Origin: a virus
Reading direction: 5' to 3' (one strand)
Length of the DNA: 64,000 nt
Virus record (IMG/VR): IMGVR_UViG_3300015371_000002
Span: 32,001-96,000 of that record
The notes under the pieces were generated by a model. It ran no database searches and was not told the origin of the DNA. It saw only the letters and a list, made by a program, of their open reading frames with translations. The position numbers and the translations under genes are program-made. Below, one piece after another: positions 1-64,000 of the stretch. The first letter of the stretch is position 1; each line of letters starts with the position of its first letter.

Positions 1-163
1 CTCTGTCCTGCGTCTGCTGCGCATCACCAACTACGTCGAAAGCACGACCGATAAGCACCGCTGCAGCGCAAGGAACATCGGGGAAGCCAGCGCGACGCAT
101 CGTAATCGCCTGCACCGGACCTTGCTGGCCGGCGATGATGCGCATAAACCCGTCGGCGTTCAT
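1..163 (-). CDS. Partial CDS, possible head-closure/joining protein
   Basis: ATG at 163 overlaps the stop of 160..345 (ATGA); MNADGFMRIIAGQQGPVQAITMRRAG... is open to the window edge; lies downstream of the connector gene. Confidence 0.4.
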   Translation of the reverse strand, partial: MNADGFMRIIAGQQGPVQAITMRRAGFPDVPCAAAVLIGRAFDVVGDAQQTQDR

Positions 164-345
164 GGCTCAATGACCTGAGGAGGTAATTCGCGGACATTCA
201 GTCCGCGGCATTCACTCAGTTCGGGTCGCAGGGTGGCGCGGCGAGCAAGCAAAAGCAGCAGCGACGGTAAGCTGTAACCGAGGAACTTATCGTCCTGAAC
301 CATTACCTTGCCATCTGCATCCAGGAGTTCGACCAGAAAGTCCAT
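160..345 (-). CDS. Hypothetical protein
   Basis: GGAGG SD upstream; coupled to next ORF. Confidence 0.5.
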   Translation of the reverse strand: MDFLVELLDADGKVMVQDDKFLGYSLPSLLLLLARRATLRPELSECRGLNVRELPPQVIEP

Positions 346-393
346 TCGACCATTCCTCCTGTGATTAGTAATTACAGTGGCAGCCCGCAGGTT

Positions 394-1011
394 TCAGATA
401 GGAAGGTCGCGATACGGCGCTAGCATGCTGGTGACATCGGCGGGCATTGCCGCATCGGATCCGGGCACGGTGCCCACCCAATACGACACATTGTAAACCC
501 CCGGCACCTCTTCACTGCGGATCGATGGATCACGCAGCGCCGATGTTTGGCGGTAACGCATCAGTTGCAGACAGGCACGTTCCAAATCGTAGGGCAGTTC
601 GCCGAGCAATTGATAACCAGCCTGATAGTTAACGACAATCTCGCCGGTCCATCGACCGAAGTTACGATAGAGCAGACCCTTGTTTGCATCCAAGCGATAG
701 TCGGTGGTTGCGAGCGATTGGGTAGAACATGAAACGCTATCGATGATAGCGACTGGATAGCGTGACAATGATAACCCACCGATATGGCCGCTGTATCCGC
801 ATTCGAATGTCTCGCTGACCTTTTCGCGGCCGAGCACGCGATTGACCTGCGAATTGATCAGTGAGGATGCTTCGTGAATCCAGACCGTTAGCTGATCGTC
901 CTGCGATGTGTCGCCAACCGCAATCCCTAGTTCCATCTTGGCTCTGGCCAAAACGGTAAGATCTTGCGTATCGGCGACCTCGGTGATTTCCAGGCTTTGG
1001 CTGTATGTCAT
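394..1011 (-). CDS. Head-tail connector protein (gp6/gp15-like)
   Basis: LTVLARAKMELGI...DDQL, Y.AGY..LP.DLE.AC and C-terminal LAPYR pattern typical of phage adaptors. Confidence 0.75.
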   Translation of the reverse strand: MTYSQSLEITEVADTQDLTVLARAKMELGIAVGDTSQDDQLTVWIHEASSLINSQVNRVLGREKVSETFECGYSGHIGGLSLSRYPVAIIDSVSCSTQSLATTDYRLDANKGLLYRNFGRWTGEIVVNYQAGYQLLGELPYDLERACLQLMRYRQTSALRDPSIRSEEVPGVYNVSYWVGTVPGSDAAMPADVTSMLAPYRDLPI

Positions 1012-3833
1012 GCCAATTCTCGCTCCCCCGCCTGCCCTGAATACCTGCGATTGGTTGGCGAGGCCACGTCACCTCCTGTCCGTGCTAGGGCGCCGCCACG
1101 GCCAGCTCTGGCCCAAGGTAGGCTGGGCGGGATGATGTGCGGATTACCCAGCAGCGCGCCGCCGCCATCGAACGTGGTCCGCGTCGCTGACGGATGCCAG
1201 GAGCCAGCGCCGACAGCCTCGCTCTCGCCAACCAGTTCGGCGGCAGTTGCCAACCGCTGCACCGGTGCGGGGACAACCATCGCGTCAGCGACCAGCGTGC
1301 CTGCGCCACTCATGCGCTGAACCGGAGTGCCGGTTGCTTCGCCAGCACCGTCTAGCTCAACGGCGGCTGCTCGACGGACAACGTTATTCGCGGTCAACGA
1401 ACTATTGGCAGCGACTGTCGCGGATCCTGCCGCGATTAGCTTGGCGCTAGCCGTGACCGTCCCGGTTCCCGCCTCTACGCCGTCGGCGAATTGTGCCGGC
1501 ATACCGGTGCCGACGACCGCACCGCTACCGGCGAGTATGGCGGTTGCGGCGTCGATCGTATTGAGCTGATCGGCCGACAGTGTGCCAAGCCCCAAGAGCG
1601 TCGCGGCGCCTGCCGGGGCATTCGAAGCTGCGTCAGCAACGAAGCTGGCCGCACCGGAAAACAAAGCCGCGCCGGATGGCGCGTGAGTAGGTCCAGCCGT
1701 GATTATGCCGACGCCGTCCAAAGTTACTGTCGCCGAGACCGAATGGTCAGCGGCTGCGGTTAGCTGTCCGACGCCATCGATGGTCCCTGTGGCGGCAGCG
1801 CACATGACTGGCGTAGGCGTTATGCTTCCCGTGCCATTCAGGGCCGCGGTCACCGCTTCGGCTTGAACCGGGGTGACGTTGACTGACCCATGGCCGTGGA
1901 ACGTTGATGCCCCGCTGGCTATGCCCGCCGTCGCGGCTTCGGCATCGAATGTGCCCTGGCCGTCGAGCGTGGCAGAGGCAGTCGGGATATGCATGCCGGC
2001 GGCCGACAGAGCTCCAGCACCAGCCAAAGTCGCAGCGCCGAGCTCCCGCTGGACAAGCGCAGCAGTCAGTATGCCGACACCAGGTAAAGTGGCCGTTGCC
2101 GCTGGGGTGTGCGTCCCGGCCGGTATCAATGCACCAACGCCCGGCAACGTCGCGGCGCCAAGCTCAACCTGTGTGGCGGAGACCCCGAAGTTGCCGCTAC
2201 CCGCGATGGTCGCTGCACCGGATGGGGCGTGCTGGCTATCCGCGGTTACGGCGCCTGCACCAGCGAGCGTCCTGGTGGCAAGCTGCCGCTGAATGGGCGA
2301 CGCCGTTACCGACCCTGCGCCGGGAAGCGTCGAAGTCGCGATCTGCCGCTGAACCGCCGATGCTGTCAGTCCGCCTGCGCCATTCAGCTGCGCCGTGGCG
2401 CAGACAGCCGGGGCCGAAATCAATGAACCCAGACCGGGGAAGGTTGCGGTGGCGATGTCTGCTTGGACCGGCGCCGCCGTCAGGCCACCAGAACCAGCAA
2501 ATGTCGCGGTGGCGAGTAGTCTGGCAACCGGGCTTGCCAAAGGTGTGGCGATGCCCGGCAGTGCGGCACTGGCGAGGAGAACTTGTTTGGCGCTGACCGT
2601 GAGCTGGCCGACGCCCGGCTCGGTCGCGGTTCCGACCTCCCGCATGATGGTTGTCGCGACAACGGTGCCTGCCCCAGCTTCGGTTGCGGAACCAGTTTGT
2701 GTGCCGCCGCCCGCCGTATAGGTGGTGACGATGATGCCCTGAGCTCCAGAGGCGCCGCCACTGCTGTGACCGCCGCCGCCGCCGCCATACAATCCGCCGA
2801 CGTTTGCTGTGCCTGAACCGCCTAAAATCCCATCGCCGCCGCCGCCGCCGCCAGCCCCAGCGGTTGCCCCGCCAGCGGTCTGGGTCCAGGACGCGATGCC
2901 GGTGCCGCCCTTGCCGGCCGCATTTCCGAAATTGCCGCCGCCGCCACCACCACCGGTCCCATCCGTCGCGTCGGCGCTGGCGGTCCCATGACCGGTGCCG
3001 TTAAACCCGTCGCCGCCGTTCCCCCCAGTGAACCCGGCGCCATCCGAGCCAGCAGTCGACGATCCGCCGCCTGCACCGCCGCCGCCGCCGCCGTTGTTGG
3101 ACACATTGGCGCCGCCAGTCTTGCCTGTGCCATCCGGCCCAGCGGCACCGCCACCGCCACTGCAACCGCCGTTATCGGTGTTGCAGGTCTTGCCGTCGCC
3201 GCCGGAATACGCCCCCAACGTCGGCACGCAGGACGCCGCCTGACCGCCTTGGCCGCCGATGCCGGAAGGACCGGTGGCACCCGCCTTGGCGAGCAACACG
3301 CTGGTCGAGACGAACATCGTATCGACCGCAGTCGTGCCGATCGTGTAGGTGGCACTGCCGCTTGGGGTCAGCGAGACGTTCAGCGCCTTGGCGTAAGCGC
3401 CGCCACCGCCACCGCCACCGCCGCCGTTGCTGCCGATATCATGGCCGCCGGTGCCGCCAGCGCCGATCGCCTCGACCGTGTTGTTGCCGCTGTTCCAGTC
3501 GCTCGGCACCGACCATGTCGCATTGGTGCCGGGCGTGGTGACGAACGTCGTGGTTGCGGCAACCCAAGGGACGATACCGTCCCACCACCAAGTGCTCGGA
3601 CAATCCTTGAGTTGGCCAGGCCAGCCGCAAATTCCCTGGCCCCACTCGTCGGCTTCGGTGACAGTGGCGATAACCGTATAGCTGCTGATCTGTCCCGGGA
3701 TCGGCTGCGGACAGCCGCCCTCGGTCCGGATCCGCCGCATCGTCTGCCAGTCCGCGATGGCGATCTCGCGGTAGGTCGGGAGACGCAGAAAGAGGAGTGG
3801 TGCGTGGCGGAGAAACCCCGCTAGACGGGCCAC
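1008..3833 (-). CDS. Gly-rich / 20-aa repeat virion fibre-like protein (941 aa)
   Basis: N-terminal Gly-rich domain (WNSGNNTVEAIGAGG...) then about 25 repeats of ATATLPGxGxLTA; paralog of 4306..8097. Confidence 0.75.
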   Translation of the reverse strand: MARLAGFLRHAPLLFLRLPTYREIAIADWQTMRRIRTEGGCPQPIPGQISSYTVIATVTEADEWGQGICGWPGQLKDCPSTWWWDGIVPWVAATTTFVTTPGTNATWSVPSDWNSGNNTVEAIGAGGTGGHDIGSNGGGGGGGGGAYAKALNVSLTPSGSATYTIGTTAVDTMFVSTSVLLAKAGATGPSGIGGQGGQAASCVPTLGAYSGGDGKTCNTDNGGCSGGGGAAGPDGTGKTGGANVSNNGGGGGGAGGGSSTAGSDGAGFTGGNGGDGFNGTGHGTASADATDGTGGGGGGGNFGNAAGKGGTGIASWTQTAGGATAGAGGGGGGDGILGGSGTANVGGLYGGGGGGHSSGGASGAQGIIVTTYTAGGGTQTGSATEAGAGTVVATTIMREVGTATEPGVGQLTVSAKQVLLASAALPGIATPLASPVARLLATATFAGSGGLTAAPVQADIATATFPGLGSLISAPAVCATAQLNGAGGLTASAVQRQIATSTLPGAGSVTASPIQRQLATRTLAGAGAVTADSQHAPSGAATIAGSGNFGVSATQVELGAATLPGVGALIPAGTHTPAATATLPGVGILTAALVQRELGAATLAGAGALSAAGMHIPTASATLDGQGTFDAEAATAGIASGASTFHGHGSVNVTPVQAEAVTAALNGTGSITPTPVMCAAATGTIDGVGQLTAAADHSVSATVTLDGVGIITAGPTHAPSGAALFSGAASFVADAASNAPAGAATLLGLGTLSADQLNTIDAATAILAGSGAVVGTGMPAQFADGVEAGTGTVTASAKLIAAGSATVAANSSLTANNVVRRAAAVELDGAGEATGTPVQRMSGAGTLVADAMVVPAPVQRLATAAELVGESEAVGAGSWHPSATRTTFDGGGALLGNPHIIPPSLPWARAGRGGALARTGGDVASPTNRRYSGQAGERELA

Positions 3834-3834
3834 A

Positions 3835-4299
3835 TCAGGACAACGTCGCCAGGAACGCGTCGATCGCGGCTAGCACCGTCGGCACCTGCGCCGCGGTGAC
3901 CGTCGTCCACACGAGGCCTTCCGCCGGATCCCAGTGTCGATCGGCGAGAAAGCCTCCTGAGCCCGTGGGATACTGCGCGGCGATCGTCGACAACATGGTT
4001 TGCACCGCAGCATTCGTATTGGTGAAATCCGTGCCGCTGAACGTCACTCCCGGGGTTTGCTGTTGTGCCCAAGTAATAATCGCGTTCGACAAGGTCGGGG
4101 TGGCAGTGCAGATAGCATAGATGGCGTTGTATTGCCGACAGTCCTGCGCGAGTTGCAGAAACCATTGCAGACTGCACGATCCGGCGGTGGTCAATTGTTT
4201 AATGTTCAGACAGTCGGACCGCAGCGTGACGATCGCGTTCCACAGCCTGTCGTAATCGTTGATGACGGGTGAACCGCTTACCGGCAGCGTCATAGCCAA
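3835..4299 (-). CDS. Hypothetical virion-associated protein, paralog of 10300..10761
   Basis: Shared C-terminus YP.xG.G.L.DR...G.VW...T.AQ.P.VL.AI.AFLA. Confidence 0.7.
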   Translation of the reverse strand: MAMTLPVSGSPVINDYDRLWNAIVTLRSDCLNIKQLTTAGSCSLQWFLQLAQDCRQYNAIYAICTATPTLSNAIITWAQQQTPGVTFSGTDFTNTNAAVQTMLSTIAAQYPTGSGGFLADRHWDPAEGLVWTTVTAAQVPTVLAAIDAFLATLS

Positions 4300-4305
4300 C
4301 CCCCT

Positions 4306-7300
4306 TTACGTAACGCCGACGGCGAGACCGCTATAGCGACGTGGCGCTGCGAGTGCTGTTCCACCGGGACCGCGGGCGTGGGCGGCTCCAGGGGGTGGTC
4401 GTTCCAGAGCGGGTGGAATGACGTGTGGCGTCGCGTTGATCGTCGCCGCACCGCCGAATGTCGTGCGCGTGGCGGATGGATGCCAAGAGCCAGCGCCTTC
4501 CGCGGTGCCGACCGCGTCGATCTGCGCCGACGATGCCCAATTCTGATCCGGCGTTCCATCGGCGAGGCCATCACCCGGAAGCAATGCCCCAGCGACCTGG
4601 CGCTGCACCGGTGTTATCGTCTCGGTGCCAACACCGTCTATTTGTGCGGTCGCTGCCCGGCGGATGACGCCGGCGCTAACCGTAAGTGAGCCTGAGCCCC
4701 CAAGTGTCGCCGATACTGCGGCGGTGAGCTTGCCGGTAGCGGTAACAGATCCGATGCCCGCTATCGTCCCATCGCCGAATTGGCAGGGAATACCGTCGCC
4801 AGTGACGGTGCCGACGCCCGCAACAGTAGCGCTACTCGCGGCAATAATATTGAGACTGGTTGCTGTGAGTGAGCCAGCGCCGGAAATACTAGCGGTGCAT
4901 GTGCTAGCTCTTGCCGGAACTGCGGTGAGGCTGCCAACGCCGTCGATTGTCGTGGCGCTATAGGTAATGCGCAGACCGTCAGTCGCGAGCGTGCCCAAAG
5001 CTGAGACGGTTACCGCACCGAGCAGACGCGCCAGCTCGGTTGCGGTCAGTGTGCTGTCGCCGGCGAGGCTGACATTCCCTGCCAAACGCTGGATTGGATT
5101 GGCGATGGTCAGCGAGCCAAGTCCAGTGAGTGTGGCGGCGCCGTTCTGCACACCGGCCTGGGTGGCATCGGCGATGATGGTGCCAACGGCGGTCAGCGCG
5201 GTCGAGGCGACGAGCCGACCGACGATATTTGCGGTCAGGCTACCGATGCCCGGTTCTGTCGCCGAGGTAACCAACTGGCCGACTTCGGCTGAAGTTGGCT
5301 GGCCAACGCCGGAAAGTGCGGCACTTCCAGCCGCTATTAGCACCGCTGTGGCACTAAGTGAGCCGGACCCACCGAAGGTTGCGGCGCCGCTCTGCACCCC
5401 AGCGGTTGCGGCATCGGCTGTAAAGCTGCCGACACCGGCAATTGTGGCGCTGGCTGACGGTGTATGCGTGGCGTTGCCGACCAGATTGCCCACGCCCGGA
5501 AGGACTGCGCTGGCGAGGACAGCCTGAGTTGTAGCGGCCGTCAGCGTTCCGACGCCGTCAATCTGCGCGGTGCCTGCGGGCGTGTGTGATGCGTTTGCGG
5601 TGAGCGAGCCTGCGCCACCGATCAGCGCGCTGGCGAGATCCGCCTGGACCGGCGTGGCGATAATGCTACCAACGCCCGGCAATATGCCTGACGCAAGCTC
5701 CCGCTGAACTTCGGCGGTGACGATGGTGCCGCTGCCAGGGAGCGTTGCGGTGGCGAGTTCAATCTGAATGGGGCTGGCGGATAGTGTGCCAACACCAGTG
5801 AGGGTGGCGCTGCCGTCCTGCTTGCCTGCGACGAATGGGTTGGCGACCAGGGCACCAACGCCTGGTAGCGTCGCGCTGTTGGTCCGCCAGATCTGTGCCG
5901 CGGTAGCGTTTAGGCTGCCGATGCCAGCTTCGCTGGCTTGTCCGCTCGGAGAATGCTGCCCATCCGCCTGCAGCGCGCCGACACCGGCAAGCGCCGCGGT
6001 ATCCAGCAGACCGGCGACGGGCTGCGATGTGAGTTGTCCGACACCAGGAAGCGTGGCGGTTGCCAATTCGACCTGGGTCGCGCTGGCCGTTAGGTTTCCG
6101 CTACCCGCGATGGTCGCCGCACCCGATGGGGTGTGCGTGGCATCGGCAATGAATGCGCCGATCCCACCGAGGGTGGCTGAGGCTGCCTGATATTCGATCG
6201 TTGTTGCGGTAAGGCTACCGACGCCGCTCAGCGTATCGGAAGCAGATGGGTTGTGAGTGCCGGCGGCGCTCAGGAAGCCAGTGCCAGAGAGCGTCGCGGT
6301 ATCGAGTTGCAGCTGAACGGCAGTGGCGGATAGTCCGCCGGCACCCGTCATGGTCGCGGCGGCAAGCGGCGTATGCGCGCCGTCGGCAATTACCCCACCG
6401 ACGCCAGGAAGCAGCGCCTCGCCGAACTGCTTGCCCGCGACACTAGGCGTTGCGTTTATCTGGCCATCGCCAGACAACGTGGCAGAGCCGGATGGCGTAT
6501 GCGTCGCGTCCACGGTCAGTGAGCCGACGCCCGCTTCGGTCGCCGTGGCGATCTGCGCCTGGACAGCGGTTGAGGTTAGATTGCCGACGCCGGGGAATAG
6601 TGCTGCCGCCGACGGCGTATGTAGGCCGTCAGCCGAGAGGCCTCCTGCGCCTCCTAGAGTTGCGGTCGCGACCTCCCGCTGCACTTCCGTCGTAGTGAGC
6701 GAGCCCACGCCCGCGAATGCCGCGGTGGCCGCTGGCGTGTGACTGGCGTTGCCTGCAACCGACCCAATGCCGGGCAGAGTGGCGGAGGCCAGCTCATACT
6801 GGATTGCCGTGCTGGTAAGGGAGCCGACCCCGGTCAGCGTATCGCTGGCCAGCTGGTATTGGATTGCGTTGGCGGTAAGCGACCCTGATCCCGCAATGGT
6901 GGCGGCACCAGAAGGCGTATGCAGCCCGGATCCAGTAAGGCCACCAACGCCATCCAACTGAACCGAGACGACATCCCGCAGCACGGGCGATGCGGTAAGC
7001 GATCCAGAACCGGCGAACGTCGCCGCTCCGACCGGTGTGTGTGCGCCGTTGCCAGATAGGGCGCCGACACCAGGAAGTGTGGCGGTGGCAATGTGGAGAT
7101 CGACGCCCGTCGCGGTCAGACTGCCGACGCCGGCCTCGGTTGCGACAGCAAGCTGAAGCTCGACGGCCGCTGCGGTTATTCCACCGGCACCTGCGAGTGT
7201 TGCCGACCCTGTCCAGGTGGTCGGGCCAGTGGCGGGGACTTGGCCATCGGCGACTAGCCCGCCTTGCCCAGCGAAAGTCCACGAGCCCGGGTTAGGATAT

Positions 7301-8097
7301 GCATCGAAGTCCCCGGCGCCTGCTAGCGTGGCAGACGCTGCGAGGACTTGCGTGTTGGTTGCCGTCAGAGAGCCAGCGCCAGGAAGGGTGCTGGATGCCG
7401 ACCATAGCGGCACCCAAGTCAGAACAATTAGGCCATCAGATCCCAAGCCGCCCGCAATGGTTGTCCCAGCATGCGAACCGCCGCCACCGCCGCCGTAGGC
7501 ACCGCCCGTTCCCCGGGCACCGCCTGACGCCGTGGCGCCGCCGCCACCCGAACCGACGCCGTGGGTGCCGTCCCATTGGGTGCCAGCTCGACCGTTAACC
7601 CCGCCAGCGACAGATGCGGTGGTGCCCGCGCCAGAGCCGTTGCCTGCCGCACCACCTCCAGCTGTCGCTGTGCCGCCAGCGGCCGTCGGGCCACCCGCAC
7701 CCCCGCCGCCGCCACCTGGGCTGCTGGAGGTGCCTGGTGCGAAACCACCACCGCCAGCAAACCGGGTGGCGCCGGTCGAATTGGCCGTCGCCCCGCCCGT
7801 TCCAGCGAGCGCGGTGGTTGCATTGACGCCTTCATCGGCGATGACAAAGGTGCCGAACGCCGTTGCCACAGCACCTGCCGCCGCGCCAACCGTAACGGCG
7901 ACCGGGAACGAAGCAATGGTGACGCCGGTCGATCCAGCATATGAGCCAGCGCCACCGCCCGGTCCGCCGCGTGTGGTTGAGCGACGCGACGCGCCAGCGC
8001 CACCCGAACCCACCGCCTCGACCGTATTGGCAGTATTGTTCCAGTTGCCAGGATCAACGAACGATGTTGCGCCGGTTAGGATAAACTGCTGGGCCAA
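4306..8097 (-). CDS. Gly-rich / 20-aa repeat virion fibre-like protein (1263 aa)
   Basis: Gly-rich head domain then roughly 45-50 tandem 20-aa repeats; TTG start with AAGGA SD. Confidence 0.8.
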   Translation of the reverse strand: MAQQFILTGATSFVDPGNWNNTANTVEAVGSGGAGASRRSTTRGGPGGGAGSYAGSTGVTIASFPVAVTVGAAAGAVATAFGTFVIADEGVNATTALAGTGGATANSTGATRFAGGGGFAPGTSSSPGGGGGGAGGPTAAGGTATAGGGAAGNGSGAGTTASVAGGVNGRAGTQWDGTHGVGSGGGGATASGGARGTGGAYGGGGGGSHAGTTIAGGLGSDGLIVLTWVPLWSASSTLPGAGSLTATNTQVLAASATLAGAGDFDAYPNPGSWTFAGQGGLVADGQVPATGPTTWTGSATLAGAGGITAAAVELQLAVATEAGVGSLTATGVDLHIATATLPGVGALSGNGAHTPVGAATFAGSGSLTASPVLRDVVSVQLDGVGGLTGSGLHTPSGAATIAGSGSLTANAIQYQLASDTLTGVGSLTSTAIQYELASATLPGIGSVAGNASHTPAATAAFAGVGSLTTTEVQREVATATLGGAGGLSADGLHTPSAAALFPGVGNLTSTAVQAQIATATEAGVGSLTVDATHTPSGSATLSGDGQINATPSVAGKQFGEALLPGVGGVIADGAHTPLAAATMTGAGGLSATAVQLQLDTATLSGTGFLSAAGTHNPSASDTLSGVGSLTATTIEYQAASATLGGIGAFIADATHTPSGAATIAGSGNLTASATQVELATATLPGVGQLTSQPVAGLLDTAALAGVGALQADGQHSPSGQASEAGIGSLNATAAQIWRTNSATLPGVGALVANPFVAGKQDGSATLTGVGTLSASPIQIELATATLPGSGTIVTAEVQRELASGILPGVGSIIATPVQADLASALIGGAGSLTANASHTPAGTAQIDGVGTLTAATTQAVLASAVLPGVGNLVGNATHTPSASATIAGVGSFTADAATAGVQSGAATFGGSGSLSATAVLIAAGSAALSGVGQPTSAEVGQLVTSATEPGIGSLTANIVGRLVASTALTAVGTIIADATQAGVQNGAATLTGLGSLTIANPIQRLAGNVSLAGDSTLTATELARLLGAVTVSALGTLATDGLRITYSATTIDGVGSLTAVPARASTCTASISGAGSLTATSLNIIAASSATVAGVGTVTGDGIPCQFGDGTIAGIGSVTATGKLTAAVSATLGGSGSLTVSAGVIRRAATAQIDGVGTETITPVQRQVAGALLPGDGLADGTPDQNWASSAQIDAVGTAEGAGSWHPSATRTTFGGAATINATPHVIPPALERPPPGAAHARGPGGTALAAPRRYSGLAVGVT

Positions 8098-9326
8098 TGC
8101 GATTCCTTTTCGTGCACCAGAGTTTTCCCGGTCAGTATCTCCATCTCATCCGGCATTTGGCCGCGATGGGCCACGAGATCGTCTTTATCTGCGTGCCAAG
8201 CCCCAACCGTATTCCCGGCGTGCGTCTCGTGCTCTATCCGAAGACGCGGCCGGCCGAGGATAATGTGCATGCGGCAGCACGCGACTTAGACGCCGCCATG
8301 CGCCGTGCTGCCGCGGTCGCCAACACCGCCGCACTGGTAAAGCAAGGCGGCTTTACTCCCGATATCATCATCGGCCACCATGGCTGGGGCGAGATGCTCA
8401 ATCTTCCGGACGTCTGGCCGGATACGCCGATGCTCGGCTACTTCGAATTCTACTATCGCACCCGCGGTGCCGATGTCGGCTTCGATCCGGAATTCCCGAC
8501 GCTGATCAGTGACTATCCGATCGTGCGCTCTAAAAACGCGCTCAACCTGTTGGCCTTCGACATGGGTCAGCATGGGCAGACCCCAACCAACTGGCAGCAT
8601 TCGACTTATCCGGCATGGGCGAAGCCATCTATTTCGTTGGTGCCGGAGGGCGTGAACATTGGTGCGCGCCGCCCTGTCGCCGCTCGGAAGACGCTCCAGG
8701 TCGGCGGCATGACGATAAAGCCGCGCGACAAACTGGTGACCTACGTTGCCCGCGACCTGGAGCCTTATCGCGGATTTCACATCATGATGCGCGCCATCCC
8801 GCGCCTATTGCGCGCCCGCCTCGACATCCGCGTCCTATTGGTTGGTGGCGACGGTGTTTCTTACGGACAGCGACATCCAGATGGACCGTGGCGCCAGATT
8901 ATGTTGGAACATCTTGGCGGAGCCATCGACCCGGCTCGCGTGGCGTTTCCCGGTCGCGTTGAACGTTCGCTCTATCTCGATATCATGCAGCGCTCGGACG
9001 CGCATGTGTATTTGACCTATCCATTCGTCGCGTCATGGTCACTGCGCGAGGCGCTGGCGATGGGCTGCGCCATCGTTGCAAGCGACACAGCACCGGTCAC
9101 CGAATTTGTTCGCCATAGCGATACCGGATTGCTAGTGCCGTGTCTGAATCCAGAGGCGGTGGCCGAAGCGGTGCTGCGGTTGTTGGAAGATAAGGCCCTG
9201 GCGCACCGCCTACGAGCTAGCGCGGCGCGCTATGCCGCGAGTGCTCTATCGATTACCGCGCACCTCGAAAGCTACCAGCGTCTGATCTCTCAGGTCACTG
9301 CCCAATCGAGCTTTTCGCTACCCTGA
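8097..9326 (+). CDS. GT4-family glycosyltransferase
   Basis: MRFLFVHQSFPGQY, PDIIIGH.GWGE, ARDLEPYRGF, HVYLTYPFV.SWSL.EA motifs of a bacterial GT-B/GT4 family. Confidence 0.9.
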   Translation: MRFLFVHQSFPGQYLHLIRHLAAMGHEIVFICVPSPNRIPGVRLVLYPKTRPAEDNVHAAARDLDAAMRRAAAVANTAALVKQGGFTPDIIIGHHGWGEMLNLPDVWPDTPMLGYFEFYYRTRGADVGFDPEFPTLISDYPIVRSKNALNLLAFDMGQHGQTPTNWQHSTYPAWAKPSISLVPEGVNIGARRPVAARKTLQVGGMTIKPRDKLVTYVARDLEPYRGFHIMMRAIPRLLRARLDIRVLLVGGDGVSYGQRHPDGPWRQIMLEHLGGAIDPARVAFPGRVERSLYLDIMQRSDAHVYLTYPFVASWSLREALAMGCAIVASDTAPVTEFVRHSDTGLLVPCLNPEAVAEAVLRLLEDKALAHRLRASAARYAASALSITAHLESYQRLISQVTAQSSFSLP

Positions 9327-9568
9327 TAGATGTCGCTGACATCGACATACCACTGGGTAATCAGATTGTAGACATCGTCTGCCGACATCTCACCCATGTA
9401 GCCGTATCGCTCGCGTGGCACCTTGACCATGCGCACCGGTTCGTTGCGCACATTGCCTAGCTCAAGATGCGAGGAGTGATCCAGATGTTCGTCATCGTCG
9501 GGATTGACCACTGAATAGATCGCGTTGCTCTCGGTGCCAACGATCAGTCCGATGAACTTCGTCGCCAT
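9290..9568 (-). CDS. Hypothetical protein
   Basis: ORF abuts 9570..10298 in the late operon. Confidence 0.55.
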   Translation of the reverse strand: MATKFIGLIVGTESNAIYSVVNPDDDEHLDHSSHLELGNVRNEPVRMVKVPRERYGYMGEMSADDVYNLITQWYVDVSDIYQGSEKLDWAVT

Positions 9569-9569
9569 G

Positions 9570-10298
9570 TTACCACCGCAAAGTAGAACCGAGCATCAAT
9601 TGCTTCGGCGGAACTACGATCCCGCCCGCACCACCGATCGTTCCTGAGCCTAGCTGCGTAGGAACGGCAGCAACGTCAATGCCAACGGCGCACCATTCAG
9701 TAGAGGTTGCGCCAGCGGTCCATGCGAGGGTCGAGGCCCCTGGCGCGTAGGCGCCCCGGAAATTCTCAGAGCTCGCGTCTGTGAAGGTAAAAAGCTCCGC
9801 CGAGCCCGTGGCCGTCCACGAGGTCATTGCGGCGGTCGAGGCGCCCAGCGTGCCGATATAGTTTCCCGTCGCGCTGGTAACCGAAAGGCTCGGGGTCCCG
9901 CTTGTTCCGGAGTTAGTGGCCAAGTGGAGAAACGTCGCCGCGATCGTCGCGTTAAGCGAGCCGTTGAACGATACCGCAGAGAGCGCGGCGGGGACAGAAC
10001 TCGTCCACGTCGCGGTTAGGTTCTTGTTGCCTGCCGTCGGGTTCAGCAGGCCGAATAGATATACGTTAACGTTGGTGTTTCCGCTTGAGGTTTCCCCTAC
10101 CTGCGTCATGGTCTGCGGCGTTCCAGCGTTGTCCCACTTGACCGTAACGCCGGTCGGAAAGAAGTTTATTGCATCGAAAGCGAGCCACGCGAGGAGCGCG
10201 GTCGCACCAGCGCCGACCGTCAGGTTGCTGTTGGTCAGCGTCACGGCACCCGCGGTCGTCGCGGCAGCAGAGGCCGCGGCGTCTATCGAGACGGTCAA
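9570..10298 (-). CDS. Putative virion structural beta-rich protein
   Basis: Ala/Thr/Gly-rich, tightly packed in operon; ends with one copy of the G.GTIGGAGG repeat. Confidence 0.65.
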   Translation of the reverse strand: MTVSIDAAASAAATTAGAVTLTNSNLTVGAGATALLAWLAFDAINFFPTGVTVKWDNAGTPQTMTQVGETSSGNTNVNVYLFGLLNPTAGNKNLTATWTSSVPAALSAVSFNGSLNATIAATFLHLATNSGTSGTPSLSVTSATGNYIGTLGASTAAMTSWTATGSAELFTFTDASSENFRGAYAPGASTLAWTAGATSTEWCAVGIDVAAVPTQLGSGTIGGAGGIVVPPKQLMLGSTLRW

Positions 10299-10299
10299 T

Positions 10300-10761
10300 T
10301 CAATTCATCGCCGCGAGGAACGCGCTAATCGCGGGCAGCACGTTCGGCAGCTGCGCGGTGGTTAAGTTGACCCAGACAATCCCCTGGGTGCCGGAGAACG
10401 TCCGGTCGAGCAGCCGACCCGATCCATCACGCGGGTAGTCTGTCCCGATCGCGGTCAGGATGTTGCCGCAGAGCGTGTTTAGATTCGTATACTCTGCCGT
10501 GACGCTCAGAGCCGATGCTCCAGCGAGCTGGGCCTGAACGTAAGGGATGAGCTGAGCCAATAGCGCGGAATTCCCGGAGATCACTGAGAAGTCCGCACGA
10601 TAGCTTATGCACGCCTGCCCCAGGTTTATCACGTTGTATGCTGGCGTGCCGACAGCGGCGCCGGCCTGGATCTCCAGTGCGGGCGTCTTGACGTTCGCCA
10701 GCTCGGCTTGAACCCGATCGAACGTCGCTTCAACGAGTGGCGCGGTCAGCGGATATGCCAC
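10300..10761 (-). CDS. Hypothetical virion-associated protein, paralog of 3835..4299
   Basis: 153 aa, GGAG SD, shared C-terminal motif. Confidence 0.7.
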   Translation of the reverse strand: MAYPLTAPLVEATFDRVQAELANVKTPALEIQAGAAVGTPAYNVINLGQACISYRADFSVISGNSALLAQLIPYVQAQLAGASALSVTAEYTNLNTLCGNILTAIGTDYPRDGSGRLLDRTFSGTQGIVWVNLTTAQLPNVLPAISAFLAAMN

Positions 10762-10770
10762 TTGGGTCTC

Positions 10771-11937
10771 CTACATTGCGCTGAAGCCGGACGGCGGCGA
10801 ATAAACCCACGTGGCGGATGACGGATACATGTCGACTGAATTCTGGCCGCCTTGAATCGACGCGGCGACCGATACCCCACCGCTTCGTAGGTTCGGCGGA
10901 ATATCCAATCCTCCTTGGGCACTGGATGGGTCTTGCGTATTGCCGTCGTGCGGTGCCCAATCTCCGCCGTCGAGGCGGCACCACCACTTCCAGTTATTAC
11001 AATCGATGGCAATGCTGACGACGCTGTTCTCGGCGGGCGGCGCCACTTCGGTGAAGTATGTCGTTAGGCCGTTGTAGAAGTCGTAACCAGTGCCGTCCCA
11101 ATTGTCTTTCAGCGCCCATGAATTCTCATCGACACCAAGGTCGTCAGCTTTATTGATCGATGGGTTGGCGATCCCGTAGGCCTGGTCGGCAGCACGTTCA
11201 ATGGAAAACAACTCGACATACCAACGGCCAGACGATTTGAACTTATTGCCGGTGGTCGCTACCCAGGCTACGTCAAATTCAGCGAAGCCGTTGGCGAACG
11301 TGAGATTGCCGTTGGATCGGACAACATTGGGGCCACTTGCCCAGGTCATGATAGTGCCGCCGCCAATGCTGACATTGCCGTTGGCCGTCAGGGCCCCCGC
11401 ACCACCGATAGTGCGCGTTGCCCGCATCCGCTGGCGAGCCGTGGGAACCAGTAATCCAGATCCAGCCAGTTGCTGCGAACTAACCAGCCGTCGCACTGGC
11501 GTTGGCACCACCAGACCGCTGCCTGCCGGGAAGGCAAAGACAGAAGTGCCTTGCCTAAACGTGCCGCTGAACGATCCGCCACCCGCTCCGGCTAGGGTGG
11601 CGACCGCGCCGATCAGCTGCGGCCCCGGCAAGTGCGCCTCTGCGACGAAGCGTCCTGCCCCACGCATGAAGATATTGCCAACCACGTTGGCCGGCTGAAA
11701 TACCGTGACCACCCGAAGCGCCAGGTTCTGGTCGATCCACAATCTCCCAACCGGCAGGCCAGCAGGTGAGCGAGGCAGTAAAGATAAATCGGTGGTCTCC
11801 AACGAAATCGACACCAGCGCGTCGCGCACGTCTTGCTCGTTGATCGAATGCGGCAGCTGGCCGCTGGCGAACAGGCTGTTAATCAGTTCATCGACGGTGC
11901 GGACGGTGTCGACCATTAGAACGGTCTTGTCGACCAC
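10771..11937 (-). CDS. Putative receptor-binding protein with SPRY/ConA-like C-terminal domain
   Basis: SSGRWYVE...YGIA...SWA...VVSIAID...WW pattern; N-terminal module shared with 11916 and 12962 ORFs. Confidence 0.65.
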   Translation of the reverse strand: MVDKTVLMVDTVRTVDELINSLFASGQLPHSINEQDVRDALVSISLETTDLSLLPRSPAGLPVGRLWIDQNLALRVVTVFQPANVVGNIFMRGAGRFVAEAHLPGPQLIGAVATLAGAGGGSFSGTFRQGTSVFAFPAGSGLVVPTPVRRLVSSQQLAGSGLLVPTARQRMRATRTIGGAGALTANGNVSIGGGTIMTWASGPNVVRSNGNLTFANGFAEFDVAWVATTGNKFKSSGRWYVELFSIERAADQAYGIANPSINKADDLGVDENSWALKDNWDGTGYDFYNGLTTYFTEVAPPAENSVVSIAIDCNNWKWWCRLDGGDWAPHDGNTQDPSSAQGGLDIPPNLRSGGVSVAASIQGGQNSVDMYPSSATWVYSPPSGFSAM

Positions 11938-12962
11938 ATGTTAATTGAGTCGATGTGCGCGCCTTTTGGCAGACCTGCCGGATTGACTGTCGTGGTGCTG
12001 GGACCAAAGTTGGTCTGGCAATACATTTTCAGATAGCGCGATACCCCATCGGAGTATGGGCCACCGGGATTGCCAAAATTGCCCACCTGTTGTCGGTCCC
12101 TATAGATGCGAACAGCCGACGGCGTCCATTCTAACCCGTAGGAATGCTGCACGCTGGCATCCCATCCGCCATTGCTGTCGTAACTCACGTCTATCGAGGC
12201 GTCATAGGCGAACTGCTGGACCATCTGCACGTTTGCATCGTCGGTCCAGATACGCACGGGGCAAATAGCGGACCAGGCGAATGGCGGCGGCGTTATCCAA
12301 GCGATCTCATAGAACAGCCCAGGGTATCGGTCGACGGCAATGGCTATTTCCACGTAGCCTTGGTATTGCGAGAAGTTGTTGGGCGCATTGAATGTATCTG
12401 TCATCCCACTAGTGAGTGACTTGCCACCAGATGGCGCGTCGATGATATTGAGGTTTAGCCGTCCGCCAGTGAACGTGAAGATCTGCGGTGTAAGGGACGG
12501 ATCATCCGACCAGAATGCGTCGCCGCCCTCGTCAAAGCTATCGTATGCCCACTTGTTCGCATCATGTGAGTTGAAGTTATCCGAAAAGGTCGTTCCCTGG
12601 CTCGGCGGGCTGGGCGTGAATACCGTTGCATTGGCACCGAATGTGCCGCGACCGAGGTATTGCGTCCTGGCGAGCATGCGTTGGCGTGGTGTTGTGACCG
12701 CAAGTGCGGCGTTGCCAGCGCCACGATAATTACCTAGCCGTGTTCCCGGGCCGCCACCCAGCGACATTTGCAGCACATCGCCGTTCAGCCACAGGAAGCC
12801 CGGCTGCACATTGGCAGGCGTCGCTGGCAGTCCAGTGAATAATCCAGTTGAGGGATGAAGCGACTGGATCATGTCTTGAAAGTAGACTGGGGTTATGGCC
12901 TTCGGTGGCAGCCCCTCGCGGAACATCTGCAGCAGTTCATCAACCGTGCGGTTCGTTGCCAT
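11916..12962 (-). CDS. Putative receptor-binding protein with GH16-like/ConA lectin domain
   Basis: FSDNFN...W, GYVEI, HSYGLEWTP..VRIYRD, IDSINMW; catalytic ExDxxE not evident. Confidence 0.7.
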   Translation of the reverse strand: MATNRTVDELLQMFREGLPPKAITPVYFQDMIQSLHPSTGLFTGLPATPANVQPGFLWLNGDVLQMSLGGGPGTRLGNYRGAGNAALAVTTPRQRMLARTQYLGRGTFGANATVFTPSPPSQGTTFSDNFNSHDANKWAYDSFDEGGDAFWSDDPSLTPQIFTFTGGRLNLNIIDAPSGGKSLTSGMTDTFNAPNNFSQYQGYVEIAIAVDRYPGLFYEIAWITPPPFAWSAICPVRIWTDDANVQMVQQFAYDASIDVSYDSNGGWDASVQHSYGLEWTPSAVRIYRDRQQVGNFGNPGGPYSDGVSRYLKMYCQTNFGPSTTTVNPAGLPKGAHIDSINMWSTRPF

Positions 12963-13324
12963 CAGATGTTCACCTTCACCACACCAGCGCTATCCACCCA
13001 TACTCGGCCAGTAGGCAATCCGCTGGTGGAGCGCGGCAGACGGGAGAAGTCGGCGGTTTGCAACGCCAATGAGATGACGGTATCTCGACAGTCTTTGGCA
13101 TTGAGTTGGTTCAATCCCTGACCATCCGCCCAAATCACCGTCAGCAACTCCGTCAAGCTGCGCAGCGTAGTGCCGGTATCCGGCGCTGGCGGTGCGCCCG
13201 GCTCGGTAATGACAAATGAGCGGAGCAGCGAGCCATAGGCATTGTTCGACGTCGCGGTGATGTCGAGCCCATAGCTTCCAGGAAGCAGCGGCTGTGTGGT
13301 GAACAGGCGATAGGTAAAGCTCAC
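12962..13324 (-). CDS. Small adaptor-like structural protein
   Basis: Carries the shared R..xEL...LPRS..GLP.GR.W.D module at its C-terminus. Confidence 0.6.
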   Translation of the reverse strand: MSFTYRLFTTQPLLPGSYGLDITATSNNAYGSLLRSFVITEPGAPPAPDTGTTLRSLTELLTVIWADGQGLNQLNAKDCRDTVISLALQTADFSRLPRSTSGLPTGRVWVDSAGVVKVNI

Positions 13325-15687
13325 GGCGGCAGCGGAACGCCGACGCGGACGTTGTTTGCGTCAGTCCTCTGCCACACCGTCATGGAATAGACGACCATAG
13401 GATTCTCAAGGTTGGTGCCGACCAGCAATCGACGATGGTGCTGGTCTATGGGGCTCCACGGCGGATCGCCAGGGTCCTGCGCCTTGTTGCCGCCAGTGTA
13501 GGGCGTCCATGTGTATGTCAGGCCGACCTGGACGTTGTCGAAGTAGTTTTTGATGTAACCTTGCGTGCTATTGGTGGCTGGAACCCATAGCCAGCCGTAT
13601 TTATGCCGCCCAGAGAAGTCGGCCTGATTGGCAATATGCACGTTACTGTCTAGGCCAAGCGCGGTGTTATTGAAACGATCCGCTGGGCTCTCAGCATTTG
13701 ACCAGTGGATGATGCCTGCGGAATAGTCGTTGTTAGACGCAGGCAGGAACTCAGCGGCATCGAATTCAACGTGCTGATCTTGCGGCAAGTTGTTGCTGAA
13801 GCCGTTAGCAGCTCCTTCCAGCGCTTCCGACCACCATGCTGGCCAACCCGATTCAGCCGGCTGACGCCAACCAATGATGTCGTTGAAGATCGACATCTCA
13901 ATCTCGAAATAGCCGCCACCACCGAACGCCGTTCCGAACCAATTGCCGTTGCCTTGTGTCCACCCAGGCCCAAAGTGGTAGTTGAAACGATAATTCCCGT
14001 CGGTCGGCCCATTGTCGCGGATGGAGCCATCGCCCTGCTGCACGACGCCGGGGCTGATCACGAATTGATTCTGCCCGATCGTCACGTTCGGCCCCTGTGT
14101 TCGCAGAGTGTAGCCAACAGCCGCGGCCTGCGGCGGCGCGCTGCCAGGCTGCGAAGTGACTGGCCTGACTTGTATTGCAGCGGTCGCCGGCCCGGATCCT
14201 GCGCTATTGGTTGCATATACCCGAGTCGAGTATGTCGTGTTGGTGGTCAGGTTCGGGATATTTACCGAGGCGAGCGGAGTAGATGTCGGACCGGCCCAAG
14301 CGACGCTGCCGCCATTTGACCCGAGATTCCCCGTCGGGGTGTAGCTATACCATTGACCGCCGACGTTGACGTGCCAAATCACGCCATTGACCATTATGAC
14401 GGTTGGCGAATTCCAGCCGCCTGTCCAGATGCCATTGACCATGACCGCATTCGGCTGGCCACCAGAGGTTGGCACAATCGTCCAGGTATTGCCGAATGCG
14501 TCGACCACGCTGCCAGTGCTGGGCGTGCAATAAGGCGTCGTTGGCCCATTGTCAGTAAAGGTTCCGGACGTGGTATATTGCAGCTGGTATCTGCCTTGAT
14601 CGAGCGCCCCGCCAGAAGTCGGCGGATCCCAGCCAACAATTGCCGAATTTGTCGCGACGCTGATCGCCCGAAAATTCGTTGGAACCCCGGGCAATGGGGC
14701 GGCGGCCTGCAGCGTCGCAACGTTTACCGGAGCGCTGGTTGTTCCCGTTCCCACACTATTGGTGGCAAAGCCGCGGAGATTGTAGGTCGTCGCGGCGACC
14801 AGTCCAGCAATCGTCTGCCTGTATGGTGTTCCAGTAGTATCACGCGTCCAGGTTGGCGGAAGGCCGCCCGGCGAACGAAACCAGACATTGAACGTGTCCA
14901 AGGTCCATATCAGGGCCCCGCTGCGAACAATGTTCTGCACCGTCGATGATGTATCGACGAAGGTCCCGTTACCCACCGGATGGTTTTGCGCATCCAGCGT
15001 CCAGGTAACGCCGCTCGCATCGACGACTGAGCCGTGCCCGGACGTGCAGTATGTGACCGCTTGGGCATTCTGATACGTCGTAGCGGCGTTTGTCTTGTAT
15101 TGGATTTGGTGCAGACCGTTGTCCAAAGCGCCACCAGCAGTCGGCGGCGCCCACAAGACGTCGATCGTGGTGCTGGTCTGCAGCGGCGAGGAAATGGCGG
15201 TCAGCGGGCCTGGCACCACCGCCGCAGCCTGAACCGTTATCTGGAATGGCGCCGACAACGTCTGATTCTGGCTGGCGAGGTCCGTAGCTGTGATGGTTAT
15301 AGGATACGTCGTGCCATTGGTTAGGCTCGCGGCGACGAATAGATTGGAACCAGAAATCGAAAACCGACTATCGTTGACCGCTACCCCGCCACCAAATGCG
15401 GTTTGGTCCGACAAGACGACGGATATTGTGCCGATCAGCGTGCCGACCGTCGGATTGGGAGCCAAGGATTGATTGCTCAGCGAGATAGAGCTGATCGAAT
15501 ACGGGTCCCGCGTGGCGGTGACCGTGAAGGATCCAGCGAATGGCCCGCCCAAGGTAACCGTCCCAGAGAACGGCGTGCCATCACTGGTAGATATGGTGAT
15601 CTGACCCACCAATGTTCCGGGCGGCGCGCTCTGCGGCAGCTGCAGGTTAGACAGCGCGATGTTGGTGATCGTCTTGCTGCCCGACAT
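13321..15687 (-). CDS. Multi-domain virion protein: cadherin-like Ig, two FN3, C-terminal GH16-like domain
   Basis: ISLSN...GTLIGTIS repeats; W.PP...Y...L...TTY..R.FATN..G.G FN3 motifs; GWPAWW...VEFDAAE (ExDxxE). Confidence 0.75.
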   Translation of the reverse strand: MSGSKTITNIALSNLQLPQSAPPGTLVGQITISTSDGTPFSGTVTLGGPFAGSFTVTATRDPYSISSISLSNQSLAPNPTVGTLIGTISVVLSDQTAFGGGVAVNDSRFSISGSNLFVAASLTNGTTYPITITATDLASQNQTLSAPFQITVQAAAVVPGPLTAISSPLQTSTTIDVLWAPPTAGGALDNGLHQIQYKTNAATTYQNAQAVTYCTSGHGSVVDASGVTWTLDAQNHPVGNGTFVDTSSTVQNIVRSGALIWTLDTFNVWFRSPGGLPPTWTRDTTGTPYRQTIAGLVAATTYNLRGFATNSVGTGTTSAPVNVATLQAAAPLPGVPTNFRAISVATNSAIVGWDPPTSGGALDQGRYQLQYTTSGTFTDNGPTTPYCTPSTGSVVDAFGNTWTIVPTSGGQPNAVMVNGIWTGGWNSPTVIMVNGVIWHVNVGGQWYSYTPTGNLGSNGGSVAWAGPTSTPLASVNIPNLTTNTTYSTRVYATNSAGSGPATAAIQVRPVTSQPGSAPPQAAAVGYTLRTQGPNVTIGQNQFVISPGVVQQGDGSIRDNGPTDGNYRFNYHFGPGWTQGNGNWFGTAFGGGGYFEIEMSIFNDIIGWRQPAESGWPAWWSEALEGAANGFSNNLPQDQHVEFDAAEFLPASNNDYSAGIIHWSNAESPADRFNNTALGLDSNVHIANQADFSGRHKYGWLWVPATNSTQGYIKNYFDNVQVGLTYTWTPYTGGNKAQDPGDPPWSPIDQHHRRLLVGTNLENPMVVYSMTVWQRTDANNVRVGVPLPP

Positions 15688-16217
15688 CAGTGCGCCTTCA
15701 GTTTGGACGTCCGTGGATCAGGCGGCATCGGCCGCGGCGGACCTTCATCGCCGGGATTGTGACTAATGTCCCGACCAATCCGGATCGGCAGGTTGAGCGA
15801 CAGGAAGTAGGTATCGCCCGTCATGAGTTTGACGGGAGAGACATTCGCTTCCACAAAGTTGGAGCCGAACCACACACGATATCCGGCTACCGATAGAAGA
15901 TGCGGTGCGGTAAACCCGCACTGCGTCTCAGAGATGATTAAAATGCCACGATCATTGATGCGCACTTCTAGACCGACCGTCGTCGAGCCGCAGACATCAC
16001 CACGGGTGTCAAAGAACTCAACGTCTACCTCCGGCTTGCCGAGGAACGGACCGCTGCGATCCGACTCGGTCATCGGCACCGGAGCTATACGTTCGCCTAC
16101 GGTCCATTCCTGCAACTCGGCCCACAGCTGCTCAATCAGTTCCGCAGCATGCGGATATGGCACACGTATTTCTTCGACCGTATCGGCGATCACCGACGCG
16201 TCGAAGGATTGGGACAT
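15687..16217 (-). CDS. Hypothetical protein
   Basis: In-operon ORF overlapping next start. Confidence 0.55.
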   Translation of the reverse strand: MSQSFDASVIADTVEEIRVPYPHAAELIEQLWAELQEWTVGERIAPVPMTESDRSGPFLGKPEVDVEFFDTRGDVCGSTTVGLEVRINDRGILIISETQCGFTAPHLLSVAGYRVWFGSNFVEANVSPVKLMTGDTYFLSLNLPIRIGRDISHNPGDEGPPRPMPPDPRTSKLKAH

Positions 16218-16252
16218 TCGGTCGCTCCAATCAGCGACCGGAGCCGCTAAGA

Positions 16253-16921
16253 CTAACGCTTCAGTTTATCGCGATAGGCAAGGACGGCGCGGCAGAAGGC
16301 GAGCAGATCGGCATCGGTGCCGTTCATTCGCGCTGAGTTGGCTTGGAACGTAACGATGCGCACGTTGTTTGCGACATACCCGCCGATTGGATCAATCCGA
16401 TCCAGTGACGGAGCATCAAGAACATAGCCTGTGCCGGCTATCTTCATCGTGCGATGCGTTAACGGGCAGATACCGCCCTGCTTATTCCACAATTCTCGCA
16501 GAAAGGCAGCTGGCAAATCGGTAGCCGCGCGCTTACGCGTATGAGCCGCTGTAATATTTGACCACTTGTAGATCATGCCCTTTTCGGATGCATAGAACTT
16601 GGCCAGAGACTCCGATAACCTGTCCGGATGGTCGGCTTTATACTTTGCTGCCTTGAGTGCCGCTTCAGTTGGAAGGCCGGCTTCTCGATCTGCATCCGCC
16701 TTCGCTTGAACGGTTGGCTTAGTTATCTGCCAATAGGTCTTATTATAGACCGTTCTCTTCGGCTTTTCTCGCTCCTTGAATGCCTGACCGAGAGGGGAGA
16801 GAAGGTAGGCTTTGTTGCGAGCTCTGTGGCACGATCTGCAATAGTTACTATCCGAGAAGTCCGTTCCACCACACTTTGGACAAAACGGCGGCCGTGTCTT
16901 GGGATTACTCATGGCCTTCAC
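16253..16921 (-). CDS. His-Me finger/HNH-like endonuclease
   Basis: N-terminal CxxC..CxxC; ELW.KQ.G.CPLT...SLDRID...GY...NVRIV...AN. Confidence 0.75.
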   Translation of the reverse strand: MKAMSNPKTRPPFCPKCGGTDFSDSNYCRSCHRARNKAYLLSPLGQAFKEREKPKRTVYNKTYWQITKPTVQAKADADREAGLPTEAALKAAKYKADHPDRLSESLAKFYASEKGMIYKWSNITAAHTRKRAATDLPAAFLRELWNKQGGICPLTHRTMKIAGTGYVLDAPSLDRIDPIGGYVANNVRIVTFQANSARMNGTDADLLAFCRAVLAYRDKLKR

Positions 16922-17507
16922 TCGCGGCCACTACATCCTCACAGAACCGATACAGGTCATCGTCCGTTCCGAACAGACGCGCAGCGTTCGCTTGTAGGGT
17001 AACTAGTCGAAGGTTGTCGATATCATAACGCTTCGTTTTATCGATGCGATCCACTGAGGCCGATTGTAGCGATGGCTCCCCTTTCCGTATTACCATTGGC
17101 CACCCAGTGAGGGCGCACATCCCGTCTTGTTGGAGCCACAACTCGCGAAGCTGAGCGGCAGTTATGGAACCTCCAGGACCGGGCTTGGTCCTTGGTTTGC
17201 CGTCATTGAAAGCTACGATTCTGCGAGTGGTCTTGCGCAGTCTCTGGGCTGTGCTGTGAGACCACACATAGAGCGCTCCGTCTATAGTGGTCGCCTGACG
17301 CTCTTTGCGTTGTCGCTTGACCTTTTCCTTATGGCGCTCGTGGTATCGCGCGACACGAACTCTAAGACACGGGACGCAATCGCCCCACGCATTGATGTTG
17401 TCGCTTCCGCACTTCGTGCATACCCTGATCTCAGCCATTTCAGATGTCTCCTCATCTGGTTGGTCAGAGAGGTCGGCGGCGGTTGCACGCCCCGGCCTCT
17501 CGCTCAC
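16905..17507 (-). CDS. His-Me finger/HNH-like endonuclease (paralog of 16253..16921)
   Basis: CTKC..CVPC; ELW.QQDG.CALTG...SVDRID...Y...NLRLV..QAN. Confidence 0.75.
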   Translation of the reverse strand: MSERPGRATAADLSDQPDEETSEMAEIRVCTKCGSDNINAWGDCVPCLRVRVARYHERHKEKVKRQRKERQATTIDGALYVWSHSTAQRLRKTTRRIVAFNDGKPRTKPGPGGSITAAQLRELWLQQDGMCALTGWPMVIRKGEPSLQSASVDRIDKTKRYDIDNLRLVTLQANAARLFGTDDDLYRFCEDVVAASEGHE

Positions 17508-17569
17508 ATCAGTGTCATACTATACCACACTACATTGCACAAGCCCTTATATATCTGGCAGAATATTCG

Positions 17570-17965
17570 TTACGTAAGCGTGTGGACCAATGAACCCGCG
17601 TTAAAGACCAAGCTGTCCCCGACACCGAGCGTCCGGGCTGTTGCAAGCGTGCCGAACCACCACATGGTTCCATTCCCGGTTGTGCCGTGGTCCCAGACTT
17701 GCAACCCAGCGACGGTGCGAGCGCTGGAGAACGGCCCAAAAGTAAATGCTCCAGAGTTTGCAGCTGACATGCCAGCAGCAATGGCGGAGTTATAGACGAC
17801 GACCTGCCGGGTGACGCCTTCACCCGTCGCCATCTCACTGGCGGAAATGCTTGATGGTGTGCCAATCGACAGACCGACCGCTCGAGTAGATGGACGCGTT
17901 GGCGTGGCTCCGCCAAGATTCCAGTCGAGCAACGCCACAGCTGCCCCGGTGCTGATACCAGTCAT
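17570..17965 (-). CDS. Small phage virion structural protein
   Basis: ALLD..LGG...NSGAFTF....WD..T.GN....G.L...RT...GD...F.AG.L pattern common in phage virion genes. Confidence 0.65.
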   Translation of the reverse strand: MTGISTGAAVALLDWNLGGATPTRPSTRAVGLSIGTPSSISASEMATGEGVTRQVVVYNSAIAAGMSAANSGAFTFGPFSSARTVAGLQVWDHGTTGNGTMWWFGTLATARTLGVGDSLVFNAGSLVHTLT

Positions 17966-18057
17966 TTAGTCGTCTCCCACGCGCTAACGCGGGGAAACCA
18001 TTCCCCCGCTCAAAAGACTCGGATTGTTCGAAGAAGGGGGGCTGCTTGGGGGGCTGG

Positions 18058-19179
18058 TTAGTCGGCCGCTTCGGCGCGCCGCAGGCCGACATAGCCTTCG
18101 GTGATCGGCGCGACGTTCGCTACGTTAAGGTCCACACATCGTCCGCTGACCTTCCGGTCGGCCCATTGCTTGATGTGGTCCAGCACGACGGTATCGTGGA
18201 TATCGGTGATGCAGGCGGCAGCATCGGCCTTCTCCGCCTTCACGCAGGTCTCTGGCGTTTCGTGCAACTGGTGACATGGCCAGCACGGGACACGCGCCTG
18301 GTCAGCGTGCAGCGTAATGGTATTCACCCAGTGCTTGGTAATGTTGGTGGGCGACGCGTGACTGAGCAGCACTATCTTCGGCATCGGCAACATCGCCACG
18401 CCCCACGCGAGGCCGGTATCAGGAGTGATTATCAGGTCACACTGGGCGATCTGCGCCAGATTGCGCCGCATCGACCACTCGACGGTGGCCTCACGAGTGT
18501 CTTTACTGATGCAGCAGTGCAGGCCTTCGATGTCGTTGTTCTGGTATTTTACCTGCTCGAGAATGCGGTCGGCGATTTCCACATCCTTGCCCGGTCCGCC
18601 GAACAGAACGATCGGCAACTTGATATCCCGCAGCACCTTGGCAACCATGTTCGCCATCCACGGCCAGATCTTGTCCTGCCGTGATCCTGACAGCACCAGT
18701 CCGATGACCCGCTCACCAACCGTGCCCTTAACCCGGATGGCATCGGCAACTTCCTCATCGCTCGGATAGAACCGCGGGCCGATGGTGAAATCGTGCGGCA
18801 CCTCGCAAACGTCGTGCGCCACCTCAAGGTAATTATGGTCGCATATCTTGCGGCGCATCGAGGCCGACCAATAGAACCACGACATGCTCGGCGGCAACGC
18901 GATCAGCGCCTCGCAACTATGCGACAGATTGTAGAATGCGCCGAATTCCTTAGCCTTCTGCCGCATCCACCGCTGCCAATCGCCATCTAGTGGGACATGG
19001 CCCTTTGGTAGTTCCGTCAGCTTGGCGACGTGCGGATTGTGCGTCCAGATACTGCCATATGGGTGGTCGACGATGACCTCAACGTTGTATTTCTGCGCCA
19101 GCAACGCGACGGGAGAAGAGGCAATAATCGAATCTCCGATCGAGCCACTCCTAAACAATCCGCACCAAGGCCTCGGCAT
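18058..19179 (-). CDS. GT9 (heptosyltransferase-like) glycosyltransferase
   Basis: GSIGD.IIASS, CDLIITPDTG, PCWPC motifs. Confidence 0.8.
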   Translation of the reverse strand: MPRPWCGLFRSGSIGDSIIASSPVALLAQKYNVEVIVDHPYGSIWTHNPHVAKLTELPKGHVPLDGDWQRWMRQKAKEFGAFYNLSHSCEALIALPPSMSWFYWSASMRRKICDHNYLEVAHDVCEVPHDFTIGPRFYPSDEEVADAIRVKGTVGERVIGLVLSGSRQDKIWPWMANMVAKVLRDIKLPIVLFGGPGKDVEIADRILEQVKYQNNDIEGLHCCISKDTREATVEWSMRRNLAQIAQCDLIITPDTGLAWGVAMLPMPKIVLLSHASPTNITKHWVNTITLHADQARVPCWPCHQLHETPETCVKAEKADAAACITDIHDTVVLDHIKQWADRKVSGRCVDLNVANVAPITEGYVGLRRAEAAD

Positions 19180-19182
19180 CGC

Positions 19183-19413
19183 TCACCCATCTAATTCCGC
19201 AAGGATTGGCCAGATCGACGCCTCGGAAAAATAGCCGGTGCGCCGAATGAACGTGCGCCCCTGATAGCTAATCAGATCGGTGTTAATACCGGTTGGTATC
19301 TGCACCGTAACTCTGGTGCCGCGTCCCGCATAACGCAACACGACGTCCTGCGTTCGGCGAACTGGTTCGGCCGGCCGCGGCGCTTCATACGCCGCCATTC
19401 TATCTGGTTTCAT
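19183..19413 (-). CDS. Hypothetical protein
   Basis: GGAGG SD; in operon. Confidence 0.5.
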   Translation of the reverse strand: MKPDRMAAYEAPRPAEPVRRTQDVVLRYAGRGTRVTVQIPTGINTDLISYQGRTFIRRTGYFSEASIWPILAELDG

Positions 19414-19440
19414 GTGATACCTCCCAGCGGGAGGGGCGGA

Positions 19441-20937
19441 CTATCTCCGCCGTATCCACCGCCGCAGCGTGGCTTGGCCAGTCGGGAACATCTCGACCGG
19501 CATCTCTTCTTCCTCGTGCAGTAGGAAGCCGGCCTTCCGCAGATAGTCGGGCACGCTGAACTGGTCGTCGAGCCAGCCAAACTTGCCCCTGAACTCGACC
19601 GGAACGAAACGCGTGTTGCCGTCCATCGTATAGAACGGCGCCCCAGGTTCCAGCGCCTCCCACACCGCGCGGATTAGATTCCTCAGATCGTCCGGCATCA
19701 TGTGCTGTAATGCCCAGACGGCGAACGCGCCCTGGGCGGCCAGCTCACGATGGAACACCATCTTCTGGAAAATGTCCGGCGAGATGGCCGCGAACCGCTT
19801 TTGATCGCCGACGTATTCTTCGGCGCTAGCCCGCATAGACGCTGAGCCGTCAATGCCAATGATCCGATGGCGATGCAGCAGTGGCTTGGACAACCGTCCA
19901 ATGCCACAGCCTATGTCGAGGATGGTGCCTCTCGGGAACATCATTTTCCCCAGCAACCATTCCGTCTCTTTAACCCAGCGGTGAGCGGTGGTCAGGCCCT
20001 GGTTGGGCTCTTCCGTGAGGATGATGGCCTTCGCCTGCTCGATAGATGCCTGCTCGAACACCTCTGGACAATAATGCGCGGCGTATTTGCCAGCGGCTGG
20101 TCGGGTATCGATCAGCACGATCCCGTGCCATGTCTCATAACGCCACGCCGAGAAACCATGCGCCTCCAGGAACTCGTTCAGCGCAGACCGCACCGTGGTA
20201 ATCGACGACGTATCGTCGACCAGAAGATAGTCGGCGAACGGCGCGCACAGTTCCATGTCGCGGAGCGCTTCGTCGTGGTTATGGGCGCCGTCGATATGGA
20301 TCAGGTCATAGCGCCGATCGAGCGAGATCAGCCGTTGGGAGTTGGCACGAAACACATTGACCGACGCAGCCGGATACTCGCGCCGCAGCATCGCCTCCGC
20401 ATGTTCGACATAGCCGGTGACGCCACCGTTGGTGCCGTTGTCAGCATCCAGGCCGACATAGGTCGCGTCTGGCACGACAGACAGCATGGTCCAAGCGGAA
20501 TAGCCCGCACGCACGCCGATCTCGAGGATCTTCTTCGGCTTCAGCTCGCGACATACCTCGGCGTATACGGCGTAGTGCTGGTCTGAGTATGGACGATTGG
20601 TCCGATAGATATCGAGGAATTCGTCATCGGCGATGAAAATCCGCTCGGGCAGCACGTCAGCCATGTCGGGAACCTGGCGTTCCTCTAGTCCGTCATAGAA
20701 CGGCGTGCGGCCGATGCGCGTAACGTGGATGTCGAATAGCCGCTTTTCGGGATGGTGAACGACGACCAGGTCGAGCTCAGGCGTGCCCTCAGTGACAAAC
20801 TTTACACCGCCGTCAAGCTCGTGTTCGCCGGGACCAAACTGCGCTACGACGCTGCCCTGTTCGATCAGCGGCAGACCGCGATAGCGAATTTCCCCGACGT
20901 TACGCCAGACCTCGGCCTCTAGCTCTGCCTGCATCAT
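19441..20937 (-). CDS. Two-domain class I SAM methyltransferase
   Basis: ILEIGVRAGYS...DLIHIDGAH and second ILDIGCGIGR motif. Confidence 0.85.
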   Translation of the reverse strand: MMQAELEAEVWRNVGEIRYRGLPLIEQGSVVAQFGPGEHELDGGVKFVTEGTPELDLVVVHHPEKRLFDIHVTRIGRTPFYDGLEERQVPDMADVLPERIFIADDEFLDIYRTNRPYSDQHYAVYAEVCRELKPKKILEIGVRAGYSAWTMLSVVPDATYVGLDADNGTNGGVTGYVEHAEAMLRREYPAASVNVFRANSQRLISLDRRYDLIHIDGAHNHDEALRDMELCAPFADYLLVDDTSSITTVRSALNEFLEAHGFSAWRYETWHGIVLIDTRPAAGKYAAHYCPEVFEQASIEQAKAIILTEEPNQGLTTAHRWVKETEWLLGKMMFPRGTILDIGCGIGRLSKPLLHRHRIIGIDGSASMRASAEEYVGDQKRFAAISPDIFQKMVFHRELAAQGAFAVWALQHMMPDDLRNLIRAVWEALEPGAPFYTMDGNTRFVPVEFRGKFGWLDDQFSVPDYLRKAGFLLHEEEEMPVEMFPTGQATLRRWIRRR

Positions 20938-21086
20938 GCGGGCGGCTGCTCCGGCTCACTCGGTTGGTCGAGATGGGCATTATCTGGATGGCGGATAACA
21001 TCGATCTTGCTGTCATCAATGTTCAGCTCGCCGAAGCCGACGCCGGACGGCGTTTCCTGCGGTGGCTGTTGGGGGGCGTCACTCAT
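20934..21086 (-). CDS. Small hypothetical protein (50 aa)
   Basis: MSDAPQQPP...; ATGA overlaps at both ends; AAGGA SD. Confidence 0.45.
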   Translation of the reverse strand: MSDAPQQPPQETPSGVGFGELNIDDSKIDVIRHPDNAHLDQPSEPEQPPA

Positions 21087-21694
21087 GGGTATTCCTTCTG
21101 TATTATGAAAGCATGGAGCAAATCCGCCGCTTCACGCGGCACCAACGCGAGCATGTTGCGACTGACCCCGCCGGTTTGGCCGTGCCGTGCCACCAGGGTT
21201 GCGATCTGCAACACCGATGGCCACGCGCCGTTCTTACCGGTGAAGGTGTCAGCGTCATCGATCAGCACCGCGCATGACGGCAGCGGCAGGACCGCCTCGA
21301 GCTCGTCCAGGGTGGGGCAGTCATCGGGGCGGCTGCCGAACAGGCCGTTGACGTTATGCGCGTCGAGATAGAACAGCGCTGGGGTCGTGAGGCCTGCGGC
21401 GATCTGCGGCAGCAGAATGCGGCTGTCACCCAGCAGGCAATGCACATTGGCGGGCATCTTGCTCGACGCCATGCCGTGGAATGTCGGGTTGATCTCGATC
21501 GTGGTGACGACTTCGAAATGCTGCGATGCCCAACGCGCGGTAGCACCGAGAAACGCCCCGGTTTCGACGAAGTGCTGCAGGCCAAGACGATCACGGAGGG
21601 CCAGGACGAAGAGGGCCACATCGGGGTAGTTGAATTTCGACGATATGGTAAGCGAGAAGGTGTCGGCAATTTCCGTTACTGGAGCATCTTCCAT
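21083..21694 (-). CDS. Methyltransferase-fold protein
   Basis: FVETGAFLG, TIEI, GDS, FYLDAH, LIDD motifs. Confidence 0.75.
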   Translation of the reverse strand: MEDAPVTEIADTFSLTISSKFNYPDVALFVLALRDRLGLQHFVETGAFLGATARWASQHFEVVTTIEINPTFHGMASSKMPANVHCLLGDSRILLPQIAAGLTTPALFYLDAHNVNGLFGSRPDDCPTLDELEAVLPLPSCAVLIDDADTFTGKNGAWPSVLQIATLVARHGQTGGVSRNMLALVPREAADLLHAFIIQKEYP

Positions 21695-22488
21695 AAAGCA
21701 CCGTTTATCAGTTCATTTTCATCCCACTGACTGTAGGCCAGCGAGTTGAGCCATGGTTGGCGGTCGGCATAGCGCGGCTTCTCGATCTGCTTGAGATCAG
21801 TGCGCCCGACGAGGGCAGCAGCGGATGATGGATCGACGAACACCGGGTAGCCGAGGACGACCGCCTCAACCGCAGCGATGGAGCCGTGAGTGACAACGCA
21901 ATGGGCGCCCTTCAGGTCCAACTGCAGAGGACGATTGCGGACGTGTTCCTTGTCGCGGATCACCAGCTGTCGGTCGGTGACGCGGGCCAATGCATCTATA
22001 GTGTCAGCGATCCAACTCTCTATGCGATGAAACCGCGCGTAGGTGCGCGATGGTGCGGCGATGACGATATGCCGACCGCCCTTTTGCCACTCAGCAACGG
22101 GAAGCCGCAGAGCCTTCCATCGGTCATCGGGAACATCAAGGAGACGCTGGCATTGATATGAGCCGATGTGCCAGCGGTAAAATCCCGAGCCACTTCGGGC
22201 ACGGTTGAAATCGGCGCAGGCGTATATGCGAAGGAAGTAACCTCTATCCCAGTATCCCCATACCACATTGCGTGCGCGCCAATCGGCAATCAGTTGCGTC
22301 AGCTTCGGTTCACATCCGGCAATGGGGAGCAGTCCCTGGTCGGCATATTCGGCGAGTTGCGCCACATCGCCGCGCACCATCTTGCCGCCCGCCGCCGTTA
22401 CGCGGGCGCCTATGCGCTCGAACAGATCGGACTTCGGCTTCGATAAATTATCGCTCTTCCAGAACGCAACCCGCGCCGGATCAATCAC
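21676..22488 (-). CDS. GT-B glycosyltransferase-like (capsule synthesis-like)
   Basis: DRGYF; AHCVVTHGS.AAVEAVVLGYPVF; LAYSQW motifs. Confidence 0.65.
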   Translation of the reverse strand: MIDPARVAFWKSDNLSKPKSDLFERIGARVTAAGGKMVRGDVAQLAEYADQGLLPIAGCEPKLTQLIADWRARNVVWGYWDRGYFLRIYACADFNRARSGSGFYRWHIGSYQCQRLLDVPDDRWKALRLPVAEWQKGGRHIVIAAPSRTYARFHRIESWIADTIDALARVTDRQLVIRDKEHVRNRPLQLDLKGAHCVVTHGSIAAVEAVVLGYPVFVDPSSAAALVGRTDLKQIEKPRYADRQPWLNSLAYSQWDENELINGALWKMLQ

Positions 22489-22684
22489 CGACCGCCAACC
22501 TGTGCAGTTCGGCGAGGCTGGAATACCCCAGCTTGCGTGCCAGCTTCAGTTGATACTTCCGTAGGCGTTCGCAAATCCGACACGTCACGCGCCGGCTGCC
22601 GTTCGAGTTGATGTCAAAGCGTGTGGTGGTTACGTCCAGCACGTGGCCTGCCTTGCAGAACTTCATGGTGCCGGATGCCCTCAA
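22481..22684 (-). CDS. Small Zn-finger-like protein
   Basis: FCKAGH...R.TCRIC. Confidence 0.5.
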   Translation of the reverse strand: MRASGTMKFCKAGHVLDVTTTRFDINSNGSRRVTCRICERLRKYQLKLARKLGYSSLAELHRLAVGD

Positions 22685-23559
22685 ATGCCATCGCTCAGAT
22701 ACGCCGTTAGACCATCACTCAATGCCCTTGGCTCACCCAGCCCAAGGACGCGCCTGGACAGCTCGGGCGAGCCGGTGGAATGGCGGATGTCTCCCGCCCG
22801 CTCAGGGACGTGCCGCACCTCGAGCGGCTTTCCCGCAAGCGCCGCCATCATCGCCGCCAGGGCGAGAACGGTGGTCGGTAGGCCGGTGCACACATTCAGC
22901 GCCCCGGGCCATTCGACGCCCATCGCCGCCATCAACGCGGCGACCGCATCGGATACATGGATGAAATCGCGCGTCTGCCGCCCGTCGCCACAGACCTCGA
23001 CAGGCACGCCGCGTGTGATGCTGTTGCGGAACTTCGCCACCACGCCGTGGCAGCCTAAGCCGTAAACGTTAAACAGCCGCAGACCTGTGGCTTGGACGTG
23101 GTTACCGACGCTCGCCATCACCTCGGCGGAGAGCTTTTCCGCGCCATAGGGTGAAATCGGCTTGGGATACGCGGCTTCTCTCACCCGGCATTCAGCGTTG
23201 CCGTAGATCGCTGCGGACGACGCATAGACGATGGGAAGGATGGCTGACTGAGACGCGGCATTGAGCAGCGCCACCAGCCCGCCAACATTGGTTCGGAACG
23301 CGCGACAGCGGTCGTCTCCACGAGCGTCTGGCTGCACCGCTGCCAGATGAAAGCAGCCGTCCACGCCCTCCAGTGCCTCACGCAAATCCAGAGCGTCCGT
23401 GACATCGCCCTGGATTGCCTCGACGTCGGGCGGGAACCGGTTGCTGTTGGACAGGTCGTCCAGCACTCGGACATCATCGCCCCTGGCGTTGAGCGCACGG
23501 CACAGATGCGTGCCGATGAAGCCCGCACCGCCAGTGACCAACCAGAGGCTCAATACCAA
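22681..23559 (-). CDS. NAD-dependent sugar epimerase/dehydratase (extended SDR)
   Basis: LVTGGAGFIG, HLAA, ASSAAIYG, YGAEK (YxxxK), RLFNVYG, RDFIHV. Confidence 0.92.
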   Translation of the reverse strand: MVLSLWLVTGGAGFIGTHLCRALNARGDDVRVLDDLSNSNRFPPDVEAIQGDVTDALDLREALEGVDGCFHLAAVQPDARGDDRCRAFRTNVGGLVALLNAASQSAILPIVYASSAAIYGNAECRVREAAYPKPISPYGAEKLSAEVMASVGNHVQATGLRLFNVYGLGCHGVVAKFRNSITRGVPVEVCGDGRQTRDFIHVSDAVAALMAAMGVEWPGALNVCTGLPTTVLALAAMMAALAGKPLEVRHVPERAGDIRHSTGSPELSRRVLGLGEPRALSDGLTAYLSDGI

Positions 23560-24182
23560 TTCTTTCGGGCCCAGGGGAAATGCAGAAGATCAGGGCATTT
23601 CGGCCTGCCATGTAGATAAATTATTCTGGCATCAGGAGGAGGGTTTCCGTCGCCGACTTTCTGCACCTGAGCCTTATAGCTCAGGATATATTTTTTGTTC
23701 GGCCAGATATCCTCGATGCATCGCGTCTGCTGCCGTCGCATCCACGTCAGATCGGTTTCGCCCTTCCATTCGTCCCACACACGGCGATGCCCGGCAGGGA
23801 TTAGTGCCACGCCGTTGACGGTGCGGGTCGGAACATAGGGATCGCGGGATAGCGCGATGTCTTGCTGTGTCAGGCAATACTCGACAAATAGATCGCAATT
23901 GCCGACGACGATCGTATCAAGCTGTAGAAACAGGGTCGGTTCATCCAGCCGGTAGACCTCGGCCTGCGCGCCGTAATCCGGATCCGGCGTGACCATCAGC
24001 TCCTGGTGGATTTCTGTCTCTGCGAAATCGCGTAGCTCGTCCACGAAACACACGAAACGGAACGGCACGGTCAAATTGCGCTTGACCCCGCGATACAGCT
24101 TCTCAACCCAAGCTTCGTCATAGACCGAGAACGGATGGCTATGCTGATTTGGTTTCCACAACATGGTGGCTACGTGAAGCAT
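23550..24182 (-). CDS. GT-A glycosyltransferase-like
   Basis: WVEKLY...PFRFVC..D, LDT, IIYLHG.PK; paralog of 24876 ORF. Confidence 0.7.
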   Translation of the reverse strand: MLHVATMLWKPNQHSHPFSVYDEAWVEKLYRGVKRNLTVPFRFVCFVDELRDFAETEIHQELMVTPDPDYGAQAEVYRLDEPTLFLQLDTIVVGNCDLFVEYCLTQQDIALSRDPYVPTRTVNGVALIPAGHRRVWDEWKGETDLTWMRRQQTRCIEDIWPNKKYILSYKAQVQKVGDGNPPPDARIIYLHGRPKCPDLLHFPWARKNWY

Positions 24183-24889
24183 TCAGCCGTCTCCTTGGTG
24201 TAGGAGAATACGATATCCCCCGAAACTTCCGTGAGCCTGCTGCCAGGGAACATCTCGGACAGGTTCCGTAGCGCGCCCGGCCGCCACAGGAACAACGAAC
24301 CGTCACGCACCTGAAAATTCCAGCCATGGAAGCCCGCGTAGCCGCGCCGCTCGCCTTCGTCGTCATGCGTGCGGATGTAGAGCAGCCCGCCAGGCACCAG
24401 CGCCTTGACCATCTCGCAGATCGCCAACAGCGGGTCTGCGCAGTGATCTAGGGCATTGCTCGCGTGCGCCACCTCGAAGCTGTCTGGACCAAAGCGTTGG
24501 CCGATTTCCTCCGCCTTGCATTGGACGGTGGGAACAGGCGGCACTGGCAGCCGCAGTTCCTTCAGCAATTCTCGGTAATCGTCCGCCAAGGCATCGATCG
24601 GCGTCAGTTGAATGGCGTATTTGTCGCTGTGACAGCCGAGCATCGAGGCTGGGCCGGCGCCGACGTCCAGCACGCGCACCAGCGAGCCGGGAGGCCGGGT
24701 TATCGCCGCCTCGACATCGGCGTGAAACGGATGACGCCACACGCGATCGAACAACGATTGCATGAGCGCCGCTTCCTCGGGACCCTTCTTGCCCGACAGC
24801 CACTTTCGCCAATAGGCCAACTCGTGCGGAATACCCGACGCCCAGGCCCATCGTCGAGCGGCGTCGTCCTCCGCGTTATCCGATGCCAA
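24170..24889 (-). CDS. Class I SAM methyltransferase
   Basis: VLDVGAGP, FEVAHASNALDH..DP, LVPGG. Confidence 0.85.
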   Translation of the reverse strand: MASDNAEDDAARRWAWASGIPHELAYWRKWLSGKKGPEEAALMQSLFDRVWRHPFHADVEAAITRPPGSLVRVLDVGAGPASMLGCHSDKYAIQLTPIDALADDYRELLKELRLPVPPVPTVQCKAEEIGQRFGPDSFEVAHASNALDHCADPLLAICEMVKALVPGGLLYIRTHDDEGERRGYAGFHGWNFQVRDGSLFLWRPGALRNLSEMFPGSRLTEVSGDIVFSYTKETAECFT

Positions 24890-25583
24890 GCCAGTTCCGC
24901 CTTACAAACGGCAGGTTGACGAACTGCGCCGGGTCACGCGAGCCGGGGAACGCGACGATCCTGGCGTTGAGCGGCAGGTCAATGCCGTTCGGCCACGACT
25001 TCTTGCGAAACGCCCAGACCCCGTCGCGCTCGGGCAGATAGGCGCCTGCGTCCGCACCCAGCTTGTGCTCCATCCATGATTGATCGTCCGGGAAAATCGC
25101 GTAGGGCACCTCGGACGCCGCCTCGACGCTGAAATCGTCCCACACGTCTGGGCGGTAGCCTGCCGTGGTCAGCCACACGCTGCCGTTGAATAGCAGGCGA
25201 TGGTTGTTGACGCCCTGCAAGATGATGAACGCTTCGTCGCGCGCCAACAGCGGCGCCAGCTTGCCGACGATAACGATATCCAGGTCCAACACCAGGATGC
25301 GGTCGCCGATCGCCAGCCCAAGGTCGTTGCGCTGCCATTCTGGGTCGAACACGCGCAGCCGACAGAAGCAGCCCTGCAGCTTGGTCAGTAATGGGTCGCG
25401 GATAGGGATCTGATGCGATACGGAGCGGCCCAGGATGCGCGGGCGGTCGGTCACACAGACAAAGCGATAGGGGACGTCCATGTGGCGTTGCAGCGCATTG
25501 CCAAGGCGATCGACGTATTCAACGCCGTAGCGGTCACCCCAGAGAAACGTCAGGACCGTTAGTCTCGGCTCACCAGTGCCCAT
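24876..25583 (-). CDS. GT-A glycosyltransferase-like
   Basis: WGDRY..YV..L...FVCVTD, LDLD (DxD), NGSV, DQ.W, IVAFPG.DP. Confidence 0.75.
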   Translation of the reverse strand: MGTGEPRLTVLTFLWGDRYGVEYVDRLGNALQRHMDVPYRFVCVTDRPRILGRSVSHQIPIRDPLLTKLQGCFCRLRVFDPEWQRNDLGLAIGDRILVLDLDIVIVGKLAPLLARDEAFIILQGVNNHRLLFNGSVWLTTAGYRPDVWDDFSVEAASEVPYAIFPDDQSWMEHKLGADAGAYLPERDGVWAFRKKSWPNGIDLPLNARIVAFPGSRDPAQFVNLPFVRRNWLGIG

Positions 25584-25641
25584 AGTAGAAGCTACCGCTG
25601 CCAAAGAGGAGTATCAGCAGAACGCCAATCAGCAAAATCAC
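25570..25641 (-). CDS. Small membrane peptide (23 aa)
   Basis: GTG start, MILLIGVLLILLFGSGSFYYGHW fills the gap between two genes. Confidence 0.35.
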   Translation of the reverse strand: MILLIGVLLILLFGSGSFYYGHW

Positions 25642-25647
25642 CAACCC

Positions 25648-26184
25648 CTATTTGTAGATCACGCCGATGCCGTTGTTCACCCCGCCCGGATCATAACGCA
25701 GTTCCGAGTAGTGATGCCCAGCCTTGGTCTCGTTCCAGAACGCCGGAACGCCGGATCTCTGCCAGCAGATATCGTGGAAGGCGACGACTTTGGTCGCCAT
25801 CTGGCCGTAGTTCTGCCAGTCCTTCTCTACATACGGCCGCGAGTGATTGGCATCGATAAAACAGGCATCGAACGGGCCAAGGGAACGCACCTTGTCGATC
25901 ACCGGGCGAGACGTGCTGTCGCCCCAAACCACGGTGCATTCGCGGCCTTCATCCTGCAGCCTGCGGATCACGCTTCGCATCGAATGATACGACGACGCTT
26001 CAGGCGCACGCGGAAAATCCACGCCGACGCACATTGAGCCGTTTGGTAAGGCCATGCCGACGCGCCAAAGCGTCCCGCCGAATTTACAACCAATCTCCAG
26101 ATAGGAGCGCGCGCCGACATCCAGCAAGAGGTCCACGAACGCGTCGAACTCCGGCTCGTATTGCAGCATCTGGGGCGGCCACAT
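25648..26184 (-). CDS. Class I SAM methyltransferase (Methyltransf_24-like)
   Basis: YLEIGC..GG, GDS, FIDANH, AFHDI. Confidence 0.85.
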   Translation of the reverse strand: MWPPQMLQYEPEFDAFVDLLLDVGARSYLEIGCKFGGTLWRVGMALPNGSMCVGVDFPRAPEASSYHSMRSVIRRLQDEGRECTVVWGDSTSRPVIDKVRSLGPFDACFIDANHSRPYVEKDWQNYGQMATKVVAFHDICWQRSGVPAFWNETKAGHHYSELRYDPGGVNNGIGVIYK

Positions 26185-26185
26185 C

Positions 26186-26758
26186 TCAGTAACCCCGCGC
26201 CCAGATGGCACTTACTCCAAGACTGCGGCTCAGATAGCTGGTGTGAACGCGGCGCATCTCGACGGCACCGAGTTCGCGGTCAAGCAGCGCCATTTCTGCC
26301 TCATTCTCGTCGAACTTTTCCGAAGTCGCGCGCCAGCCAAAGAAGTTACCTGTGCGTTTGCCCAAATGACGGACCAGTTCACAGAGGTCCGCATCTCTCA
26401 TAACGCGTCGCAGTTTGTGCAACGTCGCCAGGCAAAGCGTTATGTCGTAGCGATGTCCATGAAATGGCGCGAGCGAGGTATATCCCTTCGACAGATCAAC
26501 CACCTCAAACTGCGACTCAACCTGGCGCAAATCCATGAACAGGTGGCGCGCGAAATCAATACCATCAGCGTAGTTGTCACAGCCATGCACCAGACGAGCA
26601 CCGTTGTTCGCCATCTCAAACCCGACGAGACTGCGATTACAGCCGATGTCCATCACCGACGCGCCGCGTGCTCGCAGCACGAGATCGAGGATACCGTCCA
26701 GACGGATATCGTGCGGTCCAGCCACACGGCGCTGCATGTTGCGTTCGTCAAATGCCAT
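26186..26758 (-). CDS. Class I SAM methyltransferase
   Basis: SVMDIGCN, YDITLCLATLH. Confidence 0.8.
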   Translation of the reverse strand: MAFDERNMQRRVAGPHDIRLDGILDLVLRARGASVMDIGCNRSLVGFEMANNGARLVHGCDNYADGIDFARHLFMDLRQVESQFEVVDLSKGYTSLAPFHGHRYDITLCLATLHKLRRVMRDADLCELVRHLGKRTGNFFGWRATSEKFDENEAEMALLDRELGAVEMRRVHTSYLSRSLGVSAIWARGY

Positions 26759-27414
26759 TAAACCCAACCCATGCAAAAATCCCCGCCTGCATCCCAATGC
26801 ACCGTGGCGCCCCAATCCTGCAGCAATTCGATCGCCTGCTGGCCAAAGCCATAGCGCACGACGTTCAGCGGCTTTTGCTCAATGAGAATGAGCGGCTTGG
26901 CATTCCGAATAACCTGCTCGCCGCCTTCGATAACGCGCAGCTCATATCCCTCGCAATCGATCTTGAGAAAGTCGAGCCCGTCTGGATCAATCGCATCGTC
27001 TAGCGTCGTCATGGGGCAAATACTCGGAGCGCCGACTTCCTTGGTTCGCACCCGCGCCTTGACCGACCAAGGGGGCTTGATCGCCATGTCGACCTCGCCC
27101 TCCGTCGCACCAAGAGCCAATTGGCGTAGCGTGACATTCGCGAAGCCGTTCAGATTGCGCACAAAGCATTCAGCGTGCGTGCTCACCGGCTCGAACGCCG
27201 TGACCCTGACAAAGCAGCGCGACATTGGCCATGACCACAGGCCGATATGCGCTCCGACATCGACGGCATGGCGGAAATCGCGAATATACGGCGTGCAGCG
27301 CAAAAACCACTTCAGCATATAGGTCGGGCGGCCAGCAAAGGTCGGGACGGTTTTGATGGCGACGTTTAGGTTGTCGTCGTAGTCCGGACACCACCAGCCA
27401 TTGACCAGTTTCAT
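26758..27414 (-). CDS. FkbM-family methyltransferase
   Basis: VDVGAHIG, AFEP, LDD, FLKIDCEGYE. Confidence 0.9.
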   Translation of the reverse strand: MKLVNGWWCPDYDDNLNVAIKTVPTFAGRPTYMLKWFLRCTPYIRDFRHAVDVGAHIGLWSWPMSRCFVRVTAFEPVSTHAECFVRNLNGFANVTLRQLALGATEGEVDMAIKPPWSVKARVRTKEVGAPSICPMTTLDDAIDPDGLDFLKIDCEGYELRVIEGGEQVIRNAKPLILIEQKPLNVVRYGFGQQAIELLQDWGATVHWDAGGDFCMGWV

Positions 27415-27502
27415 GCCACCGTCCTGGTCAAAATAGGAAATACCTAAGCGCCACAACAGCGAATGCCGCGACGCACAAGCCGGCAAAGATCCAGTAGTCC
27501 AG

Positions 27503-28147
27503 CTACGACTTCCAGATCAGCCGGGCGCCGCGATCAATCTCGGTCATCGCGAGCCCCTTGCCGAAGTATTCGTCGGCCGCCTTCTGGCTGCCCAACCACC
27601 ATCCGTAATCGTCCAGCACCAGCGCCCCGCCGGAAACCAGCAGCGGATACAGCACCTGCAGTTCGATCAGGGTAGAGGCGTAGAAGTCAGTATCCAATCG
27701 CAGATAACTGATCCTTTGCGGCAGCCGCGTTCCCCGTAGCGTGTCCTCGACCATGCCGACGATGAACTCGACCGACTTATCAAGCAGCTTGCGCGCGGCG
27801 AAGTTGTCTTTGACCTCCGCTAGTGGCGCCAGCAGCCAGTCCTTCGGCTTGTCGTGCGGGCGGCCGCCCCGATAGTTCTGATCCTCTGGACCGCAGGGCG
27901 GCATGCCCGCGAAGGTGTCGTAGCACCAGTATTTTCGCGGGCGATAACCGCGCCCTTCAACGTAGGCCTTAGCCAGGATCGGATGCACGCCGTGCCAAAC
28001 GCCGCACTCGACGAAATCGCCTTCGACGTTGCGCTCCTCGAGGCGGTCAAGAATGTCCATTGTCGCGATCACGCAGGGCTGGCGGGAGCCGAGCCGCTGC
28101 ACGTCGGTGATCAGCCGTTCCCGTAGCACCCGGCTTACAGAATCCAC
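27503..28147 (-). CDS. TylF/MycF/NovP-type sugar O-methyltransferase
   Basis: GDFVECGVW.G, YDTFAG, LRLDTDFY.ST, LDDY. Confidence 0.9.
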   Translation of the reverse strand: MDSVSRVLRERLITDVQRLGSRQPCVIATMDILDRLEERNVEGDFVECGVWHGVHPILAKAYVEGRGYRPRKYWCYDTFAGMPPCGPEDQNYRGGRPHDKPKDWLLAPLAEVKDNFAARKLLDKSVEFIVGMVEDTLRGTRLPQRISYLRLDTDFYASTLIELQVLYPLLVSGGALVLDDYGWWLGSQKAADEYFGKGLAMTEIDRGARLIWKS

Positions 28148-28243
28148 AGGATAAGTGCCGTGGCCAGCCCTATGCCGAGAATGACGAGGTATGGATCCGT
28201 CCGGTGGACCCGCCAGAAACGCCCCACCTGCCGCTGCTCCATC

Positions 28244-28558
28244 TCAGTCGGAGAACGTCGGGTTGGCGTCCGGGTTGGCAGGCCAGCGCTTGTGCGCCAG
28301 ATGCTGCCAGTAGCAGAACGCCCGGCCGTCGTTATCAATGCCGAACAGCAGGGTCACCTCCGGGGCGTAGTTGCCCGTCTCGACCACCGGCATATCCGGC
28401 CCCTCGACGAGGTATCCGCGATAGAGCGCGTCGCCCTCGATATCGCGGCTGGCAATGATTTTATGCTCGGGCGGCAGATACTGCTCGATCATGCCCTGGA
28501 CGAACCCGGCGTGACCGGCGACCCGGAGAATTCCCCTACGGTATTCTGTGCTGTCCAT
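28244..28558 (-). CDS. Hypothetical protein
   Basis: GGAGG SD; in operon. Confidence 0.55.
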   Translation of the reverse strand: MDSTEYRRGILRVAGHAGFVQGMIEQYLPPEHKIIASRDIEGDALYRGYLVEGPDMPVVETGNYAPEVTLLFGIDNDGRAFCYWQHLAHKRWPANPDANPTFSD

Positions 28559-28571
28559 CGTGACCTCCCTA

Positions 28572-28817
28572 TCACGGGAGGCGACGGTAAGGGGTCATCC
28601 CGAGTCCCGCGCAAGTGACCAGATCATAGAGCAGCCAGAGGATGAAAATGACGACGACGGCGGCTACGATGATCTTGATGACCTGCATCACTAGATCGCT
28701 GGCCATGCCAAGCATGTTCAGGAAATACGGCACCAACTTATATAGGACTGCAATGACCGTGACGACGATGACGATGCGTATCAGCAGGTCGATCAACCAT
28801 GGCAATGACAGGCACAT
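28572..28817 (-). CDS. Two-TM membrane protein
   Basis: Two hydrophobic segments; GGAGG SD. Confidence 0.6.
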   Translation of the reverse strand: MCLSLPWLIDLLIRIVIVVTVIAVLYKLVPYFLNMLGMASDLVMQVIKIIVAAVVVIFILWLLYDLVTCAGLGMTPYRRLP

Positions 28818-28820
28818 CGT

Positions 28821-29621
28821 CTACCTCCTAAGTTTCGTCTCGGCCGCCGCTAAGACTTCATCGACGGTGATGCGATCCATCGCTGCGGCGCAATGTTCAC
28901 ATGGCCGCAGCCGGCCACAGGCTTCCGTGGCACCGCCGGTAAGATTTGCATGCGCGTCGTAACCGAGAACCGATGGCGGCAACCAGCCGCCAAACAACAC
29001 AACGGCTGGCGTCCCAACCGCTGCCGCCGCATGGTGCATGCCGCCTTCGGCTCCAACATACAATGCGGCCTTACCGAGGATTACCGCAGCAGAGCGGAAT
29101 GATGGTGTTTGGATAAGCCAGACATTGTGCAGGCGTGGGACGTCGCCATAAACGAATTGCAACACGCGAATGCCACGTGCGGATAGCTCATTGACGACTT
29201 GCTGATAGCGGTCAACGGACCATTGCTTGTTAACCAGATATGGGGCGCGGATCGTAACATGACGTTTGACGTGTGGCTCGATGACCACGAACTTCTTTGG
29301 AAGCGATAGCCGCTCGGCGGCTGCTTCATCCCCAGCCGTAAAGAAGAACTCGCCGGGTTGCACGTGGAAATCGTAGTTGAAACGCCAACGGTCGCCTTCT
29401 TGCGTGCTATATTGACGACAGCCTTTGTAGAACCGCACCCATTCGACGTCCGAGCCGTTAAGCGGCGATCCTGGAAATACGACGTTGGGATTGTTGCGGA
29501 ACACCGGCTCGGAATTCTGGTCCCAGATGAGTCTTAATCCATCACCGAATGCGATGCGCTTGCCTCGCATACGCGCGCCCTTAGCGAAGGAACTCGCTAT
29601 AAGATTGTCCCCGACACCCAA
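28821..29621 (-). CDS. GT9-like glycosyltransferase
   Basis: MGVGD, KQW, EGGMHHAAAAVG.PAVVLFG, C..C...M..I. Confidence 0.85.
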   Translation of the reverse strand: MGVGDNLIASSFAKGARMRGKRIAFGDGLRLIWDQNSEPVFRNNPNVVFPGSPLNGSDVEWVRFYKGCRQYSTQEGDRWRFNYDFHVQPGEFFFTAGDEAAAERLSLPKKFVVIEPHVKRHVTIRAPYLVNKQWSVDRYQQVVNELSARGIRVLQFVYGDVPRLHNVWLIQTPSFRSAAVILGKAALYVGAEGGMHHAAAAVGTPAVVLFGGWLPPSVLGYDAHANLTGGATEACGRLRPCEHCAAAMDRITVDEVLAAAETKLRR

Positions 29622-29624
29622 AAG

Positions 29625-30350
29625 TCAGTGGCCCGCCGCCCAGGACGTTAGCTCAGCCCGCCATTCCTCGGCGAATTCGCAGTCGCGATACCCGTCCATA
29701 TCCGGGCAGCCCAAGGTGAAATGCGCAATCTTTGGCGACACAAGCGGTTGCGGAGAGACACCCACAAGATAGTTGTATTCCAACCCCAGCTCGCCGATTT
29801 GGTTATCGGCCAGCCAGCAGAAGCGATGCAGGTTTCGTCCTGGCAGTTCGTTGATCATATCCACCGTGAGCGCTCTATTCGCCGGATGGTCGACGTTCAG
29901 GATGAAGCAGGAACTCCACCATTTGCGCTCGTAGGTCCACTGCAGTTGATTATCCATCTTGGTCCCCTCGTCCATGGAGGGGGCGTGCTTGACGCAATAC
30001 AGCGCATACCGCGGGTCAAGCTCATCGAAGATGCGCGTCAGGTTCCCACGCACCAAAATGTCTCCATCAACGAACATCGCCCAACCTTCTTGGGCGAGCT
30101 CCTTGATGAGGAACCGTGCGATGGCGTGCTCAGTGCTGCACGGCGCATTAGAGATAACATCCCAGAGCCGACCATCCCGCATCTGCATTTCGCGGCGATA
30201 GAGGCCTCTGCCACGCAAATCATCCAATACCACGCCGTAGATCGGCAGCTTCGTCGACATGCGACGCTGTGCCGAGTATCGCGCGACAGCGTAAGCCGCC
30301 GCCTCCCTCGGGTCGAAGCCGAGAAAAACCGTGCACCGCCGGTCGAGCAC
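29625..30350 (-). CDS. GT-A nucleotide-diphospho-sugar transferase
   Basis: FLGFDPRE..AY, STE...RF, FVDGD (DxD), HFT.G.P. Confidence 0.85.
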   Translation of the reverse strand: MLDRRCTVFLGFDPREAAAYAVARYSAQRRMSTKLPIYGVVLDDLRGRGLYRREMQMRDGRLWDVISNAPCSTEHAIARFLIKELAQEGWAMFVDGDILVRGNLTRIFDELDPRYALYCVKHAPSMDEGTKMDNQLQWTYERKWWSSCFILNVDHPANRALTVDMINELPGRNLHRFCWLADNQIGELGLEYNYLVGVSPQPLVSPKIAHFTLGCPDMDGYRDCEFAEEWRAELTSWAAGH

Positions 30351-30352
30351 GA

Positions 30353-30520
30353 CTATTCGGCCTCCAGCCGATCAGCGGTGCGCTCCATTCCGCAGGCGCC
30401 TTCGAACAACCGCAGCATGTTGGCCGCCGCGGTGATCGCTTCCCCACGGCCAAGCCCCTTCTCGATCTTGACGTAGGCCTGCAATTGCTTGTGCAGATGC
30501 TCGAGGCTCTTATCGGTCAT
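30353..30520 (-). CDS. Small hypothetical protein (55 aa)
   Basis: MTDKSLEHLHKQLQ... exactly fills the intergenic gap. Confidence 0.5.
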   Translation of the reverse strand: MTDKSLEHLHKQLQAYVKIEKGLGRGEAITAAANMLRLFEGACGMERTADRLEAE

Positions 30521-31171
30521 TCACATCTTCCATTCTTGTAGCGCAACCTCCACCGAGGGCACGAACCGAAACTCTTTCACGTCGGAAAACCGCGTAGCGT
30601 TGGCGACATCGATGCCCATGTTGGACAGCGTCCGGGCGGCGATGGCGAACGAGCGGCGCCAACGGCGAAAGTTGGCTTCTCCGGGATTGTTCGCCCCAGA
30701 CCATTCGTTGCGGCCATACCAGTGCGGGCCTGAGCGGGTATGCACGTCGAGACCGACGAACGCGATCTGTCGCGCACCGAACTGCACCGCCAAATTTAAT
30801 GCCTGGAACCCGCTATTACCGCCTGATCCGACAAACCCCGGACGCTCCAACAGGATGTCGTCCTTGTGCATGTCGATCTTGATCAGATGAATGTCGGGAT
30901 ACTGCTCGTGCAGCAGTGGGTCATACGCGACCTTGAGGCCAGAGAACTTCGGCATGCCAATATTGGCGTGCCACCATGGTCGATCGCAGCCATAAATTAC
31001 GTCCGGCTTGCAGAGCCGCCACGACTCCTTGATCGCTATAACCCTTACGCGCTGTTTCTGTGCCAGGATGCTGAGATCAACATTCTTGGCGGACGGGCCT
31101 GACGCTACGATGACAGCGACGCAGCCGCGCCAATCGGGAAACCACGCAGGCTTATCGATGCCGTCGAACAT
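30521..31171 (-). CDS. MAF/DUF115-like (sialyltransferase-like) glycosyltransferase
   Basis: IVASGPS, NSGFQALNLA...GA..I..VG.D motifs. Confidence 0.7.
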   Translation of the reverse strand: MFDGIDKPAWFPDWRGCVAVIVASGPSAKNVDLSILAQKQRVRVIAIKESWRLCKPDVIYGCDRPWWHANIGMPKFSGLKVAYDPLLHEQYPDIHLIKIDMHKDDILLERPGFVGSGGNSGFQALNLAVQFGARQIAFVGLDVHTRSGPHWYGRNEWSGANNPGEANFRRWRRSFAIAARTLSNMGIDVANATRFSDVKEFRFVPSVEVALQEWKM

Positions 31172-33828
31172 TAGGTCCGATCGCGACCTGGCACACCTGG
31201 CGGCCCTTGTTTACCCTCTGGACCCTTGAGCGATGCCAGCCACTCTTTCTCGGTGCCACTAAACCCCGCGGCACGCGCAATCTCGTAGGCCGACCGTCCA
31301 TTCCTCGCGGACTTCACCGCCAAGCGCCATCCGCTGTCAGGACCTACGCCGGGCGTTGCCGTTGTGGTTTTCTGGGCCAACCAGACAGCGCCATCGCGTG
31401 TCACCGCATCCCCGAGAACGTATTCCCCATCGCGCCAAATGCCACGATCGAGCGGCAACGGGAAATAGAACGACTGCGTGTGCTTCTGGCCGTCGCGCTC
31501 CATGATCAGCGTCATCGTGCGCTCGCCGTCATATTCCCAGCGCATATCGTCGAACCCGAGGCCCGGTGCCCCGTCTTTACCGTCCTTACCGTCCCTGCCG
31601 TCGGCGGCGCGCACCAGCCCGATGGACAGCGAGCGATTATCCGTCATGTGTGCGATAAGATTGCCCTCGGCATCTAGCGAGAATGAATCAACACCGGGCG
31701 GCGTTGTTCCGTCATCTCCGCGGACGCGTCCGGCGGTTTCAGTGGTGCCGTCTCGGCGCACGAATACCAGATCGCCATCGGCATTAACCAGGAAGCCGCG
31801 AGGGACAGTTGCCAAAGCTGCATCGACTGAACGCTTAATCTCATCAGCAGTCGCCATTGCTCGTCCGATGGCATCGCCGATCTCTCCCTTCATTTGTTCG
31901 CGGAGCGCGTTGATGCGATCGTCGATTTCTGCGGCAATCTTAGTTACATCTGCATCGGAACCGTCACGGCCAGCAGGGCCCGGCTCGCCCTTCTCGCCAG
32001 GCGGGGCGGGCGGAATAGCGGAGACGGCTTCGGTAACCAGCGAGCGGACGAATTCCAGATCGACATCCGATCCGTCACGCCCGTCCCTACCGTCAGCTGG
32101 CTTAGGAATGGCGTTGACCGCTTCCTCGACCAAGGCGCGAATGACAATTGGATCGGCGTCCTTTCCGTCGATACCGTCACGCGCTGGCGGCAATGCCGCG
32201 ACAGCGTCAGTGACGAGCAGGCGGACAAATTCCGGATCCGCGTTCTGTCCGGGATCGCCCTTTTCACCGACCGGCCCAGGAAGGCCATCGACGCCATCGC
32301 GTGGCGGTGGAACGGCGGCGAATGCTTCGGTAACCAACGACCGGACGAACTCCGGATCGGTATCGCGGCCGGGTGGCCCAGGCTCTCCCTGCGGCCCCGG
32401 TGCGCCATCCATCCCGTCCTTGCCGTCGATCGCTAGTATGCGACCGAGGTTGATACTGCGCCCGTCGGTCAGGAATACGCGGGCGTGCCCGTCGGTATCT
32501 GTCTGCAGGTTGAGAATGCCGATACCGTCCATGCCATCGGCGCCCGGCAGGCCGTCGGCCCCCTTCTCACCTTGAATTCCTTGGAGGCCTACGCCCGGCT
32601 GCCCCGGAACGCCCTGTGGCCCTTCCGGTCCCGCTGGCCCCATCTCTCCCTGTGGGCCGGGCGGACCAACCACAGCCTCGCCCTGCGGTCCGGCCGGACC
32701 CATTTCGCCAGGATCGCCCTTCTCGCCGCGCTCTCCGGTTAGTCCCTTTTCGCCCTGTGGCCCCGGCAACCCGTCCACGCCATCGCGGCCCGTAAGACCC
32801 ACGTCGCCCGGGTCACCTTTCTCGCCCTGAATACCTTTCTCGCCTGGAATTCCAGGAGCACCGTCAATGCCATCGCGTGGCGGCGACAATGCCGCAATCG
32901 CCTCGGTCAGCATTGAACGGATCAGTTCTGGCTCAACGTCCTTGCCATCAATGCCATCGCGACCCGCAGGCCCTGGCTCACCGTCCTTCGGTAACGGAAT
33001 AGCCGAGACAGCCTCGACCACGAGAGAGCGAACAAATTCCGGATCGGCGTCCTTGCCATCGACCCCAGGCGGGCCCTCAAGACCATCGCGTGGTTTTGGC
33101 AATGCCGCGACAACATCGGTGATCAGTGACCGCACCAGCTCCGGCTCGAAATCCCTGCCGTCTTTGCCATCGCGACCCGGCGGTCCCGGCTCTCCAACCA
33201 TCGGCGGCGGAAGGGCTGCCACTGCCTCTTCCACCAACGAGCGAACCAGGAGTGGATCAGCGTCCTTCCCCGGATCTCCTGGCGGGCCATGGGCGCCGTC
33301 CACGCCATCACGCGGGACTGGGATGGCCGAAATCGCTTCGACCACGAGAGAGCGAACGAATGCGGGATCGGCATCGATGCCATCGGCGCCCGGATCGCCC
33401 TTTGGTCCCGGCTCGCCTCGCGGCCCCTTAATGTTCGATAGCGTCTCCTCGGTCTTGTCCGAATAGGCGAAATACAGTCGCCCCTCTTCGGTCACATAGG
33501 TATCGACAATCCCTCGTCCCGGCGGACCCGGTTCGCCGTCGACGCCATCCCTGGCAGGGGGCGCATCTCTACCATCCGCACCACGAACCTTGCCGACGCG
33601 AAGCAGCTCGCCGTCGGAGCGAGTAAAGCAAAGTTCGCCTTCGACATCTTGCATGGCACCGACGAAACCGACACCATCACGCCCTGGCGGCCCTGTCTCT
33701 GGCACAAGCATAGACCGCGCCTCGAGCGCGGCGATGCGCTGCTGCATAGGGGCCAGTTGCTCGCCGAGATATTGCCGCACGACAGGCGCAATAGCCTGCA
33801 TGAGCCCAGCTATGGTCGCATGATCCAC
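31171..33828 (-). CDS. Portal-downstream collagen-like repeat protein
   Basis: Many Gly-X-Y runs alternating with DADP.FVRSLV.EAV.A.P.P.DG repeats; C-terminal RGIW..G.Y..GD.VT..G.VW. Confidence 0.8.
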
Positions 33829-33874
33829 TGGTGACGACCCCTTCGTGTTCTGCGGCCGGCTGATCCGCTTTCGG

Positions 33875-35317
33875 TCAATCTGCTGCCGACAGAACGGCAC
33901 CGCCTCCCAGCGCTTTGGTCAGATGCCACGCAGCCATGGCGATGTCGGCCTCATCGAGGTCGCGCTGCTGTGCGGCTGGGCTTCCCGGCGCGCCCGGTCC
34001 GGATGGCGGCGTAAGTGCGGGCTGAAGGGGGGCAGGCGTTGCCGGGGCTGATTCTCGCTGCGTCAGAACGTCAATGGGCCAATACTGCTGCTGAAGGAAT
34101 GGAACATCGCCACCTTTGACCGGACGCATGTCGAACCGTGCGCGCGCTTCGTTCGGCGAGAAGATCGCCCGCTGCACGCCTTCGCCGATGGTCTTGACCT
34201 TGGTGGCGGTGTCCATGCGCAGTAGGCCATCGTCGATGTCGAACTCGGTGCCGTAAATATGTCCGGTGACCTCGGTTAGACCGAGGCCCTCGTCCAACAG
34301 CAATTCGATGTTCTCAAAGCGTGCCTGCAAGCACTGGCTATAATACGACAGGTTCAGCGCTTCCACGTTGTTATACGTCGGTGCTGCTTGCGTCACGAGA
34401 AACGCGGGCACGTGGAATGCGGAGCAGATGGTCTCGGCGGTCCACCTCAGTTGCTCGATGAGTTGGGCATCGACCGGATTGATACTCATCCGCTCGAACT
34501 TCATCCCATCGCCGAGGATCGCCACCCGCCCGACGTTCTCGCCCGCGTAGTTCGCCTGCCATTTGGCTTTGACGCGATCGGCGGTTTCCTGCGAGATCGG
34601 CCCCGGCGCGATCAGCATGCCAGATGGCACCGCCTGATTGCGCGACGTCTCGATCTGCTGCTTCTGCGCCTCAAGCCCCTGGAGCGCCGACAGGCCACAC
34701 GCAGTGAGCGGCGAAATACCGATCAGCGGATGGAACACCGCCGACATGCGGTCGTGGATGATTTCCGACGCGGGAACAACCTGGCTGTCTTCTTCGACGC
34801 CGGTCAAGCTGTCCGCGTAGAGTTGGTAATAGACCGCACCATCGGGTGCGACCAGCACCTTGGTGCGTGCTGGGTCAAGCACATACATGGCAATGACCAC
34901 GCCACGACCGTCGCGCTGCTTCAGTATATACGTATTCCCCCACGTAAGGAGGCTATAGATCCAGCACTCCAGGAATTGAATTCGCGTTTGGTAGCGATTT
35001 GGCTTGCGCAGCACCGGGCTGAACGCGGGCGCGGAAGTCTCTTCCCAGATGCCGGTGGTCGGATCCTGCTCGACCAGTTTGATACGAATTTTGGATATGT
35101 CCTGGGCAATCAGCGAAAGGCACGAATAGACGGCGTGATGGCGCAGGGAGGTTTCCTGCGTCATGCCCATGTTGCGCTGCCAGGCGCCCATGAACGGTTC
35201 CTGGATAGTCGGCCAGAACCACTGGGAGAACGTCGACATCGGCGGCACCATCAGGCCGGTGGGCGGTGATGCCTTGGCGATGCCGTTGCGCGTGATGTCG
35301 AACCCGAGGATACGCAT
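33875..35317 (-). CDS. HK97-family portal protein
   Basis: AVYSC...IAQD, PN.YQT..F, GN.Y, G.SP, QLIE, S.NEAR..FD..P..GGD. Confidence 0.93.
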   Translation of the reverse strand: MRILGFDITRNGIAKASPPTGLMVPPMSTFSQWFWPTIQEPFMGAWQRNMGMTQETSLRHHAVYSCLSLIAQDISKIRIKLVEQDPTTGIWEETSAPAFSPVLRKPNRYQTRIQFLECWIYSLLTWGNTYILKQRDGRGVVIAMYVLDPARTKVLVAPDGAVYYQLYADSLTGVEEDSQVVPASEIIHDRMSAVFHPLIGISPLTACGLSALQGLEAQKQQIETSRNQAVPSGMLIAPGPISQETADRVKAKWQANYAGENVGRVAILGDGMKFERMSINPVDAQLIEQLRWTAETICSAFHVPAFLVTQAAPTYNNVEALNLSYYSQCLQARFENIELLLDEGLGLTEVTGHIYGTEFDIDDGLLRMDTATKVKTIGEGVQRAIFSPNEARARFDMRPVKGGDVPFLQQQYWPIDVLTQRESAPATPAPLQPALTPPSGPGAPGSPAAQQRDLDEADIAMAAWHLTKALGGGAVLSAAD

Positions 35318-35324
35318 CGTCGCG

Positions 35325-35516
35325 TTAGTCCTCACGCGCAGCGAACAGGTCTGCCATTCGTGCGTCCTCCGGATCTCCGGCTGGGGAAATGAACCAGTTG
35401 TCGGGATCGGACATCCCATCAGGAACGTGGAAGGTCGGGCAGGCCAGGATGGGTGTGTCCCGCAAGTCCAGCAGCAATTGGGCGTCTACAGGATCAAGCT
35501 CCGGTTTATCCGACAC
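35325..35516 (-). CDS. Hypothetical protein
   Basis: GTG start after GAGG; fills gap before portal. Confidence 0.4.
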   Translation of the reverse strand: MSDKPELDPVDAQLLLDLRDTPILACPTFHVPDGMSDPDNWFISPAGDPEDARMADLFAARED

Positions 35517-35520
35517 TGGC

Positions 35521-35943
35521 TTATTCCTCGGGCCGCAGATCGCGGCGGGAATAGCGGCCGTGGATCGGCGGACGCCCACGTCCCCGACGCGGCGCATCGC
35601 CCTCCGGCTCATCACCACTGTCCACAGTCGCCTCGTCAGTCTCAGCCGGCGCCGCTTCGTCCGGCTCCATGACTTTCTCCAGCAATGACGGCGCGGGTTC
35701 CGGCGTTGGTTCGGGTGTGGACTCTGGTGGCGGTTCCGGTGGTGCCGCGACCTTCTGCGGCGGCAATGGCGGAGGTGAGCCGATAGCCACAGGTTCGAAC
35801 TTGCGCGCACGCTTGGCCGCGATCAGCACCTTGGCCAGATTGCGCCCCTTGTAGTCGTCGGGCACCTCGAATTCCTGGCCCGCCTTATAGACGACGCCCT
35901 TGCCGCCCGGCATGCGCAACAATGTAATGGCCTGCAGCCGCAT
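35521..35943 (-). CDS. Capsid-downstream protein with Pro/Glu linker
   Basis: YKAGQEFEV N-domain, RRGRGRP...YSRRDLRPE C-tail; GGAG SD. Confidence 0.65.
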   Translation of the reverse strand: MRLQAITLLRMPGGKGVVYKAGQEFEVPDDYKGRNLAKVLIAAKRARKFEPVAIGSPPPLPPQKVAAPPEPPPESTPEPTPEPAPSLLEKVMEPDEAAPAETDEATVDSGDEPEGDAPRRGRGRPPIHGRYSRRDLRPEE

Positions 35944-35957
35944 CGGGCATGCTCCTG

Positions 35958-35988
35958 AAAAGAAGGCGGCCGAATTGCTCCGACCGCC
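35958..35988 (-). terminator. Rho-independent terminator after capsid gene
   Basis: Minus strand GGCGGTCGG-AGCAA-TTCGGCCGCC followed by TTCTTTT. Confidence 0.8.
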
Positions 35989-36110
35989 AAGTTAGAAGGA
36001 GGAAACGTCGCCGCGTAACCGCGTTCCGAAGTGGGGGAGCACCTCAGAACGCGGCTGGCCTCGGTAGGACAAAAAGTCCCGATTAGAGTAACAAGATATT
36101 CGTTGCGGTA

Positions 36111-38471
36111 TCATACGTATTTGGCGTAGTCAATCCACTGCACGACGCCAGTGCGACGCTTGCGCCAATTGATCTCACGCTCTGCAAGAACCGCGGTCAT
36201 ATTTTCCTGCCACAGTGAGCGGTAAACAGTAGAGGCAGAGATCGGGCTATCGGGCGCGCTATCGAACTGCAGCGAAGCCTGGTTGCTGCTGTCGATCGTC
36301 ACGTTGCCGTCGTCGGCGAGCAGAATTTCGCCCGGCAAGATGAACGCGATCATATAGCCATCCGTCGGCGAACCACCGGACGACGGCACGTTCGTGCTGG
36401 TGATGACGCGGAACCCGGCCAACGTGCCGCCACCGGCGGTGATGTCGGGGAACTCGCGTTGTCCAAGCGTATTCAGCATGAGGCTGAACGCGATCGCCTG
36501 GTTGACGTGCATGACCCACGTGCCGCCAGTCATGTCGAGATCCAGCGCTGCCATCGTGGTCAGCACCGTGCGGATGTTGGCGCGCGCGGCGTCGGCATCC
36601 GTGCCTGTTGCGGCAACAGCAGTAACGCCGTTGGTCAGTGACGCAGGCGAAGGACCGCCTGAACCCGTGCCGACGACCTTCGTGCTGTCGAGCAGGTCGG
36701 TGTCGAGCTTCTTGGCAATCGCTGCGACCATGTCCTGACGGATCATCGCTTCCAAACTTGGATTTGAGAACCGCAGGCTTTCGTTGGTGAATGCTACGAG
36801 CGCGGCAACCTTCGCGAAGGTCATCGTGATCGTATCAAACGCCGCGCTGCTCATGGGTTTAGACGATCCCTCGCCGACCCAATACGCTGTCGAACCGGAT
36901 GACATCAATGGGACACGAATGTTAAATGGCACACGACGCATACCGCCAGCGAGCTTGTCGAGAATAGTCGCAGCACGAACCAGATCGATAAATTCACTGG
37001 CCATATACTGCAGCTGCACGAGGGGTGACGCCCACGTGGTATCGTAAGTGTTCGCCGGAGCGACTGCCGCCTTCAGCACCGTTGTGCCCTCGGCCGCAGC
37101 AAAGTTCAACACTTGTGCTACTTCCGGCGTGTCCTTCCATGCCTCACGCTGTGCGATCTGCACCGCCTGCTGCAAGTTGCCCTTCGACATCGCCTGTGCG
37201 GCAATGTAGCGAACGAACGCGGTGCCCTTCTCAAGCGGCGGACGCTTGACCTGGACAACGGACGAAGTCTGGCGTGGCGCTAGCGACTGACCGGCATTGT
37301 AACCGATACGGTCGCCATCGACTGCTACCGCGGCCGAGATGTTCAGCTTCTCCTGCTCGCGTAGACGGGTCAGGTGCTTGTCAATCGACTTAATCTTGTC
37401 GTTCAGTTCGTCGTATTCGGTCTCCTGCTCCTCATCGAGCGTTGAGCCGTCTTCCGACGCCTTGCTCATCAGCTCGGACATCCGTGCTGCGTGTGCGGTT
37501 CGCGTCGATGCGTATGCGGCAATATCTTCCGCAATAGTTTTGGTTGCCATTGGTGCCTCCCGGCTTGTCTGGCGGTTAACGGTCGCCGTGACGCCGGCGG
37601 GGTTCTGCTCAACACGCGGACTCTGCTTCTGGCCGGTCGCGGCCTGCAGCGCTTGCGTATCGAGGGATCTGATAAGCTGGATGGTGGCTTCCGATTGGGC
37701 TGGCACGGTCACGAGAGACAATTCATGCCAGTTCCATTCTTTAAACCGGATGCCACCACCCTTAATCATCTCATATTGGTCTTTGATCGGCGTGAAACCG
37801 ATGCTGACGCCTTTGACGAGTCCAGCGCGCACTGTCTGCCACGCCTCATCAACGCGATCCTTAAGTTTCCCGGGTTCCTCAACCTTGGCGATGCGTGCCT
37901 GGAACGAGATACCGCGGTCGGTCTTAGTTACGTGGGTAACCGTTCCGACCGGCTGGCTGTGCTGGTGCATCCATAGCAGCGGGATACTGACCGGCGTCGC
38001 GTATTTCGCACCCATGCTTTCCACGACGTCACCGACATGATCGACGGATGGCGTGGTAGCGATGCCGGAGATCATGCGTTCGCCTTCGTTGAGGCCCTTG
38101 ACCTCCAGCGTTGTCGGCATCCATTTCATTTCGACCGGCGCGGAATGCATCATCGGCGCGTCGGGCATCGATGGCTTGCTATCCATCCACGCCATCATGC
38201 AGGTTTCCTCGCTATCGCCGCCTTCGACGCATCTTTCCAAGAACGAAACCATATCCTCCCCGCCACCGGGTGTGCAGCACGTCCCTGCCACATCGCGCTT
38301 TGGCGCCGGACCGTTCGCTGCGGACCCGTGATGTTCCCGCCAAAGATTCAGACATACGGCAATCCGTTGCCTGTTCGTAGCGAAATCATTATTGACCGTT
38401 GCATCGCCCATGCAGCGTGCCATCCACTGCTCGTTTGTCTCGCCTGATGGCTTAGGTTTTGGAAGCGGCAT
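36111..38471 (-). CDS. HK97-type prohead protease fused to major capsid protein
   Basis: GIATTP..D..GD, LLWMH, G.SIGF, ELSLVTVPA protease motifs followed in frame by capsid motifs (AYWVGEG, K.A.L...T.E.LR.S, SLWQEN..A..AE..INW). Confidence 0.93.
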   Translation of the reverse strand: MPLPKPKPSGETNEQWMARCMGDATVNNDFATNRQRIAVCLNLWREHHGSAANGPAPKRDVAGTCCTPGGGEDMVSFLERCVEGGDSEETCMMAWMDSKPSMPDAPMMHSAPVEMKWMPTTLEVKGLNEGERMISGIATTPSVDHVGDVVESMGAKYATPVSIPLLWMHQHSQPVGTVTHVTKTDRGISFQARIAKVEEPGKLKDRVDEAWQTVRAGLVKGVSIGFTPIKDQYEMIKGGGIRFKEWNWHELSLVTVPAQSEATIQLIRSLDTQALQAATGQKQSPRVEQNPAGVTATVNRQTSREAPMATKTIAEDIAAYASTRTAHAARMSELMSKASEDGSTLDEEQETEYDELNDKIKSIDKHLTRLREQEKLNISAAVAVDGDRIGYNAGQSLAPRQTSSVVQVKRPPLEKGTAFVRYIAAQAMSKGNLQQAVQIAQREAWKDTPEVAQVLNFAAAEGTTVLKAAVAPANTYDTTWASPLVQLQYMASEFIDLVRAATILDKLAGGMRRVPFNIRVPLMSSGSTAYWVGEGSSKPMSSAAFDTITMTFAKVAALVAFTNESLRFSNPSLEAMIRQDMVAAIAKKLDTDLLDSTKVVGTGSGGPSPASLTNGVTAVAATGTDADAARANIRTVLTTMAALDLDMTGGTWVMHVNQAIAFSLMLNTLGQREFPDITAGGGTLAGFRVITSTNVPSSGGSPTDGYMIAFILPGEILLADDGNVTIDSSNQASLQFDSAPDSPISASTVYRSLWQENMTAVLAEREINWRKRRTGVVQWIDYAKYV

Positions 38472-38536
38472 AGCAGTGGTTCTCCAGGGCTTAGAGGCTT
38501 GACGGCTGAGCTTAGGGACTGGCATGCTTAGCGTTA

Positions 38537-39610
38537 ATGAACTCAACGCCTGACAACCAACGTGTCTGCATAAATTGCGGACGGCCCCACTTCCCCACCA
38601 GAAAGGGTAGGTGCAAGGCATGCGATTATTACTGGCACACCTACGGCATAGAACGACCGGAGGTTATATTTAAGTCTCCAGTAAAAGGGCATTTTGCTGA
38701 CCGAGATGGTCGCTCATGCCCTAACTGTGGGGTCCTATTTAACCCGATTAAGTTCTATCGGCGCGAGGGAAAGTTCCTATTTGCGGGGCAGTTGCGCTAC
38801 TGCACAAGAGAATGTGGAAACGCCTATCGACTACGTCAAGCGAAGGGAAAACCAAGCAAACTGCGCGGAAAGCGACTGGTCAAGGAACCCACAAGCGGGT
38901 TTGCATGTCGTGGGTGCGGCATTCTATGGACGCCGATCTATTATCGGCGGGGGAGGCCGATCCGCTTACAGCGAAGGTTAGCAGCAAGAGCGTTATGCTC
39001 CGATGCCTGTCGGAAGATCATCCGCATACAATCAGAGCCTCAACGATTAGCTAGCGTTCCTAGGGGCCCTAAGCACCGTTTCTGGAAGGGCGGAGTTGGT
39101 GCCTTATACCGACGCGGACTGGGATGGGCCAAGAAGACCGAGACCGTTCGTAGAAAACAGAAATACAAGTGCGCAGAGTGCGGCAAGTCTGAGAGCGAAC
39201 TTGGCAAGGTTCTTGATGTGCATCACAAGGTTCCCTTCCACAACTTCGCCACTGCGCGTGATGCCAACGTCTTTTCTAATCTGGTAGGCTTGTGTCGATC
39301 GTGTCATGCAAAGGCTGACGCAGCCATTGTGTCACGGCAACTAAGCCTAGGTCTGGTTCTTGCTGGTCGCGAGTTTCGCCCGGGGAAGGCCCGAGGAGGG
39401 CGTTGCGCTTCGGCCAAACTGACCGAAGCCATGGTCATAGAGATGCGCCGCAGACGGGCTGATGGCGCTACTACAAGCTATCTAGCTAAGCTATTCGGTG
39501 TTTCCCCCTCTGTTTCCCAATATGCCTGCTCAGGCAAAACGTGGAAGCATGTCGGCGGACCGCTAACTAGCGGTAGGACCTATGCTAAAGCCGTAAATCC
39601 CTCTGGATGA
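38537..39610 (+). CDS. HNH homing endonuclease-like protein with Zn ribbons and C-terminal HTH
   Basis: Multiple CxxC; WKGG; CAECG..LDVHH...N...NL..LCRSCH; AKLTEA.V.EMR. Confidence 0.85.
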   Translation: MNSTPDNQRVCINCGRPHFPTRKGRCKACDYYWHTYGIERPEVIFKSPVKGHFADRDGRSCPNCGVLFNPIKFYRREGKFLFAGQLRYCTRECGNAYRLRQAKGKPSKLRGKRLVKEPTSGFACRGCGILWTPIYYRRGRPIRLQRRLAARALCSDACRKIIRIQSEPQRLASVPRGPKHRFWKGGVGALYRRGLGWAKKTETVRRKQKYKCAECGKSESELGKVLDVHHKVPFHNFATARDANVFSNLVGLCRSCHAKADAAIVSRQLSLGLVLAGREFRPGKARGGRCASAKLTEAMVIEMRRRRADGATTSYLAKLFGVSPSVSQYACSGKTWKHVGGPLTSGRTYAKAVNPSG

Positions 39611-39741
39611 CTTGATATTGCCCGTCGGCTGTTGGGTGGACGCGGCGCTGGGGAATATTCGGGGGCAGCCTCTAGTGGTCTTGCAGTAGTGCTACAGCAG
39701 TGCTATATGCAGTCCGACGAACGAAAGAGGCCCTGGTGCCG

Positions 39742-39882
39742 ATGCGGAAGCAACAAGTGAGCCTGACGGATCCGCAGGTCGAATGGCTTGAGGCTGAGGC
39801 CAAGCGTCTTGGCGTCTCCATCGCCGAGGTGATCCGTCGGATCATCGATAAGCATCGTGAGCAACGGGAGAACCGTGAGTAA
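39742..39882 (+). CDS. CopG/ribbon-helix-helix DNA-binding protein
   Basis: MRKQQVSLTDPQVEWLEAEAKRLGVSIAEVIRRIID. Confidence 0.75.
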   Translation: MRKQQVSLTDPQVEWLEAEAKRLGVSIAEVIRRIIDKHREQRENRE

Positions 39883-40285
39883 TGAGCGAGCCGTGATCCT
39901 CGAGAGAACCGCCAGACGGGAGCGATTGACGACGGGCACCGTGCTGATAACCTCTCGCCCGTCGCTCGGTCTCCTACCCGAGTGGGAATACTCTTCATCA
40001 TCCATGCAAACTTCAGCTTGCGGGGACCGCAAGTGGTGCCTCACGCGCGCCCGCAAGCTGACTTTTCCACAGCCGAATTAGTAAAAGAATCAGCCAGTTC
40101 ACAAGTGTTCGTATTGCCAGAAGCGCGCGAGACCGGTAAGCAAGACGGGCACGGGATGCCCCGTGCGAGTGATAGCGAAACTTCACCCGGTCTCGCGCCT
40201 CTGCCCCTGCGAGGTTCCCGAAACCCCCGTGCGCAAATGCGCGGGCCGGGTATTTTTGCCCTAGCGCGACGCAATACGCAACGGC

Positions 40286-41965
40286 CTAGGCGAACGCAAT
40301 CTCATAGGTTGCAACACGCGCCGCATCCACACCGAGGCTAAGCACATCCGCCGCATCGAACAGCGCCATCGCCGCATCGATCTTCTGATCGCCGGCGTTA
40401 ATCTTGGTCGCGCGGATGGCCGTGGCCGTCGGCTCGATCTTAATGTTCCCGATGCACCACGACATCATCGAGCTCTGGCTGTGCCACAACGTCCCTTTGG
40501 CCAGCCGCCGTTCGCATGTCTTCAGCGCGTTCATGAGCCGATAGCCCTGCCCAACCGGCCACAGCATCTTGTTCGCCTCGGTAATGCCGATCTCCGCCAT
40601 CGCATCGACGATGTCGCCAACACCCGCCGGATCCACCGCCACGTGCGCCAAGATGCCCCTGGCCTTGATGTCGGCAATGATCTGCTTCATCGCCTCCAGG
40701 TCGTCCAGCATATCATCGCAAATCGTCAGTTCGCCGGCCCTTTCGAAGTCGAGCAGGCGCGGCGCGATCTGTTGCCGCCGCTCCAGCACGCTCCGGTGGC
40801 ACCAAGCGTGGGACCATAGTAGCCACGACTTCGATGCCTTATCCCGGCCATCAGCGTCGCGCCCCAGCACAGCAAAGCCGAACAGATCGTCCAGCCCACC
40901 GCCGTCCATCCCACACACCACCACCTCGGAGCGGTCCAACACAGCCTCAAGCGTGAGCGAAGGGTCGGTTTGCCGCTCCCAGAATTCCGCACCCGGCCAG
41001 CGGTCGGTCTGCAGCCCAAGGCCGATTTCGATGTTCAGATGCTGCGACGCCCAGCGCCGCAGTTCATGATCGCCCGCGGCAATCGCCGCCTCGTAGTCCG
41101 GGATCAGCCGCTCAATGGCCACCGTCAGCGTGGGGTTAACCATCCGCCAGTTGGCCGTGTCCCGCCAATCCACATCACGGGGAAACTCGTAGATCAACGG
41201 CAGCAGCGGCAATACCTGCTCGCCGTCACGCACCCGACGCGCATTATGCAGCGCCTCTTTGAACACACCCGACGGCGCACGCTCCGATTGCGTGGTAATC
41301 GAGATCAGGAACGCCTCGGGGTTGGCAATTAACCCACCGCGCAACTGCCCCATCACCCGATCCGCATCATGGGCGCCCGAAATGGCGTGTAGTTCGTCCA
41401 CCAGCACACCGCACGGTTTGGAGCCGGTGACCACTCTGGGGTCGAATGACTTAACCTTCAGGAAGGCCTTGGTCTGCCGATAGATGATGGTCTTGATGTG
41501 GTCCCGGATATGAAACTTGCCGGTCAGGATGGGGTCACTCTCGATCATCCCAACCGCCTGACGGAACGCCAGGTCGGCCACCTCCAGTGTCGGGGCGATC
41601 AGTAGGAATTCCGCCCGCGGTCGGCGGTTCATCAGCACCGCACAAATCATAATCGCGGCTGCCGAAGTCGTCTTCCCGGACTTCTTGGCAATCATGCAGA
41701 AGAATTCGCGGATATGCCGCTCGTTGGTATCCGGGTCGTAGGAGCCGAACACCGCGCGAACCAGGTCCTTCTGCCACTGCCCAGCGACATCGCGGAATGG
41801 CGGTTGGTCGATGACATCGGGAAGCCGCAGCTTGGAGAAGATGCCGAGGGCTGCGTCTGCCTCGTCCTCGTTCAACGGCAGATCGGGAAGCAGCGACTGC
41901 CCCGCCTTAATGCGCGATTGCCAATCCGGCCGTGCGGTTGACCATGTGGGGAGGGACTGGTCCAT
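40286..41965 (-). CDS. terL: Terminase large subunit
   Basis: WQ..L, Walker A AKKSGKT, Walker B VLVDELH, nuclease G.DGGGLDD and KID. Confidence 0.95.
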   Translation of the reverse strand: MDQSLPTWSTARPDWQSRIKAGQSLLPDLPLNEDEADAALGIFSKLRLPDVIDQPPFRDVAGQWQKDLVRAVFGSYDPDTNERHIREFFCMIAKKSGKTTSAAAIMICAVLMNRRPRAEFLLIAPTLEVADLAFRQAVGMIESDPILTGKFHIRDHIKTIIYRQTKAFLKVKSFDPRVVTGSKPCGVLVDELHAISGAHDADRVMGQLRGGLIANPEAFLISITTQSERAPSGVFKEALHNARRVRDGEQVLPLLPLIYEFPRDVDWRDTANWRMVNPTLTVAIERLIPDYEAAIAAGDHELRRWASQHLNIEIGLGLQTDRWPGAEFWERQTDPSLTLEAVLDRSEVVVCGMDGGGLDDLFGFAVLGRDADGRDKASKSWLLWSHAWCHRSVLERRQQIAPRLLDFERAGELTICDDMLDDLEAMKQIIADIKARGILAHVAVDPAGVGDIVDAMAEIGITEANKMLWPVGQGYRLMNALKTCERRLAKGTLWHSQSSMMSWCIGNIKIEPTATAIRATKINAGDQKIDAAMALFDAADVLSLGVDAARVATYEIAFA

Positions 41966-42532
41966 TTAGTCAGTCAGGTGACGCCAAGTCTCGCGCAATC
42001 GTATCAAACGGACGTTCGCCTCGCTGACCGCAAACCTTGCCGCAATTACCTTGTGAGGCCCCTCTGAGGCTAGGATTTCCCTCACTTGCTTCTCCGTCAG
42101 CTTCGCCCAAGGCATCTGTTCGCCACAGTAATAGGTTCCGTGCATCTTTTTGTCTTCTTGGTTTTCCTTAGGAAGCGCCCAACGGAGATGAGCGGCAGAA
42201 ACGCAACCCGTATGGCCGCGACCACAGGAATGTGCCACCTCGTGTAATTCAGTAGGACGGGGTCCGCTCGCAAGCCCGCATATCAGCTGGCAGGCTGATT
42301 TCCCGCCGATGTTGGCATAACCATTGCCAAACCTAGCAAACGGCCATTCTAAGCAGCCGTCGCCGTCATGAAGCAATGCGACGTGGTTGATAAAGTCTTC
42401 GGGCTCTCCCGGCGCGGCCCGCTTCTGATACAGCGGATCGCCGTGCCTTTGCCACCTCCTGTAGTGCTTCCCGCACCACGTCCTCTTGAACGGCCCACGG
42501 TTGGAACAGCCATCAATAGAGCACTCAGCCAT
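41966..42532 (-). CDS. HNH endonuclease between terS and terL
   Basis: CSIDGC...C.KHY..W..HGDP; CLEWP; HSCG.GH..CV...HL.W...EN..D; AKLTE HTH tail. Confidence 0.85.
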   Translation of the reverse strand: MAECSIDGCSNRGPFKRTWCGKHYRRWQRHGDPLYQKRAAPGEPEDFINHVALLHDGDGCLEWPFARFGNGYANIGGKSACQLICGLASGPRPTELHEVAHSCGRGHTGCVSAAHLRWALPKENQEDKKMHGTYYCGEQMPWAKLTEKQVREILASEGPHKVIAARFAVSEANVRLIRLRETWRHLTD

Positions 42533-42559
42533 CTAACTCGTCTACCAGACAGACCCGAG

Positions 42560-42907
42560 TCAGTTATAGGGGTCGGCATCCTTTTTGGTCTTTCCCGAAT
42601 TCCGATTAAGGAGAGAAAACCACTCTGTCCCTTGGTCGTTGGTCCGCGCCTCTTCTTCGGCCGCCTGCTTCTTGCCAGCCATGACGGTATCGGCCTTCGG
42701 ATGCACGAACGGTGCCGCCGCCGCTGCCATGCGATCCCGACGGACCGGATCCACGACCGGGTCGTTCATCACATGCAGCATGTATTCGAGCGGCGTCATG
42801 TTCTGGCGCACCTGCTCGCTTTGCATCCCCTCAGCGGTCAGTTCTCGCACCTTGCTGAGTGATCCAGGCGGACGTCCGCCGCCGTGTTTGAAGCCGCCTC
42901 GTGGCAT
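42560..42907 (-). CDS. terS: Terminase small subunit
   Basis: MPRGG...GGGRP.GS, TPLEYML.VMND...R...A..AAPF.HPK; upstream of terL. Confidence 0.8.
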   Translation of the reverse strand: MPRGGFKHGGGRPPGSLSKVRELTAEGMQSEQVRQNMTPLEYMLHVMNDPVVDPVRRDRMAAAAAPFVHPKADTVMAGKKQAAEEEARTNDQGTEWFSLLNRNSGKTKKDADPYN

Positions 42908-43435
42908 GAGATTAACCTTAAAACGTTGACAGTTAGTGGTGGGCCGCCGTGATAAATCGACCCAGGGGATAAAAAGGTCCGGGCGACCACCCTGGCGGTT
43001 ACCCCCCTCGGCGACCGATTCTTTCAACACTCCCCCCCGGGGGGGCATCGATGCTGGGACCGGGTGACGTATCCCCCCTACCGCTGCAGATAGCAGACTG
43101 ATGGCGCGCGCGATGGTGACGCACGATGCAACGTTGCGTTGCTGCGACCATCAGGTAGGCTTGCGGGATGCGGTGGATATGCGTCGTTAGTATGGTCTGG
43201 GCTGGGGCCAGCCTTGTTGTGATGCTTGGGATGCTGGTGGCCGTGCCGTTCATCCACGCACGCCAGAAAACGCGCCGGGCACCAGACCAAGCCAGTATCA
43301 GCGAGGCGCCGCGTAAGCCCGCCTAGGCGTCAGCAATCAGCATCTACGCCACTTGTGCCCTGGCGTGGTGCGCTTAGATATGCGGTGAGCTGGTAACCCT
43401 GCCGGTATTCTTTCCAATAATCCTTCAGATACCTG

Positions 43436-43464
43436 TTGACAGATACCCTGGGTATACCCATATT
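43436..43464 (+). promoter_or_regulatory. Sigma70-like early promoter P1
   Basis: TTGACA-N17-CATATT with GATACC/GGTAT palindrome in spacer. Confidence 0.75.
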
Positions 43465-43469
43465 AGGAG

Positions 43470-44410
43470 TGAACCAAAGGACAAGCCCTCGAACAAGAGC
43501 CCACCAGACCAGAGGTTCCAGGAACAACAAGACTAGCGGCCGCCACCGACACCAAGGCAACCAACTAAGGAGCGACACGGATCGCTCGCCTACCAGAGAA
43601 TAGAGACAGGTTCGGCTTGAACTTGACTTCGTTCTAAGTGGCGCCATCGCGTGCCACGTTCCCGTTGCTAGCCTATCGGGCAATGAAGCCTGCCCAGTCT
43701 CCTGCCTCTGGACGACGTGGCCAGTCACGAAGCACAGGAGTCACCGAATAGTGCCATGGGCAAAGGCATCGAACGATGCATGGGTGTCATGGGCGAAGTC
43801 GGAAACTGGGAATACTCCACATACAGGGGACAGCCTCGCATAGGGCTTAGGGTTGCAATTCGGTTGCGAAGCGTATGCTTGAGGCTTGTTCCCTTGCTGG
43901 TCCTGCCCATGCGTGGGGCGCCCGAGTGTGGTCAACGGCCACGCTGGTTTCGCCAGTTACACGGTAGGCAAGATGCTTTTGACGGTAGCAGTCCATTTGC
44001 ACGGCGGACTACACCAGCATTCCAACCGCTGGCCCATCGTGCGCTAACGTTCGGCGGGTATGGGGTTATGGACAACCCTCCGTAGCGCGACACTTGGCTT
44101 CCCGTCACTTGCGACGGTTGCTCAGTATACGCGACGGCACTCCGCGAAGGACGCGAGTAAAGCTACCCGTTACAGTGTGACCCGCGTTTGTGGCAATGGG
44201 CTGGCCTAGGCGCTTATAGGCGCTGCAAACGTAGCAAGATTGACGCTAGCGGTCACGCTGCAACGAATAGCAAGGAAAGCAGGCTTGGCGCACCCCGAAG
44301 CGTGAGAACTATCGGAGTCTCCTAAGTGACAGGATGCAAGGCGCTTATCTCTCACAGTCTGCTGCCATGCCGTCAGGCGGTTTCGGCCGCCTTGCGCAAT
44401 GGCAATAGAG
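43470..44410 (+). ncRNA. Candidate large structured ncRNA or leader RNA
   Basis: No credible ORF between P1 and first gene (44424); many stems with G-U pairs and UUCG-type loops. Confidence 0.5.
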
Positions 44411-44423
44411 GGTTAACTCGGAA

Positions 44424-44684
44424 ATGACGTATCAGGAAGCCAAGGCACGGCAAGCAGCGCTTGAGGCTAACGTAAAGCTGGCCGGCGCTGCATTGCGGCA
44501 ATTCCCCGCAAACGGGCCGATGGGTCTAACGCCAGACTCGGTAAAAGCGTCGCCAGAGTTTCGGACGGCGAAGGCTTGCTTCGATCGGGCTTTCTCGCAA
44601 TTAGCCGCGTTTAATGCGGCTTTCGTGAAAACGTATCGCAAGGAAGCGGCCGCAGAACGGAAAGCTCGGAGAAATGGGAGATAG
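44424..44684 (+). CDS. Early hypothetical protein
   Basis: GLTPD.VK.SPE...AK...AF motif; first ORF of plus-strand island. Confidence 0.7.
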   Translation: MTYQEAKARQAALEANVKLAGAALRQFPANGPMGLTPDSVKASPEFRTAKACFDRAFSQLAAFNAAFVKTYRKEAAAERKARRNGR

Positions 44685-44958
44685 GCGAATGTTATGCGAC
44701 CTTGGCAACCCCATGCCTAAGGGGACGCTGGTTACCGTCAAGACAAACAACGGTGGCAAGATTACTGCCCCATTGGCGATGGCTTATCGTCCCTCTTATC
44801 GCGCCGTGATTGACGTTAATGGTGACGACGTTGTCATTCCAGCCACGCGCATAACGTCAATTCAGAAGGAATTGCCACATCCATGCAAGCGATGCGGTAT
44901 GATCGTTCCCGATGCTCGCGGCATCGTCCATTGCTGGCACCGCGAGTGCCCAGAGTAA
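44674..44958 (+). CDS. Early hypothetical protein
   Basis: Co-oriented, C-terminal CxxC..HC. Confidence 0.55.
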   Translation: MGDRRMLCDLGNPMPKGTLVTVKTNNGGKITAPLAMAYRPSYRAVIDVNGDDVVIPATRITSIQKELPHPCKRCGMIVPDARGIVHCWHRECPE

Positions 44959-44968
44959 GGAGTCAGTC

Positions 44969-45154
44969 ATGACACGCCATGAATCCGCATATGTTTGGGA
45001 GATCGAACGTCTGCCGCACGAATTGCCGCAGGAAATGCCGCGCGACGAACCAATGCTGCAGATTGTCCCCCATGAACGCGAGATCGATCACACACCAGCC
45101 GCAGTGATTATCCGGCCACCGATCGATCAACACGGAAATTTTCGTCCGTGGTAG
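44969..45154 (+). CDS. Early hypothetical protein
   Basis: TAAGGAG SD before ATG 44969. Confidence 0.6.
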   Translation: MTRHESAYVWEIERLPHELPQEMPRDEPMLQIVPHEREIDHTPAAVIIRPPIDQHGNFRPW

Positions 45155-45164
45155 GGATTACCGC

Positions 45165-45193
45165 TTGACGATACCCCACGGTATCCTTATGTA
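45165..45193 (+). promoter_or_regulatory. Sigma70-like early promoter P2
   Basis: TTGACG-N17-TATGTA; lies in a 38-bp direct repeat shared with P3. Confidence 0.7.
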
Positions 45194-45221
45194 GGGGGCA
45201 ACGAAGCGGATGGATACACAG

Positions 45222-45380
45222 ATGACTACCTACCGCGTCACAGCCCAGAGCTACACCAGCAGCCAGCGGATTGCGAAGCTAATCACCAGTGACACTGAGC
45301 AGTCCGCACTACGGCAAGCTAACAAGGAGCTCGATGGCGATTGGTATGTTCTGGATATCAAGCCGGTATCTAAGGCATAG
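45222..45380 (+). CDS. Early hypothetical protein (52 aa)
   Basis: MTTYRVTAQSY... directly downstream of P2. Confidence 0.55.
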   Translation: MTTYRVTAQSYTSSQRIAKLITSDTEQSALRQANKELDGDWYVLDIKPVSKA

Positions 45381-45413
45381 GCGCCCAAACAAGCAAACCC
45401 AAAGGCAACGACA

Positions 45414-45710
45414 ATGACAAAGCATCGCACCCGAAAGTCACGAATTGAGATTATGGTTGTTACACTGCCGGCATACTGGGCATGCGCAATAGTCAATGGC
45501 GATTGCAGCAGTATGGATGATACGGAAGTTTCCGACATGGAGCGTGAGCTTGAAGCGCTATCTGCTGAGGGCTGGTCAATTATTGACGTTGCTCGCGATA
45601 AGAGCGGGGAGCCCGACGAGTCGCGCTTTACATCGTCCTTCCGTCTGTATGGCGGCAATTGCGCTGGTGGCGACGTATTGGATTACGTGGCTATTCGCGA
45701 CAAGCGCTAA
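45414..45710 (+). CDS. Early hypothetical protein
   Basis: LPAYWA.A..NGD motif; A/C-rich leader. Confidence 0.65.
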   Translation: MTKHRTRKSRIEIMVVTLPAYWACAIVNGDCSSMDDTEVSDMERELEALSAEGWSIIDVARDKSGEPDESRFTSSFRLYGGNCAGGDVLDYVAIRDKR

Positions 45711-45790
45711 GGCGGACACATAGCAGCGTTACGGCGCTGCTATAGCCTGCCTTCGCAGGAAACATAACAAGAGCAACCCAAGAGGTTACA

Positions 45791-46174
45791 ATGAGAACTA
45801 AGCACACAGAGCCGCTGTCCAACTGGTGGACCGGAACGGAATCGGCGTGGGAGCGGTTGCCCTATGACGAACGCAAGGAATTAGCATTTGCGGCAACGGG
45901 TTGTGAAGTTGCATGGCCACGTTGGCCCGCGCCAGTTCACTGCTTGCATACAGACTGCCGCATCCGGCGCGGCGAAATTCTGCCGATCGTGAAGCTTAAC
46001 GGCACCATGCGGTATGAAGCCCAAACCGGCTGGTGGCGCTTTATCGAGGACCGCAATCAACTGGCGCGGATATACCGCCACTACCGCCGGGAAGCACGCA
46101 AGGTCGGCGAGTATGATCTATGGAAGCTTGGCGCTGTTGGTGTGGCTTTGTTAGGCGTTTCGCTTTCCAAGTAA
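45791..46174 (+). CDS. Early hypothetical protein
   Basis: GAGG SD; co-oriented. Confidence 0.6.
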   Translation: MRTKHTEPLSNWWTGTESAWERLPYDERKELAFAATGCEVAWPRWPAPVHCLHTDCRIRRGEILPIVKLNGTMRYEAQTGWWRFIEDRNQLARIYRHYRREARKVGEYDLWKLGAVGVALLGVSLSK

Positions 46175-46224
46175 CGGGAGTAGCAACCGCCGGCCGAAAC
46201 GCGATTAAATAGTCGGATTACCGC

Positions 46225-46253
46225 TTGACGATACCCCACGGTATCCTTATGTT
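46225..46253 (+). promoter_or_regulatory. Sigma70-like early promoter P3
   Basis: TTGACG-N17-TATGTT; 46215-46252 identical to 45155-45192. Confidence 0.75.
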
Positions 46254-46287
46254 GTGGGTAACGCAGCAAACCCAAAAGGAGACAACA

Positions 46288-46647
46288 ATGGAACACTGGG
46301 AAACGGTCTGGCAATTCAATACCGCACGCTACACGGTGGCGCTGTCTGTCAGCGACGAAGAGTCAGATCCTGCGGACAGTTTCAGTTTTGAGGATGATGT
46401 CGAATATGCTCGTGAAGGCGGTTGGCATTGGTTCTGCGCACGGGTGCAAGTCATCTTCCGCGACGAGAACAACCCGAAGAACTGGGCGGTGCGGCGTGAC
46501 TTGGTGTTAGGCGAGGACTTCATCGGCGGATGTAGCTATGAAGACTTAAAGTCCTTCAGGTCTGACGGCTATTTCCGCGACATGGTGGCGGAAGCCATTA
46601 GCGAGGCGCGCGGCAAGCTGTCTCGGTTGTGCAGTAAGGCAGCATAG
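46288..46647 (+). CDS. Early hypothetical protein
   Basis: AAGGAG SD; WFCA.V...LG.D..GGC.Y...DGYF.DMV.EA motif. Confidence 0.7.
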   Translation: MEHWETVWQFNTARYTVALSVSDEESDPADSFSFEDDVEYAREGGWHWFCARVQVIFRDENNPKNWAVRRDLVLGEDFIGGCSYEDLKSFRSDGYFRDMVAEAISEARGKLSRLCSKAA

Positions 46648-46656
46648 GAGAGGACA

Positions 46657-46899
46657 ATGCACGCGCTTTCAGTAATCCGCTATCCTTCGGGGCGCTACGG
46701 CTTCGTCGGCAGGGTGCCCGCTGTTCTGGCTTATGAGGGCAGCGAAGAAGACATGGAAACCGCTGCCCACTACGGGCCGGGAATTGCACGAAGGATTGCG
46801 AGCAGGAACGGCCGCGAATTCCGCGCGCTCTCATGGGCCACTCGCGAGGATGCGCTTGCTGCCGCTGCTGCCCACGGCTTCGACGTCCATAACGGCTGA
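46657..46899 (+). CDS. Early hypothetical protein
   Basis: GAGGA SD; YPSGRYGFVG.VP motif. Confidence 0.65.
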   Translation: MHALSVIRYPSGRYGFVGRVPAVLAYEGSEEDMETAAHYGPGIARRIASRNGREFRALSWATREDALAAAAAHGFDVHNG

Positions 46900-47007
46900 C
46901 CATGCTGTAAGGTGCACCTGTGCGGTGTCACCTTGCACAATGGCCAGAGTGACCATTGACGCGCCATACAGAGGGCGCGACGGCACATAAACGGAAGGCA
47001 AACCCAG

Positions 47008-47589
47008 ATGTCAGCGACCAACAAGTGCCCATGTTGTGGGCGCGCCATGCCGCGCCAGCGGACAGCGACAAAACCTAAGCTAATGACGGGCGAACAGTTC
47101 TTTGAAGCTCGCATGGTAGCCTGTCGCGCGATTGCGGCAGACCTAGGCGAAAATTGGCATCTAGTCGAGGGTGCAAGCTACTGGGCCACGATTCCCGCCA
47201 GGCTGCGATCGTTCAAAACCGCACGCGGCACAAAGATTAGGTGCAACCGTGAGGTAAGGTTGCCAGCGGGCCGGTATTGGCCGGCGGGCTGTCTGCCTGA
47301 CGGTTTAGTCGTGGCTCCGCCGTATGCCAGAGACAAGACTCCGCCAGAGGTGGTGCGGCGCATGGCGGCGACACGCGAGCTTGGCAGGCTGGAACGTGAA
47401 TATTCCCACGATCGCAGCCGTGCATTGCACGTCAACGTTCGTTGGCATGACTCAAACTTGAGTCGCTACTACACGCCAGAGGATAGGGCAGCAGATATAC
47501 AACGGGCTTGGGACGTTCGCCGCGAGCTTTCACAGGCTAGACGCGACAGGGCTCTGGTCGCTGATGATACCCTGCCTATGGCAGCATGA
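47008..47589 (+). CDS. Early hypothetical protein
   Basis: CPCCG N-terminus; co-oriented. Confidence 0.6.
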   Translation: MSATNKCPCCGRAMPRQRTATKPKLMTGEQFFEARMVACRAIAADLGENWHLVEGASYWATIPARLRSFKTARGTKIRCNREVRLPAGRYWPAGCLPDGLVVAPPYARDKTPPEVVRRMAATRELGRLEREYSHDRSRALHVNVRWHDSNLSRYYTPEDRAADIQRAWDVRRELSQARRDRALVADDTLPMAA

Positions 47590-47651
47590 CATGACGGCGT
47601 GCTGCGCTCACGTGGCAGGCTACCCCTCTCCAATCGAAGGAGATTAGTAAG

Positions 47652-47897
47652 ATGGACAAGAAAAGAACAAAGACGGCATATGGCGAATATCGTCCAGATT
47701 TGGGTCGCTTCATACTGCGCCCAGTGAAGCGCATTCCATTTATGGCGCCAATTCCTTGCGCGGTGTTCCCTTCGATACAAGAAGCCGAGCAGGCTGCCGA
47801 CGCCCATGGTTATCGAGTTATCTGGGACAAGTCACCCACTCCAATCGAAGGGGGCCAATTCCGGGCTCCCTGTCCAATCGAAGGGGATCGAAAATGA
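47652..47897 (+). CDS. Early hypothetical protein
   Basis: Repeat supplies SD; ends TPIEG...CPIEGDRK. Confidence 0.6.
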   Translation: MDKKRTKTAYGEYRPDLGRFILRPVKRIPFMAPIPCAVFPSIQEAEQAADAHGYRVIWDKSPTPIEGGQFRAPCPIEGDRK

Positions 47898-48103
47898 ATC
47901 TCAGTGAGAGAACCGCGTTGATCAATCGCATTGCTAGCCTGCCCGGACCCGTCACGCTTGACGGAAAGCCGGCGCTGATTTGCGGACTGACCAGCGACTT
48001 CCTAACCGTGGTCACTATGACCTTACCGCGAGTGTCTTGTCAGTTCTCGTGGGAAGCGGTGGCGCGATTGCTCGACAAGGGCGGAGCTTTCCGTTCCTTC
48101 TGA
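47894..48103 (+). CDS. Early hypothetical protein
   Basis: Repeat supplies SD; VTLDGKPA.I.G...F..V motif. Confidence 0.65.
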   Translation: MNLSERTALINRIASLPGPVTLDGKPALICGLTSDFLTVVTMTLPRVSCQFSWEAVARLLDKGGAFRSF

Positions 48104-48160
48104 CCAGTCTCGATCCTGTCCTCGCTTCGGTAGCATAACTCCAATCGAAGGAGCTTTGAA

Positions 48161-48319
48161 ATGAAGACCTATACACTTAGCGTCCTTGTCTCAGTCGACC
48201 TAGCGTTTTCCAACGACGAAGCGGCGAAAGAATGGGCGGAAGAGCACACTGTTTTCGATATGCTCGACAAAGGCGCTGGCGTTGGTGAAGTCGTCATTAC
48301 TCCAATCGAAGGGGATTAA
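48161..48319 (+). CDS. Early hypothetical protein (52 aa)
   Basis: MKTYTLSVLV...TPIEGD between two repeat copies. Confidence 0.6.
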   Translation: MKTYTLSVLVSVDLAFSNDEAAKEWAEEHTVFDMLDKGAGVGEVVITPIEGD

Positions 48320-48320
48320 A

Positions 48321-48521
48321 ATGCTCACTCTCAGAGAGGCCGACATACTCCGCGCCTACTGGCGCCAAACCTACGCCGTAGTGCGCGTCCGTCGGGATGG
48401 CACAGTTGAGGCGAAGCAGTGCCCATCATCGCCGTGGGCCATCCTGGAAACGCCGGAACAAGCGCGCCTTAGCGCCGCCGAGCTCTTGGCCATTCCGGGC
48501 AATCGAAGGGGATCGAAATGA
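48321..48521 (+). CDS. Early hypothetical protein
   Basis: Between repeat copies. Confidence 0.6.
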   Translation: MLTLREADILRAYWRQTYAVVRVRRDGTVEAKQCPSSPWAILETPEQARLSAAELLAIPGNRRGSK

Positions 48522-48682
48522 CAATGCATGATCTAGGGGACGTGTTTCAACACGCGTTTCACCACGAACGATCCCCGCGAGCGAGCGCGGCGGAGGTCGC
48601 GACATTCTGCGGCATGGTGGCCGCTGCGCTGCTGGTGACGTGGTTCACCACGGGCCACGCGTTGCTTATGGCGATGCGGTAG
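48518..48682 (+). CDS. Early small membrane protein (54 aa)
   Basis: MTMHDLG...hydrophobic C-half; between repeat copies. Confidence 0.5.
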   Translation: MTMHDLGDVFQHAFHHERSPRASAAEVATFCGMVAAALLVTWFTTGHALLMAMR

Positions 48683-48708
48683 ACCCATTCCAATCGAAGG
48701 GGGCCAAA

Positions 48709-48951
48709 ATGGCCATGAAACGTCAGCGCCTATGGACCGTATGGGGACAAGATCCCCTGCGCCCAGGCAATCGCATGTTCAAGACCGAAGCTGAAGCATT
48801 GGCCTATGCGGCCGTGCTGGCGCCGATATCTAGCGGATGGGCGATGGTTCAGGATCATTGGACGCGCGAGATCAGGACCGTGCGGGCGATATACCCCACT
48901 CCAATCGAAGGGGAGCGAAAATACCCTGTCCAATCGAAGAATACCGATTGA
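48709..48951 (+). CDS. Early hypothetical protein
   Basis: Repeat supplies SD; F.TEAEA..YA motif. Confidence 0.6.
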   Translation: MAMKRQRLWTVWGQDPLRPGNRMFKTEAEALAYAAVLAPISSGWAMVQDHWTREIRTVRAIYPTPIEGERKYPVQSKNTD

Positions 48952-48976
48952 CAGATACCCTGCGGTATACTATATT
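48948..48976 (+). promoter_or_regulatory. Sigma70-like early promoter P4
   Basis: TTGACA-N17-TATATT with GATACC/GGTAT palindrome. Confidence 0.8.
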
Positions 48977-49013
48977 GCAGGCAACAACAATTCAGCAAAT
49001 CCAGAGGCAACCA

Positions 49014-49580
49014 ATGACCGAATATAGCAATCCACGCTTACGCGCCGTGATCGACAATTGGCCCATCGGCAGCAAGCGTTGCACCGCAACGTTTATGATC
49101 GAGCGCAACGGCAAGGGAGAGCGCGGAGTTCGCACAACGGTTGGTGCACCCAAGAAGCTGACCTATGCCCGCAAGGCGCGCATTGTCGACGGTGACGATG
49201 GGCGAACGTATATCGCCGAGCTGTCGGCATACGGTTTCGTCTCAATTATGCGCGGCGACATGAAGTTTCAGCATGAAGCGGTGTTCGATACCGACCCGCG
49301 GTTTCGGGCGATCATGTCGCTATTCTCGGAGGGCCGACAGATGACCTGCTTTCCCGTTCGTGAGCCATCACTCGCAGCGTTAACCGACGCGCCAGTGTCT
49401 TTCCGCTACGGATCGAACAAGCGGCGCATCCTAGTCGATGCGTTGACGGCTCGGGCCATCCTGGCCGTTGTCGCTGCTATCAGCGATGAGAACCGCGAGA
49501 AGCTAGAGCGTATGATTAAGTCACCATCCGGACTTGCGAAAGTTGCCGACTTTGCCATGAGCAAGTGTTCGATAGCTTGA
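49014..49580 (+). CDS. Early hypothetical protein
   Basis: GAGG SD downstream of P4; MTEYSNPRL... Confidence 0.7.
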   Translation: MTEYSNPRLRAVIDNWPIGSKRCTATFMIERNGKGERGVRTTVGAPKKLTYARKARIVDGDDGRTYIAELSAYGFVSIMRGDMKFQHEAVFDTDPRFRAIMSLFSEGRQMTCFPVREPSLAALTDAPVSFRYGSNKRRILVDALTARAILAVVAAISDENREKLERMIKSPSGLAKVADFAMSKCSIA

Positions 49581-49612
49581 CTCTCGCATGTCCAATCGAA
49601 GGGGATCATTCA

Positions 49613-49858
49613 ATGGAACACGTCACGCGATATGTCGGCACCTATGTGAACAGCAACGGCGAGCGAACCTTAATGTCGGCAGCACAAGGACGCCATACCT
49701 ACGCTTCGGCTGAAGAAGCGCAGGCCTGGATCGACGCTGTTACCACGAACAACAGCGCCGATACGCTGAGGCAGGTCTGGGGCGATAACCCGCAATTCGA
49801 GGTTCGCCCCTGCCCCTGCTACCCGGGGCACTTTGACCCGCAAACTGTATGGTTCTGA
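49613..49858 (+). CDS. Early hypothetical protein
   Basis: Repeat supplies SD; CYPGHFDP tail. Confidence 0.65.
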   Translation: MEHVTRYVGTYVNSNGERTLMSAAQGRHTYASAEEAQAWIDAVTTNNSADTLRQVWGDNPQFEVRPCPCYPGHFDPQTVWF

Positions 49859-49923
49859 CGGCGCGGGCGCCCCATTCATAGCGGGGCGCCTCTCCAATCG
49901 AAGGAGCGAAATAGGAGGAAATC

Positions 49924-50386
49924 ATAGGCTTAGATATGTATTTGGAAAAGCGCCCATTACGTGAAGAACTGGGACAACATGGGACCGGAAGAGCGGCATC
50001 AGGTAACGGTGCTAAAAGGTGGCAAGCCGACGACCATTAAGCCGGAACGCGTCAGTTACGTGATCGAGCAGGTTGCATACTGGCGTAAGGCAAACGCTAT
50101 TCATCAGTGGTTCGTCGAACACGTGCAGAATGGCGAAGATGACTGCAAGCCATATGTATGCGACTCTGACAAGCTGAAGGAACTATTGAGCGCAGTGGAT
50201 GCGGTGCTGAAATGCCGCAAGAAGGCCAAGGAACTATTACCCACACAGGAAGGGTTTTTCTTCGGCAGCATCGAGTATGACGAATACTATCGGCAATACC
50301 TGAAGGACACCAAGCGGATGCTTGAGGAGATCCTTGCCGAACCCGATGCAGACATCAGTGAGTATGTTTATCAGTCTAGTTGGTAA
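49924..50386 (+). pseudogene. Disrupted MGLDMYL...YWRKANAIH-type phage protein
   Basis: AGGAGG then ATA-GGC-TTA-GAT-ATG-TAT-TTG (xGLDMYL), one extra C at CGCCCAT, then frame +1 continues ...YWRKANAIHQWF...GFFFGS.EYDE.Y...YQSSW. Confidence 0.65.
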
Positions 50387-50412
50387 CGCCGCTCCAATCG
50401 AAGGAGGCCAAA

Positions 50413-50601
50413 ATGATCGTCCGTAGTCCAGACCCGCGTTTGGTTCGTAAGGCGCACAAGGCGCTGATGTGGTCGCGCGATTATCAGAGCGGCGAGGCCA
50501 CGCGACCAGATCCGCTGGCATTCACGCCGGAGATGGAGCGCGCCACGCAGCAGTGGATTGCGCACATGCTGCGTCTTGGCATTGGGAAGGAAACGCGATG
50601 A
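50413..50601 (+). CDS. Early hypothetical protein
   Basis: Repeat supplies AAGGAGG SD. Confidence 0.6.
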   Translation: MIVRSPDPRLVRKAHKALMWSRDYQSGEATRPDPLAFTPEMERATQQWIAHMLRLGIGKETR

Positions 50602-51038
50602 AAACCGATGACGATGATGCGGCCATGCCAAAGAGCATGTTCGCCTTGCCCACGCACTTGCGGGACCTGCTGGACCGTTACGCGAAGGAGCGCGGGATCA
50701 AGAAGCCCGAAGCTGTGCGCCATATCCTGGCACTGTTCTTCGCCAGCCAAGAGGACGGACACCTGTCCAGCCAGGACGCGTTGGCGCGCATGGCGGAGGT
50801 GGCCGGGCAACAGGCTGGCAACCGCAACGCCCGCGAGCATGGCCGTGAGGCATGGTCAGGCGAGGATTTCCGCATAGCCGGCGAGGCAGCGGGGCGGATG
50901 GCGGCACGGTTGGCAGAAATCTGGGCCCCACTCCAATCGAAGGGGGCCGAACCAGATGCTCTTACCTCGACCGATGTTGCCGTGGAGATTAGTGACGGTT
51001 TGGCTACCCCGAGGGTGGCCCGGCGGAAACGCGCGTGA
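50598..51038 (+). CDS. Ribbon-helix-helix domain protein
   Basis: FALPTHLRDLLDRYAKERGIKKPEAVRHIL; ATGA coupling. Confidence 0.6.
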   Translation: MKTDDDDAAMPKSMFALPTHLRDLLDRYAKERGIKKPEAVRHILALFFASQEDGHLSSQDALARMAEVAGQQAGNRNAREHGREAWSGEDFRIAGEAAGRMAARLAEIWAPLQSKGAEPDALTSTDVAVEISDGLATPRVARRKRA

Positions 51039-51066
51039 TCGCAACCCCACTCCAATCGAAGGGGGC

Positions 51067-51654
51067 ATGGAGGAAAGCATGACTACCGAGCGGCGGGCGC
51101 AGCAGCACGAGCAAGTCCTAAGGCATTGCCTGCGAGCGCTAGCTGGCGATTTGCTGCGTGCCATTGCGGGCGGTAGCGCCAGTAAGATTGTCGAACGCAT
51201 TGGCGAGGCCAATGAGGCGATAGAGAATTGGTTTGATGGACGGCAGTGCATGCCATTCGGCCAACGCACGGTCGAAGCTATGCTTTGGTTAGAGGAAGAT
51301 CGCGACGGCTATGATGATCACAGAAAAGTCGAGCACGACATGATCATTGCCGCACTGCGAACGGTATCGGCTCGCATGCTACCTATGCCGCATATTCGTA
51401 ATGATTGGTTTAAGTATGAAGACATCAACGCTCTAGCTGAGCTGCGCAAGAAGCGGCGAGAGCAGATGGAAAGAAAGTGGGCAAAATGGCGGGCGCGCTC
51501 GCCAGAGCACAAACAACCGGCAAATGATGTCTTACCGAAAGCCAACAAGGCGAAAGTCAACAAGACTGAACGACGGATCGCAATCCGAAAGCAAGCGCGG
51601 CAGGCTCAGAGAAGTCGTATGGGCATCGCCGCCACTCCAATCGAAGGAGACTAA
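51067..51654 (+). CDS. Early hypothetical protein with basic C-terminus
   Basis: Repeat upstream; ends TPIEGD. Confidence 0.65.
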   Translation: MEESMTTERRAQQHEQVLRHCLRALAGDLLRAIAGGSASKIVERIGEANEAIENWFDGRQCMPFGQRTVEAMLWLEEDRDGYDDHRKVEHDMIIAALRTVSARMLPMPHIRNDWFKYEDINALAELRKKRREQMERKWAKWRARSPEHKQPANDVLPKANKAKVNKTERRIAIRKQARQAQRSRMGIAATPIEGD

Positions 51655-51656
51655 AT

Positions 51657-51761
51657 TTGGCATGTCCTGACATGGGCTGGCCGGCTGTCATTGGCGGGCT
51701 GGGGGCTCTCTGGGCAGTCGTGGCCCTGATGCTGGGGCTGGCCTGGTTGTTGCACGAATGA
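51657..51761 (+). CDS. Small membrane peptide (34 aa)
   Basis: TTG start after repeat SD; GWPAVIGGLGALWAVVALMLGLAWLL; fills gap between copies. Confidence 0.45.
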   Translation: MACPDMGWPAVIGGLGALWAVVALMLGLAWLLHE

Positions 51762-51786
51762 CCCACTCCAATCGAAGGTGACTGAA

Positions 51787-52335
51787 ATGCGCCTCGTGCA
51801 CTACGCGTCGGAGCCGTTTGGCGAGTTGGAGGAATTCGGTGAACCACCCGAGAAAGACTGGCGCACCTATTTCTACAAACCGCATGGTTTGTGGGTATCC
51901 GACGAAGATGCCGAGGGTGGCTGGCGTGAGTGGTGCATCGACAACCGGTTCAATCTGGAGTGCCTCACCCACGTGCATGATGTGGTATTGGCGCCCGATG
52001 CCAAGGTGTTGGTCATCAGCAACCCTCGTCGGCTCGACCAGTTCACCGCCGATTTTCGCCTACCGTCCTATTACGACAAGAAGCTTGCGGACGATATGCG
52101 GAGCTTCGTTGCAAGTTACGGCCTCGGATGGCGCGAGGTGGCGAAGATCTACGACGGCCTGATTATTACGCCATACCTCTGGGAGCGGCGGCTCGATCCG
52201 ACGTGCATGTGGTATTACGGATGGGATTGCGCCGGCGGTTGCTTATGGCACACGCGCGCTATCCAGTCGGTCACGCTGCGTGAGGTCGTGCCAATCCCTG
52301 AGACCACTCCAATCGAAGGGGAGTCAAATGGTTGA
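51787..52335 (+). CDS. Early hypothetical protein (KP.GLW.S...YGWDC family)
   Basis: H, KPHGLWVS, W..V...YDG.I, YGWDC motifs; ends TPIEGESNG. Confidence 0.7.
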   Translation: MRLVHYASEPFGELEEFGEPPEKDWRTYFYKPHGLWVSDEDAEGGWREWCIDNRFNLECLTHVHDVVLAPDAKVLVISNPRRLDQFTADFRLPSYYDKKLADDMRSFVASYGLGWREVAKIYDGLIITPYLWERRLDPTCMWYYGWDCAGGCLWHTRAIQSVTLREVVPIPETTPIEGESNG

Positions 52336-52531
52336 GCCTGACAGCATCGAGGTGGACGGCGTCTACCGCACCATGGAGGCGTTCTGGACGGTGACCGAGA
52401 TCGTCGATGGTAAGGTGGACCTGCGCCGTGATGACGGAAAGCTGGCGCGGTTTGGCTTGGCGCACTTCGCACAGATCGTGGAACGTAGGGTTACTCCAAT
52501 CGAAGGGGGCCAAAACAATGGACCACGGTGA
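52328..52531 (+). CDS. Early hypothetical protein
   Basis: Between repeat copies. Confidence 0.6.
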   Translation: MVEPDSIEVDGVYRTMEAFWTVTEIVDGKVDLRRDDGKLARFGLAHFAQIVERRVTPIEGGQNNGPR

Positions 52532-52784
52532 TGGCAATATGCAGCGCTGGAAGCGTGGCGCGACGAGAGAAGAATTACGCATGTCTCTCGTGGGTTTAAT
52601 GGAGAGCATTAACCATGATGCCAAGGAGGGCATCGAAATCTGCGTTCGGCTAAGCACCAAGGAAGGCTGCGAAGGTCCGGGCACCCTAGGCACCGACTAT
52701 TTCATCAAGATTATGCAGGCGGTTACGTGGATTGATGATCTCGTGGGGGATTTGGAGCTTGCCGAAGAAAGGCTGATCCCATGA
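52518..52784 (+). CDS. Early hypothetical protein
   Basis: Repeat supplies SD. Confidence 0.6.
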   Translation: MDHGDGNMQRWKRGATREELRMSLVGLMESINHDAKEGIEICVRLSTKEGCEGPGTLGTDYFIKIMQAVTWIDDLVGDLELAEERLIP

Positions 52785-52948
52785 GCCCGGCGGTTCTGGT
52801 GCTGCTCTTCACGTTCGCCAGCGGCGCGGGTGCCGTAGCGACGGTCGACATGCCGTCTATGCAGATATGCAAGGCTGCTGCGAACGAAGCCATTGTCGCG
52901 CATGAACGCGATACGTCAGCGCGGTGCATATCACGCGTCGCAAAATAA
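52781..52948 (+). CDS. Small exported/membrane protein (55 aa)
   Basis: MSPAVLVLLFTFASG..., two Cys; ATGA coupling. Confidence 0.5.
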   Translation: MSPAVLVLLFTFASGAGAVATVDMPSMQICKAAANEAIVAHERDTSARCISRVAK

Positions 52949-52993
52949 TCTACTTGCGTTCCTCGAGGGGTGTCCAATCGAAGGGGGCCAAAA

Positions 52994-53305
52994 ATGGCGG
53001 GACTAACCAGCTATGCACGGGACAAGCTGCTGGCAGAATTGCAATCGGGCACGATGACATCCGGCGCTGTCTCGATCGACGTCGGTCATTTGCCCGCAGG
53101 TTACGTCAGGTTCGATAGCTGGCCCAAGGCGCCCGCGCCCGTCCATGGCTTGCTGACCGATCCGGAGACCGGCCAGTCGTGGCGGATCAGCTTGAATCAG
53201 GTTACCAAGCAGTGGGAAATTGTGGACGATCCCAGTCCAAGGATCAGCAAGGCAGCCCTGGAGGCGAAGATCGCCGATGCAGCATTGCGAGCGGCCAAGG
53301 AATGA
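52994..53305 (+). CDS. Early hypothetical protein
   Basis: Last repeat copy supplies SD. Confidence 0.6.
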   Translation: MAGLTSYARDKLLAELQSGTMTSGAVSIDVGHLPAGYVRFDSWPKAPAPVHGLLTDPETGQSWRISLNQVTKQWEIVDDPSPRISKAALEAKIADAALRAAKE

Positions 53306-53577
53306 CGTGGGGGCCGTATCATAGGGTCTGGCATAGACCGATAAAACGCAAGCGGCGGTGGAGGTGCCTGCACTGCCAGCTTCTGCACCGACGCAACAAC
53401 CTCGACCGGGTGCCGATTTACGCCATTGACCGGTTTCTTGGCCGAGTAGTGCGAGAACACGACAAGCTATGGAGCGCGCTGAAGGTCGGATGGTGCCCAT
53501 GCAAGGCTACGGTCGAAATGCTGCCGTCGAATACCCCGCATCTGCGACGTATCAAGCGAGAGCGGTTACGACCGTAG
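53302..53577 (+). CDS. Basic hypothetical protein with CxxC
   Basis: ATGA coupling; ends at terminator. Confidence 0.5.
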   Translation: MTWGPYHRVWHRPIKRKRRWRCLHCQLLHRRNNLDRVPIYAIDRFLGRVVREHDKLWSALKVGWCPCKATVEMLPSNTPHLRRIKRERLRP

Positions 53578-53580
53578 GGC

Positions 53581-53620
53581 AAAAGAAATGGCGGGGACCT
53601 AAAGCCACCCGCCCAGTTTT
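53581..53620. terminator. Probable bidirectional terminator at end of early island
   Basis: AAAAGAAA-TGGCGGG...CCCGCCCA-GTTTT at the convergence of plus and minus gene blocks. Confidence 0.6.
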
Positions 53621-53872
53621 GCAAACCCAAAAGCAACAGACACAATGGAAGGTTTGTTGCTCAGATGCCGATATAGCCGAAAGTGGCGGGCATTACAATA
53701 GCTTCGGTGGTCGCGCGGGATCGTGGCCATTCCATTCTGGCACATCAACAGCTTCTCCAGGCGGCTGGATCGCCATAATGACGATAATCAGGACCACGGC
53801 GAGCGCCAGAACTGCGATCAGTGTCCAAATGATAAAGCGGAAGAACCTTACGGGCTGGCGGGGCAACGCATG

Positions 53873-54142
53873 TCAGCGCAGGGACGTGATCCTGCCAACG
53901 GCTGCATCACTCCCAGGTTTTACCCGCTCGGCCCGTTCGACCGTGCCACCCAGAACACGCCGCTGGTTCTTCGTCGTGCGGCCCTGGACGAGATCTTCAC
54001 AGACCTGATCCACCCGCCGCTGCACCGCCTTTTCCGACACATCGACAGAGTCCGGCTTCGGCTCATCGGCCTTGGTGAGGTAGGTGTCGGTGTAATATTC
54101 GATGATGTATTCGGTAGGCCCAACGTATTGCGGATTTGGCAT
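53873..54142 (-). CDS. Hypothetical protein
   Basis: AGGAG SD before MPNPQYVG. Confidence 0.55.
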   Translation of the reverse strand: MPNPQYVGPTEYIIEYYTDTYLTKADEPKPDSVDVSEKAVQRRVDQVCEDLVQGRTTKNQRRVLGGTVERAERVKPGSDAAVGRITSLR

Positions 54143-54264
54143 GGGCGGCTCCTGGTGGCGGCTGAACCGACAATTTGGCGCGCCGGAATTACGCCCCCGA
54201 CGCAAGGCGATCAGCACGAGGGCCCAGCTTCCCGGAAGGACCGCGCGCCGACATTCTATTGGAA

Positions 54265-54519
54265 TTACGCCGGATCGGGGTCGGGCTCCGGCTCATCGTT
54301 GGTGTCCTCGGTAATTCGCCCGTCTTTGCCGTCCAGCATGACACGGGCGGTAGCGCCCGCCGCGTTGGTCGCTGAGCAGGCCCAATTACGCCCGCGGTGC
54401 TTCAGATCGGTGACGTTGGTATAACCTGCATCGGCCAGTGCCTGCTCGGCTCCGGCATCGTCCTGCACGGCGTCGTGAGAGTGGCCGTGCGGGTGCGCTG
54501 GATGTGGAGGTGCAGCCAT
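54265..54519 (-). CDS. PepSY-domain protein
   Basis: AL.DAGYTNVTDL......W...A....G....V.LD...G.I. Confidence 0.7.
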   Translation of the reverse strand: MAAPPHPAHPHGHSHDAVQDDAGAEQALADAGYTNVTDLKHRGRNWACSATNAAGATARVMLDGKDGRITEDTNDEPEPDPDPA

Positions 54520-54656
54520 TTGGGTTATCTCCTGTTTTAGAAATTACAGCGGGTCACGGCCAGGCACCGACCAGCAGCCACCACAGGACCAAGGCCGGTG
54601 TGGCATACCAGAGGGCCGCCGCGAACACTGCGAGCAACAGAATAAATAGGGTCAGC

Positions 54657-54908
54657 TCACCGCAAGCCTTCGTCCTGATAGCCGCTATCCCATGCGCGCG
54701 CCTGTTCGGTGTCCCTGAAATAGGGGTTGTTCGAATCTTTTGCCTGTCGGCGCACCAGCATGCCTTGGACATAGGCGCGACCGATGCTCTGATTATGTGT
54801 CTCTTGGGCAGCGCTGTTCTCTGGCACCAACACCGGGACAGGCTTTGCCGACGGCTTGTGGCCCCTAAGCCAGCGTCGCAACTGCTGATGCCATTTGGTC
54901 TCGGTCAT
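54657..54908 (-). CDS. Hypothetical protein
   Basis: AY..G......NPY.......AW..GY motif. Confidence 0.5.
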   Translation of the reverse strand: MTETKWHQQLRRWLRGHKPSAKPVPVLVPENSAAQETHNQSIGRAYVQGMLVRRQAKDSNNPYFRDTEQARAWDSGYQDEGLR

Positions 54909-55021
54909 CAGCCGAGCACCACGACTTGGTCGTGATAAACCCAGAAAGCGAGACCGAGCAGCACGACCACGGCGATGACGTAGTAGATCCTACGGGTTTT
55001 CATGGCTTGCCATGGTTTATC

Positions 55022-55792
<771 letters not shown>

Positions 55793-55795
55793 TCG

Positions 55796-56005
55796 CTATT
55801 TCATCCCTGTCAGGGCTGTTGTGCAAACGCTGAACAGCTTCATCACCGCTTCGATGCGCGTGATGGCCAAATCGTGCATGAACCATAGCATGCCGAGAAT
55901 GAAGATGAGGTTTATACAGAGGAGCGCAACAAATGACGGCGGTAGTGTGCCGGTGACCTTGATGGCGACATCACGCACGTCTTCTGAGATTGTCATCATA
56001 TCCAC
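55796..56005 (-). CDS. Small membrane protein (holin-like candidate)
   Basis: One TM segment; lysis region. Confidence 0.5.
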   Translation of the reverse strand: MDMMTISEDVRDVAIKVTGTLPPSFVALLCINLIFILGMLWFMHDLAITRIEAVMKLFSVCTTALTGMK

Positions 56006-56230
56006 GCTCCATTTATAGTTAATTGCCGACGTTAGATTCGTCGTCAGGGGCGCGGATGCAGGTCACGAAACCGACGATATGGTGCTCTACGAACTCCCTA
56101 TTCTTGCGCAATGCCATGATCTGACACGACACATGATCGAACAGAGTGCTAGGACTGTAGACAATGACGTGGGGCGGGACATCGGCCGACAGGATTGCTG
56201 CGGTGATAACCCACGCGCCCCAAATCGAGG

Positions 56231-56434
56231 TCAATCCTCGACCGCTTCCCAGAGATCGCACACATCATCTGCCCTGGGCATTTCGTAGGGTGAGCCCATG
56301 CATAGACAGGCGCCGGGTGTGTCGGTCGCGAGGGTCTTTGCTTTCGTATACCAATAATTGCAGAGATAGCAGGCGCGGCGTGGTTCTACGCTATCGACAA
56401 CCTGCGGCGTGCTCTCTTGGGGAGCTGGTATCAT
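56231..56434 (-). CDS. Small four-Cys protein
   Basis: CxxC..W...G.C...........C..W. Confidence 0.55.
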   Translation of the reverse strand: MIPAPQESTPQVVDSVEPRRACYLCNYWYTKAKTLATDTPGACLCMGSPYEMPRADDVCDLWEAVED

Positions 56435-57210
56435 GTGGTCGTGGCCTCCATTAAACGAATGGTCCAGAAGGACGACGAAAGGTTACCAGTTATATAACTA
56501 TATGGCATTGTGCAATAGCCATTTGCGCCCCAGTTAGCGCCCCAGCTATTTCTCACGATAAATCGCTGGGTGTGGTCATCATGACCAACGACGGCCATGC
56601 AATGCCCGCCCAGGTTTTCTTCACCGCGAGCTGGCAGCGGAACAACGCCGGTGTTGGCGACAGCGTCACTCTCGAAGCTCTCGAACACAGAACATCCGAA
56701 GACGACCGGGAAACCCTCGGTCAGGCAGGCCTTTATCTGCGTCGTTGATTTGGTGACGCTCCAATATTGCACCGACTGGCGTAACAGCGCATCGGTGTAG
56801 GCATTGGTCGGTGGCTTTACCGCGAACCGCGTAATGACGTAGGGCCATTCATGCTCATGTGGCGCGCCGAATTTGGCAATCACCTTAATTCCATCGCGTA
56901 TGGTGCACCCAGCGTCGATGCTGGTCGTGTGCTCCATGACGCGAGCGTTGTAATAGATAAACAAACGTGACGGGATGACGTCCGGCAGGTTCTGCCGCTT
57001 CCAGTCGAAATGCACGGCATAGGCGACGCCCTGGCCAACACATGACCCCAACTGGCCCTGGTCCCAGATCGGCGGGCTTTGTGGCCGTAGGTCGGTCGCG
57101 GCCGGTAGGCCCACGCGCATAACCGCATACGGCGCGGCGTAGAGAAAGTCATGGTCTGGCCGATCAGGATTCCACCCCATCCCGCCGTGTTTCAGATATT
57201 TCCGCCGCAT
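56431..57210 (-). CDS. Papain-family (C1A) cysteine peptidase
   Basis: DQGQLGSC, SRLFIYYN, GGHCM..VG, RNSWG..WG..GY catalytic motifs. Confidence 0.92.
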   Translation of the reverse strand: MRRKYLKHGGMGWNPDRPDHDFLYAAPYAVMRVGLPAATDLRPQSPPIWDQGQLGSCVGQGVAYAVHFDWKRQNLPDVIPSRLFIYYNARVMEHTTSIDAGCTIRDGIKVIAKFGAPHEHEWPYVITRFAVKPPTNAYTDALLRQSVQYWSVTKSTTQIKACLTEGFPVVFGCSVFESFESDAVANTGVVPLPARGEENLGGHCMAVVGHDDHTQRFIVRNSWGANWGANGYCTMPYSYITGNLSSSFWTIRLMEATTT

Positions 57211-57221
57211 GCTGCCTCCGG

Positions 57222-58526
57222 TCAGTTGAACCAACCGTCAGCCGCCGCGACAGCAACGGTGTCGTTGTAATAAAGCTTGGTCCGCGTCAGATGATCGCCG
57301 GTGCAGCGCAGCCTGTAGGGGTTGGTGTCCTCAGTGCGCGGCGGATACAGCCCGCCGGCATTGTAGGCGGCCGCGGCCAGGATCGGGTCGTAGAGCGTCT
57401 TGGGCCGCTGGCTAGCGAGATACGCGGTGCCCGCGGCGATGGAGACTTCCGGTTGATTGAGTTCTTGTGCGGTGACCGGACGCCCAAGCATTTCTGTTGC
57501 AGTGCCGAGAAGAACTTGCATCAGCCCGACCGACTGGCGCCCGTCCGGCTCAGAAAGCAGCGCCTTGGCAATGCCGCGCGACTCAACCGCGATGGTGGTG
57601 ACGATCAGCTCGAGTGGCACGCCACTGGATAATGAGGCGGCTTTGATCTGCGTGCCAAAGTCCTTCCAGATCCTCCGAACCGTGACCGGCTCGCCAACGG
57701 TGCGGGCGGCTGATATTTCACCCTCATCCAATATACCGGTCGGCGTCACTTGCCAGCGCAATCCGCCGAACGGCCCCTGTTTCCAGGCAACCGTATCCGT
57801 GACCACCGTTGGCAGGACGGCAATGGGGGGCGGTGGTGTGGGTGTGGCGATCTGCTTGACGATGGACGCCTGAACCGCGGCCGCATCACCAAGCTGCTGG
57901 CCCTGATGCGACAGCACCTGCGAGATGCTGTCGTCCTTGCCCTGCGAACGCGCATTGTCGCCGTAGTAGAACGAGATGATTTGCGAGGCATATCCGGCGA
58001 TATTGCCCAGAATGGTGCCAATTATCGTATACCAGGCGGCCGCGAGGGCCGAATTCGTCGGGTTTGGCGATATGACGCCCGCAATCATCAAGATCGCGCC
58101 GATTACCACCAATAGCATCGAGCCGATGGCGAGGAAGACGATCGCCATACCCCAGCGCATCATCGGCTGGGCGAGGACCGAGGCGATTTGGAAGCTGCGT
58201 GCGGAGGCCCGGTCTTTGTTGGCCAGTTCGGCGAATTTGAGGTCGTTGGCCAACTCGAACTGCTGAAGCTTGATCTCAGCGTCGCGCAGATTGGTCAGGA
58301 AGTCCGGATTGCCCGCATTTGCCTGGACGGTGGCCACCACGGCCGGGGGCGAAAGCGGAGCGTCAGGGGCAATATTCGCCGCTTGGTCTGGAGGCAGGAA
58401 AGCCCGAATGGCCGAACTAACGACGGCGGATGCGAGCAGATTGAATGGTGGTGGGACCAGTAGGCCCGCGAGCAGCGTCGGGGCGGATGATTTGAGGATG
58501 GATTCGACAATCGGTGGAAGTGCCAT
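57222..58526 (-). CDS. Holin-like membrane domain fused to SLT lytic transglycosylase
   Basis: N-half with DR.SAR, two TM helices and FYYG; C-half TIAVES, GLMQV, AAAYNAG. Confidence 0.8.
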   Translation of the reverse strand: MALPPIVESILKSSAPTLLAGLLVPPPFNLLASAVVSSAIRAFLPPDQAANIAPDAPLSPPAVVATVQANAGNPDFLTNLRDAEIKLQQFELANDLKFAELANKDRASARSFQIASVLAQPMMRWGMAIVFLAIGSMLLVVIGAILMIAGVISPNPTNSALAAAWYTIIGTILGNIAGYASQIISFYYGDNARSQGKDDSISQVLSHQGQQLGDAAAVQASIVKQIATPTPPPPIAVLPTVVTDTVAWKQGPFGGLRWQVTPTGILDEGEISAARTVGEPVTVRRIWKDFGTQIKAASLSSGVPLELIVTTIAVESRGIAKALLSEPDGRQSVGLMQVLLGTATEMLGRPVTAQELNQPEVSIAAGTAYLASQRPKTLYDPILAAAAYNAGGLYPPRTEDTNPYRLRCTGDHLTRTKLYYNDTVAVAAADGWFN

Positions 58527-58693
58527 AGTGCCGCACTCCCCCATGAGGAACAGCCAAAGTCTTGACGAATCAGGAATTCTATCGTGGCATTATCGAGCCG
58601 GCAGGCTGGACCGGTAACCCAGTAAGCAGGGAGGGTAATTAACTTTATCTCGCCAAACTTTGGGCCGCGCACTACCCCCGTAGCGGCCCCATT

Positions 58694-58900
58694 TTACCCA
58701 AAGCGCTTCTGATCGTTGAGCCACGCATCACGCAGGCTGCGGATTTCGGTTTCGTTGGTGTGTCCTGTGCAGGACAACCCGCTGTTGCCGGCCTCGATCT
58801 TCACCTTCGGATCACCATAGGCGACCAGCTCGGTGCGCCCGCGGCCGCATTTGGTGCAAAAGCCATTGTCGAATGTATGGTCCATGATTGTTTCGGGCAT
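58694..58900 (-). CDS. Small Zn-finger protein
   Basis: H.F..G.CTKCG. Confidence 0.55.
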   Translation of the reverse strand: MPETIMDHTFDNGFCTKCGRGRTELVAYGDPKVKIEAGNSGLSCTGHTNETEIRSLRDAWLNDQKRFG

Positions 58901-58904
58901 CGTC

Positions 58905-59153
58905 CTATGACTCCTCGGAATCCAAGGAGTTCAACTCGTCCTCGGAAACACGGCCGCTTTTGCCCAGCACAATGACCTCGCATGAGACACCGGCAGGGTT
59001 GATCGCGGTGGCCATCCAGCCGTTACCCCGGTGAGTGAGATCAGAGACATTGGTATAACCGGCGTTGTTTAGCGCCAGCAGCGCTTCGTCGTCGGTCTTC
59101 ACGGCATCAATCGGATGGGATGGCGACGTCGGGAGGCGCATTAGCGTTTCCAT
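58905..59153 (-). CDS. PepSY-domain protein (paralog of 54265..54519)
   Basis: ALNNAGYTNVSDLTHRG..W.ATA...G. Confidence 0.65.
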   Translation of the reverse strand: METLMRLPTSPSHPIDAVKTDDEALLALNNAGYTNVSDLTHRGNGWMATAINPAGVSCEVIVLGKSGRVSEDELNSLDSEES

Positions 59154-59155
59154 GC

Positions 59156-59200
59156 AAAAAGCCCGCGACCGCGACGCGGATAAAGGGCCACGCGCGGGGC
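59156..59200 (-). terminator. Probable intrinsic terminator
   Basis: GC-rich stem closing in CGCGGGC followed by TTTTT on minus strand. Confidence 0.5.
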
Positions 59201-59341
59201 GGGGGGTAAGTTTGGGGAGGAAACGTCGGTAGTCTCAGGCAGCGGCAACGCATGATGATGACCGCCCCCTACGAACCTAACCGATACGGCCTGTCCCGCT
59301 CTCGACTAGATGCGCATCGTGAGGGGCCGTGCCCCTATAGT

Positions 59342-59479
59342 TCAGCGTCCCTTGCCGCGCCCTTTGCTGCGTTTAGGCGCGGATTTCTTCGGTGTTTTCG
59401 CCGCTGGCTTATCGTCTGTAGCCGGCCGATCCTTCAGCTTAGGCCACGGCCTGCCGGGCGAGAGCGTGCGCTTAGCCAT
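59342..59479 (-). CDS. Small basic protein (45 aa)
   Basis: MAKRTLSPGRPWPK...KGRGKGR. Confidence 0.4.
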   Translation of the reverse strand: MAKRTLSPGRPWPKLKDRPATDDKPAAKTPKKSAPKRSKGRGKGR

Positions 59480-59518
59480 GGGATTTTCTGCCGCCCTTAC
59501 GTGGTTTGCACTTCGCCA

Positions 59519-59854
59519 TCAGGGAGCCGGCGGAGGCGCTGGCGTGTTCGCAGCAACGGCAGCGGCCAGGGCAGCGTCCTTCTGCTGTAGCTCGTCAGCA
59601 AGGGCCCGCAGCGCCACTGGATCATCGGCCAGTGCCCGGATCTGGTCGGCGAGGCCGCCGATTAGCGCAACTGCGCTGTCGACCACGCTGCTGTTGGCAT
59701 GCACCTGCGCGGTAAGGGCGTCGAGTTCGGCTGACATGATTTGCTCCTGTTCGTAGATGGGGGCGAAGTTCTGCTGCAACTTCGCTGCAACAGCCGTGGC
59801 GATGGCATCGAGGTCGTCCGCCGTCAGGCGCACGGGGATGACTATCTCGGCCAT
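59519..59854 (-). CDS. Coiled-coil hypothetical protein
   Basis: AGGA SD; MSAELDALTAQV...SAVALI.GL...AANTP. Confidence 0.7.
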   Translation of the reverse strand: MAEIVIPVRLTADDLDAIATAVAAKLQQNFAPIYEQEQIMSAELDALTAQVHANSSVVDSAVALIGGLADQIRALADDPVALRALADELQQKDAALAAAVAANTPAPPPAP

Positions 59855-59870
59855 GAATATTCCTACTGGT

Positions 59871-60197
59871 TTATTGCGCCATTCGTTTGGCTCGTTCGCG
59901 CAGCGTCTTCACTGTGTGGCAACGCGCGCATCTCGCCAAGCCATTGTTTGCGCTTGTTAACGATCCACCATCACGGCGCTCAACCACATGATCCGCATGC
60001 AGGCGAATGCCGGAGCGGGGATATCGTGGATCGTGCTGCGGATCTTCGCATTGGTAGTTTGCCCGCTTGAGCACGGCAGCGGACCATTTGCGATGCTCTT
60101 TGGTCAGCAGATACGGATCAGTGCCACCCTGCGGTGGTGGCCCGAGCCCAATTCTCTGCGTCGGACGCATGGTCAAGCGAGACGGTGTTGGCCGCAT
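59871..60197 (-). CDS. HNH endonuclease (HK97 gp74-like)
   Basis: W...VL.R..Y.C......ADH..E..DGG....N....C..CH..KT. Confidence 0.85.
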   Translation of the reverse strand: MRPTPSRLTMRPTQRIGLGPPPQGGTDPYLLTKEHRKWSAAVLKRANYQCEDPQHDPRYPRSGIRLHADHVVERRDGGSLTSANNGLARCARCHTVKTLRERAKRMAQ

Positions 60198-60276
60198 CGG
60201 GATTTTGCGTTTCAGTGTGTTTTGTGTTTATTTTTCTATGGGGTGAGTTTCACGAAATGTCGCTGGAGAACAATAG

Positions 60277-60657
60277 ATGGCACGACCCTTCGCAATAGAC
60301 CCAGCCAAATGGCCGAAGATCCTCCAACAACTCGATGCCGGAGAAAGCCCAGGAGCCCTCGCTGAAGCCCATGGAGTGTCGGTTGCCGCGATTCACGGCA
60401 TCCGCAAACGCTCCGCCGATGGGGCACCAAAAGCCAACGGGAAGCGGAAGACGCGGAAGGCACGTGGGGCGTCGACCAATGGTGCGAAGCGCAAATTGCT
60501 GACCCAGGCGGGCAGCAACGAAGTCGTAATGCCGACAATTATGGAGTGGATCAGCGCCCTCTATAAGGCACAGCACGATCCTGCCGACCGGCCACGACTG
60601 CAGCAGGCTAACGCGGCGATCGTTAAGCTGGCGGCGGACATCCAAGCCGAACTTTAG
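60277..60657 (+). CDS. HTH-domain protein
   Basis: GESPGALAEAHGVSVAAI HTH; GGAG SD. Confidence 0.6.
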   Translation: MARPFAIDPAKWPKILQQLDAGESPGALAEAHGVSVAAIHGIRKRSADGAPKANGKRKTRKARGASTNGAKRKLLTQAGSNEVVMPTIMEWISALYKAQHDPADRPRLQQANAAIVKLAADIQAEL

Positions 60658-60905
60658 TCGCTCGCTGGCCTCCGCGGGGGCAAGCCGAGGCGCTTACGGA
60701 CTTTCCACAGCGTGGAAATGCTAACTTCGAGCACCTCGGCCATCCGTCGGGTGGGCAGACCGGAGTTCCACAGGACCGTGAAGCGTTGGACATTGTCCTT
60801 CGCCACGGTCTCCCACGGTCGTCGGTTTCCACCTCGCATGTCGCGAGGATAGCCAGCTACACACCGATTCGGATGGGGGTAATTGGGGATTTGCACCTGC
60901 GCCAT
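60654..60905 (-). CDS. GcrA-like HTH protein
   Basis: W......F..LWNSG.....MA..L.VS........RLGL..R resembles GcrA N-terminal HTH. Confidence 0.55.
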   Translation of the reverse strand: MAQVQIPNYPHPNRCVAGYPRDMRGGNRRPWETVAKDNVQRFTVLWNSGLPTRRMAEVLEVSISTLWKVRKRLGLPPRRPASD

Positions 60906-61380
60906 GATCCGGGCGCATTACGGCGCAGACCATATTCCACCATGCGTTGCAGACGGCAACGTTGTCAATACCAATCGCAGAAATAGTGGTCACTAAGGGG
61001 ATAATTCCCCAATCCGTTGGGCATGCGGTAGCTGGTGATGTAGCGCTGTCGTTTAATGCCGCTGCACGTAGGCCATTGCGATGGGGGCCTGGGCAGTAAC
61101 CACGGCGGGCGCCTGCCACTCCTTCAGGGCGGTTGCACCAACGGACAGTCCTATGGCGAGCAGGATGGCGACGGCATAGTAGATCGGGTCTGCTGACATG
61201 AATATTGCTCCTGGGTTTGCATTTATTATTCAGTCCGCTTTGTGCGGTTTCTGGTGGCGGGCGGTGGACTTCTTCATGCTCAGTGCCACAGCCAAAATGA
61301 ACCGAGGATCGCCGCCATGATGACTACGAACGTCAGGATGCCGGCGATATCACGGGCGTCCTGGCGGGCGTCCCAGCGGG

Positions 61381-61629
61381 TCATTCTGGCGGCTCCGGCT
61401 GCTCCATCCATCGCGTCACGGAGCGGACGCGCGCTAACTCCCCATTGCCGAACGCCACAATGTCGCCGTCGATGAGCACAAGCCAGTCCTCAATCACCCC
61501 GCCCCACTCGCCGACATTGACCGCGCCGTTCCAGAGCAGAACTGCCCGATCCTTTGGCGCTGTCTCCATCGGCTGCCAATCGCCAGCGAGGGCCACTACG
61601 CAATCAGCGACGTGGGAATTATCGGTCAT
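61381..61629 (-). CDS. DUF551-like phage protein
   Basis: WQPMETAPKD..VLLW...VTRWM..PEPP. Confidence 0.75.
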   Translation of the reverse strand: MTDNSHVADCVVALAGDWQPMETAPKDRAVLLWNGAVNVGEWGGVIEDWLVLIDGDIVAFGNGELARVRSVTRWMEQPEPPE

Positions 61630-62093
61630 GGCTCAGGCTCCATCCCATCAATCATCTCCTGGGCGGTGGCGTAACGCGGCAGGACCGTGGTGCGTGCCTC
61701 GTTCATCGCGGCCTCAGTCACCGCGCGCTGTTCTCGGCACCACAGGAAGAAGCGCTGCGCCATGTGGCAGTAAGGCGCCCCAGGCTTGTCCCGGAAGTGA
61801 CGAATGTCGCAAATGGGGCATACCGGTTCGTGCGGCTCCTCCACTTGCGCGGCGAATTCCCGCCACCGCTCGGCGGCGGCCGGCGTGTTGCGGGCGGCCG
61901 ACATGGCGCAGATCATTGGGGCACCTTCCATTCCCTGAATATTGCGATGGTTATTCTTATGGACATCGGACCAATGCCCGCGTTTTTCAGCAACAGCATT
62001 TGCGTAGGTTCGCGCATCGGCCGCCGAGAAGGTCTGTTCATTGCCATAAATCAGACGATCGACCAACGCTGCGAGCACGATCCTGTCGGTCAT
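61626..62093 (-). CDS. Hypothetical protein
   Basis: ATGA-coupled in operon. Confidence 0.55.
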   Translation of the reverse strand: MTDRIVLAALVDRLIYGNEQTFSAADARTYANAVAEKRGHWSDVHKNNHRNIQGMEGAPMICAMSAARNTPAAAERWREFAAQVEEPHEPVCPICDIRHFRDKPGAPYCHMAQRFFLWCREQRAVTEAAMNEARTTVLPRYATAQEMIDGMEPEP

Positions 62094-62587
62094 TGGCCCA
62101 ACTCATGAACCAGAGCGTGCATAGCCCACCATCCAGCGACGTAGGCTTGGCTTAGATGGACCGGCCAGGCAGCAGGTGCGGCACCAGAGCCGCCACCGAG
62201 AAAGGCCATTTCTCCGCTCTGCCACGCCTTGGCGATCTCTGCCTTCAGCCGATCGGCGACGACGGCGAGCGAGGCAAACGGGTCGGGGCGGACGCTGAAC
62301 GAGAGGTCGGCCAGACCGACCTTGGCTTCTGTCCGGTTGCGCTGGCGCTTCGGACCCTGGCGCTTTGGTGCGATCACCCGCTTGACGCCCATCAGGCGGC
62401 GCAGATCGGTGAGGCTGTTGTCTGGCCCGTGATAAGCGTCGGATGGCGAGGCCGGGACGACGAACATCAGCGACTGGCCGTTGAAGACGAAGCGGATTTT
62501 TGGGTGCTTGCCCTGCTCCACCGTCCATTCGGTGACGCCGTGGACTTCCAGCTCCCGCGTTACCGTCTCGACAGCATCATACGGCAT
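62090..62587 (-). CDS. Protein with HicA-like N-terminal domain
   Basis: GKHPKI.F.......VP.SPSD motif. Confidence 0.5.
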   Translation of the reverse strand: MPYDAVETVTRELEVHGVTEWTVEQGKHPKIRFVFNGQSLMFVVPASPSDAYHGPDNSLTDLRRLMGVKRVIAPKRQGPKRQRNRTEAKVGLADLSFSVRPDPFASLAVVADRLKAEIAKAWQSGEMAFLGGGSGAAPAAWPVHLSQAYVAGWWAMHALVHELGQ

Positions 62588-63173
62588 TGCCGTCTCTAGC
62601 CTTATCCCGCACCGCCTTGGCCTCGGCGAACTCACGCTGACGGACATATTCGCGCGCCCACATGATCGCCCCGCGGGCCTCCGTCAGGTGGGTCGTCGTC
62701 TTGGCGTTCAGCCCGTCGGTCTTGGCGATCAGCTCCCGCGCGGCAGTGGCTGCGGCAATCATGTCCTTGTCGATCCGGTCGAGCAGCGCGGCCAAATTTG
62801 CCACCATCGTGCTGGGATCAGGCCGGTCCTGCACCCAGCGACCGCCCGGCATTTCCGGCAGGAGAGCCACTGGATGGCGAGGAATACGGAACGGCTCGGT
62901 CAAGCCATCGAATCGTAGGACGGAGCCGATCCAATCCGATGTCCAGGCGATCACGGCGTTGCAGCCGGGCGCGCCGATGCCCTCCTCGAACGAGTAACTG
63001 ATCCATGGCAGCGCCTCCTGCCATGACAGCACCACGCCACGCGGCTGGTTGACGTAATTCGGCACCGTCTCGCTTTTGTAGTCGCCCCAGCCCATTTCGC
63101 CGATCACCACGGCCTCGACTGGCTGGCCGTCTGCTAGGTCCTCGATCCATTTTTTCAGCGTAGGCATAGTCAC
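62577..63173 (-). CDS. Hypothetical protein
   Basis: In-operon ORF; AWT..W...V..FDG......PR.P motif. Confidence 0.6.
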   Translation of the reverse strand: MTMPTLKKWIEDLADGQPVEAVVIGEMGWGDYKSETVPNYVNQPRGVVLSWQEALPWISYSFEEGIGAPGCNAVIAWTSDWIGSVLRFDGLTEPFRIPRHPVALLPEMPGGRWVQDRPDPSTMVANLAALLDRIDKDMIAAATAARELIAKTDGLNAKTTTHLTEARGAIMWAREYVRQREFAEAKAVRDKARDGNAV

Positions 63174-63315
63174 CTGGTCCCTGGTTTATGGCTGTCTCGC
63201 TTCGGCACGACGAGCGGCGTTGTCGATGCCTCTCGCCACCTGCCACAGAATGAACACAGACAAGCAGCCGGTGAGCGTGCCGACCAGTCCAAGAAGGAAA
63301 GCCGCTCTCAGCACA

Positions 63316-63537
63316 TCATTCGTCCGTATGGGGCTTTGCGATGGCGCGGATCGCGCTCTCAACGCCGCCCGGAGTATCTAACGCCAGGACGATCAATCGG
63401 GCCACCGCCTCCAATTCCTCGCGGTTGAGGTAACCCTCCCCGGAACTGACTGTCGGAAACAGAGCAAGAACGCGCTTGCGTCCTCCATCGACAGCGATGG
63501 CCCAGCCGGAGCCATCAGGAACTTTAACGTGCGCCAT
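63316..63537 (-). CDS. Hypothetical protein
   Basis: Co-oriented small ORF. Confidence 0.45.
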   Translation of the reverse strand: MAHVKVPDGSGWAIAVDGGRKRVLALFPTVSSGEGYLNREELEAVARLIVLALDTPGGVESAIRAIAKPHTDE

Positions 63538-64000
63538 TAATGAATCACCGCTAGCGACATATTCTGTGTCCTCTGGGTTGCCGAATTGTTGTTGTGGTCA
63601 TAACCATACCGTGCTATGCCACGGATCGCAATGGCTATTTCGACACATAGGAAAACAAATGGCTGGCGCGAATAATCCCTGGGTAAATTCCCTAACTACC
63701 GCGTCATCCGATGTGCCTACGAACGACATGGCCCCCTTTGGAGGAACGTAAATGAGACACGCACACTCGCCGCCGACCGCGCGATCATGGGTCGGCAACC
63801 ATGGCAACAACAACATCACCAACAGCAATAATTGGTCGCCCGCGGGGCTAATCGGCCCGGCGGATACCCTAACGATGGCGACGGGAACCATGAACATTAG
63901 CGGCACCCAGCTACCGTCAACCGACGAACTGAACGTCTCCGGAGCCTCAATCGTCAATGTTGCGAACGGCCACGGCGAGCATTTCCTTGCCTCGGGCAAT

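What the first reader, a model, noticed from the sequence alone, without database searches (positions are those of the whole stretch)
47628..52987. Array of small genes punctuated by 19 copies of a hairpin-forming TCCAATCGAAGG(A/G)G element
Seen: an invariant 11-mer TCCAATCGAAG occurs 18 times (plus one variant) in 5.4 kb, always on the plus strand, and I did not notice it elsewhere in the window. About 15 copies sit 7-20 nt before a start codon and supply its SD. Most read CUCC-AAUCGAA-GG(A/G)G, a 4-bp stem with a fixed 7-nt loop; the A/G variation is what a U-A/U-G pair tolerates, and the stem occludes the SD. Established analogues: mycobacteriophage cluster K start-associated sequences, T4 early promoter stem-loop gene shuffling, boxB/MS2 operator hairpins, integron attC arrays. 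None has this sequence to my knowledge. Inference: either an RNA operator giving coordinated translational control of ~16 unrelated host-takeover genes, or a recombination site for a gene-cassette array, or both.
Basis: partly seen in the sequence, partly recalled or inferred. Interest (0 to 1): 0.9.

Follow-up and report, generated by a model that had tools for sequence, protein, structure and literature searches.

The report
Start-site tag joining phage gene cassettes
An uncultivated soil phage puts the same short DNA tag, which carries the ribosome-binding site, in front of about fifteen unrelated small genes, and related phages have gained, lost or swapped genes exactly at this tag, so it looks like a joint for shuffling gene cassettes rather than a hairpin switch.

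Summary
TCCAATCGAAG occurs 18 times exactly, plus one variant. All copies lie on the + strand within window 47629-52986 and nowhere else in the 124-kb phage record. Thirteen copies place GAAGGRG 6-10 nt before an ATG, one before a conserved TTG, one is ambiguous and four are orphans.

The hairpin reading is weak. Only 12 of 19 copies can form the 4-bp stem, no change is compensated, and two stem-less copies still lead genes. These start regions are less folded than other start regions of the phage.

The cassette reading gains support. Relatives with 80-90% DNA identity carry only 1-4 degenerate copies, and their insertions and deletions end at the motif. A more distant phage shares one gene with the window, and that homology begins at the first base of the motif. 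No integrase was found, but a RecT gene is present.

Best reading: a start-associated junction tag. It resembles cluster K mycobacteriophage SAS in position and T4 PeSLs in behaviour, with a new sequence. What reads the invariant half outside the ribosome-binding site is unknown.

Earlier notes of this scan describe comparable junction tags in other uncultivated phages.

The parts
47629..47642 (+). motif copy 1, cTCCAATCGAAGGAG, 9 nt before ATG 47652
47840..47853 (+). motif copy 2, orphan; first of a tandem pair 33 nt apart, no start codon follows
47873..47886 (+). motif copy 3 (TGTCCA form), 7 nt before ATG 47894
48140..48153 (+). motif copy 4, 7 nt before ATG 48161
48301..48314 (+). motif copy 5, 6 nt before ATG 48321; read as TPIEG by the upstream ORF
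48498..48511 (+). variant copy GGCAATCGAAGGGG without the 5' stem arm, 6 nt before ATG 48518. With its left flank it repeats the 47851-47897 junction minus 9 nt
48689..48702 (+). motif copy 7 (TTCC form), 6 nt before ATG 48709
48900..48913 (+). motif copy 8, orphan; followed by GAGCGAAAATA where other copies have ...AAAATG
48929..48939 (+). motif copy 9, orphan. It matches only through base 11, then a sigma70-like promoter and gene 49014 follow
48948..48976 (+). sigma70-like promoter (TTGACA, 17 nt, TATATT; 11 of 12), the best match in 44000-56000
49591..49604 (+). motif copy 10 (TGTCCA form), 8 nt before ATG 49613
49893..49906 (+). motif copy 11. It is the left edge of the cassette shared with L239/L240; the gene behind it has its own AGGAGG
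50393..50406 (+). motif copy 12, 6 nt before ATG 50413; lies 6 nt after the stop of the shared cassette
50932..50945 (+). motif copy 13, 10 nt before ATG 50956; lies inside the 3' part of ORF 50598-51038
51051..51064 (+). motif copy 14, ambiguous: ATG 51067 is too close, and ATG 51079 has its own GGAGG
51636..51649 (+). motif copy 15, 7 nt before TTG 51657 (this start is kept in relatives, where the later ATG is ATC)
51767..51780 (+). motif copy 16 (GGTG), 6 nt before ATG 51787; left end of the 182-aa-gene indel
52308..52321 (+). motif copy 17, 6 nt before ATG 52328; right end of the 182-aa-gene indel
52495..52508 (+). motif copy 18, 9 nt before ATG 52518. Four alleles in relatives break at its edges
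52973..52986 (+). motif copy 19 (TGTCCA form), 7 nt before ATG 52994. Relatives have an extra gene just 5' of it
47652..48951 (+). six small motif-led ORFs (47652-47897, 47894-48103, 48161-48319, 48321-48521, 48518-48682, 48709-48951), several with stop/start overlaps. No family match; absent from relatives
49014..49580 (+). 188-aa gene behind its own promoter, with no motif at its start. Its N-terminal ~106 aa belong to a widespread phage family
49613..49858 (+). 81-aa motif-led gene. Its 78%-identical homologue in phage G003 is led by a different repeated motif
49979..50386 (+). 135-aa gene (phrog_7971). Together with motif 49893 it is shared at 85.7% DNA identity with L239/L240. The window copy has ATG>ATA and a +1 C near the ancestral start
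50413..51038 (+). 62-aa gene and a 146-aa gene with a weak (E 0.006) match to a PHROG repressor family, joined by an ATGA overlap with no motif between them
51079..51654 (+). 191-aa basic protein (possibly 232 aa from ATG 50956), ending ...TPIEGD
51657..51761 (+). 34-aa hydrophobic peptide gene, conserved in the relatives L070, L193 and L194
51787..52335 (+). 182-aa gene (phrog_8582), flanked by motif copies and absent from every relative examined
52328..52531 (+). 67-aa gene present in all relatives. Its C-terminus PIEGG is encoded by the motif
52518..52948 (+). two genes (88 and 55 aa) joined by an ATGA overlap with no motif between them. They are always present or absent together in relatives
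52994..53305 (+). 103-aa gene led by the last motif copy; used as the anchor to find relatives

Best explanation
The element is a lineage-specific start-associated junction tag. Each joint of a co-oriented array of unrelated small genes has the same order: the upstream stop (or tail codons read as TPIEG), a C-rich flank, the invariant TCCAATCGAAG, G-R-G, a 5-10-nt A-rich spacer, and then the start codon.

On the mRNA, GAAGGRG serves as the Shine-Dalgarno sequence in a weakly folded start region. Frequent stop/start overlaps couple translation along the row.

On the DNA, the identical 11-16 bp at every joint (up to about 30 bp within subfamilies) form direct repeats. At these repeats genes are deleted, inserted and exchanged between co-infecting phages. 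This most likely happens by short-homology recombination, for which the phage has a RecT-family annealing protein, and not by an integron-type site-specific recombinase.

Shown: copy number, strand, confinement to the array, spacing to start codons, and the coincidence of homology breakpoints with the motif in relatives and in a distant phage.

Inferred: that the motif's SD is the one used, the recombination mechanism, and that something reads the invariant non-SD half TCCAATC sequence-specifically.
For: Position:
- 13 of 19 copies have an ATG at a fixed offset (background 0.11, P 5e-9), and one more has a conserved TTG.
- All 19 copies are co-oriented with the genes and confined to 5.4 kb.

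Start regions:
- The 15 motif-led start regions are less structured than 80 other SD-led ones (MFE -12.0 vs -16.4 kcal/mol, P 0.0009).
- Their start codons are more open (0.60 vs 0.47, P 0.02).

Junction behaviour:
1. The 182-aa gene 51787-52335 is flanked by copies 51767 and 52308. It is absent from every relative examined. In L070, L193, L194 and L196 a single copy sits at the joint.
2. The joint at 52495 has four alleles, whose breakpoints fall at 52491, 52510 and 52513-52518.
3. Relatives have an extra gene that ends just 5' of copy 52973.
4. The two genes without a motif between them (52518 and 52781) are always inherited together: present in 4 relatives, absent in 3.
5. L239/L240 have structural genes only 67-75% identical in DNA, yet share window 49892-50387 at 85.7%. 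The homology starts at the first motif base and ends at the stop codon, and a degenerate second motif follows.
6. In that cassette the gene has its own AGGAGG, so SD function alone does not explain why the motif is kept.
7. The junction 47851-47897 recurs at 48486-48520 with a 9-nt deletion, so whole joints are copied.

Other:
- RecT (PF03837, E 1e-9) lies at G000:C1:123801-124241.
- The array proteins are unrelated to each other apart from tails encoded by the motif.
- In phage G003 a homologue of gene 49613 sits behind a different private repeated start motif. The tag therefore belongs to the array and not to the gene.
Against: - Gene boundaries and motif copies nearly coincide, so part of the breakpoint association could be the ordinary tendency of phage mosaics to break between genes. 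Only one motif-less boundary in the part shared with relatives serves as a control.
- 11-16 bp is short for RecT-type recombination.
- Neither SD function nor a need for homology explains why the non-SD half is invariant (18 of 18) while GGRG varies (5 GGAG, 12 GGGG, 1 GGTG, 1 GAAT) and the flanks vary.
- L239/L240 have no other motif copy that could have received the cassette by homology.
- Four orphan or tandem copies are not what clean motif-to-motif recombination leaves behind.
- There are no expression data. No deletion or circle junction was seen, but only assembled contigs could be laid.
- The same genes work behind ordinary SDs in relatives, so the tag is dispensable for any single gene.
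Confidence: 0.55

Rival explanations
1. RNA operator. A phage-encoded (or host) sequence-specific RNA-binding protein recognises UCCAAUCGAAG on the polycistronic mRNA and switches translation of the whole gene set on or off together. The hairpin may or may not be involved. The cassette breakpoints would then be a by-product of repeated sequence.
For: The non-SD half has sharp edges and is invariant in 18 of 18 copies, while the SD part and the flanks vary. The motif is all-or-none in a weight-matrix scan.
Against: No candidate reader was identified. The 193-aa and 191-aa proteins have no credible PDB sequence match (none, and three weak ones at E 0.057-0.36) and no Atlas lead, and the AF2 model of the 193-aa protein has pLDDT 47. 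No CsrA-like or RegA-like family was searched. The stem is absent in 7 of 19 copies and no change is compensated. SD accessibility is no lower than in other genes. Copy 49893 and its L240 counterpart lie 22 nt or more before a gene that has its own SD.
Confidence: 0.2
2. Site-specific cassette system. The 11-mer is the crossover or target site of an unidentified recombinase or nuclease. Cassettes move as motif-bounded units, either as circles or by insertion with target duplication, in the manner of an integron.
For: Core identity has sharp edges. Copy 48929 departs from the consensus exactly after base 11, where a promoter-plus-gene module begins. The cassette shared with L240 is bounded by a motif on both sides in a genome with no other copy. 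Tandem 'empty' joints occur at 47840/47873 and 48900/48929.
Against: The record is 92% complete and has no tyrosine integrase (PF00589) and no serine recombinase (PF00239). No attC-like inverted repeats lie beside the copies. The 5' flank (CCCAC) and 3' spacer fall into graded subfamilies rather than being unrelated. No circle or joint was seen, though only contigs could be laid.
Confidence: 0.12
3. DNA operator of a repressor, like a stoperator. A phage DNA-binding protein, for example the 146-aa protein at 50598-51038, whose only lead is a weak PHROG repressor-family match, binds the asymmetric site at every joint and blocks transcription through the array.
For: The sites are asymmetric, co-oriented with transcription and lie in short intergenic gaps, as recalled for cluster A stoperators (contrasted with SAS in PMC3203893). 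The 146-aa array protein matches phrog_876 'transcriptional repressor' weakly, at E 0.006.
Against: The sites are confined to 5.4 kb rather than spread over the genome. The fixed spacing to start codons and the embedded SD are not needed for an operator. The PHROG match is weak, and relatives with few or degenerate sites also encode a small protein that looks ribbon-helix-helix-like to me by eye at the head of the operon; no family search was run on it.
Confidence: 0.07
4. RNA processing site. An endoribonuclease cuts the polycistronic transcript at each motif (compare T4 RegB at GGAG, recalled), giving monocistronic mRNAs with a common 5' end.
For: The regular placement before each cistron on the transcribed strand, with a GGAG or GGGG element, is the only support.
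Against: No RNA data exist, as no RNA run was on offer. No nuclease was identified in the array. Cutting inside the SD would inactivate these genes rather than express them. This reading does not explain the DNA-level breakpoints.
Confidence: 0.04

Closest known systems
Start-associated sequences (SAS) of cluster K mycobacteriophages (Pope et al. 2011, PMC3203893; passages read)
   Same: Both are short asymmetric repeats with 11-19 copies per genome in one orientation. They occur only among non-structural genes, a few nt before start codons that are mostly ATG. Both contain the SD core plus conserved positions with no rRNA partner. They are private to one phage group, and the same gene families occur with or without them in different phages. 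The function is unknown in both cases.
   Different: The sequence is unrelated (TCCAATCGAAGGRG vs GGGATAGGAGCCC). The phage is an uncultivated 124-kb rhizosphere phage with no DNA match in INPHARED. All copies are packed into 5.4 kb instead of being spread over a genome arm. There are no ESAS-type inverted repeats. Here the copies also coincide with indel and exchange breakpoints.
PeSL regulatory cassettes of T4-type phages (Arbiol et al. 2010, PMC2839356; abstract and outline read)
   Same: In both, repeated regulatory elements bound ORFan genes in a hyperplastic region, and insertions, deletions and replacements between close relatives occur at the repeats.
   Different: A PeSL is a sigma70-like promoter plus a terminator stem-loop. 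This element is an SD-bearing tag with neither. Only one sigma70-like site lies near the 19 copies, and promoter-like sites are not enriched (8 found vs 5.9 expected). Mini-circles were shown for PeSLs but could not be tested here.
Linker or boundary sequences of lambdoid phages (Susskind and Botstein modular theory; Clark et al. on HK620; recalled, not read here)
   Same: Both are short conserved sequences at gene boundaries, proposed to guide homologous exchange of modules.
   Different: Those are few, weakly conserved and not tied to the SD. Here there are 18 identical cores within one operon.
Integron attC/attI cassette arrays (recalled)
   Same: Both are co-oriented arrays of unrelated, mostly promoterless small genes, each bounded by a repeated site.
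   Different: No IntI or other site-specific recombinase was found. The site is 11-16 nt, asymmetric and lies 5' of the ORF with the SD, rather than being a 55-140-bp imperfect palindrome 3' of it.

Membership tests
Start-associated sequences (cluster K SAS) | Short asymmetric repeat, 11-19 copies per genome, essentially one orientation | tested here: met
   19 copies, all on the + strand, 0 on the reverse strand; feature taken
Start-associated sequences (cluster K SAS) | Lies a few nt upstream of predicted start codons, with ATG strongly preferred | tested here: met
   14 of 19 copies (13 ATG, 1 TTG) lie 6-10 nt after GGRG; 1 is ambiguous and 4 are orphans
Start-associated sequences (cluster K SAS) | Restricted to non-structural genes | tested here: met
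   Confined to the small-gene block 47629-52986. Terminase, portal and capsid genes lie on the - strand without it
Start-associated sequences (cluster K SAS) | Contains the SD core plus conserved positions that cannot pair with 16S rRNA | tested here: met
   GAAGGRG plus the invariant TCCAATC. The anti-SD sequence is recalled. No 16S gene end carrying the complement of the motif was found in GTDB species genomes
Start-associated sequences (cluster K SAS) | Consensus GGGATAGGAGCCC in cluster K mycobacteriophage genomes | tested here: not met
   The sequence is different, and there is no DNA similarity to any INPHARED phage. It therefore works like SAS but is not a member of that family
Start-associated sequences (cluster K SAS) | About half of the copies are preceded by 17-bp imperfect inverted repeats (ESAS) | tested here: not met
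   None of the 5 inverted repeats of at least 10 nt found in 47500-53100 lies next to a copy
PeSL (T4-type phages) | Each element is a strong sigma70-like early promoter plus a terminator stem-loop | tested here: not met
   One sigma70-like site (48948-48976) lies near the 19 copies. Promoter-like and terminator-like sites are not above shuffles
PeSL (T4-type phages) | Indels and replacements between close relatives occur at the repeats in an ORFan-rich region | tested here: met
PeSL (T4-type phages) | Mini-circles formed by exchange between neighbouring repeats | not testable with these tools
   Only Logan contigs were available and no joints were reported
Integron cassette array | Adjacent IntI-type tyrosine recombinase | tested here: not met
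   PF00589 gives 0 matches in the 92%-complete record, while the control found it in 14 of 14 genomes. PF00239 also gives 0
Integron cassette array | attC: an imperfect inverted repeat of 55-140 bp 3' of each ORF (recalled definition) | tested here: not met
   No such repeats at the joints; the repeated unit is about 16-34 nt and direct
Stoperator (cluster A mycobacteriophages) | Asymmetric repressor sites dispersed over the whole genome (recalled; contrasted with SAS) | tested here: not met
   All copies lie within 5.4 kb of a 124-kb record
Stoperator (cluster A mycobacteriophages) | Bound by the phage repressor | not testable with these tools
   The only lead is a weak match of a 146-aa array protein to phrog_876 'transcriptional repressor' (E 0.006)
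RNA operator hairpin (boxB or MS2-operator type) | A stem maintained across copies, with compensatory changes | tested here: not met
   The 4-bp stem is possible in 12 of 19 copies. The GTCC, TTCC, GGGC and GGTG copies break or weaken it without compensation. Predicted folds differ between copies. The orthologue TGCAATCGAAGG lacks the 5' arm
RNA operator hairpin (boxB or MS2-operator type) | A cognate RNA-binding protein | tested here: inconclusive
   None was recognised among the neighbouring proteins

The most novel reading that the evidence does not exclude
The invariant 11-mer is the attachment or crossover site of a phage gene-cassette system that needs no integron integrase. An unidentified phage or host enzyme reads TCCAATCGAAG and excises motif-bounded genes. 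It then re-inserts them at any other copy, including copies in unrelated co-infecting phages. Because the site carries the ribosome-binding site, every captured gene is expressed at once. Start-associated sequences in general would then be cassette attachment sites.
Probability: 0.15. Interest if true: 0.8.

Novelty: new variant of a known kind. Interest (0 to 1): 0.5.

Why it matters
Start-associated sequences have been known since 2011, and their function was still called unverified in 2025. This array is an unusually clean case. It has 18 identical cores in one operon, and relatives show gene gain and loss at the tag. One cassette shared with a distant phage has homology that starts at the first base of the tag. 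A homologous gene in another phage sits behind a different private tag.

Together these points suggest that such tags are joints of swappable gene cassettes as well as ribosome-binding sites. That would explain how phages assemble and turn over their rows of small accessory genes. It also offers a natural 'plug-and-express' adaptor. The limits are that the host is unknown, the phage is uncultivated and there are no RNA data.

Tried and rejected
**DNA similarity.** Near and distant searches of 47000-53500 against INPHARED phages found no match.

**Motif in IMG/VR.** An exact scan for CTCCAATCGAAGGRG gave 114 stretches with one copy each. Two are real: L070 is a close relative, and L026 is the contig of L240.

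**Stable SD-occluding hairpin.** Rejected.

**Antisense partner RNA.** No site elsewhere in the record complements at least 10 of the 12 motif bases, apart from the opposite strand of the copies themselves.

**Extended pairing with the 16S rRNA tail or its precursor.** The four GTDB hits to the joined pattern do not read as rRNA; I read them by eye as protein-coding. None lies at a 16S end.

**Conserved C-terminal peptide.** Eight of 11 read-through ORFs read the motif as (T/C)PIEG, but three use other frames and eight upstream genes stop before it. I treat this as a side effect.

**Known RNA families and tRNAs.** None found.

**Own-genome family searches.**
- No match for PF04542 (sigma-70 region 2), PF04404 (ERF) or PF01165 (ribosomal protein S21).
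- PF00940 (T7-type RNA polymerase) gave no match, but its control found nothing in any of the 14 named control genomes, so that result says nothing.

**Candidate reader proteins.** No credible PDB sequence match, no Atlas lead and a poor AF2 model, so no fold search was run.

**Close relatives of array genes 51079 and 51787 in IMG/VR.** None.

**Homologues of gene 49014.** The 33 IMG/VR loci examined carry no motif.

**Sequencing runs.** No RNA holder was listed. Contigs of 4 runs match the array with almost no differences. They show no joints, and some bins have no cover.

**Literature.**
- The string CAATCGAAGG occurs in 25 papers. The 10 listed are all on unrelated topics.
- Two keyword searches found nothing beyond the SAS and PeSL papers.
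- Supplements of the SAS papers were not opened.

Full report
**1. The observation**

The 11-mer TCCAATCGAAG occurs 18 times exactly, always on the + strand, between window 47629 and 52983. Dinucleotide shuffles give a mean of 1.11 matches and at most 5, counted with up to 1 mismatch. The window lies in a 124,250-bp IMG/VR virus record, at C1:32001-96000, estimated 92% complete. The whole record holds the same 18 forward copies and none in reverse. A nineteenth copy, GGGCAATCGAAGGGG at 48498, lacks the first three bases.

A weight matrix built from the copies scores them at 18.5-32.6 bits. The next best sites anywhere in the record score 14.0 and 10.1. The motif is also the most repeated 11-mer of the genome.

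Conservation has sharp edges:
- TCCAATCGAAG is invariant in 18 of 18 full copies.
- The following GGRG is GGAG in 5 copies, GGGG in 12, GGTG in 1 and GAAT in 1.
- The base before TCC is C in 13 copies, G in 5 and T in 1.
- The flanks further out are only about 50-75% conserved.

**2. Relation to genes**

The block 45791-54935 is a + strand run of small ORFs inside a mostly - strand genome. That genome has recognisable terminase, portal and protease-capsid genes.

- Thirteen of 19 copies have an ATG 19-27 nt after the motif's T, which is 6-10 nt after GGRG. Each opens an ORF of at least 29 aa. The background for positions in 47000-53500 is 0.11 (P 5e-9).
- Copy 51636 leads a TTG. This is the start that relatives keep, because the later ATG is ATC in them.
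- Copy 51051 is ambiguous.
- Copies 47840, 48900, 48929 and 49893 lead no gene. Two of them form tandem pairs with the next copy, 33 and 29 nt apart. Two are followed by ...GAAAATA or ...GAAATA where other copies have ...AAAATG, as if a start codon had decayed.

Most predicted genes show a coding-type GC1>GC2<GC3 pattern, and many overlap stop and start. The proteins are unrelated to each other apart from tails that the motif itself encodes. Eight of 11 ORFs that read through a copy read it as (T/C)PIEG.

19 array proteins and one alternative long ORF (50956-51651) were scanned against Pfam and PHROGs. None matches Pfam. Three match unknown-function PHROGs strongly and three more only weakly. 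'Host takeover' is therefore an assumption.

**3. The hairpin**

CUCC-AAUCGAA-GGRG can form in 12 of 19 copies. The GTCC, TTCC, GGGC and GGTG copies weaken or break it, and none is compensated. Minimum-energy folds of the 26-nt contexts differ from copy to copy and range from 0 to -8 kcal/mol, with one at -15.

Two independent copies without the 5' arm still sit 6-7 nt before start codons. One is at window 48498, and the other is the orthologue TGCAATCGAAGG in relatives.

Over -35..+25, the 15 motif-led start regions were compared with 80 other SD-led start regions of the same genome, using my own crude gene calls:

| Measure | Motif-led (n=15) | Other SD-led (n=80) | P |
|---|---|---|---|
| MFE, kcal/mol | -12.0 | -16.4 | 0.0009 |
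| Start codon unpaired | 0.60 | 0.47 | 0.02 |
| SD unpaired | 0.42 | 0.46 | not significant |

I conclude that a dedicated SD-occluding operator hairpin is not supported. A weak stem that a terminating ribosome would melt, strengthening translational coupling, remains possible.

**4. Close relatives**

Anchoring on the terminase and on the last motif-led gene found short IMG/VR and JGI contigs (L070, L192-L200). They are 77-92% identical in DNA and syntenic on both sides. All lack window 43038 to about 51660. That 8.6 kb is replaced by about 1 kb that encodes a small protein, ribbon-helix-helix-like by eye, and an 83-aa gene. The relatives carry only 1-4 motif copies, at orthologous joints and with degenerate cores: TGCAATCGAAGG, TCCAATCGTAGG, TCCGATCGAAGG and TCCAATCGAGTG.

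Breakpoints:
- The 182-aa gene 51787-52335 lies between copies 51767 and 52308 and is absent from every relative examined. L070, L193, L194 and L196 have one copy at the joint.
- Right after copy 52495, L070-type contigs have a 190-bp insertion.
- L196 instead replaces the motif and the PIEGG tail from its 5' edge onward with a membrane-protein gene.
- L192, L199 and L200 join the motif directly to the 52994 homologue and lack two genes.
- An extra gene in five contigs ends just 5' of copy 52973.
- Genes 52518 and 52781 have no motif between them and are always present or absent together.

Contigs from four rhizosphere metagenome runs carry the array with almost no differences. One loose end at 52513 is the L070-type allele, present in the same sample.

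**5. Distant phages**

L239/L240 have structural genes only 67-75% identical to this phage in DNA. They share window 49892-50387 at 85.7%. In the pairwise alignment there is no similarity upstream. Homology starts at the first base of an exact motif copy, runs through the leader and the 135-aa gene to its stop codon, and is followed by a degenerate second copy, CTCCACCATCGAGG, after which similarity ends.

In L240 the gene starts behind its own AGGAGG, 22 nt after the motif. The window copy has ATG>ATA and a +1 C there and uses an internal start. These records have no other copies.

Separately, the motif-led gene 49613 has a 78%-identical homologue in a complete 44-kb phage, G003. There it sits in a row of six + strand copies of a different tag, RAACCGCGAGG, within 1.5 kb. 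Five of those have GAGG and an ATG 5-17 nt downstream. The tag therefore belongs to the array and not to the gene, and the phenomenon recurs with private sequences.

**6. What could act on it**

The record has:
- no tyrosine or serine recombinase;
- no match to sigma-70 region 2, ERF or ribosomal protein S21;
- no match to T7-type RNA polymerase, although that control found nothing in any named control genome;
- a RecT-family gene at its end.

There is no antisense copy of the motif elsewhere in the record. No GTDB species genome has a 16S end followed by the complement of the motif. No Rfam family matches, and no ESAS-like inverted repeats lie beside the copies. The unknown proteins of the private 8.6-kb block gave no lead.

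**7. Explanation**

The best-supported reading (0.55) is a start-associated junction tag. On the mRNA, GAAGGRG is the SD of a weakly folded start region in a tightly coupled operon. On the DNA, the identical joint is where cassettes are deleted, inserted and exchanged, probably by short-homology recombination.

Shown: the anatomy and the coincidence of breakpoints with the motif. Inferred: SD use and the recombination mechanism.

Unexplained: why the non-SD half is the invariant part. With the window about 10-20% diverged from its relatives, zero changes in 198 core positions means one of two things. Either a sequence-specific reader imposes selection, or the spread was very recent.

Rivals:

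| Rival | Confidence |
|---|---|
| RNA operator for an unknown protein | 0.2 |
| Site-specific cassette system with an unknown enzyme | 0.12 |
| Stoperator-like DNA operator | 0.07 |
| RNA processing site | 0.04 |

The main caveat is that motif copies and gene boundaries nearly coincide. Part of the breakpoint association may therefore be ordinary mosaicism.

**8. Comparison with known systems, and novelty**

In position and anatomy the element works like cluster K SAS (PMC3203893, passages read). A 2025 survey still calls SAS function unverified (PMC12699233, passages read). This element fails membership on sequence, phage group and ESAS.

In behaviour it works like the PeSLs of T4-type phages (PMC2839356, abstract and outline read), but it has neither promoter nor terminator. 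It is not an integron.

Earlier notes of this scan describe comparable junction tags in other uncultivated phages, including a 'stop-TGTCCA-SD-start' adaptor. Four of the 19 copies here read TGTCCA. I checked only that count, not a relationship between the two.

My verdict is a real feature and a new variant of a known but unexplained kind, with interest 0.5.

Noticed in passing
L326 3076-4558 (G003:C1:26108-27600): A complete 44-kb phage with terminal repeats has its own row of six + strand copies of RAACCGCGAGG in 1.5 kb. Five of them carry GAGG and an ATG 5-17 nt downstream. One copy leads the homologue of window gene 49613.
   Followed up: partly
window 49924-49979: Compared with L240, the cassette gene has ATG>ATA at the ancestral start and one extra C (CGCCCATTAC vs CGCCATTAC). 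The first 18 codons are therefore out of frame, and the gene probably starts at ATG 49979.
   Followed up: yes
window 49866-49890: A GC-rich hairpin (GGCGCCCC, 9-nt loop, GGGGCGCC) without a U-tract lies 2 nt before motif copy 49893. It is not conserved in L240.
   Followed up: no
window 49014-49340: The N-terminal ~106 aa of the 188-aa protein belong to a very widespread, unnamed small-protein family, up to 89% identical among the 120 hits listed. There are 598 hits in the protein collection and 33 IMG/VR loci. Here the domain is fused to a private C-terminal extension and sits behind its own sigma70-like promoter.
   Followed up: partly
window 47629-52986, - strand: The reverse complement of the core reads CTCC-TTCGATT-GGAG. 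Its 7-nt loop equals the tRNA T-loop consensus as I recall it. This is probably coincidence and was not tested.
   Followed up: no
G000:C1:123801-124241 (outside the window): A RecT-family gene (PF03837, E 1e-9) is cut off by the end of the record.
   Followed up: no
window 45791-46174 and 52994-53305: Two otherwise unrelated proteins share a 15-aa stretch at 67% identity (residues 41-55 and 42-56, E 5e-4).
   Followed up: no
L070 4177-4200, L192 5312-5335, L196 8300-8325: In relatives a degenerate motif copy (CTCCAATCGAGTGAAGG...ATG) lies inside a continuous ORF. That ORF fuses the 52994 homologue to a downstream domain (...GTPxGDxxDRLIxLVEAYEDEQ) that is absent from the window.
   Followed up: no
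L194 9196-9753: The relative L194 appears to carry a short internal duplication of the 52778-52888 segment.
   Followed up: no
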